Shown: in pieces, positions 1 through 38,858 of the stretch | Numbering within the stretch: position 1 is the stretch's first letter | Layout: the number at the start of each line of letters is the position of its first letter | Origin: Pelomyxa schiedti | Lineage: Eukaryota > Protista > Evosea | Reading direction: 5' to 3' | NCBI GenBank assembly: GCA_020536535.1 | Contig: JAHLWZ010000954.1 | Coordinates: 1-38,858, forward strand | Length of the DNA: 38,858 nt | The notes under the pieces: generated by a model | Database searches by the model: none | What the model saw: the letters and a program-made list of their open reading frames with translations, nothing else | Told to the model about the DNA's origin: nothing | Position numbers and translations under genes: made by a program

Positions 1-138
1 CGTTCACCACACGCTGCAGCCCACATCATCAACTCGTTTGGCCTCACAATTGACGAATTCCGTGAGTATGTGACTGCACAGTCCAGACACACCTTTGAAG
101 TTTCTGTCATGTTGTGGCTTGCCATGCCTTTGAGTTAA
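1..138 (+). CDS. 3' end of an unknown gene (partial, runs off the left edge)
   Basis: Frame 1 is open from base 1 (RSPHAAAHIINSFGLTIDEFREYVTAQSRHTFEVSVMLWLAMPLS) to TAA at 136-138, converging on the next gene. It is below the ORF-track length cutoff. Confidence 0.35.
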   Translation, partial: RSPHAAAHIINSFGLTIDEFREYVTAQSRHTFEVSVMLWLAMPLS

Positions 139-215
139 GTCTCAGTTCTTTAACGTTTCTCCGGTTTTTTTATTCTCAGCCATGCAATACTGGTTTTAAA
201 GGGCTACCTGGTTAA

Positions 216-1601
216 TCACATGGCACCAAGCTCAGAGAGAAGGAAAGAGTAGTGGGGGTCTAGTGAAAATAGATGGCGGCTATTTTCAGTGCTGAAAAAC
301 TGCAAAGTGATGACATGATAACCAGAGGACTCCTCAGTCACATGCAGTTCCCTTCTGGATTCACTCATTTGGAACAGAAGCCCCCCTTCAACAAATGCGT
401 TGTTGGTTGTGCATCCTTGCAAGCATGACATTTCTCTTATTGGTTTTGAGGTGTCATTGATGTCCCACACATCGTATCTGTCTTTGTGCAAACCGAAAAC
501 ACACAATAGTGAGGGGTCCAGTGGTGACACAAAGCGTGGGAGTCTACTGCCTGGAATGTCTGGAGTTTGTTGCATTCTTCCAGTTCCCTCATCAACTATA
601 ACGAGAGAAGCACTTTTATTAGTATTGCGTTCCACCATGGCAAAGGAGTGTGCACCACCTTGTTTGGTCATAACACACCAAGATTGGAAAGGATAAATCA
701 AAAGGTCAAACTTGTGTGTGGTTTCACTCAACACTGCCAATGATTTTGTTGAGAATGTTTTCTCAATGTCCACCAATACATAATTGAAGTTTCCAGATGC
801 ACCAAGGAAGCAAAGCAAGAGGTGGTCTTGACAACTGGTGTCCCAGTGTAGATCTCTCCAAGGATAGTCAACAACTGGAAGTGGCAAAACAATTGGCTCA
901 GTCAACACGACTTGTCCCCTATCGTTAAGTGCCCTTTTCAAAGGAAGTGGAACAACATGCAGCTCTGAGGAGGCAAGGCAGGCAACCCATTTTCCGTTTG
1001 TGTAATACTCTCCTCGAAACCTCCTCCTTTGGCCAATCATCAGTGACGCCCTCTCCCCAGTCACCGTGTCCTGCAGGTAGCAGCCGCCACCCTCCTCGGG
1101 TTCGTTGACCACCACCAAGTAATGCTGGTTGGCCCCAACTATCTTCTCGCCAATCCCCTGCACCCACGACCTCATTTCGTGCGTCAGCGTCAGCAGCACC
1201 GTCGACACCTCGAACGTAACCATCAACGACGGGTACTGGTGCCCAGTCCCGCACACAACACAGAAGAACCTCGAGTGGCCACTCCGCAGCCACTCCCACA
1301 CCAGCCTCACGACCAACATCCCACAATCCCCCCCACCTCCCCAACAGCTACGCGTCGGCGGCGGCGGGGTTGCCTTCCGCAGTTGGCACGCGGCGCCGCA
1401 CCTCGCGTGAGCACCCATTGCCAGGGCAGCTACTTGGTCCCTCATCGCCAGGCCCCCTGCCATCGTGGTGACGGTTGATGGTTGTGCTCGTACTGTTGAC
1501 GACGACGACACGGCCGTCGGCGACGTTGCTGACGCCGGTTCCTCCCTGTGAGGGCTGGGTTCTGTAATACCCCTGGAAACACTTGCACTGTGTGAATCCA
1601 T
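216..1601 (-). CDS. Intronless hypothetical protein (461 aa), probably from a lineage-specific expanded family
   Basis: Single uninterrupted ORF. The N-terminal motif RDQVAALAMGAHARCG...VVRLVWEWL is followed by a beta-rich region. From memory it resembles the large hypothetical families of Pelomyxa; not verified. Confidence 0.75.
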   Translation of the reverse strand: MDSHSASVSRGITEPSPHREEPASATSPTAVSSSSTVRAQPSTVTTMAGGLAMRDQVAALAMGAHARCGAACQLRKATPPPPTRSCWGGGGDCGMLVVRLVWEWLRSGHSRFFCVVCGTGHQYPSLMVTFEVSTVLLTLTHEMRSWVQGIGEKIVGANQHYLVVVNEPEEGGGCYLQDTVTGERASLMIGQRRRFRGEYYTNGKWVACLASSELHVVPLPLKRALNDRGQVVLTEPIVLPLPVVDYPWRDLHWDTSCQDHLLLCFLGASGNFNYVLVDIEKTFSTKSLAVLSETTHKFDLLIYPFQSWCVMTKQGGAHSFAMVERNTNKSASLVIVDEGTGRMQQTPDIPGSRLPRFVSPLDPSLLCVFGLHKDRYDVWDINDTSKPIREMSCLQGCTTNNAFVEGGLLFQMSESRRELHVTEESSGYHVITLQFFSTENSRHLFSLDPHYSFLLSELGAM

Positions 1602-2217
1602 GGTTATTTGGCAGAGATAATCCCAGTGATGAGAGGACTAACAAACGAAATAATAAGATTTTTCTGTAGCAAGCCTCGGAGCCAATCCACATTAACTACC
1701 AAGAATTCTCTACACAACTGGATATTCCTCCACTTGTACATTACCTCCTTCTACTCCATCAATAATTGTGGAACTTAGAAACTGGCTGTAGAGTGAAGGA
1801 GCAAATAAACTTTAAACTTTCAGACTTTTTTTTGCCTGATTGGTCAATGAGCTTGTATCTCCCTTGCAGCACCATGTTGCTGCCTCAAAAACACCACCAC
1901 TGCATTCCCCACTCGTTTCTGCCCCTCCCTGCACCACCTTGCCCTCCTTGCAGTACTTACTTGGGGCCCACACAAAAGTGGCTTTGCACACTTTTGTGTT
2001 GTTACCTGTTTGCCTAGATGTAGTGTAGCACCTGTTTTGCTTCACAATTCACAATTCCTTTATGCTGGGTCTCCCTAGTACCTGGCAAACACCACCTGGA
2101 AAGCAAATTATGGGATTATGTGTTTGAGTGGCTGGGATTGTGACTGTGGAGTGAATGAGTTTTGGTTTTTCCCCTTCCAAAATGGTCAAATTCCTCCTTT
2201 TCTTTTATGAGTTGCAA

Positions 2218-3877
2218 TCACTCAGAACCATTAACAGAGGGTACTGTGGTATTGTACTCTTCACTGGTATCAGAGTCAGAATCTGATTCAGAACTTGACT
2301 CCTGGAGAACAACTGTGGAGTTAGAACCGTTCTGTGTTTGTGGGGAATTTTGGACAGTGTGAACCAATTCTGTGGGGTGTTCTGTGCTTTCTGGCTGCTC
2401 TGATTGTGATGTGTTGTTTTGTTCAAGAGTGGGCGCTGGAATCCAGAGGTTTCCCTCTGTGTTGAGCACAGCTTTGGCTTGCTTGTTCTTCTTGGCCTTC
2501 CTGCCCTTCTTTGGCTTCTTTTCTTTTTTGCCTATTTTGCGCTTCACCAGTAGGTCTGCAATGTATTGTGGCTCTTGCCCAAGTAATATGCACAAGTCCA
2601 AATATGTTACATTTGGGTATTTGGGAACTTTTGTGGAAGTTGGTGATTTTCTTTCACACAAACAAGGTAGAGAAATGGATGAAGCCCATTCAAGCAAGCA
2701 GGGGTCTTCCTTGTAATTTATCAATACCAGGGCACTTGGAACGATGTTATCTTCGTAAAACGATCTCAGAAGCCGAAAAACTTCGGCAGAAACCCGTCGG
2801 ACACATCCTAGTTGACGCTTGCAGCGAGAAACCTAGTTACTTGTGAGTAGTAACTTGAGCCGAATACTGTGAACAACCTGTAACCACTGTTCCGCGTACT
2901 TGAAAGTTTGTTGGGTGGCCTCACTGATGTGCTGCATAAATATTTTGCAGTTGACAGAAGTTGTGGGCTGGGAAGTTACGGTACTAATGCTACTGAATAA
3001 TGCACTTTGTACAGCAAGTAAATGACCCAAATTGGCCTCAATGGAGTGACCAAAAAGGTTATTGACCAGGCTCACGTCACTATAGTCACACCAAAGTACA
3101 AGAGGTGCGCTCTGTATTCGAGGTGGGTGTGCCGGCTTTGTGACTGCAGATAGAGGGAATGAAACTGGTACTTGTACTTGTGGTGGATGTGCCAGTTCCA
3201 CCTGGTGATATCTTGGTAGAGACTGCAGTGTTTCTGTGCTGCAGCCTGAAGATGAAGCAGCGCTAGTCTCTAAATTCAACGCTGAAACTGTTGCCTGTGT
3301 AATTCGATTCGAGAAAGGTAAATATATACTGGTGTCCAATGGGCTTGATAACACTGATGATGGTGGTGTAACTGGCAGACCAGGGGGAGGAGGGTTCAAG
3401 TTCACCACAAACCTCTGTGGGGTACTTTCTGCTTTGGGTGGTTTTTTTTGTTTTGGAGGTTTTGATTTTGTTAGAGTCACTGCTGCAACTGGGGATGACA
3501 ATGAGGTCGTCGATGACGTAATTTGCTCTGGTTGCTCCTGAAGCATTTGTTTTTGTTGGCATTTCTTCGGTTGTGGTGGGTCCTCAGGAGGGAGTGCAAT
3601 TGTGCACTTCTTGTCACCCAGGTGGATTGGAGAGCTGGCGATCGCCCTTTGCGCTGATTCTTGTTCTTCAAACACCACATAGGCGCGGTGTGGCTTCATT
3701 TTGATGGGTCTTTTCTCCAGTAGGGGTCCGAACTGCTGCATGGCACCCCGCAACATCTCTTCGGTGATTTTGAGACCGATGTTCCCCACCACCACAGCCT
3801 GGCAACAGAGATCATAAACTGTTGGGGATGGAAAAAAGAAAACAGCACACCCGCGGCCCAGGCTTGACCTTTGGCAT
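2218..3877 (-). CDS. RRM-containing protein with Pro/Ser-rich linker and Lys-rich C-terminal region (3' end uncertain, may extend to ~2000)
   Basis: ATG at 3877 (MPKVKPGPR), a GT..AG intron, then an RRM (AVVVGNIG...AYVVFEEQESAQRAI). The TAG at 2833-2835 lies inside a 33-nt GT-AG intron (2840-2808) that joins ORFs 2833-3924 and 2218-2724 in frame. Confidence 0.7.
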
Positions 3878-3933
3878 CCCAAAAGAAAACAAGGTTTTTT
3901 TTGTTTCTTTCTCATAAAGCTCAAGGTGTTTCC

Positions 3934-6900
3934 TCAGGGCGAAGAGGCGTCAATTGTGATGGACCCAAGTTGCACTTCGGATCCTGCACTGAGGTTGGTA
4001 ATTCTAGTTGCTCTCAGTGCGGTCTCCTGCCCACGCCAATACACCCTCATCACAGCAGTGACACCATGCTGCTCGCTAGCAAAACTGGAGCACACACGGC
4101 ACACCACATTGTACACGCCCGGCGATCCCACTGCCGGCAGGACAAAGTTCTCAGGTCCGTAGGCCTCAAAGTCCCGTGTCAGGAATCCGCCCCCAGACTT
4201 GGTCCAATTACAGAACGGGCCGCATCTACCTCCCCCAGGAAGAACGACGACGAGGTCGAGATCGGTCTTGTCGCTGTTCCACTGCAACGTGATTCGCAGA
4301 AGAGGGGGGTTTGCTGGGCACTGGCCAGAGTGCTCCGATGATGCTCCCCAGGTGTCAAAAAGGGCCGAGATCTCTATTTGCTCGAATCTGTTGTCATCCC
4401 ACACTGAGTCATATGGACCTTTTGTTGTGTTGTTGTCAGTGACGACGCTGTAGCACGAGAGGGCTCTGGGTGAGTCTCCAATGTGAAAAAGCAAAATTCT
4501 GCCGAGGTCTATGTGACTCTGGGGCTCATGTGGGCAGATTCTGAGAATTCTTTCATATAGGTGAAGTGCTGTTGTGGTTTGGTTTTTGTTGGGTTTGTGG
4601 TAGGGTTAGGGGAGGGAAATTTAACAACCTTCTTTGAAGTGTTGCCACTCCTCCAGTTTGTAAGCTACCATCCTCATTACTTGGGCATCCTCAAAAGTGA
4701 TTTCCAGAGCAGAAGTCAATATGGAAACAGCATAATCAGGGTCACTTGAAAAATGTGCACTGGCTGCATCAAAAAGGTCTCCTGCACTGGAATAGTGTAA
4801 TACTGGCTGCACAGTAGTAGAAGGCGGACAGTAGGTCATCTTGAAGTTGCGTTGCGGGAGAGAGATAGCATTTGCAGGTTGTGACGATGTTGCGGATATT
4901 ATTGGACTTGCTGTACTGGGTGGTGTAGACTGTCTTGATTCTTTTGGTTCTTCAGCTGTAGCGTCACTTTGTGGACTGGAGAGATAAGCAGGGGGCACAG
5001 AAAAGGCAACTGCACGCCAGACTTCCAATGCTTGTGCTTTGTGTTTGGTTGAACTCGTTTCAACATAGTGGGCACTTCTATTCCAGGCTTCCATACGAGC
5101 ATTTAGAGTCCAACTATCGTGTTGAAAGCCCGTAAAATCGGAGTGCAGATCACATTTATTTCCCACTAAAATCTTCTGGCAATTTATGTGTGAGACGGAG
5201 CCCAAACAGTGGATAGCATGGGTATAAGTATCGGGTCTTGTAACATCAAAGACAGCCACAATGGAAGTTGGGACACCTGTCATTCCATGCTGTAATTCCT
5301 CAGAAAAAAGATGGTCAGTGAGATGGACCAATAGGGCCACTGAATTGGCCGTTTCTTGGTCGACGTATTTCCAGAATTTCATTGTATCCCCTAATGGAGT
5401 TCCTGGTGCTGGCCTTTGCCGAACAAGAAGTGAAAGAAGAGTCCTCTTTCCAACACCTTTGGCCCCCATCAGTAAAATAGTTTTTGGAACGTAACCAGTT
5501 TCGCTAGAAGTGACCTCTCGTTTGTTGAAAGAACTTTTTTTTCTCAGAGACAATCAGAACGCACATTTATCTTACCTCATCCTTTTTGAAAGCTTTTTGG
5601 CTAGGTTTGTTACATCAATGGAGCTCTTATCGAGTTGCTTAGCGAAGGAAGTTTTTCCCACTCCACTATCACCTACAATAGTCATAAAAGGGAGAGGAAA
5701 AACAATCGTAGAAAAGAACAACCAATAATAACAGCCTTGAACAAGCTAGCTTCACTGACCTGGAGAAATCTTTGATATGATTAGAGAAGTTCATGGAGCA
5801 GAAACTCTACTTCTCTAGATTTAAAGAAAGGCTAGGTCTTTCTTAGTGAATTGAAGGGAAGAGTAAATTACGTACAGTTGCACATAGAGTAATTGTAAAG
5901 CAAAATGTGTATCATATTGTTTACAGGAAATTTCACAAAAGGGAGCACCAATTCTGCGAGCAAGGTCATTTCCTTCTTCCGTAGTAACCTTTTTCGATTC
6001 TGTTTAAAATAAAAAGAGAGAGGGTGCTACCATTCTATTAGTTTCCAGGTCCCTCTTATTTCCAACGAGCACAACTCCGACAGACTCACAATTATTAACC
6101 ATCTCTTCTATCCAATGCTGTAAATTGTCGAACGTCTTCCGATTGCTGATATCTTTCCAGAGTTAGTAAAAACTAAAAGAAAATTAGTACCATATACTAG
6201 GAGAACGACATCGGTATTCCGCCAGAAGATACGAGATAGGGACATGAACCTTTCTTGCCCACCTACACAATTGCATTTAGTTGGAAAAAGTATACAGAGG
6301 AAAGTGCCTGGTTCCCATAGTTGAAGTCTACCTAGCTTATCTTCAACCTTGGTTACATACATAGTCAAATATAGCTGTGTAATTATTTTTTTTAACCTTA
6401 TATTCACACTGGTGGAAATCGGCACCTATTGTGGCCTTATACTGGTGTGAGAAACACCTAGGACCCCCATGAGCTATAATTATTGCATCTTCGGTAAGTA
6501 GTTTCACTTCATCATCAGAGAATGGACCTCCTGTAAAACCCTCAATATGCTTAGGAATTTCAGTTTCAGTATTTGGTTCTGTGTCTTTCATTGTAGTCGT
6601 TGATCCTCTTGACTCAGGAGTGGCAATGGTTCCATCAGCAATTCCCGAAGGACATAGTCCCAAAGTAATTTTTGGAGACTCTGTGCTAAGCCCCTTAAGA
6701 ACCACCTGAGGAGTGGGGTGTTTTCGGAAGGAAGCACTTTCTTTTGTGAGTTCCCATGAAGGGCCATACTGAGTGGTATCTCTTTGATTATCAGGAGTTA
6801 TGGGTTTTTCTAGTTGAGGTTTGGGGGCTTCTATTTGTTTAACTACTGCTTTTGGAACAGTGCCCTCTTTAAGAGCTCTCAAGCGTTGCACTAAGTCATC

Positions 6901-9641
6901 TTCAGCTGGCATGGATGTAAGTTGCACTGTGCCACACACGCACTGGGTGCTCAAATCCAGGCCGTGCTCATCGCATATTTGTTGCAGCAGATCATCTACA
7001 GACTCTTCTTCTTCTTCGTGTTCGGCCATTGCGTTAGCAACTACTAGTGGTGATGAAACGTCACCACTAGGGGAGAATTTCTGTAGAAGTTGAAACAGCA
7101 ATGTTGGGTATTCTGAGTTGGAGGTATCAAGACTTGAGAGTGAATGTGCGTTTTCTGAGTCCAACTTAACTGAAGGTAAAAGTTGTTGTGCTTTAAGGCA
7201 AACCACCTTTTCTCTCCTTTGCTTAAGAATCTCATGTGCGAGAACAGTGGCATCTTGCATTTTTCCTTCAGAAATGCATTTCTTTAATTTAAGACGCGTT
7301 TTTTTTTGGTTTCTCTCAATTGACATCAATGTCCTTGACAGAGATCTCTGCAGTGATTTTGTTATAAACTTGGCTTCAAAATCAGAAGGGAGAGACTTCA
7401 CTATCAGCACCGGTTCCAGCAACTGGTTATCTTCTAATGAGTCTCCTTTCATAGTCAGCAAGTTGTGGCGTTGCTTTGAGAGTGGGTTTGGGTGTGGCAT
7501 CATTATATCTTGGACCACCCTTGCCCAGACTTCGCATATTGCCAGTTTTCGGTTATGCTTTTTTTGATGGCGTAATGCTTCGTTCTGGTCCAAAAGCAAG
7601 TGATAGTTTGTGAATAATTCGGATAGGTGGAGAGGAGGTTCCACACGGTGTCTCAAAAACTGATCAACAGTGTGTAGAATCACAAAACTTGTGTGTGATG
7701 TAGCAATGTTATACTGCTTACTGACAGACATAATTTCTTTGGAAACATCTGCTCCTAGCTCCTCTTGCAGTAGCAAGTTTTTCAGTTTGAGTTGTGCCCA
7801 GAGTTGGGGAACGAGACTTTGGGAACGAATTTCATGAGGTACGTCATATGTCCGTTGTACTTCCTCCATGGCACCAGGAAGCACGAAACTCAGAGTAATT
7901 GTGGTCAGTGAGGCACACAACCCCTGGGGCAAGTGGGCAAGCCACTCTAGTTTTCCGTTTGGGGGGATTTTTGTTTTCTTTGGGAAGTCATCATCAAGGA
8001 TATGCTGAAGGTGCTGAGAGATGCCAGCAAATGCAACTCCAAGACCAAGAATGACCCTCACGATCGCCAAACAGCTGGTATTTTGTGTGATAGGGAAAAA
8101 TTGACCACCAGTTGAATCTGCCAAAGCCGATAGCACAGTGGAATTGCAGACTGGAGAGGAGCTGAATGTAAAAAATGGAATACTGGGTCTACAAACTGGG
8201 AGATTTGTGGGGCCCATTGTTGAGAAACCATCTGAGAACAGTAAATATATATCCACATCAGATGTGGTGTCCATGCTGGTGATTGACGAAAAATCAGTTC
8301 CTCCCATGTACTCTGTGGCTTCAATGTTTGCCTTCATGTTCCCCCATTCTGACATGCAGAAAGTGCCTGCCCTTTTACATGAGCCCCTGGAAAAGAAATA
8401 AAGAAGCACTTGAATTGGGTTTAGAGCCTCAACGAGTTCTCCTAAAAGTCTCACCTCCTTTCACATGTATAAGATACCTCTTAGCTGGATTTTGGAATAT
8501 ACCTGTTCTTTATTGTAACAACCGTGACTATAAGAAGAATCCCACAGAACAACAATAGACAATGGATGCTTTGTGGGAGGAGTAGCAGTCGTTGGTGGTG
8601 ATGGATCCCGAAGGAAAAGGAACAATTCTGAGTCAACATCAGACGTCTTTCCAATTACCACAGTGGGCTCTGTGACATAAGACTGGGGCACTGGAATCTC
8701 AATAGAGAGCAAGGAGCTGCGATCATGAAATGTGACAGTGTGCCCTGTTGAGCAGAGCCTGAAGATATCCAATTCCGCAGAGTTGCACTCAAAGGTTGGC
8801 ATCGCTTCATTACAAGAGATACCATGAAAACTAACAATAGGAACGTGATTCCTGTATCCCTGCACAGTCAAAGAAAGTTCAAGATTCTTGAGGACCATTG
8901 TTTCTATTGACAATGGAAGGGGTATTTCCACAAGGAGGTTACAGCTTCCACTGTCAATTTTACAAATATAAGTTATTGAAACCTGTCTTGTACAACCAGG
9001 ATTAAATGGATGTCTTGTGAGGGTAAACAAAAAAAAGTATTCTGGAAGAGAGTGTACATTTTAATGTTGTACAAGTTTCCACCAGACACATTCTGGAGGA
9101 CACTGGAATCCTTCCCCTCTCTTGCTTCAGTCTCAAATGCAACTTTCGCCTTTCTTGGGGGTAAAAGCTGACAAAGGAAAAAAATCTGTGTACTTTTTCT
9201 TTCGTACATAAAACAGCATCAAGCATGGTGCCATCTGGCAGATCAACGGCATATCCACAAACAGATGAACCTAGAAATTTCCCAGCATATAGTGTTACTT
9301 TCATACTTCCAATATCACACATAAAGCTGCCCCAATTGCACTATAGTTGCTAATATCACGCATAAATATCTATCTACTCAACTTAACCCACTTCGCCTCC
9401 CATAATTCCCACACCCTGCAGCCCCAAACACACCCTCCGGCAGCGGAAACATCGCCTCGCCGGTCCAGTCCCCAGACGACGCCGATTTCTCAGAAGAGGG
9501 CGCCTCCGATGGGTTGTGGGAAAACTCGCACGAGATTTGCACTCGTGACATGCCAACAGCAACATCCACAAACGCAGTTGCTTTCACCTTGGTAGCAGCG
9601 AAAATTCGCCCACAGCACACAACAGACATTACGCTCTCCAT
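3934..9641 (-). CDS. Multidomain protein (~1,665 aa, ~14 exons): VIT - vWA - ESCRT-III/Snf7 - permuted Rab-like GTPase - degenerate Ras-like GTPase - TPR - DUF2135/YfaP
   Basis: Exons 9641-9434, 9270-9194, 9149-9058, 9013-8503, 8457-6397, 6347-6308, 6262-6191, 6152-6031, 5988-~5872, one small exon with two in-frame splice options, ~5760-5723, 5672-5576, 5533-4629 and 4568-3934 have consistent phases. Motifs: FPLPEG|SSVCGYAVD, KEK|AKVAFE (VIT); VVLWDSSYS, YMGGTDF, LLFSDG (vWA); QLWAQLKL...TSHTSFVIL; EPQSHIDLG (TPR); LRITLQWNSDKTDLDL...YGPENF (DUF2135). Confidence 0.85.
5005..5485 (-). other. Second, degenerate Ras-superfamily GTPase domain inside the 3934-9641 gene
   Basis: KTILLMGAKGVGKRT (P-loop with R where S/T is expected), VAVFDVTRPDTY, ILVGNKCDL (G4) and YVETSS (G5). 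No DxxG motif is recognisable. Confidence 0.75.
5620..6461 (-). other. Rab7-like GTPase domain with G-motif order G2-G3-G4-G5-G1
   Basis: Spliced sequence: FSHQYKATIGADF (G2), LQLWEPGGQERF (G3), VLVGNKRDL (G4), FCEISCK (G5), then [17 protein letters not shown] (G1/P-loop, split by the intron 5722-5673). Confidence 0.75.
6868..7380 (-). other. ESCRT-III (Snf7 family, CHMP1/Did2- or CHMP2-like) domain inside the 3934-9641 gene
   Basis: FEAKFITKSLQRS...KLKKCISEGKMQDATVLAHEILKQR resembles CHMP1 helices 1-2. EESVDDLLQQICDEHGLDL resembles helix 5, and DDLVQRLRALK resembles a MIM1 motif. All lie within the continuous ORF 6343-8454. Confidence 0.8.
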
Positions 9642-9708
9642 GGCTTTTCACGAAGCCAAAAAAAAACGGATTCCGTGAACAGGAGGAAGTTTTGATGAGT
9701 TTGGTTTA

Positions 9709-11458
<1,750 letters not shown>

Positions 11459-11596
11459 TAAAAAACCAGCACCGGCTATCTCCCTCCTCGCCTCTCGTCA
11501 CCGTACTTCGTGTTTTTGAGAAAATAAAAAACGGTCCCATCAAAGACGAAAAGAGAAAAAGAATCTGCCGTTTAAACAAAGGAAAGAAAGGTGTTG

Positions 11597-14584
11597 ATGG
11601 CGACGTCGCAATCACGACTGCAGTACAGCGGACAAGCCGGTGCCGTGCACAGGCAAGATCTCTACTACTACGTTTATTGCATATATGGGACTGAATGCGT
11701 TTTTATTTTTACATGGCTTTTTTTTTTTTTCTCCACGCACATAAGATGGGAACTAACGAGCAACATAGTTATTCTCGCGAAGAATTAGAAGGCGTTGTGG
11801 ACCACTTGAATACAGTTCTGGGGAACGATGATCTTTTGAAGTGTGCCACTTTTGATAAGCAAGGCATAATTAACTTTTTTCCCCACTCCTTTCAGGTCAG
11901 GGAAGCTACCTTTTGCGAGAATCCCTCTTAACCCAAAAAGTGATGACGTCTTTACTGCCATGAAGGACGGTGTCATCATGTGGTCTGTAATACCTTTCAT
12001 TTCCTATTCCATGACAATGCTTGGGCAGCAAATTCCTTGATACACTCACACCTCCTGGACAACCTCCATTATGCCAAGGCTGCTGTCTTAAACCAAACAT
12101 GAATATTTACCACATGCACGAAAACAACTTGAGGGTACTTGCAGCAGCTCAAAAATTGGGCCTCAGCCTCACGAACATTGGTGCCGAAGATTTAGACTCT
12201 GCCAGAGCCCCTCATATCCTACTCAGTCTACTGTGGCAATCCACTGCTGTGAGTTTTGTGTGAAACGTTTGGTCACTTCCAACTATCAATAGCTTGACCT
12301 AAGGAAACAAGTGCAAAATGCTGTAAAGACACATGATACCTCTATACTTCTCAAAGAAAACGAAGATAAATCCGCTATTGGACATCTTGTTATTGAAGAG
12401 ATTCTTCTGCGATGGTAATCTTATTTGAAATCCCAATTGCGTTCCAACAAGGAAAAATAAAGGTTCAATTATCACTTGGCGAAAACAAATACACCACCTA
12501 TCAATAACTTCGATACTGATCTACAAGTGCTTACTTCTATAAGCTATTTCTCCTTTGTGAATAACCTTGTAGGATAGTACAAAACTTATTATTCTTCTCA
12601 ATGCACTGGAACCAAAACACTGCACGAAAGCTCCCCTCACGGAGGCTGATCTCTCAAGGAGAGCAGAATTGATGCTCCAGGAAGCGGAAAAAATTGGGTG
12701 TAGAAAGTTTGTCAATCCCAGTGATATCTTGCATGTAACTATAAATTACATTTATTTATTTCTTAGTGTTTCCTTCTAGGGCAATACGAGGTTAAATTGT
12801 ATGTGTTCGGGTATTCTTCTTTCATTTACCTTTTCTAAGTTGGGTTTATTGCAAATCTATTTTCCAAGTATCCTTCTATGACAGAGCTTCCACCCACTCC
12901 TGAACCCCACCAGGTCACCCCAAGTGTGACCCCTCCAACTCCAGCACTAGTTGTAATGCCCGCCACACTCGTTGGCACATCAACTCCCACAACAACTACA
13001 CCAACTGTTACTCCTACTCCTACTCCTACACCTGCACCCACACCAACCCCCGCTTCCGTCCCAGGTTGCCTGTTTCTCCCATTTTATATTGCTCTAAATC
13101 AATGTAGAGGCACCCCCTTCCTATTCCTCATTACTTGGATCTGATGCCTTGAAATCTTTTGTTGTCCCTGAGAATGTTTCCCGCCAGGGTAAGGTGACAT
13201 TTAGTAAGTCCACTTTATTAATATGATTTCAGAAGCACCACCATCTTATTTACAAGCTATGCAATCTCTGCCCCCAACTACTCCCACAGTGGACTATCAG
13301 CAAGCCCTTCAAAACTTTCAGCAGCAACAGCTTTTACAACAACAACAACAACAACAAAAACTCTTACAGGAGGAACAGCAAAAACAACAGCTCCTTCAAC
13401 AACAACTCTTACAGCAGCAGCAACAACAACTCTTACAGCAGCAACAGCAGCAACTCCTGCAACAACAACAGCAGCAGCAACAACAACAACTCTTGCAGCA
13501 GCAGCAACAGCAACAGCAACAACAATGGAACCAGACTTCACAGTACACACAGCCACCCTATCCAGCACAGCCTCCTTCACCATATGCCCAACCACCCTCA
13601 ACATATCCACCACAGCAACCACCCTACCCGTATCCTTACCCCTCACAACCAACATACCCCCCTCAGCAGCCATATGGGGATCAGTATGGTGCCTATGGGC
13701 AACAGTGGGCCGCACAAACAGCAATGCAATCTAGAGGACTGAAATTCTTCGAAGATTTGAAGAACTCCCTTGCTCGAAAATACACTATGTATATCTCCTG
13801 AGCACTCCTAATATGTAATTTCCCTTTCAGTGTGATTGATATGAGCCAGTCGATGCTGTCTCAAGTTGGTGGAGTTTCTCGGTGGAAAAGTGCTCAGCAA
13901 GCTGTTGGTTTGTTTCTTCTTTTCTCCAAGAAAAACAAATTTACACCCTATAGCATACATGGCGCCATTCGCCATTCGGGCAGATCCGGTTGGCATTACC
14001 CTGTGGTTCTTTTCATCAGGTCCAAAGTTCTTCAAGCATTCTAACATCCAAGGTTGCTCCGAACTAAACGGGCTTTATTTTAATAGTTCACAGATGTAAA
14101 TGAAATCTACAGGCTATTTTCTCAGTATACTCCCCATGGAACCACAAATCTGGATGGAGTATTACGATGTGTGTTTGCTGACCATTTCACCACAAATGCG
14201 CGCAGACCAGAGACAGTGTTGGTTGTAACTGATGGTGAGCCTGATTCACATGTTGCTGTCGAGGGTGAAATCGTGACTTGCACCAAGTTATTGCAGACAA
14301 GAGAGGAACTGAGTATATCCTTCATCCAAGTAAGCGAATCACCACCTACATTAGTCATAAAACACAGCACTAATTACCCAAAGGTGGGAGATGACCCAAG
14401 GGCTACTGCCTTCCTTGACTATTTAGACAATAACCTCGTTTCACGGGCCGGAGCTGTATTAGATATTGGTCTCTACCCCTCCTGTTTTCTAAAACTAACT
14501 TCCTCCACAGTGGACACCAAAACTGTTGGTCGCATGATGGGAATGTCCTTTGAAGCCTTTATCTACAAGTCCCTAACCAGTTAA
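11597..14584 (+). CDS. Fimbrin/plastin-type actin-binding domain (CH-CH) + Pro/Thr- and Gln-rich linker + C-terminal vWA domain
   Basis: CH motifs: EQHSYSREE, MKDGVIMC, LTNIGAEDL..HILLSLLWQ, EEILLRW, FVNPSDI, GFIANLFSKYP. vWA after splicing: KYTI|VIDMSQSM (DxSxS), PHGTTNL, ETVLVVTDGEP, SISFIQ|VGDD..AT.FL..LD, DI|VDT. Stop at 14582-14584. Confidence 0.8.
13320..13525 (+). repeat. CAG/CAA polyglutamine-coding tract with (Q)nLL periodicity
   Basis: Repeated caa/cag codons interrupted by ctctta/ctcctg, inside ORF 13223-13801. Confidence 0.95.
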
Positions 14585-14918
14585 ACGAATAACCTTTTTA
14601 TTAATTAATTTTCAAGTTCCTACTTTGTTAAATGGGTATTTGTTGAGTGAATCAACAACCATCACATTCCAAGCTCTGCCGGTCTGTGAATCCCGTGCGG
14701 GATTTCGTTGGCTGTGATAACTTTGTGCCTCTCATGCTTGATTGAGATGGTTTTTCAATTGTCGATGGGCTCCGTGCTTCCGTTGCCTATTAAGATTGAA
14801 CACGCCAACAATCGACAGGACTGCAGTGGGTTTTTGTGTAACCTAGTGCCTATGAGTCTTCCCAGTACTTCTCTCTTTCATTTCAGGAAAAAATTTAACG
14901 GAAACCGAGTCGCAAAAA

Positions 14919-16517
14919 ATGCACGGATTCACAGAAGTAAGGAAGCACCGACACGACAACGAGAGGACGCTGCGTCGTGGCGACGGAGGACCACGTCGTG
15001 GTACCTCTGTGCCGTCTGAGACGGATTATGGGTTGTTGGGGCAGTTGTTGAACCTACGGGCTGAAAACGAGGCCATGAGAAACAAATCGGCCGCGATAGA
15101 TGCACACCTGGAAAACGTGAGTAGATTCACATGGTCCTTCTTTACTTTCTTTGTCTCTACTCTACAATATTGTGATGAGCCAACAAAAACAAAAACAAAA
15201 AGCTAGAGCGATCGTTGGAACATATGTCTAGTGCGAGGGGTACTGCCAGGTTTGATTTCTCGAAATCTATCTCCAGGAATGCTGAGACACCTGTTTCAGA
15301 GTACCTTTCTCACACAACACGGCTCTTCTTTATATAACTGCATAAAAGGGTTCCAACAGAAAACCAACTTGCGGACTACTGCAGTTCCCTTTCACTTCCT
15401 GCCACTTATCGTTCGAATGTTTCATCACAATCCAATCTCAGATCCCTATCACAGTAAGAAGCATGCGTCCCCAAGCATTATTACACTAACACGAACTTTT
15501 TTTCAGGCCAGTGACCCCAAAACGCACCCCAGTCCAATTTTCCAACCGTCAAAGTCTCAGGTCACTATTTCTAACATTTTTTCTGGATGATAAATAACCC
15601 ATTTCCAGTGGCCGTGATATTGGTCTTTATACTGGATTAACGAAAGTCTTCGGCACTATCAATCGGTCTAATTGTGGTACCATTCCATTTCTAGTAGGAA
15701 AAACCTTATGATTATGAGGGAGTGAGTATCGAACTGCAGTAACTGCTCCAAAAATTTTGTTGTACTCCAAGGGGGAAGGCCTTAAAGAAGGTTTTTACTA
15801 TGTATGCAATGTAGACGGAGCTGCATCATTCATTGGAACAACCATGAAGTATCTTCCTCTGGGGTAGGTAGGTTAACCACTAAATTTTGCCTTCAGAGGT
15901 TCTGTGGCACCCGAAACACAGCTCCTATTAAATAGTGGAATTTTACCAAACCATTTGAGGTATTTCAGTGTTCTAAAAAAAGAGAATCCACTCACTTTCA
16001 TGCAGTGGAACCCAAAATCAAGCCGCTACTGCCAAGTTGACTTCATCGCCGACAAGTGCAAGGAATAGGCCACTTACATACTCACAAACAAGATCCAGTT
16101 TACTGAGAAGTCAAAAACGTACTTTTCCTTCCCTTCATTACCCCTTTTTGCTGTTTACTTTATGCAGTAACTGCCCACATGAAAAATGAAAGCACGTTTT
16201 CACCCCGGCCTTCTGCCCTCACTCCAGAAGAGAGGACAAAGTACTTCGAGAGACTCAGTGCACCCCGCCACCAAACTCCACATACAAACACCACTGCCTC
16301 CAAACATGTTACGATGCAGAGCCTGCGGCAGCAGTATTCAGCAAACAGTAACTCTCACACAACTGGGTCACTTGCTAGCTCGGCTGAACAACAAGATAGC
16401 AACAGTGTCCAAGAAGAAGGAATTTCTCAACAGCAGGAATCAGAAGAAAGTCTGGAGTGCAGTGACCCTCTGGAAGAAACCAGCACAAGATGTGAAGAGC
16501 CTGTACCTAGTGAATGA
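14919..16517 (+). CDS. Multi-exon hypothetical protein (coiled-coil N-terminus, Ser/Gln-rich C-terminus)
   Basis: ATG at 14919 with a short coiled coil (LLNLRAENEAMRNK), several GT-AG-bounded exons, and final ORF 16179-16517. No family recognised and the exon structure is only partly resolved. Confidence 0.5.
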
Positions 16518-16661
16518 GAATTGTATATAACGGCAAAACTGTAACCTGAAAGCTGTATACTTGTAGTAAAAACAAAACCACTACTTTTTGTACATTCCCT
16601 CTACTTTAAGAAACAACACAACGGCTTAGGTAACAACATTTTCTAAATTACATAGTGGTTC

Positions 16662-19600
16662 TTACAAACGAGAACCACCCAAAATGACATGAGACCCACC
16701 CCGGTAATTGTAGGATGGGAGTGCTCTTGTGTTTGTGATTATTACTGAGTGTGGTCTGATAGGGTGTTGCTGTTGTGGTGATGATGTGTTGCTACTACTT
16801 GTTGCTGTTGTACTTGTACTAAAACTATTCCAACTGGTACTAGCACTACTGCTGGAGTGCTGAGGGATTTGAGGTGGCGAGGGTGATGACGAGGGCGGGC
16901 GGGGCGCCGGCGATGTCGGGGGGCTTATAGGGGAAGGAGTGGGCGGGGGCGGCGCGGGAATGACCGGGAGGGGCGGTTCTAGCTGTACGTTGAGGAGCGA
17001 GAGGGGCGGGAGCGGGGGTGGCGAGGGGGGCGGGGGCAGGGAGAGCCGCGGCGACCGCGTGGAGAGCGACGCCGGCGACGTGTTGGGTGCTGGGGATGGG
17101 GGGAGGACCGGCGCGGGGTGCTGCGGAAGGGCGTGCAGCAGGAACGAGGTTGCGGCGAGCGGGGGCGGTGCCGGCGGGGGCTCCTGGAAGCCGGGCGGCA
17201 GGTGTTGAGGGAAGCAGTCGGGGAGGGGCGGGGCGTGGGGCGCACTTGGCCTGAGAAGGGAAGGGGAGGGTGGAGTGCTGGACAGTGGAGCGAGGGTTGA
17301 AGTCGACTCTTTTGGGCTGGCCATGGTGGGGCTCGTCTGCCGGACACCAAGCAAGTTGGTTGGCCGTGGGACACTCCCGTTGGTAAGCTGTAAAGATGAA
17401 TGACTCCGCAGAAGTCCTTTATGTGGGGAGGTCGGTTTCTCAACGTAGCTTGATTGCTCCAGAAATTCTGGGCATTGCAACATTCCAAAGAACAGAGGTG
17501 GCATTGTTGATGTTGGGTCGATGGACATGCTGCAGCAGACTTCCGTGGCAAATTTCTTGGTGCTACTTTTAGCAATGATTGTCTTGATCTTTTCTGTTGG
17601 CTTCAAATGGCATACAAATGTGTGTGTTGTGTCCTGCAGGTAATTAGGATGAACAGGTAAGGAACTGTGCACATACGTTAAAATCAAACATTGTAATGGA
17701 GCTGCTATCTTTTGTATAGACCACCATGAGTGGGGCAACTACTGATAGACCAAGAGCGGGTCCAGGTGCATGCAGTGGTATAGTTTTAATAATAGCACAA
17801 TCCTTGACAAAATGAATAGTAAAGTAAATTTTCTAGAGTTTGTACAGGAATTAGCCAGCAGCAAAGATTTCCGTCATTTCCTACGGACCACATCTTACCG
17901 TCACAGGCAACCAAACCAGTAATAGCGCTTGTTTGCTTGCTTGCCAAGGTGCTACTCGAACTGATTACACTCAACGACTAGCCCAGATGTAGCACTTCAG
18001 GAAATGAAATAAAAGATTAAAATACTCACGGTACTGTGAACACAATAAAGAGAATCCCCAGCAGCTGCACACAAGGTGATTGAGTCAAAAGAGCACATGG
18101 AGGCCACGGGATATTGCTCACATATATCAACCAGGCACGCCAAAGGTGCTGACTTTGCCTGTGAAAGAAGTGACTGGCCTATAAGTAATCCAATACTCTC
18201 ACCTCACTGTTCCAGGAAAAAACGTAAATGGAACCTTTCTTAGACCCTGCAAACACATACGCACCATTGTACATGATACTAAGGAATGTTTCATGACGAC
18301 TTGTATGAAGGACAGTTCCGGACTAGTAGCTGTTACTGCTTCTGTACCAAAAAGGATACCATACCATAGAAAAAATGGTCATTGTTCCGTCAGTGGTGCT
18401 GGACCATAACAAAACTTCGTTGTCAGTATGTACACTGCTTAGTGTAACAACTGGAGCTGTGTGAATATCAATTTTGTGCACTGGCATTGCTGGGTGTGAT
18501 GCCTGAACGCCAATGAGGGGAATAAATGTAACCTCTAACTACACACGTTCACCCAGTTCATAAAGTATACCGAACCATCCTCCATAGCCGCAATGAGTGA
18601 GTTGTCCACTACCTAAAGAGTTAGGAATCTACAAAGAGAAAAGTACAAACCAAGAGATGCAGTGGACTTCCGGGAACATCAACGCCATGTAAACAATCTA
18701 ATGTCATATTTCTTGAAGTACGCAAACCAGTTAGTAAGGAATAAAATTTCCCAACCAGAGGGGTACCTGGATTTTTCTTCCGAATAATCCTGGGAGATGT
18801 TAAATAAAGATACTGAGGATACAACGTACTGGTCTTTTTGGGGGTTTACTACTTCCTGATGCAGGGCTACTATGTGACAATGACAAGCGGTACGCCCTAA
18901 TCTCTTGAGCCGGAATAATAAGGGACTGGACAGGGTTCTTTATTGCCCATTAGTCTCGGGAAATCACCAAGGCACAACATACATGCATGGGGGCCGACGT
19001 GGAGGTCGACGTATTTGCCCGAGGCCTACAAGGCGAGGGGTTTTGGCAGCCAAGAATGCCTGCCAGAGGGGATAACTCTTGAAGTATTTGTGAAAAAGTT
19101 GGGCGCAAGCTTTCTGAAGCATGCCAGCATCTCTCGACAAGTTGATACAGCTGGAGATGCTCCGGTTCGGAAAATCTTCCAGTTGGAAGGACTGGGCGGA
19201 TTCCACTGAGTACCTACCCTACACTTGATTTGTGAAGAAGGAAAAGGGTTGTTTACTTTTTCTTCGATAATGATGTTGAAGGACAACTTCCCAAAGTATT
19301 TCTCCCGCGCAATCATTTCATATAAAATTACCTGCAACGGGAATCACTGAAGGATTAACGGAGTGGGTGTCCTACTCCATATGAATAAACATCAGATTTA
19401 GTGGTGAAGGGTCCTTTCCTCATAACTTCAGGAGCAAGCCAGACTTATAAAGGCAAAAGTGAGAACGAGTCGATGTCTTACTTCGGGCAATACCAGGATT
19501 GTCAACAACCTCACTTGCTACTGTATTTTGAAGACCTGTAAGACCTGAAGAAAGTAAGATCAGGAAGTTATTGTATGTGCCAATACCAAAATCTGCGACC

Positions 19601-22600
19601 TGTTGATGAAGGGTGAGTGAATGACTCGAGTTAAGTTATGAATGACCTTTGCTACAACAGAATCCAGGTGAGATAGCCCAGCAAGGAGTATGTTTGGGCT
19701 TTTTAAATCTCTGTGGATTTGAGGAGGCGTTGAGTCATGTAAGAAGCGCATAGCACAGGCGATATCCATGGCTATCTTAAGCACTAGTGGGAACGGGAGT
19801 GGGTTGCTTTCTCCACCATTATACTGGTTGTGTATGTAGTTGTACAGATCTCCATGGGGAACAAATTCTGTTACAATACAAAGCGGACTCAGGCATAAGC
19901 CAATAAGTTCAACGATGCAGGGGTGTTTAAGACCACTAATGGTGGTTATAAGGTTTTATTTATGTGTTTACCTCATAACCCAAACTTCTCTTTGAAATTC
20001 GGCAAACTTCGAGTCACTGTGTGGGGAATCCCTCTTTGACTTCAGTTGTTTGACCGCTACAATCTTGTTGGTTACTGTCCATGTAGCTTTGTAAACAACA
20101 GCAGCACTTCCTGGTATACAGTGATTGGCTTACTTCTCCCTTTGGGTAACGTACCTTCACCAATAACTGCACCAAGCTTCAAATCTGAAAATGAGAGTTT
20201 GTCTGCATTACATGTACTCATTGAAAATTCGGGTACCACAACACTTGTGGCAATAGGGTGGATCCCAGAGCAGTAAAGAAAGGGATCTCCCTGTGTTATA
20301 AGTGTCAAGGAGAAGGAAGAAATGAGACCATACTTTCAGTGCAGCATTTTCACAGTCGCTGACTGGGAAAAGATATGGTGGGGAATTAGGATGACTTGTT
20401 TGACAATGATAGCACGGAATGAAGACTTGAGGTTTCTGGAAATACCAAGAGTGAGCATTCGTTAACAAAAAAAGAGTTCTAACTTACCACACCCAAATCT
20501 GCAAACAAAGACGTCAAGCAATCATATACAAAACGTGATAGTACATCTGGCATAGGAGCTCTTACATCAACCGCTACAGTTGACACATCTGCCAACAAAT
20601 GAACCAGGATTGTTTCCAAATCCTTTTTCAGAAAAGCAGATTCTTTCCACATATAAAGCACAGTAGTGTGTGAATCGGAGGCAACACGAGCCTTGGTGAA
20701 AGTAAATCTCTGAGAGTTTGGGTTGTTGCTTACCAGAAATAGGTTCATAATATTGTGTGGTACATGAGGATTGAAAACAAAACGTCTCCCAGTTTGAGTA
20801 AGTTGTGATCCAGGGCCTAGGGAAGGCCAGAGGCTTGATCTTTTGGGGGGGTGAGCTAAATTTAAAGTCAGGAGTTAATACATTTGCGTGGGAGGTGAGG
20901 ATGGGAGTAACGAAGGGACAAGAAATATAGGTTCAGAAAGGGTACAATTCTAGAACAATTGTTAAAAAAGTAGTTGTATCGCCTAAAAAGAAAGGTACCA
21001 CAATTTTTAGGATGAGTTGATGCTTTATGAGAAGTTGGCAGAAAATGGGGTAGAGCTTTTTTGGATATGTGGGGTCTTTGTCCCAGAAGGAGGTGATGTT
21101 CTCAGTAGTGAGGAGAGCAGAACCAAAAATCGATGGCAATGGCGTGGATAACGATATGAGCTGAACAAGCCACTGCCACATGTTAAGGAAAAAAATGAAA
21201 ATAATAAAAAGACCTGATTGTCAATAACAATGAAATCAAAAAAGGTATTATCACCAGCAGTAAAGTGAACTGTTCCCGCTTCACAAAGATACTCTACTGC
21301 TTGTCTTTGAGCTGTGTCATCCCTGGAAGAATGTTAAAACGTTCAAGAGATTAGGAGGAAAGGGCTGGGTTCTCTACGTGATTGCACAAACGGATGCTAG
21401 TGCAGAAAAATCTAACCAAGACAGCACAGGCGGTTTAAAAACTGATCTATGTCTGTCAACATATTTGTCTAGTGTTACAAAGACCCGAGGAACAGAGAAG
21501 GTCATTCGTCTTTGGTCAGCTAGCTTGGTAATCAGGAGTTGAATATAGGCACGTAACCTGGGTTTGAATTGGAGGTGGTACAGATTGAGAGTTATACTTT
21601 GAAAAACCCTTCATTGTTGGAGGACTTATGGCAACTGAGCCACAAATATTGGGGAACTGTTGTTGAAGTCGTAGAAACAAATTTCCCTTCAATGAAGCTA
21701 GTTCAGATGGGGAAAGCCTGTGATGAAAGAGAAAACATCAGCGAAGGTTCGAGTTAGTGGTAGGAACTTTTCTCTATGAGTAGCAACGAACAAAATTGGC
21801 ACAATAGGCCCGTGCTTGTAAATGAGAGAAAGCCATTCTTCAACTTGAGACACATTCACTGGCTGTGAAATATCACACACAAAAATGACGACAACATTAT
21901 TTGAAAGGAAAGGTCGTGATGTATAGAAGCCAGCTTCAAGTATCAGTGTTAGGGAGGCAGATGCCAAGTCACAAACCAGATCCTGAAAATTCCCATACAT
22001 GCAGTATTCCCGAGTGATGTCGGTGGCCATTTTCTTGTCTTTCAGAAAAATTAATCGGAATTCTCCATTCCTCTTATCAAAGTGAGTGTATGGTAAAATG
22101 GTTGCCTTTGTTACCATAAGTAGCAAGAGCATATTTCCGTTGTTTGTGTGTCAGAGCTATTTTGTCTCTAATACAGTTGAGCATTGCCGTTTTGCCTACG
22201 GAAGAACTGCCAAGCTAAAGGAAATTATTGTTGGACGCGTGATGATAAGACACACCACAAGGACTCTTTTTTGAATTATATTGACTTTTTCAGAGCCATT
22301 GCTGTGTAGAAAAGATAACAGTGGCCCCACTGGCATTACAGCAAAGTCCTTTGGGGGCCATATCAAATTACTTTTCCCGTTTCCCACAAGCTTGAGGCAC
22401 TCCAATTTGCTGAGGTATCCGATTGTAGGAGGTATCTCTTCAAAAAGGTTGTCCTGCAGTTCCAGAATTTTCAAATTCACCTTTTTTTTTTTTTAGATAC
22501 TAGTAGAAGTGGGTAGGAATACCAATTGACCAATGGATGCCGGGACATAACTTATTTTGTTACTATGCGCTCGTAATATGCGCAGCTCACACAGGCAATT

Positions 22601-25600
22601 TATACCCACAGGGAGCTCCTGTATGTCATTGGCACTTATGTCCAGATTCATTACAGTAGACATTTTGAGAATCACCTGGTTTGTGTCAAAGATATTAGTA
22701 AGAATGATGTATACATTGGGAAAAGTGGCAAAGGCATTGCCGGAAATATTCAATGATTTCAAGTAGACGAGCGATGTGAAGTCATTGGGTAATTCATCAA
22801 GAAAATTCAAGGAAATATTTAATCTGAAAAAACCACTTAAGAAGTGTTTCAAATAAGGAATCGACAAACGATTGCAAGACGGCAAAATCAGTCCAAGAGG
22901 ATGGATAGAATGCTAATCCAATGGAAGATGCATTCAGATCCTGAATTACTGGAGCAAATGCTGGCAATGTCTTCGAGAGGCCACTAATATGTTGCCTACT
23001 GATATTCAACTGAAAGAAGGTATTAAAATTGCTTGTTTTTTATCAAGAGATGTGCCACACTCGGCATAGATGTCTACAGTTCCCCAAAGAAGCTGGAAAT
23101 GATGCAAGCTTGCCTACTGAAACGTCTAGAATCTATTTATTACATAAATTTTAGGAAGAACACGTCTACAAAACCTTTAATTCGACAAGAGAGAGTGTAG
23201 AAGGAAGACAAACAAGAGGGTTGGACGAAATAGAAAAGTCAATCAGGAATTTTTGATGACTTTCCATAAGCCGAAACACTTCATCAGAAATGTGGTTAAT
23301 GTTATTTGAACTAAACAGTGATCAAAAATAGGGCACTGTAGGTTACAAAGTACCTCAAATTAAGCTTTCTCAGATTGGGTAGGTACAGAATAGCAAGAGG
23401 AAATGTGTTCAAGTTATTTCCACTTAAATCAAGCACATTCAAATTCTCAGTGAGAGGAAACACAAATTCTCCATGAACAGTATTTGGAAGGAAGAACATA
23501 TTACGATTCTTCAATTCAATGCTGGGGCAATTGAAGGATGAGAGTGGAGGATCCAGTTGCTTTATTTGCCTTTTGATATGGCGGATTGAGGAAACAAACT
23601 CTACTCCATATAAGTTTCTGAACACGATCTCTACTTGGTACCTTTTTGGATGGCAGAATTCCACCTAAACAAGAGGAAATTCCAAAGGGAACACTCAGAA
23701 AATGACACCGTGATTCGCAGAATATTGTCCTGAGTTTCTCCCATGTACAAGGTATTTTTGTATTGCTCCAAATTTGTTAATGAGAGCAGATAATCCCAAA
23801 ATGATTGCTTGTCTCTGTTGGCACGCCAGAGTTCACTCTGAGAATTTCCAAGTAAGACATGAATACAAAAGCATAAGTTTAACAAGTAAACCTCATTGGT
23901 ATGGGAGAAAGTGCCAAAACGTTGTGAGTTGAAAGCGTCTATCACAGTAAGAAGAAAGTCCTCATTAAACTCAAAGTACTGTGGATACTCCTGGTTTCAT
24001 TTTGAGAAGGATGAAATACAGTGCTGTGGAATACTTGGAAAATATTCCATATGAGGAAGATGAACTACAAAATTGAGTCATAGGAAAAGAGTATAGAGTA
24101 TGGGAAAACCTGCAGGAAAATCATGAATAAAGATGAATCACTGAAAGGAAAGCCGAAGCTTCCCCACTGTCTGTCTATTAATTGACCAAAACTGTTTGAG
24201 CATTACTTTAAAATTGTTGTTGTCTGTACAGACCCAGAAAGTGTTCTGAAGTCAGAACTGAGTACTACTTGAACGGCACTCAGGATGCAACAGTCAACAT
24301 CACAATGTCTACTTACTGGACTACTGTTTTCTATGATGACCGAACTTCCCCCCAAAATCATTGTTGTTACAGTGGAGACCGCTTTGGCCAATTGTTTGAG
24401 TTGAACAACCCACATCCTGTAGGAAATGGGAACGCAAGAAAGGAAGAGGGATACTAACTGAATCGATTCTTTCTGATACATAATCGCATCTGTTTCCTCG
24501 AATCAAGTCAGTTGAACAGTAGCAGGTAAAAAATTTTACTAGGTCACGAAGTTCCAAGTATCCCTCCCGCACTTCTGCAGCAGTAGGAGCCTCGAGATAA
24601 CAGCAATTTTGTGATTGAAGGGTCCCAGTACAGGGCTGAATGGAGCAGTCCACCTCAGTTTGGGTGTTACCATGGCTGCCAGTTTTTGCAAATACAACTT
24701 TAGAAATGCCAGCCTTCTGAAGAAACTCTGTAACCTGAGAAGGGAGGTAAGTGGGTATCCTAGGAAGGATTACATACAGATTCTTTTGCATCAGAAAATG
24801 AACTGCTGAATGAAGTAAGAAGAAAAGCTTTGGATTCAGCACAGAAAAAAACAGGTACAGGGAACCTGGGTTCTTTTACACCCTATTCTCCTTAAGGGAA
24901 AAATTACATGGATACCTGGAATGTAACCAACGAGAGGCATTTCTTTCTATCCATTCATCAGTCATTACTGTTGGAGTAATCAGCATGGAAGGATAAGTGG
25001 AGCATATCGTGTATCGCAAGTTAACTTGGGTTAACTTCACAGAAGTTAAGAAAGCCACACAAGGGACAAATTTACCCTCCAAGATGTTACCCCGCTACTT
25101 TGAAGTTGTTTCAGTATCACATAAGAGCTTCCTTCTTCAATTTGTTCTTCGCGTGTACTGCCAACTGGGGGTTCCACTTTTTGTCCCCCTCTTTTTCGTT
25201 TAGAAATATTGGAGATGAATTCTTTCTACCTATTAACAATTTCCAAAAAGTGAGAGTACTCAGAGTGCTCAGTGAAGCGTTGTGGGAAGCGAACAAATAT
25301 AGTGCGGAAGTCTTTACATATGATTTTTATTTCAGGAAAATAACCAGTGGTGTGTGCAGTTGAGACAGCAACATTAAATATACTTGAGAGTGAAACCTCT
25401 AACTGTGTTTTAAGTGAGTTCGAACATTGACCCACAGTTGATCACCTGCTTTTCCAGAGTTGTGTATGTCATACTGTCCACCAGATATTTGAAGCACAAA
25501 CGGTAATTTGTGCACCACGCTTCACAGCAGCGTCCTTCATCTTCTTTTGCGGGATTTGTACAAATGACATTACTAACTGATAGGAGTATTTGTTCATTTG

Positions 25601-27730
25601 GGAGGAGGTGGTCAGGATCTTTCACTGGCAGCTTTCATTTTATTTTCGTTTAAAAAAATAGATACAATAGGAATATTTTTACCATTAGACACTTCAGTGT
25701 ATTGGATAATAGTGCACCTAAGAGTGGGAACTCATCTCTAGAAATGTGCTGCACAATGAAAGGGGCAAATACTTCACATATGATAGTGATACTGTCTGGG
25801 TCCTTGTAATGACTTGAGTACAATTTCTTGGGAAGGCATCATTTATTTACTTTGGAAAGGGAAGCATTCAACAGTAATGCTACCATTTTAACATGTGTAC
25901 GCTCCACAAGGGGAAGCTTGCGCTGGAGAGTGTCAGCAAGTAGATGAAGATTATCTGAATTTGTTATTTATAGGTGTTGAATACAATTACCATACCAGAT
26001 TGGATCAAATTGGCTAGTTCAATCCATGATTTCTCAGATATCCAGCAAGACATTTTTGTTGATAGGTACCACATCAACATGGAGCCAACTGCCTTTACAT
26101 CACTAAAAGCAGTGACAGATCCAGATCCCTCTTGTTAGGCTTAGCTTGTCAGGATGAGGAAAAGAAAATGTACGTTTTTCAAGTGCCTCTCTAAGCTCTG
26201 TCACTTCTCTATTGTACCTCTCATTGAATATAAGTATGGATGCCAGTGTCACTGGTGCATCAGCTGGAACATAACTTAGGTATGACAGTTAAGGTCTGCA
26301 AGGCATACCAGAGTTCAGCCAGTGTATCAGAGAAGTCATAGAATACATAAAAAGGCGAGGGATATCAACAAGAAAAACCAGGTTTTGTTGATTCACTGCC
26401 TACAATAAGGTCAAACCATTTTGTAGCAGTGGGGTAATGTACAGTACTCGACCCAGATTTGATGTCTTTTTCAAAAAAAATAGAACGAATAGTCTTCTAG
26501 AAGAAGTGTGAAAAAAGTAAACCATAGCAGTAAGTCAACCATTTTTTTTGATGATGATGACTTGGTTGGACGAGATGCAGCGTACTTTTTTGGATCAAAA
26601 GTGCTGTCTTCAATTGTGTGACCAGTGGGTGTCATAATGAGCTCTTTCTTGGAGGATGTTGGGAGATCAAAATGCAAACAACGAAATTGGAACCTTTGGT
26701 AAGTCTATCACCAGCATCTTGGGGTTAAGAAACATTTGAGGACTATCCACTGGAGCTAATTCAAAATCTTCAGGACGATAAGAAGTCCTTTTCCTCATTT
26801 AGTATAATTGCATGTATAAGTATCACCACTCAAAGGCCCTTATCACTCACTCACACACCACCAGACAGATAGGCACACACACAGACACACACACCACTGG
26901 CTGTGCTTGGCCTGTGCGCTTCGCAGTACCATTCCAGCCACCTCCCTCACAGTGGTAACACTGGGTGTGGGGCACACAACAGCCTGCACCACCTCGTATG
27001 TCTTTGTAAGCGCACTGCCGCTGTTGGAATATCCAACGGCCTCCGTCCCACTGGCGCTCGTGGCCGCCCTCTCCCTCTGCCTCAGTGCTGCAAGTGCATA
27101 GGCGACCCTGATCACCACGGAGCCTCCCATAATCGGGGTCTTGCTGTTGTAGACGCCACCACTGCCGCTTCCCCCGCCGCCCACATTGACACTGACACTT
27201 GCACTGAGGCCTCTGATACTTGTTGGTGTTTGTGCTGCTGTTGAGCCGGTGCCCACACCCTCCAACGCAGTTATGGGAACGTGGACCGCCCCACTGGTGC
27301 TGTGGCTGTGGCTGTGGCCGTGCCCGTGCCCGTGGGCGTGGCCGCTGCGGACGCCGTCGCCCGTGGTCGCAGCGGGCGGCGTCGCGGGCAGCGGCGGGGT
27401 CCTGGAGCCCGAGTGGGCCGGGAGCGACGAGGAATACGCGGGGAGGGGCGGCGACGGCGCGGCGGGAGCCGTGGGGGGAGGGGAGCGGGACGACGGAGGC
27501 GAAGAGAGGGCCGGCGGCCGGGGAGCCGCAAAAGACGGCCTGGAAGGGAGCGACGACGAGTACGAGAAGCCCGTAGGAGCCGGAGGGAGAGGAGGAGGAG
27601 GAGACCCAAATGACGATGTGCTGTTCCCGCTGTTGTTGCCTGTGATGCTGGCCGTGTCGTTTGCGGAAGGGATGGGCAATGCGGAGGAAGAAAGGGACGA
27701 CGCCATGTTTTGGCCCTGTTGAAGCAGCAT
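16662..27730 (-). CDS. Roco-family protein kinase, Pats1-like: Ser/Pro-rich - RhoGAP-like - GRAM/myotubularin - LRR - Roc - COR - TKL kinase - WD40 - Pro-rich tail
   Basis: GRAM/MTM: LLPNEQIL, WCTNYRL, ICSTYP, FRTLSG, RFGTF. Multiple LRRs (LDLSGNNL, LNISGNAF). Roc P-loop GSSSVGKT. Kinase: GEG|SAAVVY, VAVK, HRDLKSPNIL, VADFG. WD-like repeats, then ORF 16662-17738. The link to the 5' ORF 26843-27730 is inferred from splice sites. Confidence 0.82.
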
Positions 27731-27902
27731 TCACGTGTGATCGTGGGGGTGGGAGGGTGACTGTGATGTGAGGACGCTTTAGGGGTTTGTGCGTCTTTTT
27801 TTATTTCCCTTCTTGATTCGGGGAAAGTGACAAGTGCACGTTCGCGGTTTTACTAGCCCCAGAGGTTGACCACTCTAAAAACAACGGAACACATTCGGTC
27901 AA

Positions 27903-29387
27903 ATGGCAAACATAGAGGCAGCGCTGGCGGCACAAAGAAACAGGTTCGTGGGTTGTATTTGTACAAGGGTATTTCGGGTCAAGTTCCCTCACTGTTGAAT
28001 GATTTTAACTTTCTTACGTCGGAATCGAATCGGGTATTGGGAGCGACACTATTGACATCTGAATCAGGTTGAAGAAAGCATCCACTGTCGAGAAGAAGGC
28101 CGATTTGGTCTCCCAGGCCGAATCCCTCGTCCAATTCGAAACAATACGAGCAAAAGTCACAGAGTGTGATATTGAAAACTGGTTCTCTTCTCCATTTCTT
28201 TCCTTTTCTTCTGCTCTTACATCTGTGTAGGTATGAGCCACTGAGAGAATGGACCTATCCAACGGTTTTCGACCCAATCTCCATTGAAGAAGGAAAAGCA
28301 ATGGTCCGTCACTTTGAGCACAAACCTGTGCCTACCGATTCCGCCCTCATTGCTCAAATGACTTCACGTCTGCAAGGTGTAATCAACTCTCTGCCTGCAA
28401 GGAGTGCCTTCATAAAGCTTTCTTCTAGGTAAGCTTACTTCCAAAGATATATTGTTTCTCAGGTTCCAATTTGACTTTTAACACAACAAAAGATGTGCAA
28501 AGGATGCTGCTACAGCTTCCTCTAGGACAGAGGAACTGCTGCGGGAATTTCTTGCACCCCATAGGACTTCCAGTTCAATTTCAATGAACACTATCCTTCA
28601 GGTACGATCCCGTGAAGGATCTTTGGTTTTCTCATTAGCACATACTCAAGGGTCTTATGACTGCTCACATTGAAGCACTTAAAGTAAGTGATGCTTCAGT
28701 TTGTGTCCGGATGATGCTTGAAAGTGAGAGAATATACAACGACCTTGTCACTGCCTTGGAGCATCCTGAAAAATGGAAGCAAAATTTCGTATTACGGGAT
28801 TGGGTTCCTATTCCCATCGGACTTGAAATTCGAGGCTTCGTTATGAACAATAGGTTGTCCTTGCTACCAAATTGGTGCTTTTCTAATTTCCGTTCAAGTC
28901 TGACCGCTCTGAGTCAATACTACCATTACTGCTACTGGCCAATTCTAGCTGAAAATAAGCTTCGGGTTCTCAACATGGTGCGAAACTTCTTTGAGACTGT
29001 CAAGAATGTTGTTCCAGTAGCTGATAAATGGTACGTCCTTTCTCCATTAGACCCATTATTCACTCGCACAGTTATGTAATAGATTTTGCGGTTGACCTCG
29101 AACATGACAAAGTGATGATTGTGGAACTGAACCCCTTTGGTGAATTCATTGGAATGGGCACATCCACTGCCCTTTTCAATATAAAAGAGGAGCATGGTAT
29201 GAACAACCTCCAAAACACAATCACACACCAATCACAAAACAACAATACAATAGACCGCGAAATTCTGTTTGGGAGGGCACCATTTGAGTACAGGATTGAA
29301 GAGGCACCGCGGTCTGATGACCAAATATGGTCCCTTATGGGCTCAAACTTCTGTGCCATAGTGAAAAAGGAAAACCTTCGTAGGTAG
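27903..29387 (+). CDS. Cdc123/D123-like (R2K clade) ATP-grasp protein with an N-terminal WH2/actobindin-like motif
   Basis: Spliced motifs: DIENW|YEPL, AFIKLSSR, SERIYNDL, LEIRGFV, LTALSQY, YVIDFA, IVELNPF...TSTALF. Exon 1 (27903-27943) joins exon 2 (28068-) to give MANIEAALAAQRNRLKKASTVEKK. Confidence 0.82.
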
Positions 29388-29449
29388 AAGAAAAAAAAGT
29401 AGTTTTTTTTTCACACAAGGGTAATAACCCACAACATTGTAAATTCGTG

Positions 29450-31804
29450 TTAAGAACTGTTGAGCAAAAGGCATAAGGGGCAGTGACTAGAATAAATAAT
29501 AAGGAACAGAGGAAGAAGGGAAAAAGGAGCAATACTCTGAACCAAGAACCGCGGCTCGGCGCCAAACAATCTCCACATTTGGCATGAAGCCCTTGCTTAC
29601 AATGAAGTAATCAAGCCTCCTTTATCCACAGTTAGAAAAAAATAAGTTCGTTGTTGGAAGTACACACCAACCAACATCCTTCTCTCTGGATTTTGAGGTA
29701 TACGTCCAAAACGTGTAGAACTTCGTTGATTTAGTAAAATACAGAATGGGTGGTAGTTTGGTACTTTTCTTTTCTTTGGGAAGAAGTGTCGATAAGAATC
29801 AACAAATCCCGCATCGAGAATCTTCGTGAAACTGTCACGTTCTGGGTAGGTAAAGCCAGCAGATTTGTTGCTCTGTGATGAATTAATTTCCTCGTTACTT
29901 GGCTGGAAATTTGCTCACGTTGCTTTTTGGGTTTGCAATGTCGATCCACAGATGTGCCACCTGCAATGTATGGGAATTCTGTGGGAAAAAAAAAGGGAAA
30001 AAAGCCATACATTGAGATCACCACACCACACTACAGGTTTAGTTGCCTCTAACTTTTTAAGGTATGCAAGAAAGTCTATATCCCACTGCATACGGGACTC
30101 GAGACTGTTTTTTGTTACTTCAAGAAATAAGCACTTTCACATACTTGACTAACCCACGTGATGCATTGGGAACGTAAGTACAGACCATGAAAAAGTTGTT
30201 GAATTCTGCTGTGATGAGCCTGCCTTGGCTGTCATGATCGGGAATTCCCATTCCACATGTAACCTTCACTGGTGCTACCTTTGAGAAGATGCTTGGAGAT
30301 GTAAAAACGAGGCCATTACACAATTAAAGCATACGCAGTTCCAGAGTACCCAGCTTTGTCCTCACAGGTGCAGAAAAATTTATGGGGTAAAGAAGGGATT
30401 GCTATTGCTTTCCCTGGTTTCTCTGCAATCTTTGTCTCCTGAAGGCAAATGATGTCGGGATCTTCTTTGGTAATGTAATCTGCAAATCCTTTCTGAACAA
30501 ACTTTTTAGATCCAACAAGAAGCATAACATTGCACACCTTGCAGACAGCGCTGTAGCCAGCAACGTTCCAAGAAACGATTTTTAGTTGCCCTCTGCACAA
30601 AAGCAAAAATTAGGAGCAGTTCAATAAGTGGCAAAGAGTTTACGGCTTTTTAGCAGGGAATCCAAAGTCGGTGTTTTCTCTGTCACTTGGTGAAGCCACA
30701 TCACCACTTTCCCAGTACTTATCAGAATCAGCAGCTCGTGAAGGGTCCACCCACGCACGGCCAGGAGGGTGGTCTGGGTGACCAGCGGCAGCCTCGGCAG
30801 CAACAGAAACAGCAGAGGATGGAGAGGTTTCTTCATCTGGAGCAGCAGCGGAACTGCTGGAAGTGGAAGTAGTAGCTGTTGTAGTTGGGGCGCCGCTATC
30901 TGCTGGCTTTTCTGCTGCCTCCTCGGCTGCGGAATCCGGCTTGGCATCGGCGCTTGACTTCTTTGACCTGGAGCTCCTCGTCCTTGGGCATTCTGATGAC
31001 TTCTTGGATCCCTTCTTCTTCGATGATGATGATGATGATTTCCCCTTTGACGACGACGACGACTTCTTCTTGCCCTTGGCCTTGGCCTTGCCCTTTCCCC
31101 TGCTCTTTGACGACGACGACGACTTGGACTTGGAGCCCCTCTTCCTCCTGGCGCCGCGGCCGTCGCCGTGGTCGCTAAAGTCCTCGTCGTCCTCGTCGTC
31201 TTCCTCCTCCTCGTCGTCGTCCTCGTCCTCGTCGTCCTCATCGTCGTCCTCGTCCTCCTGCTCCTCCTCCTTGTCCTTGTCCTCCCCGCCAGATTCCGTG
31301 GCGCCCGAGGCCCTCTTCCTGGTGCTGGACCTGGTCCTCGTGCTGGGGCTCCCGCTCGAGGCGGAGGCGCTGGCGCTGGCGCTCGCGGTCTCGCTGCCTA
31401 CTTTGCTGGACGATCTTCGGGTGCGGCCCTTGGGGGCTGCTGGGGACTCGGGCGTGCCCTCCTTTGGTGATGCTGCCGCGGATGGCTCCTCCTTCTTGGC
31501 GGGCTTCGACTCTGCTGCCGCTGTTGTTGGCGGTGGGACGTCGACTGGCTTGGGGAGGGGGGCTGCTGCGTCTTTGGTGTCGACTTTGGACTTCTTGGCG
31601 TTGGGCTCTACGGGTTTAGCTTCAACATTTTCACTCGCGGTCGTGGTCTTGGGCGCTTCGCTCTGTTGCGTGTCGTTTCGTTTATTTTTGTATTATACAT
31701 TAAGAGTGGAGGTGCACGAGACAATGGTGGCGCAGACGTGAATTGTGATACTAAGAGTAAAAAAAAAAAAACAACGATGATACCTGTGGTGCGGTGTCGG
31801 CCAT
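29450..31804 (-). CDS. APE1: AP endonuclease 1 / exonuclease III family, with a long charged disordered N-terminus
   Basis: After splicing: [47 protein letters not shown]|VAH, SAGFT..ER, DSYRH, YTFWTY, GW|RLDYFIVS and SD|HCP, ending at TAA 29452-29450. First exon MADTAPQ starts at 31804. Confidence 0.93.
31170..31285 (-). repeat. GAC/GAG trinucleotide tract encoding the poly-Asp/Glu run of the APE1 N-terminus
   Basis: Plus strand reads (tcg/tcc)n, which is acidic codons on the minus strand. Confidence 0.9.
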
Positions 31805-32015
31805 TACAACGAAGGGGGAAAAAAAAGGACTTGATTTATTTTTCGAAGAGATCGCAAAAAGGAAGTGGAGGGAAAAAGTTCTATTTTTTTCTACTTCCCC
31901 CAACAGGCAAATTGGTTGATACAACAAACGACGGGGCGCTGTTCCAGAATACTGTACAAAGTACTGTATAGAATAAATAAACATCAGTAGTAGCACATCA
32001 GAGACCACGTTGGCC

Positions 32016-32354
32016 TCACTCCACGATGACAACAGAAGCAGCAGAGGCAGACAAATTTGATGGCTGTGATTTTCTGTTGCTTTTGTTCTCTCCACTGTGT
32101 GATCTGTGCTGATGATGGTGATGTTGGTGTTGTAGGTGGTTGTGGTGCCCCAGGTTGTTGTTGTGGTGCATCACAGCATCCCCGCCGTCGTCGCAGTCGT
32201 ATTCAGTATGGTTTCTGGCGTGCGTTGTAGGCGAGCAACAGCAGCAACTACCACAGGCCTCTGACAGCATGAAGTATGGTACTTGTATGGTTGGAGGCTT
32301 CCTGGCAACCAATACTGGTGTGGATGGTAGCGAACCAACTATGGTTACTTCCAT
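32016..32354 (-). CDS. His/Asn-rich low-complexity ORF: either the terminal exon of the CTL-like gene or a small separate gene
   Basis: 112-aa ORF (HHNNNLGHHNHLQHQHHHHQH). No splice link could be established. Confidence 0.3.
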   Translation of the reverse strand: MEVTIVGSLPSTPVLVARKPPTIQVPYFMLSEACGSCCCCSPTTHARNHTEYDCDDGGDAVMHHNNNLGHHNHLQHQHHHHQHRSHSGENKSNRKSQPSNLSASAASVVIVE

Positions 32355-32721
32355 TTGTTTTCTTAAGGTTTCGGTTGTTGTTGGGGTATGGTTGTTGTGG
32401 TTAGTTGCTGTTTGCTGCTTGTTGCAAACTAGTTTTTTAATTTATTATTTGCCAAATGCTGCGTTGTGCCGCTTAAAAATTGCGTTCCCTGGAGCAAATA
32501 CGTGTAAAATTGTTATTTTCGCTGCAGTGTACTTGTACTACTGCTTTTCATGGCCATGTTGCCGTGAGGAAGGACAAAACTTAAACCGTTTTTATCCAAA
32601 CCCGGCGTGGTGCCTGGAGCAACTTTTTGGGATTCCTCTAAAACAACTTGTTGTTGGCGTTTTTCCGGAAACGGAATCGGTTGTGTAATCTTTATTGGGC
32701 TTTTTTTGGGTGTCTGAACCA

Positions 32722-34733
32722 TCAACACTTTACTCCAACTGAGCTTCCACAGACACAAACGGCTGATGATATCGCGGAGGCGTGGACATCAAGAACAAAC
32801 TTGCACACATCACTCCATGCTGCTTTTGTCGGCAAAGTGCACTCGTTTTCGGTTGTGTAACACGTCATCACGGAGGTGCAACTTGTCTCAAGGACGCCTG
32901 CGACCCATATTAGAGAAAATTGTATACTCTTCATTCATATTAGGTATTTTATAAATATTGTGATAACGGAGTGGGTATTCACTAGCAACTAGAGTGGTCA
33001 CAATGCATGACGAAATACAACTGGTGAGAAGTGCGGCTATGGTTATTGATCCAAATCTTGATGCATTTTCATTTTTGTTGTAAGTAAGGGAATGAAGGGA
33101 CAGCGGTCATACAGTGATATGGAAACAATGATCACAAAGGTCAAGGTAAGAGTCACGCAAACAACTCTGTACATATTTGAGACCATTGTTGTGACAGTTT
33201 GCTCCACAACAACAGTGGCATGATGATTAGCTAGTGCTCGATGGGCATCCCTGAGACATAGTCCAAAATAGTAGGTCCAATTCCTCTCGCAATGTTTCTC
33301 ATCTCTCACCCAATGGAATGCAACTTGACTGTATGACATAGTGCATGTCCTTCCCATATGTTCTACTCCACCACCTATAATTGATGTCATCCAGCACACT
33401 ATACGATGACACGGCCATGGAGAAGCCCGAAATAAAATTCGGAGTATTGTGCTACAGTGCCGGACCCATAGCCATAGAATATTTGCCAATAGTGACATAA
33501 AGCTGCATAGAGATAGTGTTCCAATTAACTGCAGTACCACAATTGGGCTTCGAAGTGTGATGCACATCATTTTTGAGGAAGGATGTAGAAACCCACCAGA
33601 TATGTACCTTTGATACGTAAAAATTAGTAGAAGGAACTGAACCACAAACCAATTTGCAACTTCCACTGACACTCGGAATTTAAACAGTGCATAGAGTAGC
33701 ATGATACACCACAGTAATAAAAATGCAGATAAGTAAATAAATCGCCCGCCTATCAGCCCCGCTCCAGTAGCCGCTATCAACCATACAATTATTATACTCC
33801 AGCAGACAAGCCCTACAACAAGTCCCGAGAAGAAGATTTTCATCATAGAACTCCAGTTGTAGAGTGCCCCAGAGGCAACTTCAATAAGTGCACATGTGGT
33901 GTCGATCTTTCTCATAAAATGGCGTAGTTGAAGCCTTATCCCTTCAAGAGCAAAGAAAAGTGCCACTACGATTACTGCTGAGAGTATACAGCCCGCTGCC
34001 ACACACATTTGCCTTGCAGAAGAGGCTGTAATAATCTTTGCAAGGAAGAGAAGTGCTCCAAGTGCGTAAAGTGTAAGGATCATCTGTGGAGAAATCAGAG
34101 TGAAACGCGGAGCGACAGAGGTGGTACAATGTAGCTAGCCAAAGTGAAATACACTACTGGTTTTGCACAGAACTTCAGCAAGAAGCCCCACGTAACCTTG
34201 TACAAGTAAGAAAACTTACTCAATTCCATAAATACCATGCATACCGAAATAGTCCCCACCACAGCCAGGCTCAACAAACAGCAAAAAGCTTCCCTCCAAT
34301 GTATGGCCTTCACCCAGAACGCGATTAGATTGTTGGGTTTTTTTTATTTTTATTATAAAAACTAATACAATGCATGAAACACTGACTGACTTAAAACAAA
34401 AAATCAAAACATCAATCTTCTAGTACCCACTTGCCAAAGGCGATCACAGCCCCCTCCTTTCACAGTAGACCCACAAAGCCACGCCAATCCAATTCCCATA
34501 ACGCCGACAAATGCAACCCCAACAACCAAGTCACACCAAGGCAACAATTTCCACGCCCATTCGTGGTTACAACGTTGATGTTGGTTATGACTAGCACAAC
34601 AGCGTTGCAGATTGCCAGTGGATGACTCGCCGCCGCCGCCACCGGCGTCATTATGGGACGGCGGCAGGGACGGCGATTCCAAGTCAACAACGAGAGGTTC
34701 CGTCAACGTCACAAACGGGCTACTGTTGGCCAT
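32722..34733 (-). CDS. Choline transporter-like (CTL/SLC44/Pns1) multi-pass membrane protein; 3' end uncertain, may extend to 32016
   Basis: About 10 hydrophobic segments, plus CTL-like blocks LRHFMRKIDTTCALIEVASGAL, FRVSVEVANWF, YYFGLCLRDAHRAL and GVLETSCTSVMTCY. ATG at 34733 (MANSSPF). Confidence 0.6.
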
Positions 34734-34859
34734 TTCGAGAGACCCAAATGCACACAATGACTAAGCCCAGCTCCATCCCTGCCCTTTTGTCGTTTTCATT
34801 TTTAAATTTTCTGATGTGGAATCTCTCAAATCTACAAGAAACACGGTAGTGACCAGCCC

Positions 34860-36233
34860 TTAGGAATTGGTGTCCATGATGAGCTTGGCGTACTGGACTG
34901 CGGCGTGCTTGAGGGTGTAGTCGCTCGGGAGCCCGTAGGACTGATAGTTGGGCACCACAGTGGTAACAACGGCCTCGAATTTGCCCACTGGGGGCGGTGC
35001 TGCAGAATTCGAGTCGGCTGAGGCAGACGCAGCAGAGGGGTCCACGATTTTGAGCGGCAGGGCGTTGTGGAAGTCTTGGATTCTCTGCCGTATCCTCAGA
35101 TTTTCGGCGTCGAGAGACATGGCGCTGCTTTTGAGCTGCGAGATTGCCTGCGAAATCTGCTGAAGCTCGCTCTGCGGCGCTTGGTTCTGGTGTGACGTCT
35201 GCAAGGCGACTTGTTTCTGTTGGATTTGCTGCATGACGCTTTGGTGCTGGCTTGCTATGATTTGAAGCTGGGCCTCGAGGGGCCTGGCTTGCTGCTGGCC
35301 GGTCATTAGATTCCAGAACTCTTCCACCAGCTTCTGGTCGTTCAGTCCGTCCTGGGTCTTCAGTTCCGATTCCAGCGGGGGGTAGTCAAATTCCACCACA
35401 ATCACTTTCTGGCCAGCCTGAACCTGCGACTGCCCCTGCGAAGCCTGCTGCGTACTGTGGGACAAGAACAGCGTTGGGCCAGAATTGGCCGCACCCGCCG
35501 ACGAAAGCAGCCCCACAGAGCAAGATACATCAAACCCACTGCTCTTCCCCCCATAGCCTCCCCCTCCTCCACGGAGCACTTTCCACCCAGATATGGTGGC
35601 CAGCCTCAGCCTCGCGTACATTTTGGACTCCGCGGCCAGGATGGTCTCGCCCTCGCGCCCCAGCTCGGCCACGCAGTTGCCCAGGACGTAGAACGAGGAC
35701 ATGGAGTAGGGCGAGTCGCGCTCGGCGGTCCACAGCGACTGCGTGTGGGTCTGCGTGCACCCGAGGAGGGACGAGGCGCCGCTGCCCCGCGGCCCCGGGA
35801 ACCTCACGATGTACATGGGGTTGACCGTCGCGCACACCGTGGTCACGTGGGCCACCTCGCACTGCACCTCCCACGGCACCGTGACCGCGGAGCCGGGCAG
35901 CGGCAGGGACTGCGAGCCGAGGCCGCCCTTGGAGGCAGCGGAGGAGGAAGAGGCCGAGGACGAGGAGGAGGAGGGGGTCGCGGGGGCTGTGGAGGAGGAC
36001 ATGGGGGTGGGGGCGGTGACTGAGTATGCAGAAGAGGAGGAGGACGAGGAGGAGGAAGCTGGGGAGGGGAGGGCGGAGAGGGAGGAGACGATGTGGGAGA
36101 CGGAGAGGGAGTGGGAGGATCCCGTGGTGGACCCGAAGAGGGACTCGGCTCGGAGGCGGATGGCCTCCACAAGCTTGAGGGGGTCCTCCCTCGTGTTCTT
36201 GGTGAGCACAATTTGGATCACTGCCTTGACCAT
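34860..36233 (-). CDS. MED20: Mediator subunit Med20-like, intronless, with low-complexity insertions
   Basis: C-terminal VVPNYQSYGLPSDYTLKHAAVQYAKLI and VIVVEFDYPP resemble plant/amoebozoan Med20. Probable start MVKAVIQ at 36233, inside ORF 34860-36635. Confidence 0.65.
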   Translation of the reverse strand: MVKAVIQIVLTKNTREDPLKLVEAIRLRAESLFGSTTGSSHSLSVSHIVSSLSALPSPASSSSSSSSSAYSVTAPTPMSSSTAPATPSSSSSSASSSSAASKGGLGSQSLPLPGSAVTVPWEVQCEVAHVTTVCATVNPMYIVRFPGPRGSGASSLLGCTQTHTQSLWTAERDSPYSMSSFYVLGNCVAELGREGETILAAESKMYARLRLATISGWKVLRGGGGGYGGKSSGFDVSCSVGLLSSAGAANSGPTLFLSHSTQQASQGQSQVQAGQKVIVVEFDYPPLESELKTQDGLNDQKLVEEFWNLMTGQQQARPLEAQLQIIASQHQSVMQQIQQKQVALQTSHQNQAPQSELQQISQAISQLKSSAMSLDAENLRIRQRIQDFHNALPLKIVDPSAASASADSNSAAPPPVGKFEAVVTTVVPNYQSYGLPSDYTLKHAAVQYAKLIMDTNS

Positions 36234-36269
36234 TTCCCAGTTGTTGATATTTAATATCCCCAGCAGATC

Positions 36270-38444
36270 ATGCTGCGCAGAGCGACCGCGAAACCGGGGC
36301 GTGGCCGACGAGGCCGGGAACAAAGCGGCAAGGGGGACCCGCAGGCGCCAAGTGCGAGTCCACTCCAAAGGGAAGCGGACCGGAGCCCGTCGCGGGGACG
36401 CCGCGGTTCTAGAGCCGCAACAGAGGGAGAGGAGGGGCGGCGTGGGGTGAGGTGCGTCCCGCGGTGCCCGGGCTCTCGCCCCACCGGGAGGGGCCGGGGC
36501 AGGGCCAGTCCCAGCGCCGCTCGTTCGCCGACTACGGCTGCGGCTACTGTGACTGCGGCGAACTCGGGGGGCCCGGGGATGAAGGGTTATTTCTACGATC
36601 CTGTGAAGAACCGGTACTTCAAAGTGGGTGCACACTTGCCAGTTTTTCGTTACTACATTCGTTGTGTATCTAATAATGGCTTCTTCGTTGTTTTTGGATA
36701 ACCGTTAATTGCCAGATTGATAAGGACCACCCAGCTCCGAAAATTGAAGTACCCAAGCCTGCACCACCACATAAACCACGCAACTCTCTTATCAAGCTTC
36801 TATGCACTCAACAAATGGGAGTTCGTTCTACATCACCGGCTGCATTGCAATCACATCTCCGCAGTGCCCTACTGGAATCTCGCTTCCACAACAATTCAGC
36901 TTGCACTGAGACATGTCAAACAACCACCACGAAAACCTACCGGGATAGTTCACGCTATGTCTCATTCACAGTTGGATACGGCCAAGACATTCTTCACACT
37001 ACAGGCGGAACTATAACTTGCATTGCCCAGTCTTCTAAACAACTGAACTGCGACGCCCCATCTTCCAGGCTCATTATTGGCACAAGTTCAGGCCATATTG
37101 CGTCTCTTACTCCGCGTATTACAAGTGGCGGGATCCCAAACCTTCTGGAGAATGCCTGTTTCCCATCTCATGTGTCAAACACGTCCGTCGGAGCATTGGG
37201 ACCGGTGTGGACACTGAAATGGACCCCTCGTTCCGGTGAGGGTATATTTCTTGCAGGATTCCTTGGAGGGACGCATCCTGGTATAACAAAGTGCCATTCC
37301 TGCCTTGACTGTTTGTATATTTAACGGTTTTCCATAGGACAAGCAAATTTAATGCAAGTCACAAGTGAAGGATGTAAATCACTCTTAGAGATGAAACTTC
37401 AGCAGGGTACTCTATGGGACTGTGAATGGTTAGACAACTCTGGTGCTCTCACTTCTGGGCGAGGACTTCTCCTCTATGACATCACCACGTGAGTATAAAA
37501 ATTAATTTGATGTAGGTGACTCACTCGTTCACCCATTGTCTTTTAGGAACAAAGCACTCCGGTCTCTGAAAGGCACCTCAAGTGAAGTGGTCCAGCTTTC
37601 TACTGCCAATACAGTATCCGCCCTGCTTGCCGGTTGCAGGAATGGCACTGTCTCACTTGCAGATACCCGGGACCCTCGAGGATTCCAAGGATTGATGTGC
37701 CAAACTCCGGGCCAAGTTTGTGCCATGCAAGTTCTGACCCTATCTCCGTGGAATTTCATAGTCAGCTCCACGAACAACCACTTGGCCATGTGGGACCTGC
37801 GATTCCCCGCCTCCGCCTCGTCATCATCATCAACAGCAACAACATCACCACCCCCCCCACCACCACCAACAACAACAACATCATCATCCCCATCACCATG
37901 CAAGAGTAATACGAGGCAAGTGGTGGTGGAATACAGCGGGCACGTGAACTCCCACGCCACCCACGCGCACCTCTCGCTGTTCATGGGGGAGTCGCTGGTC
38001 AGCAGCGGCAGCAGTGACGGCCGCGTCCGCCTGTGGGATGTGCTCTCGGGCAAGCAGATGTGCCAGGACGCGTTCGCCCCGCCGCTGCGGCCGAGCGCGA
38101 GCGGGAGCGGGAGCCCCGGCACCGGCGGCTCGGGCGGGGGAAGCGGCAGCATGCTCGAGTGCGTGTCATTCTGCCACCTGTGGGAGTTTGGCTCTGCGGT
38201 GGAGGACTACTTTGCGTGGCGGCAGCAGCAGGAGCTGGTGAGGCTGCGGCACTCGGCGCTCAGCGCGGCGCACAGGGTGTGGGGCCAGGGCTTGGAGGGG
38301 GACCCGGACTCGCCCATGGCGCTGAATGACGACGAGTGCGGCCTCGGCCTGGCTCGGTCAGAGCCGATGCAGTGGGATGGATTGTGGGTGGCTACCCCCG
38401 GGCACCTCAATTTCCTGCCTCTGTGGGACAACGACCGGGTTTAG
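36270..38444 (+). CDS. DCAF4: DCAF4/WDR21-like WD40 protein (DDB1-CUL4 substrate receptor); alternative start at 36579
   Basis: Arg-rich N-terminus, then GYFYDPVKNRYFK, the DCAF4-type helical box. WD repeats LLAGCRNGTVSLADTR, LAMWDLR, YSGHVNSH and SGSSDGRVRLWD. Stop at 38442-38444. Confidence 0.75.
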
Positions 38445-38514
38445 GCTCACAAAAAAGTGGATCTTCCGATTCTGAGAAAGTTATTCGAATAAAAGGCAAA
38501 AAAAAAAACGAAGG

Positions 38515-38858
38515 ATGAGCAACAGGGCAGACGGCAGGAAGGAAAACGTGTGTGGCGACGACCCTGCGTCGTGGACACCCATAATAGAGTGCGCGTTCGT
38601 AGACGAAGGGAACGGGAGTACGATGATTTCTCCCGATGTAGCTGCCGCCGAGGCGAAGCGGCGCGTCGTTCTGTGCTCGAAAAAGGGCTGGCACAAAATT
38701 CTGAAGGACCTTTACACCGAAGCGGCGACTTACACGAAGTACTCCGATTATATCTACGACCCTCAGCCCCAGGTCGTAGATGCAATGTACGGCTCCGTGT
38801 CTTTCCCCCCCCAAAATCATTGTTGTTACAGTGGAGACCGCTTTGGCCAATTGTTTGA
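38515..38858 (+). CDS. 5' part of an unknown gene (open to the window end, absent from the ORF track); last 52 nt probably foreign to it
   Basis: ATG at 38515; the frame MSNRADGRKENVCGDDPASW...YIYDPQPQ... has no stop to base 38858. Confidence 0.45.
   Translation, partial: MSNRADGRKENVCGDDPASWTPIIECAFVDEGNGSTMISPDVAAAEAKRRVVLCSKKGWHKILKDLYTEAATYTKYSDYIYDPQPQVVDAMYGSVSFPPQNHCCYSGDRFGQLF
38807..38858 (+). repeat. Exact 52-nt direct copy of 24348-24399
   Basis: ccccccaaaatcattgttgttacagtggagaccgctttggccaattgtttga occurs at both positions. Confidence 0.97.

Follow-up and report, generated by a model that had tools for sequence, protein, structure and literature searches.

The window analysed here, a stretch of 38,858 nucleotides of DNA from Pelomyxa schiedti, contains on its minus strand a gene for a long composite protein in which the domains of a bacterial-type scaffold enclose a cassette of eukaryotic modules. 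The deposited protein, P0023, has 1614 residues and its gene model uses positions 3937-9322 (minus strand), and the structure of the whole gene comes from the exon map of P0023 together with RNA contigs. The parts of the gene are as follows.

3934-9641, minus strand: whole gene, for a VIT-vWA-(CHMP1-like, permuted Rab, second GTPase)-TPR-DUF2135 protein
9378-9641, minus strand: probable extra 5' exon, ending FPLPEGV, that matches the bacterial VIT domain over its first half
7471-9322, minus strand: N-terminal part of the scaffold (aa 1-573) with VIT, vWA and helical vWA tail
7381-7470, minus strand: short linker ahead of the module (aa 574-603), past the end of the bacterial alignment
6868-7380, minus strand: CHMP1/Did2-derived ESCRT-III module (aa 604-774), from sequence, ESM-feature and structure comparisons
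6535-6867, minus strand: flexible linker behind the MIM1 (aa 775-885, 111 residues; 66% disorder-promoting, 22% hydrophobic)
5578-6534, minus strand: GTPase module of Rab type in which the P-loop follows G5 (aa ~886-1101, intron-split; Pfam Ras 157.6 bits)
4969-5535, minus strand: second GTPase module, Ras-like and divergent (aa ~1102-1290; the ORF 4621-5553 scores 31.6 bits with Pfam Ras)
3937-4806, minus strand: C-terminal part of the scaffold (aa 1345-1614) with TPR and DUF2135/YfaP_C

Gene Model and Expression

An original prediction, made from the sequence of the window, had placed an ESCRT-III domain in the middle of a large protein, and the gene model and transcripts bear this out. The translation of 6868-7380 (minus strand) is identical to residues 604-774 of P0023, and the module is in frame within a 703-codon ORF (6343-8454, minus strand). 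The gene is expressed, as shown by spliced single-cell RNA contigs, in which GT..AG introns are present on the minus strand at 8457-8501, 5987-6028, 5671-5720, 5534-5575, and 4569-4628. One RNA contig (7313-8315) connects the vWA part with helix 1 of the module without a splice and others (6808-7129) cross helix 5 and the MIM1 into the following linker; both borders of the module are crossed by RNA contigs, and in none of those examined is the domain spliced out. The entire stretch is also covered by one DNA contig of an independent assembly. A foreign or recent insertion was considered and discarded, as the GC content of the module (0.42) and its GC3 (0.37) are about those of its flanks.

A Bacterial-Type Scaffold With Eukaryotic Modules

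The scaffold follows the order VIT, vWA with MIDAS, TPR, and DUF2135, in two blocks that can be aligned with the bacterial protein P0033, the closest scaffold relative examined, which lies in a bacterial gene neighbourhood. Residues 18-573 of P0023 align with 81-601 of P0033 (E 4e-45) and residues 1345-1577 with 728-956 (E 6e-19). The MIDAS motif DxSxS of the vWA domain is intact (DSSYS, aa 232-236), and the score of the VIT domain in the deposited protein (25.0 bits against a Pfam cut-off of 26.5) is explained by a deposited N-terminus that was cut short. A word-index search seeded with the first 500 residues of the scaffold gave 83 matches besides P0023, all of VIT plus DUF2135 architecture; those listed were bacterial proteins, with no Pelomyxa paralogue among them. 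The scaffold is probably cytosolic. It had been argued that vWA proteins often act as AAA+ adaptors and that this one might do so; the protein does contain a vWA domain, but within a VIT-vWA-TPR-DUF2135 scaffold and not as one of a MoxR-type pair, which leaves the argument as an analogy. Our literature search found no paper on DUF2135.

The CHMP1-like module occupies the hypervariable linker of the scaffold and has the two GTPase modules behind it. The first of these matches Rab1, Ypt6, Ypt7, and Rab7 in the PDB, all at about 1e-27, and since these matches are about equal, a late-endosome theme that would have joined CHMP1 with Rab7 was dropped. The second gave no PDB sequence match at 1e-3.

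Assignment of the Module to CHMP1/Did2

The CHMP1/2-like helices, helix 5, and MIM1 of the original prediction are recovered by independent sequence comparisons, in which CHMP1 is the closest subfamily. In a phmmer search of PDB sequences the top match is CHMP1B, with residues 8-170 of the query aligned to 12-195 of the chain, from helix 1 to the MIM1 (E 9.5e-6); CHMP1B scores 29.3 bits, CHMP1A 15.3, and CHMP2A 14.9, and no further ESCRT-III family appears at E<=1. BLASTP aligns the module end to end with the CHMP1 protein P0027 at 27% identity (E 2e-14), and the local alignment score of 151 compares with 34 +/- 6 for 1000 composition-preserving shuffles, a difference of about 20 SD. The only ESCRT-III matches in a library of 1.84 billion proteins are two true CHMP1s, which themselves match CHMP1B at E 1e-42 and 1e-45, and all 30 nearest clusters by ESM features are Snf7. 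The closest ESCRT-III subfamily of the module is thus CHMP1/Did2/Vps46, from both the PDB ranking and the two library matches.

A check against the Pfam Snf7 model (PF03357), which had been suggested with the original prediction, fell short of the threshold. Helices 1-2 are matched (profile positions 10-79, to which the match is limited), but the score is 20.6 bits for the module piece (171 residues) and 14.2 for the ORF, below the cut-off of 27.3. The true CHMP1s P0027 and P0025 score 41.7 and 31.0 bits, which indicates that this model is weak for the CHMP1 subfamily. Hence the Snf7 threshold was rejected as a sole criterion, and the ESCRT-III assignment is kept on account of the strong evidence from the other sequence comparisons and the low Snf7 scores of the true CHMP1s.

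Judged by its sequence, then, the module genuinely derives from ESCRT-III, is of the CHMP1/Did2 kind, and is not a generic coiled coil. That it is nevertheless such a coiled coil, or a chimera of assembly or annotation, in either case unrelated to ESCRT-III, is a very improbable reading, although helical hairpins do match many folds at Z ~7 and the genome was derived from amplified single cells (PMC8887013). The matches are specific to CHMP1, span all of the helices and stand far above the shuffles, which refutes the coiled-coil alternative raised with the original prediction, and the independent DNA contig and the RNA contigs across both borders argue against a chimera; the reading is refuted as far as evidence of this kind allows. 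The text of the genome paper (PMC8887013) does not contain ESCRT, and our literature search found nothing on ESCRT in Mastigamoeba.

The module has no counterpart among the long proteins covered by our searches. A word-index search limited to aa 560-800 returned P0023 alone, the exhaustive phmmer search of the 1.84-billion-protein library gave no long relative, and a metagenome scan gave 599 pattern matches of which none was confirmed. Hence no orthologue or paralogue carrying the module was found in these protein and metagenome searches, and the combination of an ESCRT-III module with a VIT-vWA scaffold was found nowhere in the databases or literature searched.

A Conserved C-Terminal Part and a Shortened Middle

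The module is made up of the following parts.

7270-7386, minus strand: helix 1 (aa 602-640), strongly basic with net charge +8; AlphaFold helix 8-46
7171-7260, minus strand: helix 2 (aa 644-673), with 30 residues where the CHMP1 control has 40 (AlphaFold)
7003-7170, minus strand: helix 3-4 region (aa 674-729), shortened and Pro/Ser-rich, in which short stretches of helix are left (aa 678-685 and 694-705)
6952-7002, minus strand: helix 5 region VDDLLQQICDEHGLDL (aa 730-746), acidic; helix 137-147 with pLDDT ~84
6868-6903, minus strand: MIM1 EDDLVQRLRALK (aa 763-774), an exact fit to [DE]xxLxxRLxxL[KR]

Conservation is very uneven along these parts. Identity to CHMP1s is highest in helix 5 (41-53%) and the MIM1 (54%), is 26-33% in helix 1, and is lowest, at 18-23%, across helices 2-4 (18-20% for the helix 3-4 region alone). 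The piece from helix 5 to the MIM1 aligns with the CHMP1B 148-197 peptide of PDB 3eab (E 0.0027). TAL-effector matches to the same piece were rejected as an artefact of a chance likeness of ETVQRLLPVLCQAHGL to ESVDDLLQQICDEHGL, since there are about 20 repeats that each add ~1 bit. Residues 602-673 carry a net charge of +10 and residues 674-774 one of -14, giving the basic N-terminal and acidic C-terminal halves of ESCRT-III proteins.

The original prediction had also described the helix 3-4 region as shortened, and measurement agrees. The span that begins at the Phe conserved in helix 1 and closes with the final MIM1 Leu is 170 residues long, against 192 in P0027, and the shortfall maps to the region from the C-terminal part of helix 2 to helix 4, which has 65 residues (including 4 Pro and 11 Ser) against 82. 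The AlphaFold model has all six helices, following one another as in CHMP1, with a mean pLDDT of 69 that is 79-92 in the hairpin and drops to 43-49 in the helix 3-4 region. Helices 2, 3, and 4 have 30, 8, and 12 residues, as against 40, 15, and 15 in a true CHMP1 that was folded as a control with the same 3-sequence alignment as the module. The open, polymerizing form of ESCRT-III proteins such as CHMP1B and Snf7 requires helices 2 and 3 to be fused into one long helix. By predicted helix lengths, the full-length helices 2-4 for such an extended conformation are absent from the module.

Comparisons of the predicted fold give ESCRT-III proteins as the top matches, but with scores that fall in the chance range for helical hairpins. 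The best 16 Foldseek matches are all ESCRT-III, yet at E of only 1e-2 and with a model from a 3-sequence alignment; with VIA the closed N-terminal domains of IST1, the best of the matches that extend over most of the model, are found at Z 8.5 over 122-128 aligned residues, about 0.6 above unrelated hairpins; and the best match in the ESM Atlas is CHMP2a-like (TM 0.49).

These data allow us to weigh the possibility that the module is a decaying relic, a piece of CHMP1 captured by chance that has no function and whose reading frame is kept only because the protein needs the TPR-DUF2135 part behind it. Its sub-threshold Pfam score, its overall identity of 27%, and its eroded middle are what such a relic would show, and no orthologue was found that could reveal constraint, but the decay is uneven, with helix 5 well above the middle in identity and the MIM1 consensus complete, and the amphipathic helices and the asymmetry of charge have been kept. 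We therefore regard a relic as rather improbable.

The MIM1 Motif

The MIM1-like motif reported in the original prediction is retained at every one of its consensus positions within the 12 residues of EDDLVQRLRALK, the consensus being D/ExxLxxRLxxL[K/R] as quoted in PMC11998489. The pattern occurs nowhere else in the six-frame translation of the contig, and 8e-4 occurrences are expected per protein of this composition. The motif follows helix 5, is aligned with the MIM1 of CHMP1B, P0027, and P0025, and is predicted by AlphaFold to be helical with low-confidence linkers on either side. A published parallel is the baculovirus ESCRT-III mimic Ac93, whose MIM1 still bound Vps4 and Vta1 with a tag fused behind it (PMC11998489).

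Discussion

We tentatively propose, with a confidence somewhat short of even, that the module is a non-polymerizing mimic of CHMP1 that would present its MIM1 to MIT-domain proteins (Vps4, Vta1) or to IST1. The module would have arisen by capture of CHMP1 (Did2/Vps46), a late-acting ESCRT-III subunit, and would be a reduced copy of it placed in the middle linker of the scaffold. The filament building of a normal subunit appears to have been lost, given how short, rich in proline, and weakly conserved helices 2-4 are, and the module would remain in the closed form, with helix 5 and the MIM1 offered as a binding-competent mimic to proteins that recognize the C-terminus of CHMP1. The scaffold and its GTPase modules may thereby be tethered to the machinery of ESCRT-III disassembly, or that machinery may be titrated.

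The opposite proposal is that the module joins ESCRT-III filaments as a cap, poison, or anchor, and so links the vWA scaffold to the polymer. The basic hairpin of helices 1 and 2 is retained with good predicted confidence, all six helices are predicted to be present and in order, and the conserved helix 5 contacts neighbouring protomers in CHMP1B filaments, which is why its conservation is by itself no argument against polymerization. Helix 2, however, lacks 10 residues, helices 3-4 are about half to four-fifths of the normal length and contain 4 Pro, it is precisely the helix 2-4 region where identity is lowest, and the bulky flanks on both sides would probably impede packing into a filament. 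Co-assembly thus seems to us quite improbable. The conservation of helix 5 and the MIM1, taken together with the short, poorly conserved helix 2-4 region and the likeness to a closed fold, favours presentation of an MIT/IST1 site over co-polymerization.

A further possibility concerns the purpose of the module. Displayed in a variable loop, the module might act as a bait or decoy that intercepts or senses foreign factors directed against CHMP1 or ESCRT-III, such as those of intracellular bacteria. A copy that is poor in function yet predicted to be competent in binding would suit a mimic of this kind, it lies at a hypervariable linker site beside a Rab with an unusual order of motifs and a degenerate second GTPase, and P. 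schiedti lives with many prokaryotic endosymbionts (PMC10579272). On the other hand, the scaffold yielded no output or signalling domain, and the scaffold-seeded search described above listed no paralogue from Pelomyxa. We also know of no effector that targets CHMP1 in amoebae, and consider the bait or decoy reading unlikely. We give a similarly small chance to a wider form of it, in which a family of cytosolic scaffolds of bacterial derivation, specific to this lineage, would hold out in a hypervariable loop host-protein copies that are inactive but still able to bind, for surveillance or control of symbionts, much as integrated decoys do. The bait or decoy reading follows the principle of integrated decoys, or that of the bait region of a macroglobulin. 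Our literature search found nothing on integrated decoys in amoebae.

If the module is indeed a binding-competent CHMP1 mimic, it would represent a natural separation-of-function variant, in which the parts for contact with MIT domains of the Vps4 type are kept and those for filament growth are shortened. It would also let the recruitment or titration of Vps4 by an internal MIM1 be tested directly and, together with the GTPase modules, it hints at a possibly undescribed re-use of copies of the amoeba's own trafficking proteins.

Comparison With Known Systems

The likeness to the integrated decoys of plant NLRs, in which a copy of a host target is carried within a sensor, is conceptual and applies only to the bait or decoy reading; P0023 is not homologous to these proteins and has no NB-ARC, LRR, or known output domain. 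Ac93, the small viral ESCRT-III mimic with a MIM1, shows no detectable relationship with the module and serves as a functional precedent only. The bacterial VIT-vWA-TPR-DUF2135 (YfaP_C) proteins, for example those of Chryseobacterium and Flavobacterium, have the same domain order as the scaffold and align with it at 27-28% identity both before and behind the cassette, but they have ~930-1200 residues and a linker of ~126, in place of which P0023 has a cassette of eukaryotic modules of 772 residues.

With CHMP1A and CHMP1B (Did2/Vps46 in yeast), which are late ESCRT-III subunits, the module shares the order of six helices, the basic hairpin, the acidic C-terminal half, a helix 5 of the VDxLLQQxxDEHGL type, and an exact MIM1 of the C-terminal type. 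CHMP1A and CHMP1B, however, are stand-alone proteins of ~200 residues, as to our knowledge ESCRT-III subunits almost invariably are, whereas the module is internal to a protein of at least 1614 residues, is only ~27% identical to them, lacks ~17-22 residues in helices 2-4, which are rich in Pro and Ser, and carries ~840 residues behind a MIM1 that in CHMP1A and CHMP1B is C-terminal. A precedent for an ESCRT-III fold that works as one part of a larger protein is provided by CHMP7 and IST1, the latter in its closed form being the closest structural match of the module model. In CHMP7 and IST1 the fold is terminal and polymerizes, and the partners are ESCRT-related; in P0023, by contrast, it sits between a vWA scaffold and GTPase modules.

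CHMP1 Ancestry of the Internal Module

Sequence similarity establishes CHMP1 ancestry for the module at residues 604-774 of P0023, the 1614-residue deposited protein encoded by the scaffold gene. Its best match among PDB sequences is CHMP1B (E 9.5e-6), in an alignment reaching from helix 1 as far as the MIM1, followed by CHMP1A and CHMP2A, and no other ESCRT-III family was found there at E ≤ 1. BLASTP against P0027, a true CHMP1, gave 27% identity end to end (E 2e-14), the local alignment score stands about 20 standard deviations over 1000 same-residue shuffles, and all 30 language-model feature clusters were Snf7 (score 0.93). Besides P0023 itself, phmmer run exhaustively against 1.84 billion proteins yielded two matches to repeat proteins and two to ESCRT-III proteins; both of the latter are true CHMP1s (E 1e-42 and 1e-45 to CHMP1B). 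The original prediction of an internal ESCRT-III domain is therefore confirmed, and a generic coiled coil is ruled out since the similarity is CHMP1-specific and covers the whole length. The Pfam Snf7 profile (PF03357), suggested as a check, scored 20.6 bits, below its 27.3-bit cut-off, and matched helices 1-2 only. No orthologue of the module-bearing protein was found by the phmmer search, a protein word-index search or a metagenome scan.

Identity of module segments to two CHMP1 proteins
Helix 1: 26-33%
Helix 2: 20-23%
Helix 3-4 region: 18-20%
Helix 5: 41-53%
MIM1: 54%

That the module is a decaying relic is unlikely because conservation is so uneven along it. Measured from the conserved Phe in helix 1 to the final Leu in the MIM1, the module is 170 residues long, versus 192 in P0027, and the deficit lies in the helix 2C-helix 4 region (65 versus 82 residues), in agreement with the shortened helix 3-4 region noted originally. 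This region has four Pro and 11 Ser, versus two Pro and seven Ser in P0027. The hallmark charge split is retained: the hairpin carries a net charge of +10 and the part behind it −14.

Gene Structure and Expression

The module is translated without stops from window 6868-7380 (minus strand), in frame within a 703-codon ORF, 6343-8454 (−), which is the largest exon of the gene. NCBI names the product 'TonB-dependent receptor [Pelomyxa schiedti]', a name backed by none of the domains found. Within 3900-9700, RNA contigs (not raw reads) from a single study, covering three single-cell libraries, support five short introns with GT..AG ends:

8457-8501 (−), intron
5987-6028 (−), intron
5671-5720 (−), intron
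5534-5575 (−), intron
4569-4628 (−), intron

One RNA contig (7313-8315) joins the vWA part to helix 1 of the module without a break, and two others (6808-7048 and 6908-7129) likewise join helix 5 and the MIM1 to the linker behind. Because these contigs cross the module borders, and one DNA contig from another run spans the entire stretch, the fusion is not an assembly or annotation artefact. The scaffold gene with its embedded module is expressed, and splicing-out of the module was not seen in the RNA contigs covering 3900-9700. RNA differs from DNA at 4357 (A>G, in both RNA runs covering the position) and at 7524 (C>T, in one low-depth RNA contig). Alleles, errors or editing may account for these differences; the study lists its RNA and DNA runs under different samples.

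P0023 as deposited is probably truncated at its N-terminus, as the ORF 9378-9641 (−), upstream of its start, appears to encode the first half of the VIT domain that P0023 lacks; the product of this ORF ends in FPLPEGV and aligns with residues 38-82 of P0033, a bacterial VIT-vWA-TPR-DUF2135 protein. No obvious signal peptide is present at the start of this product, which would fit a cytosolic scaffold protein.

Other ORFs of the window are as follows:

9709-10077 (−), final exon of a same-strand gene for an ADP-ribosylglycohydrolase (Pfam 41.5 bits), immediately upstream of the scaffold gene
13223-13801 (+), very long Gln/Leu-rich low-complexity run, then a Pro/Tyr/Gln-rich tail; no Pfam match
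22493-22885 (−), leucine-rich repeats, an ordinary eukaryotic neighbour
37536-38444 (+), WD40 protein, likewise an ordinary eukaryotic neighbour

No ESCRT- or MIT-related neighbours were present among the window ORFs scanned against Pfam.

A Bacterial-Type Scaffold with an Enlarged Linker

P0023 aligns with P0033, whose gene neighborhood is plainly bacterial, over residues 18-573 (28% identity, E 4e-45) and 1345-1577 (27%, E 6e-19), and its vWA domain retains the DxSxS MIDAS motif. The VIT-vWA-TPR-DUF2135 architecture was found in all 83 scaffold-search matches besides P0023 itself. In the bacterial proteins the linker is about 126 residues long, whereas P0023 has 772 residues in its place, which hold the CHMP1-like module and, behind it, two GTPases, one Rab-type and the other divergent. 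Across 52 aligned bacterial homologues no part varies more than this linker, where identity is 22-29% and each 50-residue bin holds 15-172 residues.

5578-6534 (−), Rab-type GTPase module, P0023 residues ~886-1101; P-loop GDSGVGKT located after G4/G5
4969-5535 (−), second GTPase-like module, residues ~1102-1290; normal P-loop GAKGVGKRT, Pfam Ras 31.6 bits

The Rab-type module has a degenerate IIIAHGGPRC at the usual P-loop place and WEPGGQE as G3, and its PDB matches are spread across Rab1, Ypt6, Ypt7 and Rab7. The second module had no match among PDB sequences at 1e-3.

Predicted Fold

An AlphaFold2 model of the module, built from a three-sequence alignment, has a mean pLDDT of 69 (79-92 in the hairpin) and helices at 8-46, 50-79, 84-91, 100-111, 137-147 and 170-180, where residue 1 is P0023 residue 595. 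Folded with the same alignment as a control, P0027 has the same helix order, with helices 2, 3 and 4 of 40, 15 and 15 residues (pLDDT 84-95) versus 30, 8 and 12 in the module; comparison with this control therefore indicates that the predicted topology is kept and helices 2-4 are shorter. The original prediction went further in proposing that the protein may co-polymerise with or cap ESCRT-III filaments. That interpretation is partly supported: the module's CHMP1 derivation and intact MIM1 within a vWA scaffold stand, but the short, proline-rich helices 2-4 make co-polymerisation or capping less likely.

The top 16 Foldseek matches are all ESCRT-III (CHMP1B, archaeal CdvB, CHMP3 and IST1), with E values of only 1e-2. 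An exhaustive structural aligner placed two closed IST1 domains first (122-128 residues aligned, model residues 6-155), with a Z of 8.5 that is only slightly over unrelated hairpins, and the best ESM Atlas match was a CHMP2a-like cluster (TM 0.49). The modeled structure thus agrees with the sequence evidence and alone would not carry the ESCRT-III case. TAL-effector structure matches (summed E ~1e-6) were rejected as misleading: helix 5, ESVDDLLQQICDEHGLD (6952-7002 (−), residues 729-745), resembles the repeat core ETVQRLLPVLCQAHGL by chance.

The MIM1 Motif and a Proposed Role

The MIM1-like motif that had been noted, EDDLVQRLRALK, matches the consensus D/ExxLxxRLxxL[K/R] (PMC11998489) at all positions. 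It is the sole consensus match in a six-frame translation of the contig, and about 8e-4 matches are expected per protein of P0023-like composition. Low-confidence linkers flank it in the AlphaFold2 model, and the 111 residues that follow are 66% disorder-promoting. MIM1 motifs dock, in helical form, into a groove of the MIT domain. In the baculovirus mimic Ac93, a tag fused behind the MIM1 did not abolish binding to Vps4 and Vta1 (PMC11998489). Given this binding mode and the Ac93 analogy, function of the MIM1 at an internal position is plausible.

We infer that the module is a CHMP1 mimic that would stay closed, without polymerising, and would present helix 5 and the MIM1 either to proteins with a MIT domain (Vps4, Vta1-type) or to IST1. 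That it serves as a bait or decoy seems doubtful, at perhaps one chance in a few. Overall, the scaffold is of bacterial type and holds a slimmed CHMP1 module, internal to the chain, whose MIM1 is intact.

Follow-up and report, generated by a model that had tools for sequence, protein, structure and literature searches.

A predicted WH2-type actin-binding motif heads a divergent Cdc123-like ATP-grasp protein in Pelomyxa schiedti and its eukaryotic relatives

We analyzed a window of 38,858 nucleotides from Pelomyxa schiedti (contig JAHLWZ010000954.1, the whole stretch of DNA considered here) and focused on a gene at positions 27903–29387 of the forward strand. The gene has eight exons and encodes a product of 351 amino acids (Table 1). 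All eight in-frame exon pieces align without mismatch to the deposited P. schiedti protein KAH3743923.1 (351 amino acids; P0001 below), which carries the GenBank product name "cell division cycle protein 123-like" and on which all whole-protein analyses were run.

The ATG at 27903 opens 13 codons, MANIEAALAAQRN, that are followed by the donor AG/GTTCGT. The intron at 27944–28067 ends with ...AATCAG, the Arg14 codon is formed as AG+G across it, and exon 2 translates as LKKASTVEKKADLV... Because the frame of exon 2 is closed by a TGA at 28060–28062 and the exon itself has no ATG, an exon upstream of it is required, and the first usable ATG past the divergent upstream gene is the one at 27903. 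The ATGs at 27705, 27766, and 27999 were considered as alternative starts of the first exon and rejected for their short closed frames or wrong phase. The N-terminus that the original prediction had derived by joining 27943 to 28068 is identical to that of KAH3743923.1, and the deposited model shares the same first exon.

RNA contigs (Logan; one run) cover the gene at 28652–29390 only, and within that range the last three introns, and only those, are seen to be spliced. Intron 1 lies outside the coverage, with no RNA depth before 28652, and is predicted from its GT..AG ends, the closed upstream frame, the deposited model, and relatives in which no such intron interrupts the motif. The paralog P0004 has MDAALGQVRLKKTTT encoded contiguously; in the closest relative, found on an environmental contig, MLANADINAALHKLHKA adjoins STTVDK and the intron is absent, but the motif contains a frame offset of 1 nt. 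The end of intron 4 is most probably at 28650, in agreement with the deposited protein and with P0004. Its other acceptor, at 28638, would add four residues (HILK) that are missing from both proteins, and was dropped.

Table 1. Exons, introns, and sequence features of the Cdc123-like gene in the window
Feature	Position	Strand	Description
Exon 1	27903..27943	+	Met1–Asn13 plus bases 1–2 of the Arg14 codon; identical to the deposited P0001 N-terminus
Amphipathic helix of the WH2-like motif, residues 2–10	27906-27932	+	AlphaFold helix, pLDDT ~75
Intron 1	27944..28067	+	124 nt, GT..AG; divides the WH2-like motif between helix and LKK
Exon 2	28068..28181	+	Third base of Arg14, LKKASTVEKK, linker, helix 30–46, DIENW anchor
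LKKASTVEKK, LKK core of the WH2-like motif	28069-28098	+	In exon 2
Intron 2	28182..28230	+	49 nt; within the Trp52 codon (TG/G); same position and phase in paralog gene L001
Exon 3	28231..28428	+	Pre-ATP-grasp domain to FIKLSS, plus bases 1–2 of the Arg118 codon; paralog L001 likewise has an intron here
Intron 3	28429..28492	+	64 nt
Exon 4	28493..28601	+	R118-C-A-K121-D122 (basic phosphate-binding residues, R2K clade) through Q154
Intron 4	28602..28650	+	49 nt as deposited; another in-frame AG lies at 28638; RNA contig begins at 28652
Exon 5	28651..28853	+	SERI motif (S179, R181), R203, ATP-grasp core E213-I-R215-GFV; RNA from 28652
Intron 5	28854..28898	+	45 nt, in frame, stop-free; removed in RNA contig
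Exon 6	28899..29030	+	LTALSQYY (Q228, Y229), then helix
Intron 6	29031..29071	+	41 nt; removed in RNA contig
Exon 7	29072..29196	+	YVID270FAVD; IVE284-L-N286-PFG, the Mg/ATP-binding E-x-N strand
Intron 7	29197..29253	+	57 nt, in frame, A/C-rich; removed in RNA contig
Exon 8	29254..29387	+	C-terminal segment (FEYRIEE...); TAG stop at 29385-29387

The body of P0001, which begins with the pre-ATP-grasp domain opened by the DIENW anchor, is a divergent Cdc123/D123 (R2K.1) ATP-grasp, distinct from the classical eIF2 assembly factor. Pfam D123 (PF07065) matches the whole protein with 58.2 bits (cut-off 24) over residues 175–305, that is, in the C-terminal half only and at positions 122–254 of the 300 in the profile; scans of single exons gave only subthreshold, colinear D123 matches. 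In a Foldseek comparison of the AlphaFold model (pLDDT 93.7, pTM 0.87) against the PDB, the top ten matches were all Cdc123 (4zgp, 4zgq, 8phd; E from 4e-13 to 2e-11), followed by Ddl, RimK, LysX, and TTL, with true ligases at E ~1e-2. Across 66 relatives, no variation was seen at R118, K121, R203, E213, R215, or D270, and D122, E284, and N286 are conserved in at least 90%. The conserved residues align with motifs of human CDC123: the R118-C-A-K121-D122 region of exon 4 aligns with KLNWSAPRDA, and A109 and R111 of the human protein line the ATP pocket (PMC12860950). The Pfam score, the Foldseek ranking, and the conservation of the ATP-grasp residues bear out the earlier assignment of the gene to the Cdc123-like R2K ATP-grasp proteins.

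Similarity to the classical proteins amounted to 31.9 bits over 94 residues with human CDC123 and to an E of 0.04 with S. pombe Cdc123, in both cases confined to residues 193–292. The P. schiedti genome contains at least two such paralogs, P0004 among them, and a word-based protein search returned four proteins, none of which is a classical Cdc123. The classical KLNWSAP-type motif was absent from the N-termini and aligned motifs inspected among the best 150 cluster representatives, and no extra domains besides D123/R2K were found in the longer relatives.

The N-terminus of P0001 fits the WH2 layout of a short amphipathic helix followed by L-[KR]-[KR]-[TVA] in an extended segment. In the AlphaFold model, residues 2–10 form a helix containing I4 and L8, residues 11–29 form a coil containing L15-K-K-A, and the domain follows. 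The spacing of the motif is as in P0058 and P0114, and the L of LKK stands 37 residues ahead of the anchor W (family median 38). Over its first 20 residues, P0001 has the WH2 motif in weakened form, with the D-x-S-A-P extension missing. Scoring with WH2 and thymosin models, suggested as a check on the original prediction, gave no match of residues 1–45 to Pfam WH2 (PF02205, cut-off 23.1 bits) and none to Pfam Thymosin (PF01290) at E up to 10. On a profile of the family from which the Pelomyxa copies had been left out, the whole sequence scored 6.7 bits, a value reached by 4 of 1,000 shuffles. Among the N-termini in the WH2 position, that of P0001 scores lowest (best domain ~3–4 bits), and low scores of 8–12 bits were likewise obtained for the near relatives P0004 and P0005; P0004 and the closest environmental relative retain the helix, L[KH]K, and [ST]T. 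The P0001 N-terminus alone had noise-level matches in the PDB, with WH2 chains absent. Taken by itself the motif is not significant, while in the context of its family it is clearly nonrandom.

A WH2-type helix-plus-LKK pattern was found in the N-terminal extension of 41 of the 65 full-length relatives, against an expectation of 4.6 ± 2.0 (maximum 11) in 500 shuffles, which is a nine-fold enrichment; elsewhere in the relatives, the pattern matched 18 times in 20,098 residues. The carriers of the motif are amoebae and fungi, together with one choanoflagellate, one green alga, one foraminifer, one diplonemid, and one centrohelid; Anaeramoeba KAJ5078860.1 and Auricularia EJD54196.1 are among the strong members. 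We built one profile from selected family N-termini (A1) and another from unselected ones (A2) and searched both against 177,635 PDB sequences. Profile A1 matched only three chains, those of MIM (2d1k_C, 4.4e-5), WIP (2a41_C, 8.8e-5), and N-WASP (3m3n_W, 7e-3), and profile A2 found the same three and nothing else in the PDB. The matched chains of 2d1k, 2a41, and 3m3n are WH2 peptides from crystal entries with actin, in line with the WH2-like N-terminus proposed originally. A profile of the sub-clade of P0001 had six PDB matches, with WH2 and thymosin chains placed first and including N-WASP (E 0.011, weak), MIM, thymosin beta-9, and a thymosin beta-4/Cobl chimera. The Pfam WH2 model, applied to the N-termini of nine relatives, reached ~12 bits (E ~0.15) in two of them (P0047 and P0108) against the cut-off of 23.1.

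Judged from its sequence and its place in the protein, the N-terminus of P0001 is the positional homologue of the WH2 domain heading this family across eukaryotes. In the reading we prefer, P0001 belongs to a widespread eukaryotic subfamily of Cdc123-like proteins marked by a WH2 at the extreme N-terminus, consisting of a short amphipathic helix, L-K/R-K-T/V, and often D-x-S-A-P. In a poorly resolved, HMM-labeled tree of the relatives, the WH2 members fall in both major groups, with 13 inferred state changes and 27 of the 63 branches open. Genome scans with narrow patterns detected only two loci, both Asgard; the Asgard archaeal relatives are without a WH2. Viral contigs yielded no relative with the pattern searched, and none of the 30 matches whose source was looked up belonged to an animal or a land plant.

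In solved WH2–actin complexes, the helix occupies the cleft on the barbed face and the LKK continues upward along the monomer's front. By analogy, the WH2 of the Cdc123-like proteins may dock one G-actin monomer, and a tether of ~12 residues (18–29) would hold the ATP-grasp active site against it, where ATP could power the enzyme's action on actin or an actin-bound protein. That a WH2-headed Cdc123-like protein works in this manner is the reading we favor, with moderate confidence. The likeliest chemistry would be the one usual for ATP-grasp ligases, in which a carboxylate is activated as an acyl-phosphate and then joined to an amine, the acceptor here being possibly an amino acid, a peptide, or a lysine. 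More tentatively, the family might consist of actin-directed ATP-grasp ligases that dock by their WH2 and modify actin with an amino-acid or peptide tag or with an isopeptide link, forming an actin counterpart of the TTL/TTLL enzymes; we regard this as possible but doubtful. To our knowledge, none of the Cdc123-family proteins is an established ligase; the Cdc123-type ATP-grasp fold predicts a ligase, and we know of no substrate or product for it. As the WH2 of the Pelomyxa copy is reduced to the helix and LKKASTVEKK, its own affinity for actin may be low or lost.

A weak motif invites the explanation that its resemblance to a WH2 is due to chance, the N-terminus being a targeting signal or a low-complexity stretch rich in lysine. 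The motif is indeed short, P0001 has no Pfam match, and its N-terminus alone finds nothing above noise in the PDB. We nevertheless consider chance very unlikely: the family profiles matched only WH2 peptides of actin entries in the entire PDB set, the pattern is strongly enriched over shuffles, a scan of 97 relatives with the family profile found no other region with a score of 5 bits or more, and D-x-S-A-P is conserved although it lay outside the pattern by which the relatives were selected. More improbable still, to the point of being hardly credible, is that the gene is the ordinary Cdc123 of P. schiedti acting on eIF2-gamma. The GenBank name and the shared fold would agree with such a role, but the local similarity to the human and S. 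pombe proteins, the partial Pfam match, and the absence of the KLNWSAP-type motif from the representatives inspected all speak against it, as do the paralogs in the genome, given that the classical Cdc123 is single-copy (PMC4431377). With 32 bits against human CDC123, the paralog P0004 in the same genome, and an N-terminus conserved in relatives, P0001 does not look like a sole true orthologue with a private N-terminal extension.

Two explanations that accept the WH2 homology are less remote. The ancestral WH2 may have decayed to a relic in the Pelomyxa gene and its nearest kin, leaving actin unbound and the enzyme with another substrate. The lowest score of P0001, its lack of D-x-S-A-P, and the weak scores of P0004 and P0005 are as expected of a relic, but P0001 keeps both helix and LKK and exactly preserves the spacing that separates them from the domain, and the sub-clade profile still puts WH2 and thymosin chains first. 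Moreover, the WH2 in 3m3n_W is also without DRSAP and has LKKTETQEK where P0001 has LKKASTVEK, and overall we find it unlikely that the motif is a nonfunctional relic. We give similarly little credence to the proteins being ATP-dependent assembly factors or ATPases whose WH2 brings in actin as a client, cofactor, or sensor with no covalent modification, for example in a G-actin-gated activity or in monomer sequestration. This explanation draws on the classical Cdc123, which binds ATP, promotes eIF2 assembly, and is called an ATPase and an assembly factor (PMC12860950, PMC8844851), and on the nearest structures being Cdc123 with true ligases only far behind; against it, the ATP-grasp catalytic constellation is fully conserved. 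Of all these readings, we retain a WH2-docked enzyme acting on actin or an actin-bound protein as the preferred one.

With a WH2-type motif, a predicted actin binder, heading the enzyme across a large eukaryotic family, actin is the obvious target to test. The conserved WH2 on a large Cdc123-like branch provides the first contextual evidence naming a partner for these proteins; the fast-evolving protist paralogs previously had only a ten-year-old guess of "perhaps actin cytoskeleton," which the motif now makes experimentally addressable. If actin were the substrate, the family would represent a new class of actin post-translational modification, performed by a type of enzyme so far known for tubulin. 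The spread over eukaryotic supergroups and the WH2-less Asgard relatives also bear on the entry of Cdc123-type enzymes into eukaryotes.

The guess goes back to Burroughs, Zhang, and Aravind (2015), who suggested the actin cytoskeleton as the target of modification by multicopy amoeboid Cdc123 paralogs (PMC4431377). Their paralogs, fast-evolving R2K.1 proteins common to Legionella and giant viruses and listed from species including Auricularia and Entamoeba, resemble ours in being divergent, multicopy amoebal relatives of Cdc123, but the WH2-bearing set extends past amoeboid organisms to fungi, a choanoflagellate, a green alga, and a diplonemid. WH2 is unmentioned in that paper and its supplement (PMC4431377), and in the searchable literature we found no paper linking WH2 with Cdc123. 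The classical Cdc123 (4ZGN, 4ZGP, 8PHD) has the same atypical ATP-grasp fold as P0001 and shares with it the K-L-x-x-x-x-x-[RK]-D phosphate loop, the E-x-R-x-F-V motif, and the D/E-x-N-P-F Mg strand. The two differ in that identity is only 16–20%, P0001 is multicopy, and Pfam matches only its C-terminal half; P0001 also has an N-terminal WH2-type extension of ~30 residues, for which we saw no counterpart in the classical protein, the S. pombe alignment leaving only ~25 residues ahead of the anchor.

The WH2s of WIP, MIM/MTSS1, and N-WASP (2A41, 2D1K, 3M3N) consist of a helix, L-K-K-T/V, and N-D-R-S-A-P, and the family profile aligns residue-for-residue with those of WIP and MIM, although the spacing from helix to LKK is one residue less than in these two. 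LKKASTVEK of P0001 resembles both LKKTETQEK of 3m3n_W, a WAVE/WASP/thymosin-type WH2, and LKHAET of actobindin, a motif that the original prediction had quoted and that matches a review citing Vancompernolle 1991. The likeness to beta-thymosin and actobindin is at the level of a hexapeptide only (LKKAST vs. LKKTET and LKHAET). WH2s of the WIP, MIM, and N-WASP type are joined to nucleation, scaffolding, or sequestering modules, whereas in the Cdc123-like family an enzyme takes the place of such a module.

The TTL/TTLL glutamylases and glycylases are ATP-grasp enzymes that put amino acids on a cytoskeletal protein. The analogy with them is functional only and consists of a targeting element combined with an ATP-grasp core, the putative substrate here being actin. 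TTL structures match the P0001 model with E ~2e-2 and TM 0.25–0.28, and because this likeness of fold is only distant, P0001 is not a TTL/TTLL member. The ACD of the Vibrio MARTX and VgrG1 toxins performs an ATP-dependent carboxylate–amine ligation on actin itself, creating an isopeptide between E270 and K50. While the ACD belongs to a bacterial toxin, lacks a WH2, and has an unrelated, glutamine-synthetase-like fold, it provides a precedent for the actin chemistry proposed here.

The gene at 27903-29387 (+) is intron-rich and eukaryotic, and reading the DNA and inspecting the splice strings gave eight exons separated by seven GT..AG introns of 124, 49, 64, 49, 45, 41 and 57 nt. Its ATG is the first usable one past the start of a divergent upstream gene. 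Exon 2 lacks an ATG and has its frame closed by a TGA at 28060-28062, and it is therefore unable to stand alone. With the exon 5-6 piece as the query, an exhaustive HMMER search retrieved P0001 (KAH3743923.1), deposited as 'cell division cycle protein 123-like [Pelomyxa schiedti]' with 351 residues. Each of the eight in-frame exon pieces occurs unchanged in this protein, and the six split codons yield its residues; the original prediction, which joined 27943 to 28068, therefore coincides with the depositors' model. The deposited sequence was used for every whole-protein analysis.

Features of the studied gene, its RNA and its neighbours
Feature	Position	Strand	Description
Upstream divergent ORF	26843-27730	-	295 aa, rich in Pro, Ser and Ala, with His-Gly/His-Ser repeat
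Exon 1	ATG 27903	+	codes MANIEAALAAQRN, then AG
Intron 1	27944-28067	+	GT..AG, 124 nt
Exon 2	starts after 28067	+	G finishing Arg14, then LKKASTVEKK...
Intron 4	28602-28650	+	two in-frame AG acceptors, 12 nt apart, 28638 and 28650
RNA contig	28652-29390		596 nt; skips exactly 28854-28898, 29031-29071 and 29197-29253
Downstream neighbour	29915-30606	-	intron-containing Exo_endo_phos (AP-endonuclease-like) gene
ORF of downstream neighbour	30319-30606	-	Pfam PF03372, 26.6 bits

The RNA for the locus came from one run only, a single-cell transcriptome available as Logan contigs. Three introns are spliced out of the RNA contig, which shows both expression and splicing of the gene. Contig coverage begins at 28652, downstream of intron 1, and for that reason is compatible with either acceptor of intron 4; the deposited model takes the second, while the first would add four residues (HILK). 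Three single-base differences from the window appear in DNA-like runs of this sample (A>C at 27965 in intron 1, A>C at 28414 in exon 3 and T>C at 29221 in intron 7) and are possibly allelic or single-cell amplification variants. With only 172 nt between its ATG and that of the upstream ORF, which had no Pfam match, the two genes probably share a bidirectional promoter region.

For intron 1, sequence comparison with two relatives supports the splice. The gene of the P. schiedti paralog P0004 (KAH3746147.1; 40% identity to P0001 in the family protein alignment A3) codes MDAALGQVRLKKTTT without interruption, and introns 2 and 3 match in position and phase between the two genes. The closest relative found lies on the environmental contig L002 and shows 54-64% identity over the catalytic part. 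There, an ORF reading MLANADINAALHKLHKAQL and then a stop is overlapped in another frame by STTVDKTK...ECDIEQW, and within 3512-3666 the helix-LHK part (stop 3569-3571) and the STTVDK... part are offset by 1 nt at an A-rich stretch. Both motif halves are therefore retained there, next to each other and without an intron, and the frame offset could be an assembly indel in the A-run or the mark of a damaged gene. L002 also contains a second candidate first exon upstream, with an ATG at 3316 and then GTACGT.

Among the 150 best matches, 65 full-length relatives have at least 30 residues before the D/N-[IL]-E-x-W anchor opening the catalytic body, and their first 20 residues repeatedly resemble textbook WH2 domains, as in MSLLESIRAGRALRNV...NDASAP of the fungus Mycena and MLSQIKKVQLKKQVVIDDRSAP of Anaeramoeba. 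A WH2-type pattern was present in 41 of the 65 extensions, compared with 4.6 +/- 2.0 (maximum 11) in 500 shuffles of the same extensions, and only 18 matches were found in the 20,098 other residues. Forty-eight aligned N-termini, chosen partly by the motif, gave the consensus L..V.LKK.....D.S.P; among 177,635 distinct PDB sequences and at E up to 10, their profile matched three chains only, the WH2 domains of MIM (2D1K, 4.4e-5) and WIP (2A41, 8.8e-5) and the tandem WH2 of N-WASP (3M3N, 7e-3), all of them actin co-crystal entries. Because of the partial selection by motif, the search was redone with an unselected profile of all 64 N-extensions, which found the same three chains and no others. 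The D-x-S-A-P element is conserved in the family although it was absent from the selection pattern, and it aligns with NDRSAP of WIP and MIM. A leave-out profile, from which the two Pelomyxa proteins were omitted, found no region of at least 5 bits elsewhere in 97 relatives, and the Pfam WH2 model, giving 12 bits at best on the family N-termini, is too weak to detect the motif. HMM scores of members used in training are circular, which leaves the shuffle test and the PDB searches as independent evidence. We consider it very probable that the family head is a true actin-binding WH2.

The predicted WH2-like N-terminus of P0001 itself retains the helix, the LKK and the spacing but is the weakest in the family, with 6.7 bits on the leave-out profile (12.3 bits for P0004), a score matched by 4/1000 shuffles, and it is missing D-x-S-A-P. 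In the AlphaFold model, residues 2-10 form a helix followed by an extended segment with the LKK; the spacing of hydrophobic residues is the same as in the Cymbomonas and Auricularia members, and 37 residues separate the LKK from the anchor tryptophan (family median 38, interquartile range 37-42.5). A sub-clade profile of 17 sequences had six PDB matches, including N-WASP (0.011), MIM, thymosin beta-9 and a thymosin beta-4/Cobl chimera. A chance resemblance to WH2 seems very improbable beside the PDB matches of the family profiles and the shuffle counts. In our reading, the segment is a positional homologue of a WH2 and has moved toward a minimal helix-plus-LKK form; the low score and the loss of D-x-S-A-P would also suit a decayed relic, which we regard as unlikely given the retained geometry, and whether this copy still binds actin we judge to be evenly balanced.

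The proposed Cdc123-like ATP-grasp body was borne out. On Pfam D123 (cut-off 24), P0001 reaches 58 bits, restricted to profile positions 122-254, and it more weakly matches the two other models of the R2K clade, which was defined by Burroughs, Zhang and Aravind (PMC4431377). Among solved structures, it matches human CDC123 (31.9 bits) and fission-yeast Cdc123 (E 0.04), both over residues 193-292 only. For an AlphaFold model that drew on 66 relatives (pLDDT 93.7, pTM 0.87), the ten best Foldseek matches in the PDB were all Cdc123 (E 4e-13 to 2e-11, 16-20% identity), and D-Ala-D-Ala ligase, RimK, LysX and tubulin tyrosine ligase followed at E about 1e-2. R118, K121, S179, R181, R203, E213, R215, Q228, Y229 and D270 are invariant in the family alignment, and D122, E284 and N286 are at least 90% conserved. 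The conserved residues correspond to the phosphate-binding loop, at the site of A109 and R111 that line the ATP pocket of human CDC123 (PMC12860950), and to the acidic-x-Asn Mg strand; P0001 is accordingly a divergent ATP-grasp of the Cdc123 family that looks catalytically intact. The Cdc123 matches might suggest a classical Cdc123, a reading that we hold to be exceedingly improbable: P0001 is divergent, and the P. schiedti genome has several Cdc123-like genes, P0004 among them. Judged by sequence, P0001 is not a classical eIF2 assembly factor. Since Cdc123 is now credited with an ATPase and assembly function, P0001 might by analogy not be a ligase, which we rate as unlikely beside the conserved ATP and Mg residues.

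In P0001, a tether of ~12 residues thus links a WH2-type head, at a fixed spacing, to a body with an intact ATP-grasp site. From established WH2-actin geometry, the helix would occupy the barbed-face cleft, with the LKK strand running up the front of the monomer, and the catalytic body would be kept against the upper half of the bound G-actin; by ATP-grasp chemistry, a carboxylate would be phosphorylated and then joined to an amine. We lean slightly toward this whole chain for the gene, and regard covalent modification of actin itself as less likely than not.

WH2-bearing members occur in the amoeboid Pelomyxa, Dracoamoeba and Anaeramoeba (two species), the basidiomycetes Mycena and Auricularia, the choanoflagellate Diaphanoeca, the green alga Cymbomonas, the foraminifer Nonionella, the diplonemid Lacrimia and the centrohelid Pterocystis. 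Three relatives (P0068, P0102 and P0130) have a poly-proline run directly before the WH2-like motif; the order of proline-rich segment and WH2 is known from WASP-family actin regulators. Some amoebae (Pyxidicula, Flabellula) have a short N-terminus without WH2. Members in Asgard archaeal MAGs are also WH2-less, from Promethearchaeota and Heimdallarchaeota (158-kb contig) and, added by a genome scan, Helarchaeota (844-kb contig) and Thorarchaeota. The Asgard relatives P0070, P0135, L004 1501-2382 and L005 2-721 begin about 14 residues before the W anchor; in alignment A3, P0135 is 30% and P0070 36% identical to P0001. A bacterial origin of the Cdc123 family was proposed in a 2015 paper (PMC4431377). 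In a quick, poorly resolved tree, WH2-bearing proteins fall in both main groups, a placement consistent with an early WH2 fusion followed by repeated decay.

Fast-evolving multi-copy Cdc123 paralogs of amoebae have been speculated to modify the actin cytoskeleton (PMC4431377), in a paper whose main text and supplement do not mention WH2. Our literature search found no paper with both WH2 and Cdc123, and matches for WH2 with ATP-grasp were unrelated; in the public records consulted, these proteins are named only 'cell division cycle protein 123' or 'hypothetical protein', or carry raw transcript identifiers. The combined architecture therefore appears undescribed within the literature searched. 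Both of its parts, WH2 and the Cdc123-type ATP-grasp, are already well known. LKKASTVEK of P0001 is similar to LKKTETQEK in chain 3m3n_W, and the actobindin motif LKHAET of the original prediction is given as actin-binding in PMC10515290, with Vancompernolle 1991 as the source.
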